Positions 1 to 39,431 of a stretch of 39,431 nt of DNA are shown here, one piece after another. Each line of letters opens with the position of its first letter. Positions within the stretch are counted from its first letter, which is position 1. The stretch comes from Sulfurospirillum sp. (GTDB lineage Bacteria; Campylobacterota; Campylobacteria; Campylobacterales; Sulfurospirillaceae): positions 1-39,431 of the forward strand of contig JASFYR010000041.1 in assembly GCA_045047115.1 (NCBI GenBank), written 5' to 3'. Position numbers and translations under genes: made by a program. The notes under the pieces are model-generated. The model saw only the letters and a list, made by a program, of their open reading frames with translations. It was not told the origin of the DNA and ran no database searches.

Positions 1-322
1 CAAGCTCTTTTTTAAGAAGTGCAATAGATTCACTTTGCTCCTCTTCTAGTTCTTTTTTTAATTGTTCTTGTAGTTTTTGTTTTTCAACTTTTAGCTGTAT
101 GGATGTAGCTTTTTTCAGCTCTTCATCAAACTTCTCTTTTCGAATTTTAAGAGCTTCTTGCTGTTTTTGTAATTCTTGTTCTTTTTTTAGTGCTTCATCT
201 TTTAACTTTTTTTGCTCTTGCAGGTTTTTCTGTTTTAGTTCACTCTCAAGCTGATGATAAAGTATCTCATTTACATCTATCTCTGTACCGCAATTTGGGC
301 ATTTTATGGTTGTTTTTGACAT
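1..322 (-). CDS. DUF2130-like coiled-coil protein, 5' part (runs off the window)
   Basis: ATG at 322-320, just downstream of the ATPase stop. Reads MSKTTIKCPNCGTEIDVNEILYHQLESELKQK followed by a K/E/Q-rich coiled coil. An N-terminal CPxC plus coiled coil is typical of DUF2130. Not in the ORF track because it is truncated. Confidence 0.7.
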   Translation of the reverse strand, partial: MSKTTIKCPNCGTEIDVNEILYHQLESELKQKNLQEQKKLKDEALKKEQELQKQQEALKIRKEKFDEELKKATSIQLKVEKQKLQEQLKKELEEEQSESIALLKKEL

Positions 323-333
323 AGTGGAACCCT

Positions 334-2499
334 TTATCCTAAGCTTTTAATTTCTATATATAATGCTTTTAAATGATTATCAGACATATCAAGTAAGGGC
401 TCATACATAAAAGAGTTGAGATGAATATTTTCGGCAGTCATTAAATTCACTTTATCTAATGATTCAATGGTTGTTACTTCTTCAGAAAATTCTTGCTTAT
501 ATATTTTGAAAAGTTTGAAGGTTTGGCTCCCTGTAATTGCATTAATAGTCGTGGAATTATTTATTTTATCTATCATAAACTCTTCTGCTTTTAGTCTGAT
601 AGCAATTGACAACACAATCTTCTTCTCAAGATCAACTTCATTATTAGTAGTTTCCGAAGAAATTGAGTCAGCACAATTATAAAGTGTATCAATCACTTTA
701 TTTGTATTATTATCAAGTGAAATTGAAGGTATTGTATTTTGAAAAATAGTTGCCAAATCACTATGGGTTAGCACTTTTGTATTTTGCTTAATATGCAAAA
801 GTTCAGTTAATGTATCATAATCAGAATTATTTGACTTACCTCTCGTATATTCAGTGAGGTTCCTAACAAATGGAATTAAGGCTATTAAAAAATTATTATT
901 TGAATTGATATTATGAATCCAATTTTCAAAAGGATTGTTTTGATATTTCTCTTGTATTAACTGAACTTCAGTATCCGATTTTATAGTGTAAAGTCTATGC
1001 TCTCTTTTGATTATAAGCCTTTTACCAATAGTCCTAAAAAAATCAAAATTATGTGTTAATATGATTTGATAAAAACTATTTTCATATGAGATGTCTTTTA
1101 AGTACTCAATAATTGCATATTTATTTTTATAATCGAACGAATCAGCAATATCATCAATAATAAAAACGGTCTCTTGATTTGTTTTTTTTCTTACCTGTAT
1201 TTCAAAAATAATATTTAAAAGATATAACGCTCTTCTTTCACCTTGACTGAGAACTTGGAGTAAATCTTCTTTACTAACTTCTTTTTCATCAAGTAAATCT
1301 TTAAAAGTAAATCTAATAAAAGGAGTACTTGTTTTTAAAATGACATCATCTTGATTAGCAATTTCTAATTTAAATGGCATACCTATAAAACGTTGATTAA
1401 ATTCTTCTGTAGCTAGTTCCCATTCTGTTTTAGTATTATTTGCTTCTTTAATAATCTCTTCAAGTTCTTCTTTTTTTGATGTAAATAACTCTACTAAAGG
1501 TTGAGCATCAGTTACTAAAGTCTGAAGATAAGAAATCCAAACTTTCTTTTTAAATTCATCATAATTTTTAAGTTCTACAAGAAGTAAATTATTTTTCTCA
1601 ATTGCTGATTTAAATGCTCTTAACTCTGCATTTGAACCAATTGCTTTATCAATTTTTTCAAATAGCTTTTTTAAATCATCATTACTAATAATCTTTGCTA
1701 TTTCATCTTTAACAAATGTATCTAACTCTGTAGTAGAGCTTATTTTTGTTTTATCACTCAATTCTAAGAAATGTCCTGCATCAAAAAAAGAGTTATCCTT
1801 GACTGACTTCAGTAACTCGTTAACTTGTTGCGTACCAAAGGTGTTATCAGACTTTTTAAAAAAATTAGATTGAGATAATAGATTTTCATACTGGTTTATG
1901 TAATCATCTAATGTATCTATGTTTTTATCAAGGAATTTTTTTACATTACCTTTTCTATCGAATATATCATTATATTTAAAAGTATATTTATCTGTAGGAG
2001 GGGCACTAAATTCAGGAGATATTTTTAATAAGATATCTAAAAAAGTATCTTTTGGGCTACTTTTAAATGTTTCTATTATCTCCGTTTCACAATCAGTACT
2101 TTTGGATATCTGTTTTAATTTTTTAATAAATTCATTTTGAGCTTTATCTAAATTAGTATAAATTAAATCATATTTATCTTTGAGCTCTTTTTTAACAACT
2201 AAGGTAGATATCTTGTCTGAACTATAACCCTTATTGTAAGGTTCAATTACAAAAAACTGTTCTGGTACACAATCCAAGCTATTCTCATTCTGAATACTCC
2301 TGAGAGTGTTTCTTTCTGGAAAAATTAAATCTTTAGTATCTTTATTTTCACTCAAATCATTAATTGTTTTAGAAAATGATGTTTTCATTATTCCATTAGG
2401 TGCATATATAGAATAAATATTTTGAGATGAAAAATCAAATGTATATATTAACTTTTTAATACCATAACAATTTTCAAAATGTATTTTTAAGTTTTCCAT
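334..2499 (-). CDS. ABC-type ATPase of the AAA_13 / PrrC-RloC-like class, putative defence effector
   Basis: Variant Walker A IYAPNGIMKTS, long helical insert, signature LSQGERRA, Walker B/D-loop FIIDDIADSFD, H-loop ILTHN and a helical C-terminal domain. Start lies 2 nt after the mod stop. Confidence 0.7.
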   Translation of the reverse strand: MENLKIHFENCYGIKKLIYTFDFSSQNIYSIYAPNGIMKTSFSKTINDLSENKDTKDLIFPERNTLRSIQNENSLDCVPEQFFVIEPYNKGYSSDKISTLVVKKELKDKYDLIYTNLDKAQNEFIKKLKQISKSTDCETEIIETFKSSPKDTFLDILLKISPEFSAPPTDKYTFKYNDIFDRKGNVKKFLDKNIDTLDDYINQYENLLSQSNFFKKSDNTFGTQQVNELLKSVKDNSFFDAGHFLELSDKTKISSTTELDTFVKDEIAKIISNDDLKKLFEKIDKAIGSNAELRAFKSAIEKNNLLLVELKNYDEFKKKVWISYLQTLVTDAQPLVELFTSKKEELEEIIKEANNTKTEWELATEEFNQRFIGMPFKLEIANQDDVILKTSTPFIRFTFKDLLDEKEVSKEDLLQVLSQGERRALYLLNIIFEIQVRKKTNQETVFIIDDIADSFDYKNKYAIIEYLKDISYENSFYQIILTHNFDFFRTIGKRLIIKREHRLYTIKSDTEVQLIQEKYQNNPFENWIHNINSNNNFLIALIPFVRNLTEYTRGKSNNSDYDTLTELLHIKQNTKVLTHSDLATIFQNTIPSISLDNNTNKVIDTLYNCADSISSETTNNEVDLEKKIVLSIAIRLKAEEFMIDKINNSTTINAITGSQTFKLFKIYKQEFSEEVTTIESLDKVNLMTAENIHLNSFMYEPLLDMSDNHLKALYIEIKSLG

Positions 2500-2501
2500 C
2501 T

Positions 2502-4373
2502 TTATACACTCACAACTTCATCAATATCATGCTGTTTTAGTATCTGAATGGCGTTTGTTTTTACAACTGCATCTTTGAAGCTACTATCTTTAAAAACTAC
2601 TCTCATTACTTCTGTTTCGTATTCTTCTTTTAGTTTTGCAATGGCTTCGACTGTATCTGTCGTGATATTCTCGTCAAGACAAACCACTAATGCTCCAAAA
2701 CCTATGACAAATACTTTCTTGTCGTCAATAATTATCTCTTCGATAGGGAGTGTTAAATCAAGTCCGTATTTTAGGAGGATTTCATAAAGTAAATCTTCAC
2801 TTGTTCTATCACGTTTTATATTTTCAGTAGCATCAATGAGGTTTTGTTCCAAGTTGTCAAAATCACTATCCCACTCTTTTATGTTGGAGCTGTCAAGTTT
2901 GAAGACTTTAAAGCCAATATCTAAGTTTGCGAGGTCTTTGTCTGGATTATCGGCTATTATTTTCTCTCCAGCTCTTTGTATTCTCTCTTTTCCTATCTCA
3001 CAGATGTTTTTGTATCCAGCTTTGTAGGCTTCACTTTTTTCATCTGTTTCTTCAGGGAGTTGAACACAGATATATTTTCTATTTCCACCATCTTCACTAT
3101 TTAGTTGCATCACTGCATGGGCTGTTGTCGCTGAGCCTGAGAAAAAGTCTAGGATAAGGTCATTATCTGATGTAACTTGTTTAATTAATAATTTAATAAT
3201 TGATGGTGGTTTAGGATAATCAAATATTTTTTTATCATCAAAAATATTATTTACTAATTTTGTTCCTTCTGTATTGTAACCGATATCAAAAGCTTGTTTA
3301 TCAAGCCAAGTTGAAATTGGCTTGAATTCACTTTTTAATTCAGTCCAAAATTTCTTTAAATAAGGTTTTGTTTTCCCCTCTGGATGAAATAAAATCTTTC
3401 CTTCATCAAGTAATTTTTGCATACTACTTGGAGCAAATGCCCAAACTCTATTGGGATTTGCTGGATAAATATTTCCCGTTAAAGGATCAATTAAATCATA
3501 AAAACAATTTGGTCTTTCATCTTTAGTTGAACCAACATCTAAAGGATGTTTCGCCCAATCACCCCTTGGATCATTATCAGGATTAGTATAACTTTTTTTA
3601 TCTCTATCTACACCTAAAAATTTTGAAATTTTATTTTTTTGATAACACAATATGAATTCATGTTCATTTGAAGTATTATTTTCAGCAACTTGTTTTCCAC
3701 TTGCTTGTCTTGTTTTCCAAACAAAATCTGCAACAAAATTATCCTCCCCAAAAATCTCATCACAAACTTTCCTAAGATTAGCCACTTCATTATCATCAAT
3801 AGAGATAAAAATAACCCCATCATCTTTAAGCAAATTTCTAGCTAACTTTAATCTAGGGTACATCATAGAGAGCCAATCACTATGGTATCTTCCGTTTGTA
3901 TCGGCATTGACACTTAGCTTGTTCCCCTCACTATCTACTTGGTTCGTTACTTCAAGATAGTTTTTTATATTGTCTTTAAAGTTATCTTTATATACAAAAT
4001 CTTTCCCCGTGTTGTAAGGAGGGTCTATGTATATCATCTTCACTTTTTTATGGTAGGACTTTTGTAGAAGTTTAAGGACTTCTAAGTTATCTCCCTCTAT
4101 GTAGAGGTTTTGTGTAGTGTCCCAGTTTTTAGACTCCTCTTGTGCGGGTCTAAGTGTTCCCGTAGAAGGAGTTTGTGCTATCTTTTTGGCTTCTTGTTTA
4201 CCGTTCCAAGTGAAGTTATATCGCTCTTGCTCTTTATCTATAAACTTTCCAAGCTCGTTTTGTAGCTTTTCAAAGTCTATTTTTCCCTCTTCAAAAACTT
4301 CAGGGAACAGCTCTTTTAATTTTTCTACATTCTCACTCACTATATCTAAACTTTCGCCATCTAATTTTCTCAT
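2502..4373 (-). CDS. mod: Type III restriction-modification methyltransferase (Mod)
   Basis: NLYIEGDNLEVLKLL, catalytic IYIDPPYNTG, SDWLSMMYPRL, SAM-binding DFFSGSATT and RKYICVQLPE; beta-class motif order with a central target-recognition domain. Confidence 0.93.
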   Translation of the reverse strand: MRKLDGESLDIVSENVEKLKELFPEVFEEGKIDFEKLQNELGKFIDKEQERYNFTWNGKQEAKKIAQTPSTGTLRPAQEESKNWDTTQNLYIEGDNLEVLKLLQKSYHKKVKMIYIDPPYNTGKDFVYKDNFKDNIKNYLEVTNQVDSEGNKLSVNADTNGRYHSDWLSMMYPRLKLARNLLKDDGVIFISIDDNEVANLRKVCDEIFGEDNFVADFVWKTRQASGKQVAENNTSNEHEFILCYQKNKISKFLGVDRDKKSYTNPDNDPRGDWAKHPLDVGSTKDERPNCFYDLIDPLTGNIYPANPNRVWAFAPSSMQKLLDEGKILFHPEGKTKPYLKKFWTELKSEFKPISTWLDKQAFDIGYNTEGTKLVNNIFDDKKIFDYPKPPSIIKLLIKQVTSDNDLILDFFSGSATTAHAVMQLNSEDGGNRKYICVQLPEETDEKSEAYKAGYKNICEIGKERIQRAGEKIIADNPDKDLANLDIGFKVFKLDSSNIKEWDSDFDNLEQNLIDATENIKRDRTSEDLLYEILLKYGLDLTLPIEEIIIDDKKVFVIGFGALVVCLDENITTDTVEAIAKLKEEYETEVMRVVFKDSSFKDAVVKTNAIQILKQHDIDEVVSV

Positions 4374-4386
4374 ATATTTTCACCTC

Positions 4387-4415
4387 TTGAAATTTTACTC
4401 TTTTTAGTGTATAAT
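4387..4415 (+). promoter_or_regulatory. Sigma70-type promoter pointing antisense into the toxin gene
   Basis: TTGAAA (4387-4392), 17-bp spacer, TATAAT (4410-4415). No plausible plus-strand protein gene downstream. Confidence 0.65.
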
Positions 4416-4420
4416 ACTCC

Positions 4421-4466
4421 CACAATTGTCCTTCGGGATGCCCCTTGTCTGACGAGGGGAGAACAT
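4421..4466 (+). ncRNA. Candidate small structured RNA downstream of the toxin (opposite strand)
   Basis: TGTCC-TTCG-GGATG hairpin with a cUUCGg tetraloop (4427-4440), directly followed by CCCCTTGT-CTG-ACGAGGGG (4441-4459). The G-U pairs only form on the plus strand. Confidence 0.45.
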
Positions 4467-4853
4467 CTACACATTTATCAACTCTCTAAACTTTCTCTTT
4501 AATAGTTCAAAATCATCTTTAGATATCATACCTATTTTGTTTTCTAGTCTTTTAGAATCATAAATCCTACTTTGTACCAAAAGTGCATTGCTTGCTTTTC
4601 CATTAAGCTCAAAATTAAAGAAAAAACTACCTTCTTTAATTTTAGTTGATAGAGGAACACCTAAAAACATATTTTTTGAATATTTTTTTAAAATCAATAC
4701 TGGTCTTGAAAATATATCACCTTTTCCATCTTGTTCAAATCCAACATTTACACCAATACTTGCCCAAAAAATATCCCTCTCCTTAAAATATACAACATTT
4801 TTTTCGTGTGATATACTTTTTTTAACTTCATTCCATTCATCAAATTTTTTCAT
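4467..4853 (-). CDS. PemK/MazF-family endoribonuclease toxin, no protein antitoxin adjacent
   Basis: RDIFWASIGVNVGFEQDGK...RPVLILKK...FLGVPLST...LLVQSRIYDSKRL, matching the PemK/MazF motif pattern; AGGTG RBS. Confidence 0.85.
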   Translation of the reverse strand: MKKFDEWNEVKKSISHEKNVVYFKERDIFWASIGVNVGFEQDGKGDIFSRPVLILKKYSKNMFLGVPLSTKIKEGSFFFNFELNGKASNALLVQSRIYDSKRLENKIGMISKDDFELLKRKFRELINV

Positions 4854-4868
4854 TTAAGTACACCTGTA

Positions 4869-4880
4869 GTATAATTATAC
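4869..4880. promoter_or_regulatory. Palindromic bidirectional -10 element
   Basis: GTATAATTATAC gives TATAAT on + (4870-4875) and on - (4879-4874). The minus copy lies just upstream of the toxin RBS. Confidence 0.55.
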
Positions 4881-4881
4881 A

Positions 4882-4950
4882 ACTCCTCAAAGGGTGCCGA
4901 ATCGTTCAAGATATTTGGCTGTGCTAGCCTAGAGCTAGAACTCTTTGAGA
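4882..4950 (+). ncRNA. Candidate three-way-junction small RNA divergent from the toxin
   Basis: Closing stem CTCAAAGGGT/ACTCTTTGAG (4886-4895/4940-4949), inner stem GCCGAAT/ATTTGGC (4896-4902/4913-4919) and hairpin CTAGC-CTAGA-GCTAG (4924-4938). The G-U pairs favour the plus strand. Confidence 0.5.
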
Positions 4951-4956
4951 TTATCA

Positions 4957-5688
4957 TTATAGCTTTTCCTTTAAATCATTCACTCTGTTCTTCATTTTTG
5001 TCAGTTCTATATTCATATTGACCTTGTCGTTAAAATTTGTCTCTTTTTTTATCTTAGACTTTAACTCTGATATTTGCATTTCACAAAGTGCTATTTGCTC
5101 AAGTATCTCTTTTGTAGTTTCATTGACGCTTAGACTTCCGCTATACTCTGAGGCATTAAATGCTATTATTTTATCTAAATAGCTGTTGTAAAATGATAAA
5201 AAATCAGTAAACGGGTGGTTTTGAATCTCCAAACTTTTTATAAAATCAAGTTCTATATTGTTACTTGTTTCAAAGTCTATCCACTTCGTAAAATATGAAT
5301 CTTCTACTACTAACTTTGTGCTGTCATTTTTGTTGATTCGTTTAGGACTTATGTTTATAAGGAATTCGTTTTTATATGCAAAAAACACTATTAAAGGATA
5401 TGGAATATATTGAATTATTGTGGCTATTGCTTTTACCTTGTCTTTGTTGAGAATTTCTACTTTTATAAAAGCTATCTCTGAGTAGTCGCTTTCTTCATCC
5501 AAAAATGGTGTTATGTTGATATTGTCTTTGTTTAGTAAGTATTCCAATGTAATACTTTCTACATCACTGCTTAGTGTTTTTTTCTCATTTGATTTTAAAG
5601 AAAAGTTTTCTATAAATTGCTTTTTGGTTAGTCTCTTTCCTATCTTGCAAGAGGATGGTATGTTTAAATTTTGAAGTACATCTTGCAT
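4957..5688 (-). CDS. DUF4391-family protein
   Basis: IQYIPYPLIV, KRIN and C-terminal KKETNFNDKVNMNIEL. Position between an SNF2 helicase and a type III mod is typical of DUF4391. Confidence 0.8.
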   Translation of the reverse strand: MQDVLQNLNIPSSCKIGKRLTKKQFIENFSLKSNEKKTLSSDVESITLEYLLNKDNINITPFLDEESDYSEIAFIKVEILNKDKVKAIATIIQYIPYPLIVFFAYKNEFLINISPKRINKNDSTKLVVEDSYFTKWIDFETSNNIELDFIKSLEIQNHPFTDFLSFYNSYLDKIIAFNASEYSGSLSVNETTKEILEQIALCEMQISELKSKIKKETNFNDKVNMNIELTKMKNRVNDLKEKL

Positions 5689-8600
5689 TATTTTATCACC
5701 AAGTAAGATATAAGCTCAAAATCTTCTAAACCACTAAAAGAATCACTTGCTATGGTTGTACCACCACGAGAAAAAAGTGAGTCCATTCCACTTTCTTCTT
5801 TTTTACCTATGATACTCTCTACTGCTTCTTTTAACTGTGTTGTGTATTTGCTCATATTATTATAATTATCTGTCTCATTTTCAAACAATTTAACTGCTTC
5901 GTTTATGACCTCTTCATGAGGCATACATAAATTTTTGTAGATATCGAGTATTGTTTTTGCACTGGTAAAGCCCAGCTTGATTTCATTTTCTTCATTGACA
6001 TACACTAAGTAGTAAGGTTCTAAGGAATAGTTATCAGTACGGACTTCATTTTTCAAAAGCTTCAAACAAAATATAGTTCCTTTTTCTATGGCACTATTTG
6101 AGCTGTTGCGATTTAAAACTACACTATGGATTCCAAGAGGACTTTTTTGAAGTTTAGCTTCATCAGTTTTAAGATAACCCATTAAATCCATTTTAAAGTC
6201 ATTTAAAGTAAGGTCTGTGATAGATATACCACCACTTACATCTTCAAGGTCTATAACTGTCTCTTGTAGCTCTTTTAACTGCTTTGCACGGTATGACAAG
6301 TCATTCATATCGCTTGTGGTTTGTGTGTCTATGATGTTTTCTTCTCCAGTTGCAGAGACATCAAGTAATACCATTCGACCACTTACACGACTTTCTAAGT
6401 TGATATATTCGTCAAGTTCCATATTCGCCCAAAAATTTACAAGCTGTATCGTTTCATTTGTTGAACCAAGTCTATCAATACGACCAAATCTTTGAATAAT
6501 TCTTACGGGATTCCAGTGAATATCATAGTTAATGAGATAATCACAATCTTGTAAGTTTTGTCCCTCGCTAATACAGTCAGTTGCTATTAAAATATCTATC
6601 TCTTTTGAAGCTTGTGGGTCTGTCTTATCTCTACTTTTTGAGATAGGAGAAAAGTTTGTAAGTAATGAGTTTAAATCTTTTTGTTTTGTAGCAAGTGTCG
6701 TTTTGTTTGTTCCACTTCCAGTTATGAGGCAACTCTCAACTCCAAACTCATTTTTTGCCCACTGATGTATGTTTTGATACAGATACTCCGCTGTATCTGA
6801 AAAAGCTGTAAAGATAATTACCTTTTTGTTGTTTGTATTAAAAGGGTTTTCTATTTTTTGTTTGATATTTTCTTTGAGGATTTTGAGCTTATTGTCTCTT
6901 TTGTTGTCAACTTCAATAGAGTTGGCTAACAACTCTTCAAGCTTGTCTAAATCACTTTGTAAATCTTGTTTCCATTTGATTTTATCTACATCAGAGATTA
7001 AGACTTTAACTTTATTTCCTATAAGTTGTGAAGCATATTCATCACTATCTATATCCACATCTACTATGCTTGCTTCCTCATAGCTACTCTCACTATGATT
7101 ATCTATCAAGTCTATAATTTTTTGATTTGTATCTATCAGTTTTATTAGCGTCAATGAAAAAGAGTTTATGGAACTTTCCATCCGCTTGAGTAAATTTACT
7201 CGCATTAGATGGATAAGTGAATTTTCTCTATCAGATTGCCTAAAAACTCGTCCTCCACCTAAATCAATATCATACTTTTGTGCATACTCTTCTTGCTTGT
7301 GTGGATAGACATATTTTAAAGGAGAATAGGCAGACAAAGAGAGTCTTCGTATTGTTTTGTTTATCTCACTAAGTGGAGGAAATGAGTTTAAAGTATCTAT
7401 ATCAGGTTTTAAAGTTATAGGCTTGTTTCTTTGTGGAAACTTACCAATATCAGTAGTATCATAATACTTCTCAATATGCTTTCTACTTCTTGCTATTGTG
7501 ATTAAATCAAGTAGTTTAAAATAGTCAAAATTTAGACTATCTAAAAACTTTGCAGTAGTTCGCTCTTTTTCACTTAGCTTCATCCAAGCATTGAATTTTG
7601 TTTGGGATTTTCTAAGTGTTTGCTCAATAGATTTGATACCTAAATCACTAAAAGCTTCATCGTTTGCTTCTGTGATAAATGCAACTTGATTTTTAAGGTC
7701 ATTGAGTTTATTATTTACGGGCGTTGCTGAGAGCATAAGCACCTTTGTTTTAACACCTTTTTGTAAAACATCTTCTAAAAGCCGTGCATATCTCGACTTC
7801 GTTTTTTTCTTTTTGTTTGTCGTGCCACTGTTTCTAAAGTTGTGTGATTCATCTATAACTATTAGGTCATAGTTCTCCCAGTTGAGGGTAGAGAGGTTTA
7901 TCTCTCCACTCATTCCTTTTGTGCGTGTTAAATCTGTGTGGTTTAAAACATCATAGTTACATCTATCGTCAGCTAATATATTTCTTTTGTCATTTATTGT
8001 GTAGATAGACCAATTTTCTCTGAGTTTTTTTGGAGCTAAAACCAAAACCCTATCGTTTCTAAGTTCATAATACTTAATAACGGCAAGAGCCTCAAAAGTC
8101 TTACCAAGACCAACACTATCGGCAATGATACAGCCATTGTATTTTTCAAGTTTATCTATTGCACCAAGCACACCATCTCTTTGAAAATTGTAGAGCTTAT
8201 TCCATACTATGGTATCTTTAAATCCTGTTTTTGTCCGTATAATTTTTTCTTCGTCAAGTTCACTAATGAACTCTTTAAAAATGTTGTAAAGTGTCATAAA
8301 GTATAAAAAATGTGGTGATTTATCGATATAAATCTCTTCTATCGCTTCAAGTATCTCTTTTTGAACATCTGCAACCATAGTTTTATTGTTCCAAATCTCA
8401 TCGAAAGTAACCAAAAATTCTTTTGTTGTTTTAGCATCTTTTGTCAGAGTATTCATAGCAAATGTGGAAGAGTTTGTGTATCCAAGACCAACTGAGGAAA
8501 AATTAGAGCTCCCTTGAATAGCTGTGTTGTTATCAATATGATATAGATTAAATGGAATTGTCCCAGTAGTTGCTACTTCTTTTGTTTGAACCTTCTCTTT

Positions 8601-8882
8601 TATCCAAGTTGCACACTCACGAGCTATTTTAACTTGATGTAATTTATTTTTAAATTTTATCTCTTCAGGTTCGCCAGATAAGTAGTTGTTAATATGACCA
8701 TTTTTAAAAATGGGTGCACTAAAAAGGAGTCTTAACTCTTTTATGCGAGTCAGTTCTTTTTTTAACTCAGCAAAGGCGTAGATGGTAAAATAGCCCGAAA
8801 TAATTGAGAGTTTTGAATTGTTGGTGATGTTTTGTTTTAAAACATCACCAACTTTGCCATTTTTTTTATTATCTATGAGCAT
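5688..8882 (-). CDS. SNF2-family helicase with N-terminal PLD-like domain
   Basis: ADSVGLGKT (motif I), DESH (II), SAT (III), SEGQNLQ (V), QRFGRIDR (VI); N-terminal SGYFT and GSSNFS PLD-like elements. Confidence 0.9.
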   Translation of the reverse strand: MLIDNKKNGKVGDVLKQNITNNSKLSIISGYFTIYAFAELKKELTRIKELRLLFSAPIFKNGHINNYLSGEPEEIKFKNKLHQVKIARECATWIKEKVQTKEVATTGTIPFNLYHIDNNTAIQGSSNFSSVGLGYTNSSTFAMNTLTKDAKTTKEFLVTFDEIWNNKTMVADVQKEILEAIEEIYIDKSPHFLYFMTLYNIFKEFISELDEEKIIRTKTGFKDTIVWNKLYNFQRDGVLGAIDKLEKYNGCIIADSVGLGKTFEALAVIKYYELRNDRVLVLAPKKLRENWSIYTINDKRNILADDRCNYDVLNHTDLTRTKGMSGEINLSTLNWENYDLIVIDESHNFRNSGTTNKKKKTKSRYARLLEDVLQKGVKTKVLMLSATPVNNKLNDLKNQVAFITEANDEAFSDLGIKSIEQTLRKSQTKFNAWMKLSEKERTTAKFLDSLNFDYFKLLDLITIARSRKHIEKYYDTTDIGKFPQRNKPITLKPDIDTLNSFPPLSEINKTIRRLSLSAYSPLKYVYPHKQEEYAQKYDIDLGGGRVFRQSDRENSLIHLMRVNLLKRMESSINSFSLTLIKLIDTNQKIIDLIDNHSESSYEEASIVDVDIDSDEYASQLIGNKVKVLISDVDKIKWKQDLQSDLDKLEELLANSIEVDNKRDNKLKILKENIKQKIENPFNTNNKKVIIFTAFSDTAEYLYQNIHQWAKNEFGVESCLITGSGTNKTTLATKQKDLNSLLTNFSPISKSRDKTDPQASKEIDILIATDCISEGQNLQDCDYLINYDIHWNPVRIIQRFGRIDRLGSTNETIQLVNFWANMELDEYINLESRVSGRMVLLDVSATGEENIIDTQTTSDMNDLSYRAKQLKELQETVIDLEDVSGGISITDLTLNDFKMDLMGYLKTDEAKLQKSPLGIHSVVLNRNSSNSAIEKGTIFCLKLLKNEVRTDNYSLEPYYLVYVNEENEIKLGFTSAKTILDIYKNLCMPHEEVINEAVKLFENETDNYNNMSKYTTQLKEAVESIIGKKEESGMDSLFSRGGTTIASDSFSGLEDFELISYLVIK

Positions 8883-8947
8883 ATTGAATTTGTACCTGAA
8901 GTTTGATTGTATAGTATTTTATCAAAATAGACTGAAATTGATTTAAA

Positions 8948-8971
8948 ATGTAGAATAATATTATTCTACAT
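8948..8971. repeat. Perfect 24-bp palindrome
   Basis: ATGTAGAATAATATTATTCTACAT equals its own reverse complement. Confidence 0.9.
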
Positions 8972-8984
8972 ATTCCCATAAAAT

Positions 8985-9150
8985 AACTCACTTCAATCTC
9001 CATATCACGACCAAGAGCCTCATAGTCAAAATATCCTTGTAAACTCTCAGACATATTTTGTAAAGCTCCAGACTCTTCAATGTACTTATAAGTGATATCT
9101 TCCATTTTAACGATATTATCAAGATTTTCAATTGCTTCATCTATAGTGCT
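8985..9150 (-). pseudogene. ardA: Antirestriction protein ArdA C-terminal remnant
   Basis: In-frame STIDEAIENLDNIVKMEDITYKYIEESGALQNMSESLQGYFDYEALGRDMEIE. YFDYEALGRD is the ArdA C-terminal hallmark. An in-frame stop lies near 9190 and the N-terminal domains are absent. Boundaries are approximate. Confidence 0.75.
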
Positions 9151-9330
9151 TATAATATGAATAAGTATTACAATTTGATACCATATACATTATAACATTA
9201 TAATAATTCAGTTGTCATTAATCATATTCTTATTATAATAGTATAAATATAAAGCTTTAGTAGAGCGTGAATTGGGTGGGGGCTTTGCTCCTACTCAAGA
9301 TGACAGTTAGTAAAATATGAAGGAGACAAT

Positions 9331-11205
9331 ATGAGAACTAACCAAAAAGTACTTTTTGTAGATGCTGCGACATCTTTTTACAGAGTAAATCGTTATGAAT
9401 TGGGTGAATTTTTTGGGCCGGTTGATTTAGGTCTTCATTTAGCAGGAAAATTTAAGAGTTTAAATATAGGCACTGGTGTTTTGGCAGGTTCTATTTTTCC
9501 AGGTTCAAACCGTTTGGTTTTTACAGGATTTTCTCCGGCATGGGGAGGGTTTTATATATCCTCCATGGGTGGAGCAGGATTGGTTTTTAACAATCTTGGC
9601 ATAAATATGCTCTCTATCGTAGGAAAGGCTTCGACACCGTCAATTCTCTGCTTAAATAGAAAAGAGGGTGGCGAGATTCAAGTTCGGATTCATCCTGTTG
9701 ACATAGAAAAAGTTTGGCATGAGGGAAGAGGAGGTATTTACTCTTTAATGGAGTATGCACTGGAGAATTTTGGTCATAGATATAGTACCAATCCCCGTAT
9801 TCTAGCTACCGGACCTGCTTCGGCACATACGGATTTTGGATCTATATGTTCTGCTCCTGTGAAAAAAGGAGGGGTTACATTTGTAGATACATGGGCAGGA
9901 AGAGGAGGTTTTGGTACTAAAATGTTCAAAGAGCACGGAATTGCCGGAATCATATACGGTGGAACATTTTTGGATGATGATTTTAGAGATAGAAAAGTGG
10001 CAGATAAGTGGTTCTATGATAAATATAAAATGAAGCTTTCTACAAAAGATATGGAAGCAACTACAAAGTATCGATTTGACGGCAATTTCGAAACAGGTGG
10101 AACTTTTGGAGTCAATTATGCAAGCCTTGCAGGAAGTATGCTCTCTTTCAACTATAAGAGTATCTACATGAGTGAAGACGAGAGACTTGACATACATAAT
10201 AAATTTGTTATAAATCACTATCTAAAACAGTTCAACGAAGAGACGATTGCTACCAAAAGTTCAAAAAATTGTGGTGAGCCGTGCTCAGCAGTTTGTAAAA
10301 AGATGAATAACAAGTATAAAAAAGATTACGAACCTTATCAGACTATGGGCCCACTTTCGGGTATATTTGACCAAAGAGCTGCTGAAAAACTAAATCATCA
10401 TGCAGATATGTACGGGTTTGATGCCATATCGGTTGGTGGAACAATCTCCTGGCTTATGGAGTGCTTGGTAGATGGCTCACTGACTCCTGAAGAGTTGGGA
10501 GTCAGAGGGATACCGCAATTTAATCCAAAAGAGTTTGATGTTGTAGAGTCTTCAATGCATAATGCAAACATAGGTGTTGCACTGCTTGATTCTATCATTC
10601 AAAAAAGAGGTATCTTGGATTTGAGTGACGGTGCTCGTAAATTTGCACAAGATGTGTCAAGACAAAAGGGTAAGAAAGTTTTAGACTCTTTTGTTTATAC
10701 TGCGTATGCAAGAAAAGGCTGGATGGTGCCAAACCAATACTGGACACCAGGCGCTCTTTCGCCTATGCCTATTATGGGGAAATACTATATGTATTATGGT
10801 CCTGATTTTGTTCCTCCAAGAGAACTTGGAAGGAAGAGTGCGGGGCGATTGAGTGGTGAATTGATACTTGACAATATAGGAATTTGTAGATTTCATAGAA
10901 AATGGGCTGAAGAGATGATGCCTGAAGTCATGGGTTCGCTCTATGATTTGAAAGAGCAGTATCTCTCATCAATAAACAGTACTGCAAATTGGATTGGTGG
11001 TCGTAATTCATCTATATTTTGGGAATCAAACAGGAGTATAGATATGATTTATGAATTTTTAAAAAGAAAGCATACAATAGATGGGAACAATGACTCTGAG
11101 TTGATAAAATGGCTTAATTTTTTCAATAAAGACAAAAAAGAGGCAGCTTTGAGCTTTTGGTATGAGATGCACAAAGGGATACAGGAGACACTAAAAGAGT
11201 TTTAA
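9331..11205 (+). CDS. Aldehyde:ferredoxin oxidoreductase family (W/Mo-pterin), GAPOR-like subfamily
   Basis: AGSIFPGSNRL, SSMGGAG, WAGRGG, TKYRF...TGGTFG, CGEPCSAVCKK, YEPY, GFDAI and DNIGICRFHR match motifs recalled from archaeal glyceraldehyde-3-phosphate:ferredoxin oxidoreductase; AAGGAG RBS. Confidence 0.85.
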   Translation: MRTNQKVLFVDAATSFYRVNRYELGEFFGPVDLGLHLAGKFKSLNIGTGVLAGSIFPGSNRLVFTGFSPAWGGFYISSMGGAGLVFNNLGINMLSIVGKASTPSILCLNRKEGGEIQVRIHPVDIEKVWHEGRGGIYSLMEYALENFGHRYSTNPRILATGPASAHTDFGSICSAPVKKGGVTFVDTWAGRGGFGTKMFKEHGIAGIIYGGTFLDDDFRDRKVADKWFYDKYKMKLSTKDMEATTKYRFDGNFETGGTFGVNYASLAGSMLSFNYKSIYMSEDERLDIHNKFVINHYLKQFNEETIATKSSKNCGEPCSAVCKKMNNKYKKDYEPYQTMGPLSGIFDQRAAEKLNHHADMYGFDAISVGGTISWLMECLVDGSLTPEELGVRGIPQFNPKEFDVVESSMHNANIGVALLDSIIQKRGILDLSDGARKFAQDVSRQKGKKVLDSFVYTAYARKGWMVPNQYWTPGALSPMPIMGKYYMYYGPDFVPPRELGRKSAGRLSGELILDNIGICRFHRKWAEEMMPEVMGSLYDLKEQYLSSINSTANWIGGRNSSIFWESNRSIDMIYEFLKRKHTIDGNNDSELIKWLNFFNKDKKEAALSFWYEMHKGIQETLKEF

Positions 11206-11210
11206 GAGAC

Positions 11211-12083
11211 CTAGTCTATAAAAATTTTATCTAAATTTTTATAGCTATCTATTCTTCTGTCTCTAAAAAATGGCCAGATTTCTCTGGTCGTTTTACTTTT
11301 ATTTAGATCAATATCGCTTATGATAATCTCTTCTTTATCACTATTTGCCCTGGCTAAAAATTCACCCTGAGCGCCAACGACAAAAGAGTTCCCCCAAAAT
11401 CTTATACCATCTATCTGTTTAGAGTTGTCAAACTCTTTTCCGACTCTGTTTACTGCGATGAGTGGAAGATTATTAGCGATAGCATGTCCTCTTTGCACCG
11501 TTATCCAAGCATCCAGTTGCCTTTGTTTTTCATCTTTGCTGTCTTCATCAAACCAGCCGATAGCAGTAGGGTATATGAGAATTTGTGCACCTTTGAGTGC
11601 CATAAGTCTGGCAGCTTCAGGAAACCACTGATCCCAGCAAACCAAAATTCCCAGTTTTCCCAAACTTGTTTGAATTGGCTCAAACCCCAAATCTCCGGGA
11701 GTAAAATAAAATTTTTCATAAAATCCCGGGTCATCCGGAATGTGCATTTTTCTATATTTTCCAGCGATTGAGCCGTCTTTTTCAAAAACAAAAGCTGTAT
11801 TGTGGTAAATGCCGGGAGCTCTTTTTTCAAACAAAGAAGCTACCAAAACAATACTGTTTTTCTTTGCCACTTCTGACCAAAATTTTATATTATTTTTCCA
11901 ATTTTTGGCAAGTTTGAAATTTTTTGTATCTTCATTGATACAAAAATACCTGTTTTGATGCAATTCTTGCAGAACAATTAGCTCTGCATGTAGAGCTTTT
12001 GCATTTTTTATGAGCTCTAAGGTTTTATTTATCGTCTCTGCTTCTGTGCGGTATGATTTTTGTTGTATAAGTGCTGTTTTCAT
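11211..12083 (-). CDS. aguB: N-carbamoylputrescine amidase (carbon-nitrogen hydrolase)
   Basis: LQELH, YRKMHIPDDPGFYEKFYF and VCWDQWFPE give the E-K-C triad. Start placed at MKTALIQQ (12083); the track start is 12110. Confidence 0.88.
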   Translation of the reverse strand: MKTALIQQKSYRTEAETINKTLELIKNAKALHAELIVLQELHQNRYFCINEDTKNFKLAKNWKNNIKFWSEVAKKNSIVLVASLFEKRAPGIYHNTAFVFEKDGSIAGKYRKMHIPDDPGFYEKFYFTPGDLGFEPIQTSLGKLGILVCWDQWFPEAARLMALKGAQILIYPTAIGWFDEDSKDEKQRQLDAWITVQRGHAIANNLPLIAVNRVGKEFDNSKQIDGIRFWGNSFVVGAQGEFLARANSDKEEIIISDIDLNKSKTTREIWPFFRDRRIDSYKNLDKIFID

Positions 12084-12116
12084 AAGTAGAATTATATCAT
12101 AAAATCCCAAAATTAG

Positions 12117-12133
12117 TTGATAATGATTATCAA
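12117..12133. promoter_or_regulatory. Fur box upstream of feoAB
   Basis: TTGATAAT-G-ATTATCAA is a perfect inverted repeat containing the 7-1-7 Fur consensus. Confidence 0.88.
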
Positions 12134-12223
12134 TTTAAGAGCAATTTAATTTAATTTTAGATACTATTCCAACAAGTCTAATGTTACTCCACCGGGTAAT
12201 AATAAATGATATGGGTTAAAATT

Positions 12224-12454
12224 ATGAAAAATATTTCGGATTTGAAAATTGATGAAGAGGCAGAAGTTCTTAAAGTGATAGCAAAAGAGCCTGTAAAGGG
12301 GAGATTGCTATCTATGGGGATAGTAAAGGGTGCTAAAATTAGAGTTATAGCACATACTTTGGCGAGACAGACTTGGGATATATTGAGTGACAATACAAAA
12401 GTAGCTTTAAGAGAAGAAGAAGCGCAAAGCATTCTTGTAGGGGAGATAAAGTGA
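12224..12454 (+). CDS. feoA: Ferrous iron transport protein A
   Basis: RLLSMGIVKG and VALREEEA motifs; overlaps the feoB start. Start at 12224, or alternatively 12206. Confidence 0.9.
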   Translation: MKNISDLKIDEEAEVLKVIAKEPVKGRLLSMGIVKGAKIRVIAHTLARQTWDILSDNTKVALREEEAQSILVGEIK

Positions 12455-14553
12455 AAAAAGAGATAAAAGTAGCAATAGTCGGTCAGCCAAATGTTGGTAA
12501 AAGCTCCATCATAAATGCCCTAAGTGATGCAAGGTTGCATGTAGGTAATTTTAGTGGCGTTACAGTAGAGAAAAAAGAGGTTTATATTCAAAAAAATGAT
12601 TATGACATAAAGATGACGGACTTGCCCGGCATCTATGCTTTTAATGCTTATACCCCGGAAGAACAGGTTGCAAAAGATTTTTTGATAAAAGAAGACTATG
12701 ATTTGATTGTGAATGTCATAGATGCAAATACGCTCTCTAGAAATCTTATCTTTACTCTGCAACTTTTAGACATGCAAAAAAAGATGATTTTAGTGATCAA
12801 TATGGTAGATGAAGTTGAGAAAAAAGGCGGTTCTATCGATAAAAAAAGAATAGAAGAGTTACTGGGAATTCCCGTGATGCTGACTTCTGCAAAACAAAAC
12901 AGAGGTGTTGATGAGATTGTAGAGGAAATTATAAAAACATATAATAACCCAAAAGGCAAAAATAAAATCTATTATAATGAAAAAGTAGAACAGAGAGTTG
13001 AAGATTTAGCAAAGATCCTGCGAAAATCACAACATTTCAGAGATAGGGATTATTCAAGATTTATAGCAATCAGACTGCTTGATCGTGATGAAGATATATA
13101 TAAAACCATACATGATTTGCCTATATTTATAGAGTCTCACAATGCTTTGGAGAAGATGTATAAAGAGCTAGAAGCAGAGTTCGACGAAGATAGTACTACT
13201 GATATATTAGCAAACGAGAGGGTGGCAATAGCACATAATCTTCAGATGGAAGCATTGGAGATTGAAGAGGAAGATGAATCTCTTAGTGAAAAGATAGACA
13301 ATTTTTTAATTCATCCAATTTTAGGACTTCCTATATTTTTATTTTTTATGTGGGCTCTTTTTCAACTTACTTTTGTACTTGGAAATTATCCGATGGATAT
13401 AATCGATACTATATTTAGCGAAACTTCATCTTTCTTGGCTGATCTTTTGCCAAAAGGGGTTTTTAACTCAGTATTGACTGATGGTGTTTTGCCGGCAGTC
13501 GGTGCTATCGTGATGTTTTTGCCAAATATTTTGATACTTTTTTTAGGTTTAAACCTGTTAGAGCAGACAGGCTATATGAGCAGGGCTGCATATCTGATGG
13601 ATGGTTTTATGAAAAAGTTTGGCTTGCAAGGAAAGGCGTTTGTTCCTCTAATCAGTGGGTTTGGCTGTACGGTTCCGGCATATATGGCAGCAAGAACACT
13701 AAAGAATCCAAAAGATAGAATCATAACAATGTTGGTTTTGGGATTTATGAGTTGCGGAGCAAGACTTCCTGTATATGTACTGTTGGTTTCTGCATTTTTT
13801 GCAAATCAAAATCCTGGGAATATACTTTTTATTATATATATAGGCGGCGCACTTTTAGGTTTAATAGTAGCCAAGATTTTAAGAACAGTCCTTTTTAAGG
13901 GTGAGCCTGAGCCTTTTGTTATGGAGATTCCTCCTTACAGATTTCCATCTTTTAAAGCATTGGGTATGGATTTGTGGATTAAAACAAAGATGTTTTTAAA
14001 AAAAGCAGGTACATTTATAGCAATCTCCGCTATGGTGATATGGTTCTTGAGTGCATATCCTGTAAATGATACATTGGTGCAAAAATATAATGCAAAGATA
14101 GAACAAACAAGCAATACACAAGAAAAAGAAAAATTGCAAAATGATCTAAATGCAAAGTTGTTGGAAGATAGTTATTTGGGTAGTGTTGGCAAATTTATAG
14201 AGCCTGTTTTTGCTCCCCTTGGCATGGATTGGAGGCTTAGTGTTGCGGTAGTGGCTGGATTGGCAGCAAAAGAAGTTGTGGTGTCAACTTTAGGCACACT
14301 GTATGCCATGGGTGGTGCAGATGAAACCAGCAAAGGGTTGATCTCTAAAATACGACAAAATGTGGATTTTAAAGCGGCCATTGCTTTGATCATCATTATC
14401 ATGATCTATTCGCCTTGTCTGGCTGCTATGGGGACTTTTTATGCAGAAGTTCCACAATGGGCTTGGAGAACATTTTATACTATATATCCAAATGTAGTAG
14501 CGTGGTTATTAGCTTTTGGAGCATATAAAACACTAGCTTTGATGGGGTATTAA
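12451..14553 (+). CDS. feoB: Ferrous iron transport protein B
   Basis: GQPNVGKS, VGNFSGVTVE, DLPG and NMVD GTPase motifs; membrane gate motifs GFGC, MSCGAR and YSPC. Confidence 0.97.
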   Translation: MKKEIKVAIVGQPNVGKSSIINALSDARLHVGNFSGVTVEKKEVYIQKNDYDIKMTDLPGIYAFNAYTPEEQVAKDFLIKEDYDLIVNVIDANTLSRNLIFTLQLLDMQKKMILVINMVDEVEKKGGSIDKKRIEELLGIPVMLTSAKQNRGVDEIVEEIIKTYNNPKGKNKIYYNEKVEQRVEDLAKILRKSQHFRDRDYSRFIAIRLLDRDEDIYKTIHDLPIFIESHNALEKMYKELEAEFDEDSTTDILANERVAIAHNLQMEALEIEEEDESLSEKIDNFLIHPILGLPIFLFFMWALFQLTFVLGNYPMDIIDTIFSETSSFLADLLPKGVFNSVLTDGVLPAVGAIVMFLPNILILFLGLNLLEQTGYMSRAAYLMDGFMKKFGLQGKAFVPLISGFGCTVPAYMAARTLKNPKDRIITMLVLGFMSCGARLPVYVLLVSAFFANQNPGNILFIIYIGGALLGLIVAKILRTVLFKGEPEPFVMEIPPYRFPSFKALGMDLWIKTKMFLKKAGTFIAISAMVIWFLSAYPVNDTLVQKYNAKIEQTSNTQEKEKLQNDLNAKLLEDSYLGSVGKFIEPVFAPLGMDWRLSVAVVAGLAAKEVVVSTLGTLYAMGGADETSKGLISKIRQNVDFKAAIALIIIIMIYSPCLAAMGTFYAEVPQWAWRTFYTIYPNVVAWLLAFGAYKTLALMGY

Positions 14554-14599
14554 GTGGTTTTGATGTATAATATCAATAAAACTTAATAAGAAGATATAA

Positions 14600-14938
14600 A
14601 TGGTGCAGTTAGATAAGCTGGAAAAAGGCAAAAGAGCTATGATAGAGAGCGTTGATTTGGACATAGAGACAAAAAGACGCTTCTCAAACATGGGTTTGAG
14701 TCCCGGAGTAATTTTGAGAGTTTGCAGAAGAACATTTGGTAGCGACAGCCTACATGTAAAGCTCGAATGTGCTGCCTGTATAGCTCTAAGTAAAAGTGAA
14801 GCCAAACACATCAAGGTTACTCCCATAGGAGGAAAAGGCGGATTGGGCTACTGTTATCGCGGTGGTGGATATAAGCCAAAAGATTATTGCTGCGAAAGAG
14901 AGGATTGCCAATTAAAAGACGAGACCCAATTAAAATAA
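14600..14938 (+). CDS. feoA: Second FeoA-family protein with Cys/Gly-rich C-terminal tail
   Basis: RRFSNMGLSPG and IALSKSEA FeoA core, then GGKGGLGYCYRGGGYKPKDYCCEREDC. Confidence 0.8.
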   Translation: MVQLDKLEKGKRAMIESVDLDIETKRRFSNMGLSPGVILRVCRRTFGSDSLHVKLECAACIALSKSEAKHIKVTPIGGKGGLGYCYRGGGYKPKDYCCEREDCQLKDETQLK

Positions 14939-15054
14939 AAGCTATATTTTTATATTAATATTTCCTGCTTAGACCTTCTTCTAACCTAATTCTTTACCTT
15001 CTGTGGGTACACTCCATTGCGCAGTGGTCTCATCATGGGTGCAAATAGAATATT

Positions 15055-15936
15055 TTATTCGCTATTCATCTCAGAGTCATCATATGGGTCTAAGTGAGTA
15101 TTTATGACCCACTCGTCTTTTTGGTTTAATTCTCTTATTTTATCTTCAACCCGATCAGCTGCACGGTGAGCATCAAAAAGTGATATATCTGTGTCAAAGA
15201 CCAAGTGGACATCTACAAAATTTGTATTGCCTGATTTTCTTGTTTTGAGAAAATGGTAGTCATTTACAGCTTCTTCATTTTTGATTATATCTTTGATGTT
15301 TTGGACTGTCTCTTCATCAAGGGCAGCATCTAAAAGCATATAAACACCATCTTTTATGATTTTATAGGCTGAGTATATGATATATATTGAAATTACCACA
15401 CCCATTATAGAGTCTATAAGATAAAAATTTGTAAGTTGGATTACGACTAGAGATATAAGTATGATTCCATTGCTGAATATATCAGTTTTATAGTGAAGTG
15501 CGTCGGCTTTTATGACCATATTGTCTGTTTTTTTGGCTACAAAATTTAAAAACATCACCAGTGCAATTGTGAGGACAAGTGAGATAACCATCACTATGAC
15601 TGATGGTGTCAGATGCGATACTATTTCACCTTTATATGCTTTTTTGATAGCCTCATAGAATATAAAGATACCGGACATTGTAATGACAGTGCCTTCTATG
15701 ACAGCTGCCAAGGCTTCAACTTTTCCTCTTCCGTAGTTAAACTGTTTGTCTGCCGGTTTTTCTGCTTTGTTGATAGCAAAATAGTTAAATGCGGAGACGA
15801 TTAAATCAAGTATGGAATCGATTGCACTGGCAAGGACTGCAACTGAGCCGCTCAAAATGCCTATGGTTAATTTTATGATTATAAGAATAGCTGCTGTTGA
15901 ACTAGAAACGATTGTTGCTTTTTTCTGTAATGTCAC
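15055..15936 (-). CDS. Cation diffusion facilitator transporter (FieF-like)
   Basis: ASAIDSILD, FNYGRGKVEALA, ADALHYKTD, VDVHL and HLDP motifs. Confidence 0.9.
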   Translation of the reverse strand: MTLQKKATIVSSSTAAILIIIKLTIGILSGSVAVLASAIDSILDLIVSAFNYFAINKAEKPADKQFNYGRGKVEALAAVIEGTVITMSGIFIFYEAIKKAYKGEIVSHLTPSVIVMVISLVLTIALVMFLNFVAKKTDNMVIKADALHYKTDIFSNGIILISLVVIQLTNFYLIDSIMGVVISIYIIYSAYKIIKDGVYMLLDAALDEETVQNIKDIIKNEEAVNDYHFLKTRKSGNTNFVDVHLVFDTDISLFDAHRAADRVEDKIRELNQKDEWVINTHLDPYDDSEMNSE

Positions 15937-15937
15937 T

Positions 15938-16936
15938 TTAAATCCTTATAGTTTGCAAGGTCGGATAATAATTCATACTTGCACAGTGCAGGCTTCCGCG
16001 TTCCCTTATAAATATAGAGGCATCTACACCGATAATATCTTTAGTCGGAAAGAAATCCTGTAAAATTTTGAGAACAATTTTATCATTTTTGTCCTTATAA
16101 GTCGGTACTATCAAGGCGCCGTTTATAAATACAAAATTTAGATAAGTTGCAGGAAGTCTATGGTTGGTAAAAAATTTTGGGCTTGGCAAAGGAAGAGCCA
16201 GGAGATGAAATTTTGTTTTTTTAAGTTCGTCTTCCATCTTTTTAAGTGTTATGTAATGCTCATCAAGAGTATCGTAGCATTTGACATAGGCTATGGTCTC
16301 TTTATCTATAAATCTTGCAAGAGTGTCTATGTGTGAATCAGTATCATCACCTATAAGCGAACCATTTTGCAGGACTATTATTTCATTTATTCCAAAAGTG
16401 TTTTTTATGACATTCAAAATCTGTGCTTTTGATAATTTTGGGTTTCTATTTTGGTTAAATATACAGTTTTGTGTGGTAAGAAGAGTGCCTTTTCCGTTTG
16501 TATCTATGCTACCTCCTTCTAAGACAAAGTTTATATCTACCATTGGATTTTTAAAAAAGTTTAGCTCTTGAAGCTTCCTGTTGAGAAGATTGTCTTTTTT
16601 GTAGTCAAATTTTCCACCCCAAGCATTGAACTTGAAATTTAACAGTTTTAGCTTGTTGTCTTCATAGATACTGATGGCTCCGAAATCCCTTATCCAAGTA
16701 TCATTTGTTTCGATTTGAACTATCTTTATATTTTTGGATTTTGGCATTATTTTTGAGAGTTTAGCTTTGTCTTCACACAAGAGTACACATTTTTGATAAG
16801 GAATAATTGCCTTTATAAGCTCAACATAACTTTTTTGTATATAATATATGCTATGTTCCCAATCGCTTTTGGGACTCGGAAAAACAAGCATTATATACTC
16901 TTGTTTCTCCCATTCTGCTGGCACTCTTATTGGCAA
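15938..16936 (-). CDS. aguA: Agmatine deiminase / peptidylarginine deiminase family
   Basis: PAEWE, DTWIRDFG, LEGGSID, DTDSHID and GSLHCAS motifs; TTG start. Confidence 0.9.
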   Translation of the reverse strand: MPIRVPAEWEKQEYIMLVFPSPKSDWEHSIYYIQKSYVELIKAIIPYQKCVLLCEDKAKLSKIMPKSKNIKIVQIETNDTWIRDFGAISIYEDNKLKLLNFKFNAWGGKFDYKKDNLLNRKLQELNFFKNPMVDINFVLEGGSIDTNGKGTLLTTQNCIFNQNRNPKLSKAQILNVIKNTFGINEIIVLQNGSLIGDDTDSHIDTLARFIDKETIAYVKCYDTLDEHYITLKKMEDELKKTKFHLLALPLPSPKFFTNHRLPATYLNFVFINGALIVPTYKDKNDKIVLKILQDFFPTKDIIGVDASIFIRERGSLHCASMNYYPTLQTIRI

Positions 16937-16941
16937 ATTTA

Positions 16942-16979
16942 ATCCTTTTTTTGATATAGTATTATATCAAAAAAAGGAT
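16942..16979. promoter_or_regulatory. Symmetric divergent promoter/RBS element
   Basis: ATCCTTTTTTTGATATA-GTAT-TATATCAAAAAAAGGAT has 17-bp perfect arms. Each strand carries TGATATA(A/G)T followed by AAGGA. Confidence 0.7.
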
Positions 16980-16983
16980 ATGT

Positions 16984-18519
16984 GTGTTTAAACTCGGGCG
17001 TAAAAAAGGTATAAATCAGATAAATATGTATGCTATATTTTTTGCCGGTATTTTTGCTTTTGTTGCTGCTTTTGTTGTTATTTTCAATGAATATTTAGAT
17101 TTTAACAAAGAGATATCCAAATTTGAAAAAAGTTATATGGACTCCCAAAAAAAGAAAATTATCGCTAAAACAGATAAATTACGAAAAATTATAGAGTATA
17201 ATCAAAAAAGATATAAAAAAAGAAGCTTTTTAGACAGCAATATTGTCGATATGAGCCGTAGTATCTTGCTCAACAGTGATGACGGCATAGACTTTTTTTT
17301 ATTTGATAAAATAAATGATAAACTTTATTGTTCAAAAAATGATAATTTCAACAGTAAAATAGGAGATAAAATACGCAGTAGTAAAAACAGCAATTATCTA
17401 TTTTTTGATTTTGCTTATAAAGAAAAAAGGTATCTTGTTTACTCAAGAGTATTTGAAGATTTAAATATAATTTATGGAAGCATAATAGCTATAAATGATC
17501 TTAATGACAAACTTCGGGCAAAAAGAGTGGAGTATAAAAAGAAGATATCAGGCTTTGTTTTGAAGATAGTTTTTCTGACGCTTGTTTTGTATATCATAAG
17601 CATCTTGAAGTATAGATTTTTTACGGAAAAGATTTCTAAGGAACTGAAGTATATAACCAACTCTCTAACAGATACATCTTTGGTATATAGGCATATAGAG
17701 TTAAACAAGATAGAGTTCAAAGAGTTCAACCAGATAGCTCTGCATGTAAACAAAATGATGGATAAAATCAAGACTAAAAACAGAGAACTTATATCGTTAA
17801 ATCTTGACCTTGAAAAGTTAGTACAGGAAAAAACAGATGAATTGCAAAAGTCTATAGAGTACACGAAAGAGTTGCTGAAGTATCAGGATAAATTTGTCAA
17901 AAATGCTATTCATGAGATAAACACCCCACTTTCGATAATACTGATGAATATAGAACTTTACAATCTAAAATATGAAAAAAACAGTTATCTTACAAAGATT
18001 GAAGCCGGTGTGAAAGTTTTAGAAAATATCAATGGAGACCTGGGTTATATAGTGAAAAAAGACCGCCTTATATATAAAAAAGAGATGATAGATTTTTCTG
18101 CTTATCTTAAAGAAAGGGTAGAGTATTTTGATGATGTTGCCAAAGGAAACGATCTTGAGCTTAAATCAGATATACAAGGTGGGATTTTTGTCTATTTTAG
18201 CTCTACTCAGCTTCAAAGGCTATGTGACAATAATCTATCAAATGCAATAAAATACAGTTATCCGCATGAGACTGTATGGGTGAAGCTTTTTATACAAAAC
18301 AATAGTGTTGTATTTGAAATTTCAAACAAAGGGGATGAGATAAAAGAGAGTGATAGGTTATTTGACAGATTTTACAGAGAAGACATGGCAAGAGGTGGCT
18401 TTGGATTGGGCTTAAATATAGTCAAAGAGATTTGTGACATAAACTATATAACAATCAATGTTGTCTCAAGCGAGGGTGTGACAACCTTTAGATATGTTTT
18501 TAACGGAGAGTTATATTGA
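16984..18519 (+). CDS. Membrane sensor histidine kinase
   Basis: Two TM segments, H-box HEINTPL, NLSNAIKY, FDRFYR and GFGLGL. Confidence 0.92.
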   Translation: MFKLGRKKGINQINMYAIFFAGIFAFVAAFVVIFNEYLDFNKEISKFEKSYMDSQKKKIIAKTDKLRKIIEYNQKRYKKRSFLDSNIVDMSRSILLNSDDGIDFFLFDKINDKLYCSKNDNFNSKIGDKIRSSKNSNYLFFDFAYKEKRYLVYSRVFEDLNIIYGSIIAINDLNDKLRAKRVEYKKKISGFVLKIVFLTLVLYIISILKYRFFTEKISKELKYITNSLTDTSLVYRHIELNKIEFKEFNQIALHVNKMMDKIKTKNRELISLNLDLEKLVQEKTDELQKSIEYTKELLKYQDKFVKNAIHEINTPLSIILMNIELYNLKYEKNSYLTKIEAGVKVLENINGDLGYIVKKDRLIYKKEMIDFSAYLKERVEYFDDVAKGNDLELKSDIQGGIFVYFSSTQLQRLCDNNLSNAIKYSYPHETVWVKLFIQNNSVVFEISNKGDEIKESDRLFDRFYREDMARGGFGLGLNIVKEICDINYITINVVSSEGVTTFRYVFNGELY

Positions 18520-19181
18520 AGATTTTACTTTTGGAAGATGAGACTATGCTTAGAAACTCCATAGAGGAGTATCTAAGAGCGATAGGACATGAAGTGCAGA
18601 GTTTTATAAGTGGAGAGAGAGCTTTTGAAGAGATTCGCAAGAGTAGTTTTGATCTTTTGCTTTTAGATATAAATGTACCTCACTTAAGTGGGATGGAGCT
18701 TTTTGAGAGATTGAACAGTTTGGAAAATGTACCCACGACTATCTTTATCAGTGCAAATTTGGATATAGAGGATATAACTCAAGCATATCAGCTGGGAGCT
18801 AGTGACTATCTAAAGAAACCGTTTCACTTAAAAGAGTTGGCTTTGAAGATAAATCATATAAAAAAAGAGCAGAGTGCAAAGGCTTTTGTACAGGTAATTT
18901 TATCGAAGCACTATAGGTTCTCAAAAGAGAAGCAGATGCTGTTTTACAATAACAGCGTACAACATTTGACTAAAAAACAGCTTCAAATCATAACCCTTCT
19001 GTCTTACAATATGGGCATAGTAGTTGATTTCGATAAATTTAGAAGCTATGTTTGGAACCACGAACCGGTTGACAATGCCACCATAAGAGCGGAGATAAGT
19101 AGATTTAGGAAAACCTTAAAAGAGGATTTTATATTAAATGTTAAGGGAATAGGGTATAAAATAGAGAAATATTTTGCCTGA
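18516..19181 (+). CDS. OmpR-family response regulator
   Basis: LLEDE, LLDINVP, KPF and a winged-helix C-terminus ending GIGY. Confidence 0.93.
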   Translation: MKILLLEDETMLRNSIEEYLRAIGHEVQSFISGERAFEEIRKSSFDLLLLDINVPHLSGMELFERLNSLENVPTTIFISANLDIEDITQAYQLGASDYLKKPFHLKELALKINHIKKEQSAKAFVQVILSKHYRFSKEKQMLFYNNSVQHLTKKQLQIITLLSYNMGIVVDFDKFRSYVWNHEPVDNATIRAEISRFRKTLKEDFILNVKGIGYKIEKYFA

Positions 19182-19250
19182 TGGAGTGGCGGTGCTACTA
19201 TTCTTCACAGTTTATTTGAGAATATATATAAAAAGTGTCTAAAAGTTTAA

Positions 19251-19272
19251 ATGCTATGAAAATGCTACGAAA
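19251..19272 (+). promoter_or_regulatory. 11-bp direct repeat upstream of acs (putative response-regulator site)
   Basis: ATGCTATGAAA-ATGCTACGAAA, followed by a -10-like TATAGT. Confidence 0.6.
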
Positions 19273-19317
19273 TCTTTATAGTATATAAGAAATAATAAGT
19301 TCTAGGAGGAGATATAA

Positions 19318-21258
19318 ATGTCAGAAATTTTTGAACCAAACAGAGAGTTTAGCAAAGAAGCCCGCATTAAAAATATGTGTGAGTACAAAGAGCTTACATA
19401 TCAAGTAGATGATGATTATGAGGGATATTGGGACAGGCTGGCAAAAGAGAAGATAGAATGGTTTGAGCCGTACGATACTGTTTTGGATGAGAGTGATGCT
19501 CCGTTTTATAAGTGGTTTACGGGCGGAAAACTAAATGTTACTCATCAATGTATAGGACGACACTTAAAGACAAGAAAAAATAAAGCTGCTATTATATGGG
19601 AAGGGGAAGACGGAAGCAGGAGGATTATCACCTATCTGCTTTTATACTACAGAGTAAACAGATTTGCAAATTTGTTGAAAAACAAGTTTGGTATCAAAAA
19701 AGGCGATAGAGTTGTTTTATATATGCCGATGATTCCAGAGGCTGCTTTTGCAATGCTTGCTTGTGCAAAGATAGGTGCTATACACTCTGTGGTATTTGGT
19801 GGATTTTCAGCTGAAGCTTTAAGAGACAGGATCATAGATGCTGATGCTAGGCTTGTAATCACAGCAGACGGTGCTTACAGAAGAGGCACTCCATATCTTC
19901 TTAAGCCTATCGTTGATACAGCTTTGCAGAGTGGTTGTGAGTGTTGTGAAAATGTACTTGTGGTTAAAAGAAACTTTGAAGATATAGATATGGTTGAAGG
20001 CAGAGATCATATTTATAATGATCTCATAGGCAAAGAGTCTCAACATTGCGAACCGGAGCCTATGGAGAGCGAAGATCCACTCTTTTTGCTTTATACTTCA
20101 GGAAGCACAGGGAAGCCAAAAGGAGTTCAGCACTCAAGTGCCGGATATATCCTATGGGCACAATATACAATGGAAAATGTTTTTGATGTAAAAGAGAATG
20201 ATACTTTTTGGTGCACAGCCGATGTTGGTTGGATCACAGGTCATACATATATAGTGTATGGTCCGCTTGCTATGGGAGCGACAACGATAATGTACGAGGG
20301 CGTTCCTCTCTATCCGGATGCGGGTAGATGGTGGAATATGATAGAAGAGTTAAGAATAAATCAATTTTACACAGCTCCAACCGCGATAAGACTGCTCCAT
20401 AAAGTCGGAGCTGACCAACCCGGTAAGTATGATTTAAGTTCTCTAAAAGTACTAGGAACTGTGGGTGAGCCTATAAATCCTGATGCATGGATGTGGTACT
20501 ATAATGAGATAGGTGGTGGAAGATGTTCTATAGTTGATACATGGTGGCAAACTGAGACAGGAGGTCACATGATATCTCCACTCCCGGGAGCTACACCTAT
20601 CAAGCCCGGAAGTGCAACATTCCCACTGCCAGGAATCAAAGCTGAAATCATAGATGAAGAGGGAAATCCTGCGCCGGTTGGAGAAAAAGGTCTTCTTTGT
20701 ATCACAAAACCTTGGCCGTCCATGATAAGAACCATATGGGGAGATCCTGAAAGATTTAAAAAGTCTTACTTCGGTGATTGTAAAAAAGACGGAAAGCCTG
20801 TTTACTTCTCGGGAGATGGCGCCATGTATGATGAAGATGGCTATATAACAATCACAGGCAGAACAGATGATGTCATCAATGTCTCAGGTCACAGACTGGG
20901 AACTGCTGAGATAGAAAATGTAGTAGCACACGATGATAATGTTGCTGAGGTGGCGATTGTAGGAAAACCGGATGATATAAAAGGGGAAAGCTTATTTGCT
21001 TATGTAGTGACCAAAACTGATATAGATGCAGACAGTTTGAAAAAAGAGATAAATCAAATCATCGTAAAAGACATAGGGCCGATTGCCAAGATAGATGGCT
21101 TGTTGCTTGTGCCGGGACTTCCAAAGACAAGAAGCGGAAAGATAATGAGAAGGCTTCTTAGAACTATAGCCAAGAGTGAAGATATAACTCAAGACATATC
21201 AACACTTGAAGATCCAAGTATAATCATAAAAATAGAAAAACTGTTCAAGGAGGAATAG
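19318..21258 (+). CDS. acs: Acetyl-CoA synthetase (AMP-forming)
   Basis: [36 protein letters not shown] and [11 protein letters not shown] motifs. Confidence 0.97.
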
Positions 21259-21648
21259 ATGAAAAATCATAAAGTTGTAGATATAAAGATCACATACGAA
21301 CCGGAGCATATGGAAGATATGGAAGCATTTGAAAAAAAAATAAATGATTTTTTGGATGGCATAAAAGGAACCAAACAGAGTAAAATTCTTATAATCCATG
21401 GAACAGATACTATGGATAAAACAGCGGAGTTTTTAGAAGACAAAATCAAAGACAAATGTATAGTTTTAACTGGAGCCATGGTTCCTTTTAGTATAGATTT
21501 TGTCGAGGCCACTGCAAATATCTCAACAGCTATCGGGTATATGCTTAATTGTGAAAAAAATGGTATCTATATCTGCATGCATGGTATAGTTGATATTCAT
21601 AATAGAGTGTTTAAAAACAGGGAAATCGGGGTTTTCCAAAAGAGATAA
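21259..21648 (+). CDS. Asparaginase-domain protein lacking the N-terminal GGT motif (possibly chimeric or inactive)
   Basis: IIHGTDTM and IVLTGAMVP are present; the first ~37 aa show no TGGT motif. Confidence 0.65.
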   Translation: MKNHKVVDIKITYEPEHMEDMEAFEKKINDFLDGIKGTKQSKILIIHGTDTMDKTAEFLEDKIKDKCIVLTGAMVPFSIDFVEATANISTAIGYMLNCEKNGIYICMHGIVDIHNRVFKNREIGVFQKR

Positions 21649-21666
21649 CCCTCTACTTGTGGAAGG

Positions 21667-22377
21667 TCATCCTATGTTTGTATAAACTGCCTGGACATCA
21701 TCATCGTCTTCAACCCGTTCTACAACTTTTTGTATATCATTAAGTTGTTCTTCTGTGAATTCTACCGGTGTATTTGCTATTCTCTCAAGTGTAGCTTTTT
21801 TTAGTTCAATTCCGAGTTTTTCAAAAGCATGAGAAAGATTTCCAAAATCTTTATAGTCACCATGAGCCAGTACCAATCCATCCTCTTCTTCTATCTCTTC
21901 CAACCCAGCATCTATGAGTTCTAATTCTATCTCGTCTAAGTCCATATTTTGTGTTTTATCAAATTCAAAAACTGCTTTTCTTGAAAACATGAAGTCCAAA
22001 GAGCCATTGTTTAGCATCTCTGCCCCACTTTTTTTAAGATTAAATTTTACTTTTGCCACTGTTCTTGTTGAATTGTCTGTCGCACACTCTATGAAAAAAA
22101 GAGAGCCGTGCGGACCTTTTGCTTCATAAGTTATCTCGCTCAGTGCTGCCAAATCTTTGCTGTTTGCTCTTTTGATGGCTGCTTCGATATTGTCTTTTGG
22201 CATATTTTCAGCTTTTGCATTAAGTATGGCAGTTCTTAGTTTTGCATTACTCTCAGGATCGCAGCCGCCCTCTTTTGCTGCCATTGTTATCACTCTTCCA
22301 AGCCTTGGAAATACTCTTGACATATTTCCCCATCTTTTCATTTTAGCCGCTTTTCTATACTCAAAAGCTCTTCCCAT
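21667..22377 (-). CDS. yebC: YebC/PmpR family protein
   Basis: [24 protein letters not shown] and [11 protein letters not shown] motifs. Confidence 0.95.
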
Positions 22378-22462
22378 AATCAATCCTTGTATTACTTTTT
22401 TAGATGTGCTATTATACTATCTGTTTTATTTGTACAAACTGATGTTGCGCCAAGGAAAAAAA

Positions 22463-25105
22463 ATGTTTAGAAAAACAAGACATCTTTACAGGCTAAAAGA
22501 TATAGAAAAGATTTTGGTATACTTCCCCATTTTTTTCATTTTGCTTTTGTCATTTATCTCTTTTTTTGTATCTTTTTTAGTTTTAGATTTCAATAAAAAA
22601 TCACAACTAAATTTAATTTCTCAAAAATCCAAACTTCAAGAGAGTTATGAAAATACTAAACTTTTACAAAATTACATAGATAAAAACACTAGACTGGTAA
22701 ATAAGCATTTTAAAAATGTAGAAAAAACCATGTCTCTTTATGTTCACGAAATAGAAGGTGTTATAAGCGGATTGGAAGAGAGTAAAAAAGAGATAAATAT
22801 CAAACAACTTCAGCCATTTTTAAAAGAACGAGAAACTAAAAGAGAGATTAAATTTGTTATTTTTAGAAGAAAAGATTTAAGAGTTTTGTACGGCTTGGAT
22901 ACCGTCAAAAATATTCAAAAATTGATATTTAACAACTACAACAACCAAAAATCACTCTACCTCACTCTTTTATATATCTCATCTCAGGGTAAAAAAAGTA
23001 GTTTTTATTGGAAAAATGATCTAAAACAGACTATACAGGTTAACTATTTTGAGTATTTAAAAAAACTAGGTTGGTACATAGGAGCTTTTTCAATCTCAGA
23101 TGATTTGAAAAAATTTACAGCAAGAACCTTTTTTAATTCTATGAGTGAAGACATAAGAGAAAAGAGAAAATATTATTTTTATTTTTATGATTATAATGAC
23201 AGGTATTTTTACAACTATTTTGGTGAAAAAAAGTGGCGAGGTTTCGACAATATCTTTGCATATCTAGACCCGCAAGAGATGAGTTTTATAAAGACATTTG
23301 CATCGAGGGTCGATAATCAAAATGGAAAAATGGAAAAATTTTATGATTTTTACAAGTATAGTTTTGGCGTGGGAATGAAAATCAATAAAAATTTAGTAGT
23401 TGATAAATATCTCGCCCAAAAGCAAAAAATTGAAGAGGAATTTCAAAACAAAAAGAGAGCTGTAACGATGATTATACTCGCTTTTGCAATTATTTTGATT
23501 TTTGCCTCTTTTTCATTTGCAAATTTTATAAAAAAGATATTTTCCACATACAATAAAAGGTTTGAAGCAAAAAATATGCTTCTTAGTAAATGGAAAGAGA
23601 GGTATGAGCTGGCTATAATAGCTACAAATGATGGGCTTTGGGATATAAATTTTAAAAACGGCAAGATATTTTTCTCTAATACCTGGCTGGATATGTTCGG
23701 CTATAAAAGAGGAGATGTTAATTCGTATAATGAGTGGTTAAACCTGATACACAAAGATGACAGAGATAATGTCATCAAAAAGATGGACGAACATAGCAGC
23801 GGAAAGCTTGATCATTTTATAGCCGAATACAGGCTTAAGACAAAATTAGGCAGATACAAATGGACACTTTCGCGTGGAAAGATATTTTTTGATGATTTAA
23901 AAAAGCCGGACAGGCTGTTGATGATGGCCATGAATATAGTGGAGAGAAAGAGGATAGAGAGGTCGCTTGATGATACATGGAGGCTTGTAAAAGAGGGAGA
24001 TATAGTGCTTTTAAGATGGCTAAATGATGAGAAACTGACTGTCACTTTTGTCTCTGAGAGCATATTGAAATTCGGGTATTACCCAGATGATTTACTTCAA
24101 AAAAGCACCATGTATGCAGATATCATATATAAAGATGATCTTAAAATGGTATTGGAAACTTTAAGGCAACATATTGAAAATGGACTTGAAAGTTTCTCTT
24201 GCACCTATAGAATCAAAAATAGGGATGACGAAAGTTTGATATGGGTTTTTTCACATGCTATTTTTATAAAAGATGATTTTGGCAATGTTACTGATTTGTA
24301 TGGTTATATTTATGATATCACAGCTATCAAGCAGAGTGAGCAGGATCTTGAAAACAGGGTTAAAGAAGAGGTTGATAAAAACATAGCCAAAGACAGGCTT
24401 TTAGTTCAGCAAAATAAACTAGCGGCCATGGGGGAGATGATAGGAGCAATAGCACATCAATGGAGACAGCCTCTAAATAATGTATCTTTAATTTTGCATT
24501 TTGTAAGAGATAATTTTGATAACGAAAAATTGAATAAAGAGATGATAGGAAACTATCTCGATAAGGGTAAAAAACAGATTGAGTATATGTCTCATACTAT
24601 TGATGATTTTAGAAATTTCTATAAACCTTCAAAGACAAAAGAGAGGTTTGAGATAAAAGAGGCACTTGAGGCGACAGTAGAAATTATGAGTGCAAAACTT
24701 GAGCAAAAAGATGTGCATGTAGAGCAAGATGTCCAAAAATTTATACTTAATAGTTTTGAAAATGAGTTTAAACAGGCTGTTTTAAATATCATCTCCAATG
24801 CAAAAGATGCAATTTTTCAAGAAAAAGAGAAGAATAAGGATTTTAAAGGTATCATCTATCTTATAGGCAAAAAAATCGCTAATACTTATGAGATAACTAT
24901 TTCAAACAATGGTGGAGAGATCGAAAAAGAGGTTATGGACAGGATATTTGAGCCATATTTCACAACAAAATTTGAAAAACAGGGGACGGGTATAGGACTT
25001 TATATGACCAAGATGATCATAGAAAACAGTATGGCAGGTTTTATAGATGTTAGAAATATAGAAGATGGTGTTGAATTTAAAATTATTTTACCGATAGAAG
25101 GATAG
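22463..25105 (+). CDS. Sensor histidine kinase with periplasmic (Cache-like) and two PAS domains
   Basis: AAGGA RBS then ATG at 22463 (MFRKTRHL); two TM segments, PAS elements DGLWD/IHKDD and IYKDD, H-box [17 protein letters not shown] and GTGIGL. Confidence 0.9.
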   Translation: MFRKTRHLYRLKDIEKILVYFPIFFILLLSFISFFVSFLVLDFNKKSQLNLISQKSKLQESYENTKLLQNYIDKNTRLVNKHFKNVEKTMSLYVHEIEGVISGLEESKKEINIKQLQPFLKERETKREIKFVIFRRKDLRVLYGLDTVKNIQKLIFNNYNNQKSLYLTLLYISSQGKKSSFYWKNDLKQTIQVNYFEYLKKLGWYIGAFSISDDLKKFTARTFFNSMSEDIREKRKYYFYFYDYNDRYFYNYFGEKKWRGFDNIFAYLDPQEMSFIKTFASRVDNQNGKMEKFYDFYKYSFGVGMKINKNLVVDKYLAQKQKIEEEFQNKKRAVTMIILAFAIILIFASFSFANFIKKIFSTYNKRFEAKNMLLSKWKERYELAIIATNDGLWDINFKNGKIFFSNTWLDMFGYKRGDVNSYNEWLNLIHKDDRDNVIKKMDEHSSGKLDHFIAEYRLKTKLGRYKWTLSRGKIFFDDLKKPDRLLMMAMNIVERKRIERSLDDTWRLVKEGDIVLLRWLNDEKLTVTFVSESILKFGYYPDDLLQKSTMYADIIYKDDLKMVLETLRQHIENGLESFSCTYRIKNRDDESLIWVFSHAIFIKDDFGNVTDLYGYIYDITAIKQSEQDLENRVKEEVDKNIAKDRLLVQQNKLAAMGEMIGAIAHQWRQPLNNVSLILHFVRDNFDNEKLNKEMIGNYLDKGKKQIEYMSHTIDDFRNFYKPSKTKERFEIKEALEATVEIMSAKLEQKDVHVEQDVQKFILNSFENEFKQAVLNIISNAKDAIFQEKEKNKDFKGIIYLIGKKIANTYEITISNNGGEIEKEVMDRIFEPYFTTKFEKQGTGIGLYMTKMIIENSMAGFIDVRNIEDGVEFKIILPIEG

Positions 25106-25108
25106 AGT

Positions 25109-25822
25109 ATGGATATAACAAGAGTTTTGCTTGTAGAAGATGAGGCTGATGCCAGAGAGATTTTGAGCTTTTATCTAAATACTATTTTTGAAGATGTTGT
25201 AGTTGCTGTTGATGGGCAAGAGGCACTTGAAATCTTTGAGCTTGGATTGAAAAATGGCAAATTATTTGATTTGGTTTTGACGGATATTAAAATGCCAAGA
25301 CTCAATGGAATGGACATGATAGAGAAGATGCTGTCCCTTGTGCAAAATCAAAAATTTATCATAGTATCTGCTTACAAAGATGAAGACAAACTTCTAAAAT
25401 CTATAAACTTTAGAGTACTGGGGTACTTCTTGAAGCCTATTAATGTTGATAATATGATGGAGATACTTAAAAAAGCAAAAGCAGAAGTCTTAAAGGAAAA
25501 ACAGGAAAAAAAGAGTCGAAATTTGCTAAAGATAAATAAAAACTATACATATGCCATAAGTGAAAAACTTTTGTATTGTAACGCTTCTTTGGTCAAACTT
25601 TCAAAAAAAGAGACAGAACTATTGGATATTTTGATTAAAAATATAGGAAAAATAGTCACCATAAAAAGATGCAAACTTGCATTGTGGAATGATGAAGACA
25701 AATCAGATACTACTTTTAGAACCGTTATGAAAAGGCTCAAAGATAAACTTATAGTAGAGGATTTTATAGTCTCTTTGAAGGGACAAGGCTATACAATAGA
25801 AAAAAATAGTGTAGATTTGTAA
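25109..25822 (+). CDS. OmpR-family response regulator
   Basis: LVEDE, TDIKMP, KP and C-terminal GQGY. Confidence 0.92.
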   Translation: MDITRVLLVEDEADAREILSFYLNTIFEDVVVAVDGQEALEIFELGLKNGKLFDLVLTDIKMPRLNGMDMIEKMLSLVQNQKFIIVSAYKDEDKLLKSINFRVLGYFLKPINVDNMMEILKKAKAEVLKEKQEKKSRNLLKINKNYTYAISEKLLYCNASLVKLSKKETELLDILIKNIGKIVTIKRCKLALWNDEDKSDTTFRTVMKRLKDKLIVEDFIVSLKGQGYTIEKNSVDL

Positions 25823-25848
25823 CAGTTAAAAAAGAAATTTTAAAATGT

Positions 25849-25889
25849 AAACAATAATAAAACTATTTTGAAACTTTTTATGATATAAT
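25849..25889 (+). promoter_or_regulatory. Extended -10 promoter with phased AAAC repeats upstream of the TAXI operon
   Basis: AAAC at 25849, 25860 and 25871 (11-bp period), then TGATATAAT at 25881-25889. Confidence 0.55.
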
Positions 25890-25916
25890 GCTCTTAAATT
25901 TTTTAAAGGAGATTAT

Positions 25917-26936
25917 ATGATTAAGAGTAAACTACTTAGTAGAGTTTTAGTTACAACAGCAGTTGCCCTGTCTTTGGTTGGTACGCTAAATGCCGCACCA
26001 AAAGAGAAAAAATACATAATAGCAACAGCTAGTACAGGAGGTACTTACTATCCTGTGGGTGTTGGTATCGCTACAATCGCCAGTTTGAAACTTGCCAAAA
26101 AGCATAAAATGACATTTTCTGCGATGACGAGTGCGGGTAGCAGTGAAAACATTGATATGATTGACAAGGGTGAAGTTAACTTTGCTATTATCCAGGGATT
26201 GTTTGGCTCTATGGCTTGGCAAGGCAAGGGAAAATACGAAGGAAAACCTAAAAAAAATCTAAGATCAGTCTCTATGTTGTGGCAAAATGTTGAGCAATTT
26301 ACTGTCTATAATAATTATGCAAAAACAGGTAACATTATGGATCTTAAAAATCTCTATGGAGAGAGATTCTCAATTGGCGGTAGAAATTCGGGTAGTAGAG
26401 TTTCTGCTGAGACTATCATGAAAGCTTTAGGTATCGACTACAACAAGATGAACATCCAGTATTTGGGTTACAGTCCTAGTTCTACCGCTCTTCAAGATGG
26501 TAAAATTGCAGGTATGAATACTCCCTCAGGTCCTCCGACAAGTGCTGTTACAAATGCATTTGCAACTATAGGTGCCGATAAGATAACAATCCTGAATTTT
26601 AATGCTAAAAATTTGAAAAAGATAGATGACAGTTATCCTGTATGGTCTCCTTTTACTATAAAAGCAGGGACATACCCCGGACAGAAAAAAGATGTACATA
26701 CGATAGCTCAGCCAAATCTTTTGGTTGTAACAAAAGATACTCCGGAGCAAACAGTCTATCTTTTGACAAAAACTATCTATGAAAATTTACCTTTTTTGCA
26801 CTCCGTGCATAAGGCTACGCTAGCTATGAGCTTACAAAAAGCAATAGACGGTCTTCCTATGCCCCTTCATCCAGGTGCTGCAAAGTACTATAAAGAGATG
26901 GGTCTGAAAATCCCTGCCAGATTAATAGCTAAATAA
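25917..26936 (+). CDS. TAXI-family TRAP transporter solute-binding protein
   Basis: Signal peptide, ATASTGGTYYPVG, SAGSSEN and PLHPGAAKYYKE. Confidence 0.93.
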   Translation: MIKSKLLSRVLVTTAVALSLVGTLNAAPKEKKYIIATASTGGTYYPVGVGIATIASLKLAKKHKMTFSAMTSAGSSENIDMIDKGEVNFAIIQGLFGSMAWQGKGKYEGKPKKNLRSVSMLWQNVEQFTVYNNYAKTGNIMDLKNLYGERFSIGGRNSGSRVSAETIMKALGIDYNKMNIQYLGYSPSSTALQDGKIAGMNTPSGPPTSAVTNAFATIGADKITILNFNAKNLKKIDDSYPVWSPFTIKAGTYPGQKKDVHTIAQPNLLVVTKDTPEQTVYLLTKTIYENLPFLHSVHKATLAMSLQKAIDGLPMPLHPGAAKYYKEMGLKIPARLIAK

Positions 26937-26940
26937 CAAA

Positions 26941-26963
26941 TGTGGCGAAGCAATTTCGCCACA
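26941..26963 (+). other. Intercistronic stem-loop (probable mRNA stabiliser)
   Basis: TGTGGCGAAG-CAA-TTTCGCCACA with no plus-strand U-tract. Confidence 0.6.
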
Positions 26964-26985
26964 AAACACCTCCAGGAGATCCACA

Positions 26986-28935
26986 ATGAGCAGAGAAAGT
27001 TTAAATAAGTTTATTTTTGTTTATGCTATTTTAATAGCAGTTTTTCATTTTTATATCAATATTTGGGGTGGCATCAGCAATCTGAGATTTAATGCAGCCC
27101 ATTTTTCCCTTTTAGCGTCTTTGGGTTTTTTAACATTTAGAGCAACCAAGCACTCTTCTGAGGACATTATTCCGATATATGATATATTTTTGGCTCTTTT
27201 AGCCTCCAGTATAGTTATATATATGGTGCTTTTTGAAGATAGTTTTTATGCCGTGGCAAATAGCAACATGAGACCACTCGATCTCTTTTATGCAGGTTTG
27301 ACTATATTTATATCTATCGAGATACTGAGAAGAACAACAGGACTTATCATACCCACCATGATAGTGATAGCCATCAGTTATTTACTATTTTTTGGTAAGT
27401 ATTTAACCGGTGTCTTTGCTTTTGGTGGCATGACCGTGGATAGATTTTTATATAGGATGTTTTATACAGGAGAGGGACCATTTGGACCAATTGCCACAAT
27501 TTCAGCTACTTATGTATTTATGTTCATACTCTTTTCTGCATTTTTAATGAAAAGTGGTGCCGGAGATTTTATAGTAGAGTTGGCATCAGTTGCAACTTCA
27601 AAGTTTAAAGGCGGAACAGGACATGTGGCGCTCTTTAGCTCAGCTTTGATGGGGACGATATCAGGAAGTGCTGTGGCAAATGTAGTTTCAACCGGCTCTA
27701 TTACAATTCCTATGATGAAAAAAGCTAAATTTCAGCCAATGTTTGCAGCTTCAGTTGAAACAAGTGCGAGTACGGGTGGACAGATAATGCCTCCTATCAT
27801 GGGTGCTGGAGCATTTATTATGGCTCAAATGACTCAAATTGCGTATTCGACTATCATCGTTCTTTCGATTTTGCCAGCGATGTTGTACTTCATTTCTATC
27901 TCTTTTTATATACATATCCATGCTAAAAAATATAATCTACCCGCAGGCGAGTCAAATAAAAAAGCTTGGCCGATTGTGCGAGAAGGTTTTCATTTTTTGA
28001 TTCCAATCACTGTTTTGATTGTGCTGTTGATATACGGATTTACTCCAACTTATGCCGCTGGTATATCTATGCTAACCATAATAGCAGCATCTTATCTTAC
28101 TAAAACAAAAAGGATGAATTTTAGACTTATCCTTGAAGCCATGGCTCAAGGTTCACAAAATATGGTAGTTACCGGTACACTTTTGGTTAGTATAGGTATT
28201 ATTGTCGGCGTGATAAATATCTCAGGAATTGGCATAACATTATCCCAATTGATAATCGAATGGTCTAACAATAACCTTTTTATAGCTCTTATGCTTGTAT
28301 CTGTTGCTGCTATAGTTTTGGGTATGGGACTTCCGACAACGGCAGCCTATGTTGTTTTGGTTGTTTTATCAGCTCCTGCATTGGTTGGTCTGATGTTAGA
28401 TCCGGCAACTGCTGCACTTGTGAGTGCGGGCATTAGTGTACCTCAGGCTACAATGTATCTGCTTTCAGCTCATTTGATGGTATTTTGGTTGGCTCAGGTT
28501 TCAAACTTGACCCCGCCTGTCTGCTTAGCTGCCTTTGCAGGAGCTGCGATAGCAGGTACTCCTCCGATGAAGACAGGGTTCAAGGCTCTTAACTTAGGAA
28601 AAGCATTTTATATCATGCCTCTACTTTTTGCTTTCAGTCCGCTTATAACAGGAACATGGCCTGAAAAATTTGAAGTTTTTATTTTTGCAATACCTGGATT
28701 TTTAGGAATTGCCGCAGTATCTGAGGGGTTTTGGGATATGAAAATGACAATTTTTGAGAGAGTACTTTTTGCGATTGCCACAATTTTACTTTTTTCACAA
28801 GATCATATTTTTAATTTAAAGAGTTATTTTGATTTAGTGCAAGATACTAGTATCTTGGGAATAATTGTGATGATAATTGCCATGAGTATCCATAAAATAA
28901 GATATAGAAAATTTTCTTTACAGAAGGTCGCTTAG
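26986..28935 (+). CDS. TRAP transporter fused permease (DctQM, TAXI type)
   Basis: GTISGSAVANV, ASTGGQIMPPIMGAGAF, LGMGLPTT and TPPVCLA motifs. Confidence 0.93.
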   Translation: MSRESLNKFIFVYAILIAVFHFYINIWGGISNLRFNAAHFSLLASLGFLTFRATKHSSEDIIPIYDIFLALLASSIVIYMVLFEDSFYAVANSNMRPLDLFYAGLTIFISIEILRRTTGLIIPTMIVIAISYLLFFGKYLTGVFAFGGMTVDRFLYRMFYTGEGPFGPIATISATYVFMFILFSAFLMKSGAGDFIVELASVATSKFKGGTGHVALFSSALMGTISGSAVANVVSTGSITIPMMKKAKFQPMFAASVETSASTGGQIMPPIMGAGAFIMAQMTQIAYSTIIVLSILPAMLYFISISFYIHIHAKKYNLPAGESNKKAWPIVREGFHFLIPITVLIVLLIYGFTPTYAAGISMLTIIAASYLTKTKRMNFRLILEAMAQGSQNMVVTGTLLVSIGIIVGVINISGIGITLSQLIIEWSNNNLFIALMLVSVAAIVLGMGLPTTAAYVVLVVLSAPALVGLMLDPATAALVSAGISVPQATMYLLSAHLMVFWLAQVSNLTPPVCLAAFAGAAIAGTPPMKTGFKALNLGKAFYIMPLLFAFSPLITGTWPEKFEVFIFAIPGFLGIAAVSEGFWDMKMTIFERVLFAIATILLFSQDHIFNLKSYFDLVQDTSILGIIVMIIAMSIHKIRYRKFSLQKVA

Positions 28936-30129
28936 GTGATATATGATTATCTTATAATCGGTGGGGGAATTATAGGTTTAAATATTGCAAGAACTCTAAA
29001 ATTAAAATTTAAAGATGCGAATATAGTTGTGATAGAGAAGGAGAGTGAAGTTGCTATGCATAGTAGTGGACGAAACAGCGGCGTGCTTCATGCAGGATTT
29101 TACTATAGTGCTGATTCTCTAAAAGCAAAATTTACAAGAGACGGCAATGCTAAAATGCATGAGTTTTGCAAAAGCAGAGGACTTCGCATAAATAGGTGTG
29201 CAAAAGTAGTAGTTGCCCAAAACGAAGAGGAGATCAAGGGCCTAGAAGAGCTAAAGAGAAGAGGGGATGTAAATGGAGTAGAGCTTCATTGGATGAGTGA
29301 AGAGGAACTGAATAAAAAATTTCCACTTATAAAAACAAGAAAAAAGGCTCTCTTTTCACCAACAACTGCTACGATAGATCCAAGAGAAGTTACTTTGGAA
29401 TTTAAAAAAGTAGTTCAAGAGCTAGGTGTAGAGGTTTTGACTTCTATAGCCTATGTAAAAAGAGATCATGAGTATGAGATTGAGACAAGCAGAGGCTCTA
29501 TGAAATTTAAAAAATTGATAAACTGCGCAGGACTCTATGCCGATAAGATAGCAAAAGACTTTGGTTTTGGGAAAAAGTATGTAATCATACCTTTTAAAGG
29601 CATATATCTAAAAGACAAGTACAATGTATGTGGACTTGAAACCAATGTCTATCCAGTGCCAAATCTCGCAAATCCTTTTTTGGGAGTGCATTATACCTAT
29701 GCGGTTGAAGATGATAGCAAAATAGGACCGACTGCAATTCCTGCTTTTTGGAGAGAAAATTATAAGGGATTTGATAACTTTAGCCTATCTGAAATGGTGC
29801 AGATTTTATATTATGAAGCGAAGCTGTTTATCACAAATGCCTTCGGTTTTAGAAATCTTGCCATCAGCGAAGTAAAAAAATACTCAAGATCTTATCTTTT
29901 AAATTTAGCAAAAGGTTTGACAAAACCACTTGATATGAGCGGCTTTGACTCTTGGAGTACACCTGGTATAAGAGCTCAGTTGCTAGACACAAAAACTTTG
30001 GAATTGGTGCAAGACTTTGTAGTAGAGGGAAATGAGGTGAGCATACATGTGCTAAATGCAGTAAGCCCGGCATTTACCTCTTCTATCCCATTTTCACAAT
30101 GGGTAGTGGACAATTATATAGATATATAA
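28936..30129 (+). CDS. lhgO: L-2-hydroxyglutarate oxidase/dehydrogenase-like FAD enzyme
   Basis: IIGGGIIG, HSSGRNSGVLHAG, YPVP..PFLGVH, GIRAQ and HVLNAVSPAFTSS motifs. Confidence 0.85.
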   Translation: MIYDYLIIGGGIIGLNIARTLKLKFKDANIVVIEKESEVAMHSSGRNSGVLHAGFYYSADSLKAKFTRDGNAKMHEFCKSRGLRINRCAKVVVAQNEEEIKGLEELKRRGDVNGVELHWMSEEELNKKFPLIKTRKKALFSPTTATIDPREVTLEFKKVVQELGVEVLTSIAYVKRDHEYEIETSRGSMKFKKLINCAGLYADKIAKDFGFGKKYVIIPFKGIYLKDKYNVCGLETNVYPVPNLANPFLGVHYTYAVEDDSKIGPTAIPAFWRENYKGFDNFSLSEMVQILYYEAKLFITNAFGFRNLAISEVKKYSRSYLLNLAKGLTKPLDMSGFDSWSTPGIRAQLLDTKTLELVQDFVVEGNEVSIHVLNAVSPAFTSSIPFSQWVVDNYIDI

Positions 30130-30160
30130 GGCACCAAATGATGCCTTATATTTTATTTTT
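30124..30160. terminator. Intrinsic terminator between convergent lhgO and metE
   Basis: ATATAAGGCA-N8-TGCCTTATAT followed by a T-rich run. Confidence 0.7.
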
Positions 30161-32435
30161 AAGAAAGAGATTCTCTGACTATTTTCACTGCTTCAACCAT
30201 ATTTTTAAGGCTCGGTATTACCTCTTTCCACTTTCTTGTTTTTAGGCCACAATCCGGATTTATCCATAGCTGCTCTTTTGGCAGGACTTCTAAAAGAAGT
30301 TTTATTTGCTTGACTATTTCATCAACGCTTGGAATTCTAGGAGAGTGAATATCATATACTCCCGGACCTACTTCTTGTTTATATCCGACTTCTTTAAATA
30401 CTCTCAAAAGCTCATTTCCGCTTCTTGCTGTCTCTATCGTGATGACATCAGCATCCATTGCTTCGATAGTTCTTATGATGTCGTTAAATTCACTATAACA
30501 CATATGAGTGTGTATCTGAGTCTCTTTTTTTGCACTGCTTACACTTAGTTTAAAGTTTTCAACCGCCCACTTCTCGTAAGCAGGTATTTTACTAGTTCGC
30601 AAAGGATAGCCCTCTTTAAAAGCCGCCTCATCAACCTGTATGATTTTTATGCCTGCATTTTGCAAATCATCTACTTCATCACTGAGTGCGACTGCTAGCT
30701 CTTTTGCAACTTCATCTCTTGGTTTGTCGTCTCTTACAAAAGACCAGTTTAATATAGTCACAGGACCTGTTAGCATGCCTTTCATAATCTTTTTGGTTTT
30801 ACTTTGTGCATAAGTGATCCACCCAACTGTCATAGGCTTTGGTCTGCTTATGTCACCATAGATGAAAGGGGGCTTTACGCATCTGCTGCCATAACTTTGA
30901 ACCCAGCCGTTTTGACTGAAACCATATCCGTTTAACTGCTCACCAAAATATTCAACCATATCATTTCTTTCCGGTTCTCCGTGAACTAATACTTCCAGTC
31001 CTGTATCTTCTTGTATAGCAATACACTCATCTATGTAATTTTTCATCTCTTTTTCATAACTCTCTTTTGAGATGAGAGAGTTTTTGTACTCTCTCCTTGC
31101 TTTTCTTATCTCATCTGTTTGAGGAAATGAGCCGATAGTTGTGGTCGCCAAATCTTTATATCCCAAAAGCTCTCTTTGAATTTTTATCCTCTTTTCAAAC
31201 TCGCATTCTCTTTGGAATTTTGTAAGATTTTGAACCCTGTTTTTTGTCTCTTGGTCATGAATTTTTTTAGAGGTTTTCCTGGTTAGATTCGCCTCTTTGT
31301 TATTTTTTAGAGTTTTAAGCTCGTTGTCGTCTAATGAGTAGATACCCTTTAAAAAGATTTTTGATATGAGAGAAACTTCATCTAGCTTCTCTACTGCATA
31401 ACTGAGCCAATTTTTGATCTCTTTATCCATTTTTTGTTCATACTTTAGGCTAAAAGGGGTGTGTAAAAGTGAACAAGATGAGCCTATGATGAGGTTGTCT
31501 CTATCAACTGTTTTGGTGATTTTTTTCAAAAGCTCCAGTGTCTTTTTGATATCGTTTTTCCAGATATTTCGTCCGTTTACTACTCCGGCTATCAGTTTTT
31601 TACCGGATGCTGCTATTGCTTCAAGAGCCTCTAAGTTATCCTCTCCATGTATAAAATCAAGCCCCAAAGCCCATATAGGAGTGTGTACCAAGATATTTGT
31701 AGCTTCATTTGAGTGCTCAAAATATGTACTAACCACTATCTTTACATGTGGAACAACGCTGCAAAGTCTGTCATAAGTCGTCTTAACAAGACTCAGTACC
31801 TTTGAATCTAAATCTTTAACAAAAATAGGCTCATCTATCTGAAGAGTTATATCATCATCCAGCTTACCGATTTGCTTGATAATATCCTCATAAACAGGTA
31901 AAATTTTAGTAAAAAGCTCATAAGTATCGCCTCTGTCAGTTCTCTTTGAGAGTCCTAAAAATGTCAAAGGTCCTATGAGATTTATCTTTGTCTTTATGCC
32001 TAACTCTTTTGCCTCTTTATATTCATCTACTATCTTTTTGGCATTTGCCTTGTAATTATCTTTGAGCGAGAGTTCGGGCACTATGTAGTGGTAGTTTGTA
32101 TTGAACCACTTTGTCATCTCCATAGCGACTCTGCTCTCGTCTCCCCTTGCCATAGTAAAGTACAATTCTTCTTCTTTTAAATCTTGAAATCTTTGTGGAA
32201 CGGCTCCTAATAAAATGGCGGTATCAAGCATATTGTCGTACAGTGAAAAGTCGTTTGAACTGATATACCCTATACCAGCCTCTTTTTGATAATTCCAGTG
32301 TCTTTTTTTGAGTTTACTTGCAACTTTTTGTACTTCATTAAATGGGATCTTTTTAGCCCAAAAACTCTCCAATGCTCTCTTTAACTCTCTTTGCTCTCCG
32401 ATTCTTGGAAAGCCTACTATATAATTTTTTGACAT
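30159..32435 (-). CDS. metE: Cobalamin-independent methionine synthase
   Basis: GFPRIG, KWFNTNYHY, HGEPERNDMVEYF, Zn ligands HTHMC and WINPDCGLKTR. Confidence 0.97.
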   Translation of the reverse strand: MSKNYIVGFPRIGEQRELKRALESFWAKKIPFNEVQKVASKLKKRHWNYQKEAGIGYISSNDFSLYDNMLDTAILLGAVPQRFQDLKEEELYFTMARGDESRVAMEMTKWFNTNYHYIVPELSLKDNYKANAKKIVDEYKEAKELGIKTKINLIGPLTFLGLSKRTDRGDTYELFTKILPVYEDIIKQIGKLDDDITLQIDEPIFVKDLDSKVLSLVKTTYDRLCSVVPHVKIVVSTYFEHSNEATNILVHTPIWALGLDFIHGEDNLEALEAIAASGKKLIAGVVNGRNIWKNDIKKTLELLKKITKTVDRDNLIIGSSCSLLHTPFSLKYEQKMDKEIKNWLSYAVEKLDEVSLISKIFLKGIYSLDDNELKTLKNNKEANLTRKTSKKIHDQETKNRVQNLTKFQRECEFEKRIKIQRELLGYKDLATTTIGSFPQTDEIRKARREYKNSLISKESYEKEMKNYIDECIAIQEDTGLEVLVHGEPERNDMVEYFGEQLNGYGFSQNGWVQSYGSRCVKPPFIYGDISRPKPMTVGWITYAQSKTKKIMKGMLTGPVTILNWSFVRDDKPRDEVAKELAVALSDEVDDLQNAGIKIIQVDEAAFKEGYPLRTSKIPAYEKWAVENFKLSVSSAKKETQIHTHMCYSEFNDIIRTIEAMDADVITIETARSGNELLRVFKEVGYKQEVGPGVYDIHSPRIPSVDEIVKQIKLLLEVLPKEQLWINPDCGLKTRKWKEVIPSLKNMVEAVKIVRESLS

Positions 32436-32488
32436 AGTTATTCCTATTAGTTTATTTTTTTGTATGTTTTATGAAAAATGTGTAAAAA

Positions 32489-32716
32489 CTAGCAGGAGAG
32501 AGGAGGGTGTACACCAGTGCGTCTAAAAGCAAAATATGTGCAGTAGTAAGGACATCTCGGTATAAATGTGTTTAAAAGCATAACCAATCTGGCTTTCAAT
32601 CTAAAGATGCAATTACAGTGACAAGGCTTTGTATTTTGCAACAAAATCTTCTCTTTTAGTGTCTTATGTGTGATTTTAAAAAAAGGGTGGATTGAGCTAA
32701 TATATAAAAAATTCAA
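32489..32716 (-). CDS. Putative metE leader peptide (75 aa, Cys-rich)
   Basis: Lies between a consensus promoter and metE; AAGGGG RBS 7 nt before TTG; six Cys; ends RRTGVHPPLSC. Confidence 0.5.
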   Translation of the reverse strand: MNFLYISSIHPFFKITHKTLKEKILLQNTKPCHCNCIFRLKARLVMLLNTFIPRCPYYCTYFAFRRTGVHPPLSC

Positions 32717-32741
32717 TTAACAACCCCTTTTTTTTTATGAA

Positions 32742-32750
32742 ATTATACCA
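32742..32750 (-). promoter_or_regulatory. Extended -10 promoter for the leader-metE transcript
   Basis: TGGTATAAT on the minus strand. Confidence 0.7.
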
Positions 32751-33041
32751 AAAAAAGGAGTATTTTGGAAGTTACATATGATTTCTAGTGTTAATACCTT
32801 TTGAAAAAAGTGGTGCATTGTGATTTATGGATTTTAAGACAGTACTCTTTGTAATGGCATTAAAAGACCCTGGATATGGTTTTTTATGATATTGTTATTT
32901 TTTAAAATGGATATTTTAGCTAACTTTTAGTGCAGAGATAATAAATATCTCTTGACATTTATTATCTAATTAAGGTAAATTATGCCTTAAAATCAAGAGA
33001 AATACAGTTTAAAAAAAATATAAAGAGAAGGTAATAATAGA

Positions 33042-33782
33042 ATGATTCAATATGATAAAGTTTTTGATTTAACAAAAGAGCTTGCAATCTTGTATGTTGA
33101 GGATGATAAATCTTTATTGGAAGAAACCAGTGAGGTTTTTGAAGATTTGTTTTCTCAAGTTGATACTGTAACAAATGGAGAAGAAGGCCTAAAAAAATAT
33201 CTATCATTTTTTCAGGATCATTCAAAATATCATGATATAGTAGTTACTGATATTAGTATGCCAAAGATGAATGGAATTGAACTGATAAAAAAGATATACG
33301 AAATAAATAAAAACCAAGCAATTATTGTAATTTCAGCACATAATGAATCTGAATATCTTATTGAACTTGTAAATGTTGGTATCGAACAATTTCTAATAAA
33401 ACCCCACAGCTACAACACCGTTTTAGATATTTTGTATAAAACTTCGACTAAAATTTTAAAATCATCAAAAGAAACATCCAATAGCAATATAGATAAAATT
33501 GAATTGAATAGTGATTTTTTATGGAACAAAAAAGATTCTGTACTATTTTTTAATGGAAATAAGATAAATTTAACAAAAAATGAGACTCTTTTAATGCAAA
33601 TTTTTATAAAAAATAGATATAAAGTATCAACACTTGAAGAGATATTCAATACTCTTTGGGAGGATAACCCGCACCTTGCATCAACTGAAACATTAAAATC
33701 TATCATTTCAAGACTTAGAAAAAAGATTTATGGCATAACAATAGAAAATGTCTATGGATTGGGATATAGACTGGTTTTCTGA
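33042..33782 (+). CDS. OmpR-family response regulator
   Basis: LYVEDD, TDISMP, KP, SRLRKK and GLGYRL motifs. Confidence 0.92.
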   Translation: MIQYDKVFDLTKELAILYVEDDKSLLEETSEVFEDLFSQVDTVTNGEEGLKKYLSFFQDHSKYHDIVVTDISMPKMNGIELIKKIYEINKNQAIIVISAHNESEYLIELVNVGIEQFLIKPHSYNTVLDILYKTSTKILKSSKETSNSNIDKIELNSDFLWNKKDSVLFFNGNKINLTKNETLLMQIFIKNRYKVSTLEEIFNTLWEDNPHLASTETLKSIISRLRKKIYGITIENVYGLGYRLVF

Positions 33783-33893
33783 AACAATATAATATCAAAC
33801 TTCCCACATAGTTCAATAGATTTAAAACCCATATTTTACTATAATGATGCTCTTATTATAATTTTTAATTTATAGAATACCTGGAGGTACTAA

Positions 33894-35831
33894 ATGTTTA
33901 AGTCAAAAATATTACATAAAACAATGTTGCTTATGACAATCTTAATATCCGGATATATTGGCGCTATATTAATACATGCTTTCCCTAAAATAAATAGCAA
34001 AGTCATCTCTTTGGAAAAAATAAATGTAGAAGATATGCTAAATAGTATTATAATTATCAGTAAAATGAGTTATAACAATATAGAAGATTTTAAAAAAGAG
34101 ACTCTATCTTCATATAAAAGGAATCTAAAAAATATTACCCTGCTACCCAGCTATATAATCGAATCATACTACAATAAATATAAAAATGGCAAACTTAGTG
34201 AAAAAGAAGCAAAACTGCTTGCCTGCAATGAAATAAATAATTTAAAATATCCTATAAATGTAAATTTTTTCATTTTAAATAATAACTGTAAATTTATTTC
34301 TCACTCAAATCTAAAATATAAAAATAATAAATATTTAACAAAACAGATAATTGATAAAATTAGAAAAAAGAAAGAAGTTTTTATAGAATATTCACATTCC
34401 GATGCAAAAAGTGCATACAATAAAAGGCTGGTTTATATAAAAGCTTTTAAACCATGGAATATATATATTGGTTCAGAAAAACCTATTGGTTATATCAATA
34501 AAGAAGTTAAAAAGAAAGAAAAAAATCTACTTAAACAAGTCAATAATATTATTGGTATTTCAAATATAGGAAAGTTAGGAACCTCTTTTATTTTCAATAA
34601 GCGAGGAGAGGTGCTTGTGTATCAAAATTCTAATATGAAAAATTCTAACCTAAAAAAAATAAAAAATCCCAAGACAGGAAAGTCTCTTTATGATATTTTT
34701 CTAAAAGTGGCTAAAACCAAAAAAGAACTAAAATACTATTGGAACAAGCCAAATGACAAAAATAACTATATATATGAAAAAATATTATGGATAAAATATA
34801 TACCTGAACTTAAATGGTATGTGGCAACTACTGTTTATATGGAGGAATTTGAAGTAATGTCACATAAATTACAAAAGATTGTTGGATCTTTAGGCATTAT
34901 GACTCTGCTCATAGCCATAATCATAAGTTTTGTATTTTTTAAAAAACTTTTACAGCCTATTTTAACTCTTTCAAATATGGCAAATAGTGCTATACAGGGG
35001 GATTATAGTGTACGATCTAATGTAAAAGCAAATGATGAAATTGGACAATTATCTAAAAATTTCAATATGATGATTGAAACTATTGAAAAAAATATCAAAA
35101 AAGAAAAGAAAATAATGGAGCAATCTCGCTTAGCTCAAATGGGAGAAATTATGAGTATGATAGCTCATCAATGGAGACAACCATTAAGCTCAATAAGCAG
35201 TGCTGTTGTAAATATACAAATTAAAATACATAGTAAGAAATATGATTTTGAAAACAAAAATGATACATTGCTTTTTTTGAATTTATTAAATAAAAAACTT
35301 AATTCTATAGAAGAGTATGTACAGTTTCTTTCAACTACAGTTGATGATTTTAGAACTTTTTTTAAACAAGACAGCAATAAAAAACTTGTACCTTTAGCGA
35401 TACCCATAAATAAAGCTTTACAAATGATTGAAACTTCTATGTCCAATAAAAATATACAAATCAATAAGAATTTTCAAGCAAATAATGAGGTTTTGATATA
35501 TAAAAATGAATTAATACAAGTTATTCTAAATATTTTAAAAAATAGTGAAGATAATTTTATAGAAAAAAATATACCAAATCCAACAGTGCATATAACAACA
35601 AAAGAAGAAAAAAATATGAATTTAATATCAATAGTGGATAATGGGGGTGGTATTCCAGATGATATCTTGTCAAAAATATTCAAGCCATATTTTTCAACAA
35701 AAGTAGAAAAAAATGGTACAGGCTTGGGCCTTTATATGTCAAAAGTTATAATAGAGGAACATCACAATGGAATACTGCGAGCCAGAAATGTAGAGAATGG
35801 TATCAATTTTGAAATAATTTTATATAAATAA
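33894..35831 (+). CDS. Sensor histidine kinase (Cache-like domains, HAMP)
   Basis: Two TM segments, Cache-like YYWNKP and KWYV, HAMP DEIGQL..NFN, H-box [14 protein letters not shown] and GTGLGL. Confidence 0.92.
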
Positions 35832-35848
35832 TTATAATTTTACACGCC

Positions 35849-35881
35849 TGCAACCTTTATGCAACCCTCTTAAAGTATGAT
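35849..35881 (+). promoter_or_regulatory. Direct repeat plus -10 upstream of cooF
   Basis: TGCAACC at 35849 and 35860 (11-bp period), then TATGAT at 35876-35881. Confidence 0.65.
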
Positions 35882-35949
35882 GACAATATGACGATGATCA
35901 ATAGCTTTTTTAACAAAGTTTTTGATCCTATTTTCAAAAAGGAGTACTT

Positions 35950-36516
35950 ATGAGTGATATTGCAAATAATTTATTTGTATATACAGACCCAGATAGATGC
36001 ATGGGTTGCCATAGCTGTGAGATAGCCTGTGCTACTTCTCATTCAGACTACGACTTGCAAACATCTGTCTTAATGCGCATAAAATCATATCCATCAAGAA
36101 ATACAGTAATTAAAGTTGGCAATTTAACTACCGTAATTCAATGTGTAAGTTGCGATGCGCCATGTATAGACCCATGTCCTATTGATGTTATCAATAGATA
36201 TGATGAATTTGGAGGAGTAGTTAAAATTGATGAGGAAAATTGTATTGGTTGTAAAGCTTGTGCAAAAGCTTGTCCTTATGATGTAATCAAAATGGTTGAT
36301 GAGATAATACCGCCAGAAAAAGAGATAGCTTTAAATGGGAAAAAGAAAAAAAGAAAAAAGAAAAAAGCTTTAAAATGTGATTTATGTTTTGACAAAAAAG
36401 GAGAAAATGGAGAATTTAACCCTGCTTGTGTAACAGCATGTCCTACGGAAGCTATAATCTTAACAAGTGATGATTTACTTCGTACCAAAGCTCTAAAAAT
36501 GGCTGGATATCTTTAG
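35950..36516 (+). CDS. cooF: CooF-like 4x[4Fe-4S] electron-transfer protein
   Basis: CMGCHSCEIAC, CVSCDAPCIDPCP, CIGCKACAKACP and KCDLC...PACVTACP; directly upstream of cooS. Confidence 0.85.
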   Translation: MSDIANNLFVYTDPDRCMGCHSCEIACATSHSDYDLQTSVLMRIKSYPSRNTVIKVGNLTTVIQCVSCDAPCIDPCPIDVINRYDEFGGVVKIDEENCIGCKACAKACPYDVIKMVDEIIPPEKEIALNGKKKKRKKKKALKCDLCFDKKGENGEFNPACVTACPTEAIILTSDDLLRTKALKMAGYL

Positions 36517-36554
36517 GATATTTATAAAAATCAATATTATTTAAAGGATAAAAA

Positions 36555-38459
36555 ATGTTAAAAAATAATAAAAGTGTAGAACCTTCCGCAATAAATTTAA
36601 TTTTTAAAGCAGAAAAAGAACATATAGAAACTGTCTGGGATCGTCATGAAGCTATGCAGCCACAATGTGGATTTGGTGATACCGGTGCATGTTGTCGTAT
36701 TTGCTGGAAAGGTCCTTGCAGAGTAGATCCTAGAGGAAATGGACCTACAAAAGGTATTTGCGGAGCTGATATTGATGTGATTGTAGCTAGAAATCTTCTT
36801 AGAAGTTTAGCTGTTGGTGCTTCTGCACACACAGAACATGCTCGCCATATAGCACACACTTTATCTGAGCTGCCTAATGGTAAAGTTTCAGCATATCAAA
36901 TTAAAGATAAAGAAAAGTTACTATCTGTTGCGAGAAGATTGAACATAGACATTGAAAATAAAGATATTATGCAAATTGCAAAAGAGGTCGCTCAAATTTC
37001 TTTAGAAGATTTTGGACGCCTAAATGGAGATTTTCACTGGGCCAATGCAATAATGAGTAAAAAAAGAAAAGAGAAACTTGATAAATTGGGAGTTTTACCA
37101 CAAAATCTTAGTGGTACTGTTGTGAATTGTCTCTCTCGTACTCATGTTGGTTCTGAATCAGACCCAGCTAATCTTCTCTCATCAGCCGTAAGTTTAGCTG
37201 TAGCTGATGTTTCTATGATGGCTATGGGTACAGAATTGTCTGATATTTTATTTGGTACACCTTCGCCAGTAATTACAACATCTAATATGGGGGTATTAAA
37301 GAAAGACGCTATCAATATAGCACTTCACGGACACAATCCTCTGCTTTGTGATGTTGTATGCGATGCTGCAGCATTAATGAATCAACAAGCTATAGAAGCT
37401 GGAGCCAAAGAAGGTATTAATATAGTTGGGGTTTGTTGCACTGGTAATGAATTAATGGAGAGACATGGTGTCCCTTTGGCTTCTAATTATTTATCCCAAG
37501 AGTTAGTTATGATTACTGGTGCTGTTGAGGCAATGGTTGTAGATACTCAATGTATTATGCCAGCAATTGTCGATACTGCCAGCAATTATCATACAAAAGT
37601 TATAACTACATTAGATGATAATAAAATAGCAGGAGCTACACATGTTTCATTTCATCCAGAGAGTGCAATGGAAAGTGCTAAAAAAATAGTTCAATATGCA
37701 ATAGATGCTTTTATCCATAGGGATAATGATAGAGTTGAAATTCCTAATGGAACACAAAAAGCTATGAGTGGATTTGGATACGAAGCTATTTTGGCTGCTT
37801 TAGGTAAAGTTAATGCTGATGACCCCATAAGCGCACTAAGTGATAATATTGCAAATGGAAATATACAAGGAATTGTACTGTTTGCAGGGTGTAACAATAC
37901 CAAAGTAGTACAAAATGATAACTATATTAAAATGGCAAAAGAATTATCCAAAAATAATGTATTGGTAGTAGCAACTGGTTGTGCTGTTGGAGCTCTTGCT
38001 ACTGGTGGCTTAATGACTCAAGAAGCAACAAATGAGTATGCTGGAGATTCTTTAAAATCTGTATTAACAGCAGTAGGAGAGGCAGCAGGACTCAATGGAC
38101 CTTTACCATTAGTTATAAATATGGGTTCTTGTGTTGATAATTCCAGAGCACTTAGACTATGTGTGGATATTGCTGATAAACTGGATGTAGACATAGATAG
38201 TTTACCAGTTGCAGCTTCAGCACCTGAAATGATGTCTGAAAAAGCACAAATTATTGGTACATGGGGAGTTGTAATGGGATTTCCAACTCATATAGGTGTC
38301 ATTCCTCCCGTAACCAGTTCTCCTTTTGTAACCAATTTTTTAACACAGGGAATGAAGGACTTATTTGGTGCTAATTTTATAGTTGAAGTAGATCCAATTG
38401 AAGCTGCTGATAAATTACTCTCTACAATAAAAGAGAGAAGATTAATTTTAGGCATATAA
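36555..38459 (+). CDS. cooS: Anaerobic Ni,Fe carbon monoxide dehydrogenase catalytic subunit
   Basis: D/B-cluster QCGFG..GACCRICWKGPC...GICG; C-cluster ligands HGHNP, CCTGNE, DTQC, GCNN, TGC and GSCVDN; AHTEH and SEKA. Confidence 0.96.
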   Translation: MLKNNKSVEPSAINLIFKAEKEHIETVWDRHEAMQPQCGFGDTGACCRICWKGPCRVDPRGNGPTKGICGADIDVIVARNLLRSLAVGASAHTEHARHIAHTLSELPNGKVSAYQIKDKEKLLSVARRLNIDIENKDIMQIAKEVAQISLEDFGRLNGDFHWANAIMSKKRKEKLDKLGVLPQNLSGTVVNCLSRTHVGSESDPANLLSSAVSLAVADVSMMAMGTELSDILFGTPSPVITTSNMGVLKKDAINIALHGHNPLLCDVVCDAAALMNQQAIEAGAKEGINIVGVCCTGNELMERHGVPLASNYLSQELVMITGAVEAMVVDTQCIMPAIVDTASNYHTKVITTLDDNKIAGATHVSFHPESAMESAKKIVQYAIDAFIHRDNDRVEIPNGTQKAMSGFGYEAILAALGKVNADDPISALSDNIANGNIQGIVLFAGCNNTKVVQNDNYIKMAKELSKNNVLVVATGCAVGALATGGLMTQEATNEYAGDSLKSVLTAVGEAAGLNGPLPLVINMGSCVDNSRALRLCVDIADKLDVDIDSLPVAASAPEMMSEKAQIIGTWGVVMGFPTHIGVIPPVTSSPFVTNFLTQGMKDLFGANFIVEVDPIEAADKLLSTIKERRLILGI

Positions 38460-38484
38460 TTATTAATATTTAAGGAAATTATTT

Positions 38485-39258
38485 ATGAAAATAGCTATTA
38501 CTGGAAAGGGAGGAGTAGGAAAAACTACCCTCTGCGGAGTTTTATCACGCCTTTTTGCCAATGATGGATTTAATGTATTGGCGGTTGATGCTGATCCTGA
38601 TGCCAATCTTGCTTCATCTATAGGAGTACCCGAAGAAGAGTATGAAAAGCTTACTCCTTTTTCCAAAATGAAAGATTTAGCAAAAAAGCGTACAGCAGCC
38701 AATGACGGATATGGTTCATTGTTTATTCTAAACCCCAAGGTAGATGATTTGCCAGATGAATATTGTGTAGAGCATAAGGGAGTTAAGCTGCTCTCTATGG
38801 GGACTATAGATCAAGGAGGAAGTGGTTGTGTATGTCCTGAGAATACACTGATAAAAAGATTAATGCAAGAACTTTTAGTTAATCGTGATGATGTGGTGAT
38901 TATGGATATGGAAGCTGGTATAGAACATCTTGGTCGTGGAACCGCTGAAGCTGTAGATGCTTTAATAGTTGTAGTAGAACCTGGTAAAAGAAGTATTCAA
39001 ACAGCAAATCAGATAAAAGGGTTGGCTGATGATATTGGAATTAAAAAAACCTTTATTGTTGCCAGTAAAGTACAAAATGAAGAAGATTTAAAATTTATAA
39101 AAAACAGTTTGGAAAATTTTGAATTTTTAGGACATATCTCTTTAAGTAACACTGTTAAACAAGCGGATATGGAGGGAGTTTCACCAATGGATATAGGTGG
39201 AAAAATAGTTAATGAAATCAATTTAATCAAAAATCAAATAACAATAAAAGTATATTAG
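38485..39258 (+). CDS. cooC: CODH nickel-insertion ATPase
   Basis: GKGGVGKT, DADPD, GCVCP and DMEAGIEHLGRG motifs. Confidence 0.95.
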   Translation: MKIAITGKGGVGKTTLCGVLSRLFANDGFNVLAVDADPDANLASSIGVPEEEYEKLTPFSKMKDLAKKRTAANDGYGSLFILNPKVDDLPDEYCVEHKGVKLLSMGTIDQGGSGCVCPENTLIKRLMQELLVNRDDVVIMDMEAGIEHLGRGTAEAVDALIVVVEPGKRSIQTANQIKGLADDIGIKKTFIVASKVQNEEDLKFIKNSLENFEFLGHISLSNTVKQADMEGVSPMDIGGKIVNEINLIKNQITIKVY

Positions 39259-39262
39259 CTTA

Positions 39263-39303
39263 TTTAATGGTCAGCATTGATTGTTGTTTTGCTGGCCGTT
39301 AAA
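39263..39303 (+). other. 14-bp stem-loop after cooC
   Basis: TTTAATGGTCAGCA...TGCTGGCCGTTAAA with two G-U pairs on the plus strand and no U-tract. Confidence 0.55.
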
Positions 39304-39323
39304 TCCTCTATAAGGAATAAGAT

Positions 39324-39431
39324 ATGCATATATTTGATTCAAGCTGTTGTTTTTGGAGACGGAGGAATATCCACATTGGCGGCAAATGCACTCTCTATGG
39401 CATTTGTTGGCTCTTTTGTGGGGTATTATAG
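39324..39431 (+). pseudogene. CbiM/NikM (ECF Ni/Co transporter) gene with internal deletion and frameshift; runs off the window
   Basis: AAGGA RBS and ATG-CAT-ATA (MHI). One base later, another frame reads LIQAVVFGDGGISTLAANALSMAFVG. The ATG frame stops at 39429-39431. Confidence 0.75.

Follow-up and report, generated by a model that had tools for sequence, protein, structure and literature searches.

A conserved family of Pro-Pro leader peptides before metE and cobalamin genes of Campylobacterota, candidate ribosome-arrest regulators

We analyzed a 39,431-nucleotide stretch of DNA from Sulfurospirillum sp. (assembly GCA_045047115.1, contig JASFYR010000041.1, positions 1-39,431; hereafter, the window), in which a short open reading frame (ORF) precedes metE on the minus strand, at 32436-32750. 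Comparison with related loci supports a leader that is coding and conserved, carries an invariant Pro-Pro, is followed by RNA that pairs with the downstream ribosome-binding site (RBS), and marks metE as well as btu, cob and cbi genes. The best explanation, to which we give slightly better than an even chance, is a ribosome-arrest leader acting in cis in the role of a cobalamin riboswitch, with cobalamin relieving the arrest; here, both the stalling and the ligand are what we infer. This would provide a testable answer to the question of how metE and the uptake and synthesis of B12 are controlled in Campylobacterota, where we found no cobalamin riboswitch.

The leader locus in the window

The features of the locus are collected in Table 1. 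The original prediction of a promoter, an RBS and a 75-codon TTG ORF with six Cys and the end RRTGVHPPLSC holds at every position, as does the gap of 53 nt to metE, the ATG of which is at 32435. The -10 box is absent from the output of the promoter scan because the scan requires a -35 hexamer; no intrinsic terminator is predicted at the locus.

Table 1 Features of the leader-metE locus in the window and loci with the CCC-ATG site
Feature	Position	Strand	Remarks
Extended -10 promoter-like box TGGTATAAT	32742..32750	-	From sequence; relatives have a similar TATAAT box before the leader
Hairpin covering the leader's own RBS and start	32678..32733	-	-11.7 kcal/mol; genus-level feature
Leader RBS, AGGGG	32724..32728	-	Same-genus relatives have an SD-linked start at the same place
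Leader ORF, 75 aa, TTG start, six Cys, end RRTGVHPPLSC-TAG	32489..32716	-	
CHCNC motif	32609..32623	-	Middle Cys is Cys34, 38 residues before the last Pro
CPYYC motif	32540..32554	-	Kept in most metE-type leaders, replaced in divergent ones
FAFRRTGVHPP, candidate arrest motif	32501..32533	-	Pro-Pro invariant
Anti-SD arm	32486..32497	-	4-15 nt behind the last Pro codon, overlaps the stop codon; duplex -10.7 kcal/mol
Spacer, G-free, C-containing	32454..32485	-	Possible unstructured loop or Rho-loading site
metE RBS arm (AGGA)	32442..32453	-	
metE, cobalamin-independent methionine synthase, 758 aa	30159..32435	-	TIGR01371 1028 bits, cut-off 930
CCC-ATG loci	L023, L141, L144, L145, L149, L155-L158, L164, L165, L167, L173, L176-L178, L180-L192, L214		Before metE

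The leader ORF has no match in Pfam or NCBIfam. It contains CHCNC and lacks the N-terminal GF-K-YF motif, the reverse of a 50-residue form of the family; it also lacks a signal-like N-terminus, as judged by eye, and has an in-frame start with no CCC-ATG shift site. In the ESM Atlas, three clusters of hypothetical proteins match the leader at 0.82, which we take as a lead only.

The hairpin over the leader's own RBS shows 8 consensus pairs in 9/9 same-genus loci, one of them with a two-sided change, and in this genus it would hold ribosome loading on the leader low. As a family-wide trait, the hairpin is unsupported, control segments having scored alike. Elsewhere in the window, at 35950-38459, an anaerobic CO dehydrogenase catalytic subunit (TIGR01702, over the cut-off) and an Fe-S partner gene lie behind a two-component pair.

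A conserved coding leader with an invariant Pro-Pro

A DNA search of 41 relatives recovered metE loci that, among those listed, all carry the leader core or a recognizable variant, with one exception (L021). The core follows the pattern PCHCNC...IPRCPYY...FAFRR[TS]G[VI]HPP, and a profile built on it matches 123/301 genomes of the phylum; among the species genomes it finds 181 stretches, with records of Sulfurimonas, Sulfurovum, Arcobacter and Sulfurospirillum among the 80 listed. Across 110 distinct cores, 80% of the single-base codon differences are synonymous in the leader frame, a share inflated by the choice of these cores by their amino-acid motif, and the other two frames contain stops in 101/110 and 103/110 cores. 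A profile of the long form yields 200 representatives at E<=0.001 among 1.84 billion proteins, and the range of the family beyond Campylobacterota genomes is given by this search, whose listing carries no taxonomy. In all counts for the leader family, kin are included and are not independent. By these comparisons, the ORF is a conserved coding leader, and this part of the original prediction, which requires the leader to be translated and conserved, is supported.

Only two columns, P51 and P52, are invariant across 40 diverse leader cores. The stop codon lies from 1 to more than 40 codons past the Pro-Pro or is absent, with read-through into the next gene, and a Cys occurs within four residues after the Pro-Pro in only 4/164 leaders. 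Given that only the prolines are invariant, the tail being variable and the terminal Cys so rare, the conserved point of the leader is the Pro-Pro rather than the stop codon or the last Cys.

These findings bear on an attenuator that would respond to starvation for Cys or sulfur amino acids through hungry Cys codons, the kind of sensing that the original prediction proposed. Its attraction is the abundance of Cys, with 3-5 in the last 45 residues of 152/164 metE-type leaders. However, these codons are located 13-40 codons before the Pro-Pro, so that a ribosome paused on them would leave the anti-SD arm free. The terminal Cys is rare and the stop position varies, as noted above; the short paralogues of 50 residues do not have these Cys codons and contain at most one Cys, and the targets are B12 genes with no cys operon among them. 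We consider such an attenuator hardly credible, and sulfur sensing as originally proposed is not upheld. A run of control codons (Cys or Met) at the switch point was not found in the 164 leaders; Met occurs in the last 45 residues of 19 of them.

Upstream of the prolines, Cys34 of the window leader is invariant in 19/19 leaders. The invariant Cys precedes the last Pro by 35 or 38 residues in 79/86 measurable representatives (35 in 42, 38 in 37), which is about one tunnel length and would place Cys34 near the tunnel exit if the ribosome stalls at the Pro-Pro. In the short form, a conserved Tyr-Phe is found 38 residues before the last Pro (22/24). This short form, the third of the family and 50 residues in length, reads MKHL.GY.KRYF and ends in TSPP, SDPP, RAPP or QAPP; at the Pro-Pro position, three paralogous leaders have RAPP and one has QAPP.

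Could the ORF instead encode a small trans-acting protein, such as a metal or corrinoid carrier, placed before its neighbors by mere operon order? The strong conservation of the 45-residue core is compatible with this, as is the fact that BtuB-like ORFs of several families begin with the N-terminal motif seen in the long leaders; in the family of the window genome and in several others, this motif is nothing more than the start of the BtuB-like ORF, perhaps the signal peptide from which the leaders arose. Nevertheless, the leader is always first in its unit, its start codons are mostly weak (GTG or TTG in 90/131 leaders), either half of it is freely lost across the family, and read-through fusions to metE or to a receptor exist. 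Together with the lack of a confident fold in structure prediction (pLDDT 60, pTM 0.26) and the co-variation of the anti-SD arm described below, these features make a trans-acting protein very improbable.

Some leaders appear to be decaying: L156 lacks the Pro-Pro and its metE is in pieces, and L319, in a small genome without metH, has an eroded N-terminal motif.

Pairing between the leader end and the RBS

The two arms (32497-32486 and 32453-32442) form 10 Watson-Crick pairs and 1 G-U pair with 1 mismatch; the recomputed pairing agrees with the 11 of 12 positions originally reported, and the helix is present in the minimum free energy (MFE) and centroid folds of the window sequence. The single-sequence fold is no more stable than shuffled sequences (z -0.55, -0.73), and the feature stands above chance because of comparative evidence, that is, protein-level conservation and co-variation of the arms, rather than because of single-sequence folding.

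When the 20 nt that follow the last Pro codon are paired with RBS regions across 98 non-redundant metE loci, the mean is -6.9 kcal/mol for the RBS region of the same locus and -5.2 kcal/mol for those of other loci (z -9.9), whereas three control segments give z 0.1, -2.5 and 1.0. A sliding co-variation scan over metE loci peaks at the Pro-Pro. Before B12 genes, co-variation reaches z -2.8 for long leaders (n=19) and -4.3 for short ones (n=23), with controls from -0.8 to 0.4, which is weaker support because relatedness alone gave z -3 to -4 in another test. RNAalifold on eight same-genus loci did not recover the anti-SD helix. In about 18% of 119 loci, a modelled stall eases RBS opening by no more than 1 kcal/mol; the calculation of stalled versus free RBS in these loci (7.0 versus 3.5 kcal/mol) is without a matched control and is not relied on.

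The spacer between the arms also has a marked composition, with C exceeding G in 78/82 leader spacers (G 4%) as opposed to 48% of 61 control spacers (G 14%). A G-poor spacer fits an unstructured loop or a Rho-loading site, and therefore termination may add to the masking of the RBS. Taken together, the comparisons support an SD-sequestering stem within the footprint that a ribosome stalled at the Pro-Pro would have. Of the original proposal that a ribosome stalled at HPP or at the last Cys codon would cover the anti-SD arm, the first part gains from the invariance of the Pro-Pro and from the co-variation of the segment behind it, and the second falls with the rarity of the last Cys.

The targets form a cobalamin regulon

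A profile derived from the metE leaders finds 170 loci (repeats of the same place included), with metE as the next gene in 163; two exceptions lie before TonB receptors for which TonB-B12 is the best model. A broader profile matches 148/151, 50/51, 45/46 and 36/46 genomes in four families, often twice. Among 20 hand-picked further matches out of 219, 17 precede TonB receptors, 2 precede metE and 1 precedes a protein of no family. The 24 short leaders are divided between TonB receptors (13, four of which were judged from their N-termini only) and cbiM/cbiK-type operons (11). Overall, paralogous leaders head BtuB-like receptors, btuFCD, cob salvage operons, and cbi operons of synthesis and cobalt uptake. 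Near the leaders, CobQ, BluB, CbiB, one CobU and one CbiM (Pfam) pass the curated cut-offs, and BtuF, BtuC, CobT, CobS, CobC, CobD, CbiK, CbiL and CbiC are below them; all TonB receptors are below the TonB-B12 cut-off, although TonB-B12 is the top model for 12/20 and 8/10 of them. By gene content, the targets of the leader family form a cobalamin regulon.

The same gene set (metE, btuB, btuFCD, cbi/cob, cbiM) is the usual regulon of cobalamin riboswitches. No Rfam family matches the window; RF00174 is missing from the window's own genome and was found in 0/150 genomes of the phylum (control, 7/14), and RF01482 and RF01689 were found in 0/5 genomes. With no covariance-model match in the genomes searched and with conservation that follows codons, a cobalamin riboswitch was rejected. 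An RNA element hidden in the N-terminal motif was likewise rejected, the variation falling at third positions, as was sensing of B12 through queuosine (QueG): the genome encodes QueH and no QueG, and the His codons divide evenly (CAT 58, CAC 52). The B12-independent QueH of this genome is at G000:C14:57509-58033, with no QueG match.

A metal-ion sensor of the CruR/CutF type, in which CHCNC would bind Co2+ or Zn2+ (the cofactor of MetE) and release the stall, would account for the Cys motif at a fixed distance from the Pro-Pro, as in CruR, and for the leaders at the head of the cobalt genes cbiM and cbiK. However, the leaders before cbiM are of the short form, which has no CxC motif, and salvage operons (cobU, cobS, cobT, bluB) need no free cobalt; genes for the uptake of zinc or other metals and genes of copper homeostasis are not among the targets read. 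We therefore regard a metal sensor as improbable.

Several genes recur near the leaders. In the window's own genome, a 673-aa TonB receptor (G000:C8:97693-99711, L244), located about 5 kb behind metH, has at its start the N-terminal motif of the leader family plus an acidic EEETPP; the same fused receptor start recurs across its own family and three other families and could represent a conserved signal peptide or a regulatory element read in frame. In many loci, the BtuB-like gene is followed by one for a hydrophobic protein of about 190 aa that matches nothing in Pfam or NCBIfam (G000:C8:99711-100280, L354:721-1302, L223:2702-3268), a candidate corrinoid transporter or accessory protein. Another protein, of about 150 aa and with a weak zf-like Pfam match, recurs in B12 operons (L354:3368-3823, L231:2259-2723, L350:3300-3746). 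A homoserine-kinase-like gene, possibly that of the threonine kinase of cobamide synthesis, is found beside cobD or cbi genes (L228:2706-3545, with similar ORFs in L337 and L354). Behind a long leader lies the gene of a 569-aa protein that has a signal-like start, matches no family and is a candidate B12-related outer-membrane protein (L236:864-2570). The leader family can also be used to locate B12 genes and leads to unannotated proteins in their operons.

Leaders follow metH, except where a frameshift site precedes them

The window's own genome has metH. The leader is present in 57/62 genomes with both metE and metH, the other five having the receptor-fused form only; in hand-picked genomes with metE and without metH, outside the frameshift lineages, a leader match was found in 1/49. 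Thus, in the genomes compared, which are related and not independent, in-frame leaders track metH.

There is one large exception. In family f12, which we take to be host-associated Campylobacter, 65 genomes without metH keep the leader, many with HCNC intact. Each of the 30 f12 loci read, 29 from these 65 genomes and one other, has an ATG-(1-2 codons)-CCC-ATG site with the leader behind it in the +1 frame (Table 1). Translation from the SD-linked ATG in the zero frame would read Met-(1-2 codons)-Pro(CCC)-Met and in most cases meet a stop within 9-18 codons; no SD-linked start opens the +1 frame of the leader. The distance from the CCC-ATG site to the end motif takes 10 different lengths, and the frame is kept in all. 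In four further loci the shift site is kept and the leader has decayed, and several f12 loci have neither. Judging from the arrangement of frames, this site is a candidate methionine-gated programmed +1 frameshift of lineages without metH; slippage to +1 is known to occur when a Pro-tRNA sits in the P site and the A site is empty, and loss of m1G37 favors it (10.1101/2021.05.27.446073). The candidate methionine-sensing element of the family is, by the same reasoning, the frameshift site of another lineage and not a feature of the window.

All these observations have to be weighed against a variant of the switch with the same arrest and the same anti-SD arm, in which the signal is the status of methionine or S-adenosylmethionine (Met/SAM) and B12 would be felt only by way of MetH. 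The two signals cannot be told apart completely from gene context because a shortage of B12 also lowers Met/SAM in users of MetH, and btuB belongs to the MetJ regulon, which counts for a Met/SAM signal. TrmD uses SAM, and one possible route would run through hypomethylated tRNA-Pro (TrmD, m1G37), with slower decoding of Pro codons and more +1 shifting as a result. Without m1G37, ribosomes stall at CCN codons and shift to +1 more often, and the leuL and ilvL leaders are triggered (10.1101/2021.05.27.446073). Such a signal would unify the terminal Pro-Pro with the CCC-ATG site of the 30/30 loci without metH and would not need a universal ligand motif. The latter point touches the main weakness of the cobalamin reading, in which no candidate sensor motif is common to all leader forms. 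On the other side, in none of the loci read does a leader precede metK, metY, metA, metF or a cys gene, and the window's own genome has no second leader ending in Pro-Pro. Cells without metH also need control of methionine, yet in-frame leaders are nearly absent from them, and the fixed spacing of 35 or 38 residues is left unexplained. We consider a Met/SAM signal unlikely, albeit the most serious of the alternatives.

A model of cobalamin-relieved arrest

Under the cobalamin-relieved arrest that we favor, when cobalamin is scarce, a ribosome translating the leader would dwell at the Pro-Pro, cover the anti-SD arm and free the metE RBS. The dwelling ribosome would also shield the spacer between the arms, rich in C and poor in G, where Rho may load. 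With cobalamin available, a corrinoid, or a factor loaded with one, would bind to the stretch of nascent chain newly emerged from the tunnel (in this leader CHCNC, 38 residues back) and release the stall. The released ribosome would then terminate, the helix would form and metE would be off. Lineages without MetH would have kept the arrest module and placed a methionine-dependent +1 frameshift in front of it: at low methionine, ribosomes would shift into the leader and stop at its Pro-Pro, thereby opening metE. The broader proposition, in which the whole order senses B12 by a Pro-Pro arrest released by a corrinoid (or a corrinoid-loaded factor) and the lineages without metH were rewired to methionine through the CCC-AUG +1 frameshift, is more tentative, and we rate it somewhat short of an even chance.

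If this model is correct, a cofactor-responsive arrest peptide would extend nascent-chain sensing past amino acids, polyamines, metals and secretion, and at CCC-AUG bacteria would have a +1 frameshift that is gated by a metabolite and decides whether ribosomes enter a leader.

Comparison with known systems

The leader family, a B12-responsive arrest peptide and a frameshift of this kind did not come up among the best-ranked listings of full-text literature searches, which covered few subscription journals. Cobalamin riboswitches (RF00174, RF01482, RF01689) resemble the proposed switch in the sequestration of the RBS as the output and in the set of targets; they differ in that the leaders match no covariance model and are conserved by codons. 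An upstream ORF (uORF) behind a B12 riboswitch has reportedly been seen in Mycobacterium tuberculosis.

Within the same phylum, Campylobacter jejuni has the leader peptides MetL, LeuL and TrpL, one of them before Met genes. Unlike the leaders described here, these are control-codon attenuators of 20-28 aa before metBA, leu and trp, with no metE leader in the portion of that account drawn on here (PMC3847290).

The conserved C-terminal motif with prolines, typical of arrest leader peptides of the SecM/RQH type, is present in the family. As in SecM, ApdA/ApdP and the RQH family (PMC10987492, PMC12992588), a stalled ribosome would unmask an SD, and some paralogues end in RAPP or QAPP, which are tested arrest motifs (PMC10987492). 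Those peptides monitor Sec/YidC or metals, and the common ends found here (GVHPP, GIAPP, TSPP, SDPP) are absent from the motif lists of the two sources (PMC10987492, PMC12992588). Leaders with RAPP or RGPP before TonB receptors have been described, with no B12 or metE connection in the portion of the source concerned (PMC12992588). CutF of Rhodobacter capsulatus shares with the window leader a Pro-rich end and, in our model, a stall that opens a stem-loop over the downstream SD; in CutF, however, stalling is promoted by Cu and depends on a Sec signal (PMC9973294), whereas the N-terminus of the window leader, judged by eye, is not signal-like. The main text of the CutF paper mentions neither Campylobacter nor cobalamin or B12 (PMC9973294).

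The closest parallel is with CruR (DUF2946) of Bordetella pertussis, a uORF before a TonB receptor in which the spacing between a Cys motif and the C-terminal Pro-Pro arrest motif is conserved (PMC9426467). There, the stall is lifted by copper at the CXXC motif, whose distance from RAPP is fixed (PMC9426467), and, as we propose here, the relief by the ligand switches the operon off (PMC9426467). CHCNC contains a CxxxC and the distance of 35 or 38 residues is fixed, but the end is GVHPP, not RAPP, and neither the window leader nor two long forms match Pfam DUF2946 up to E 1. The leaders described here further differ from CruR in the CxCxC in place of CXXC, in the spacing (35/38 against 45 intervening residues), in their targets, which are B12 genes and metE, and in the co-variation of the anti-SD arm, where CruR acts by Rho termination (PMC9426467). 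The feature in the window is real, and its leader family, of a regulator type already known, has probably not been described before; its signal is probably new, and so would be the candidate frameshift-gated variant.
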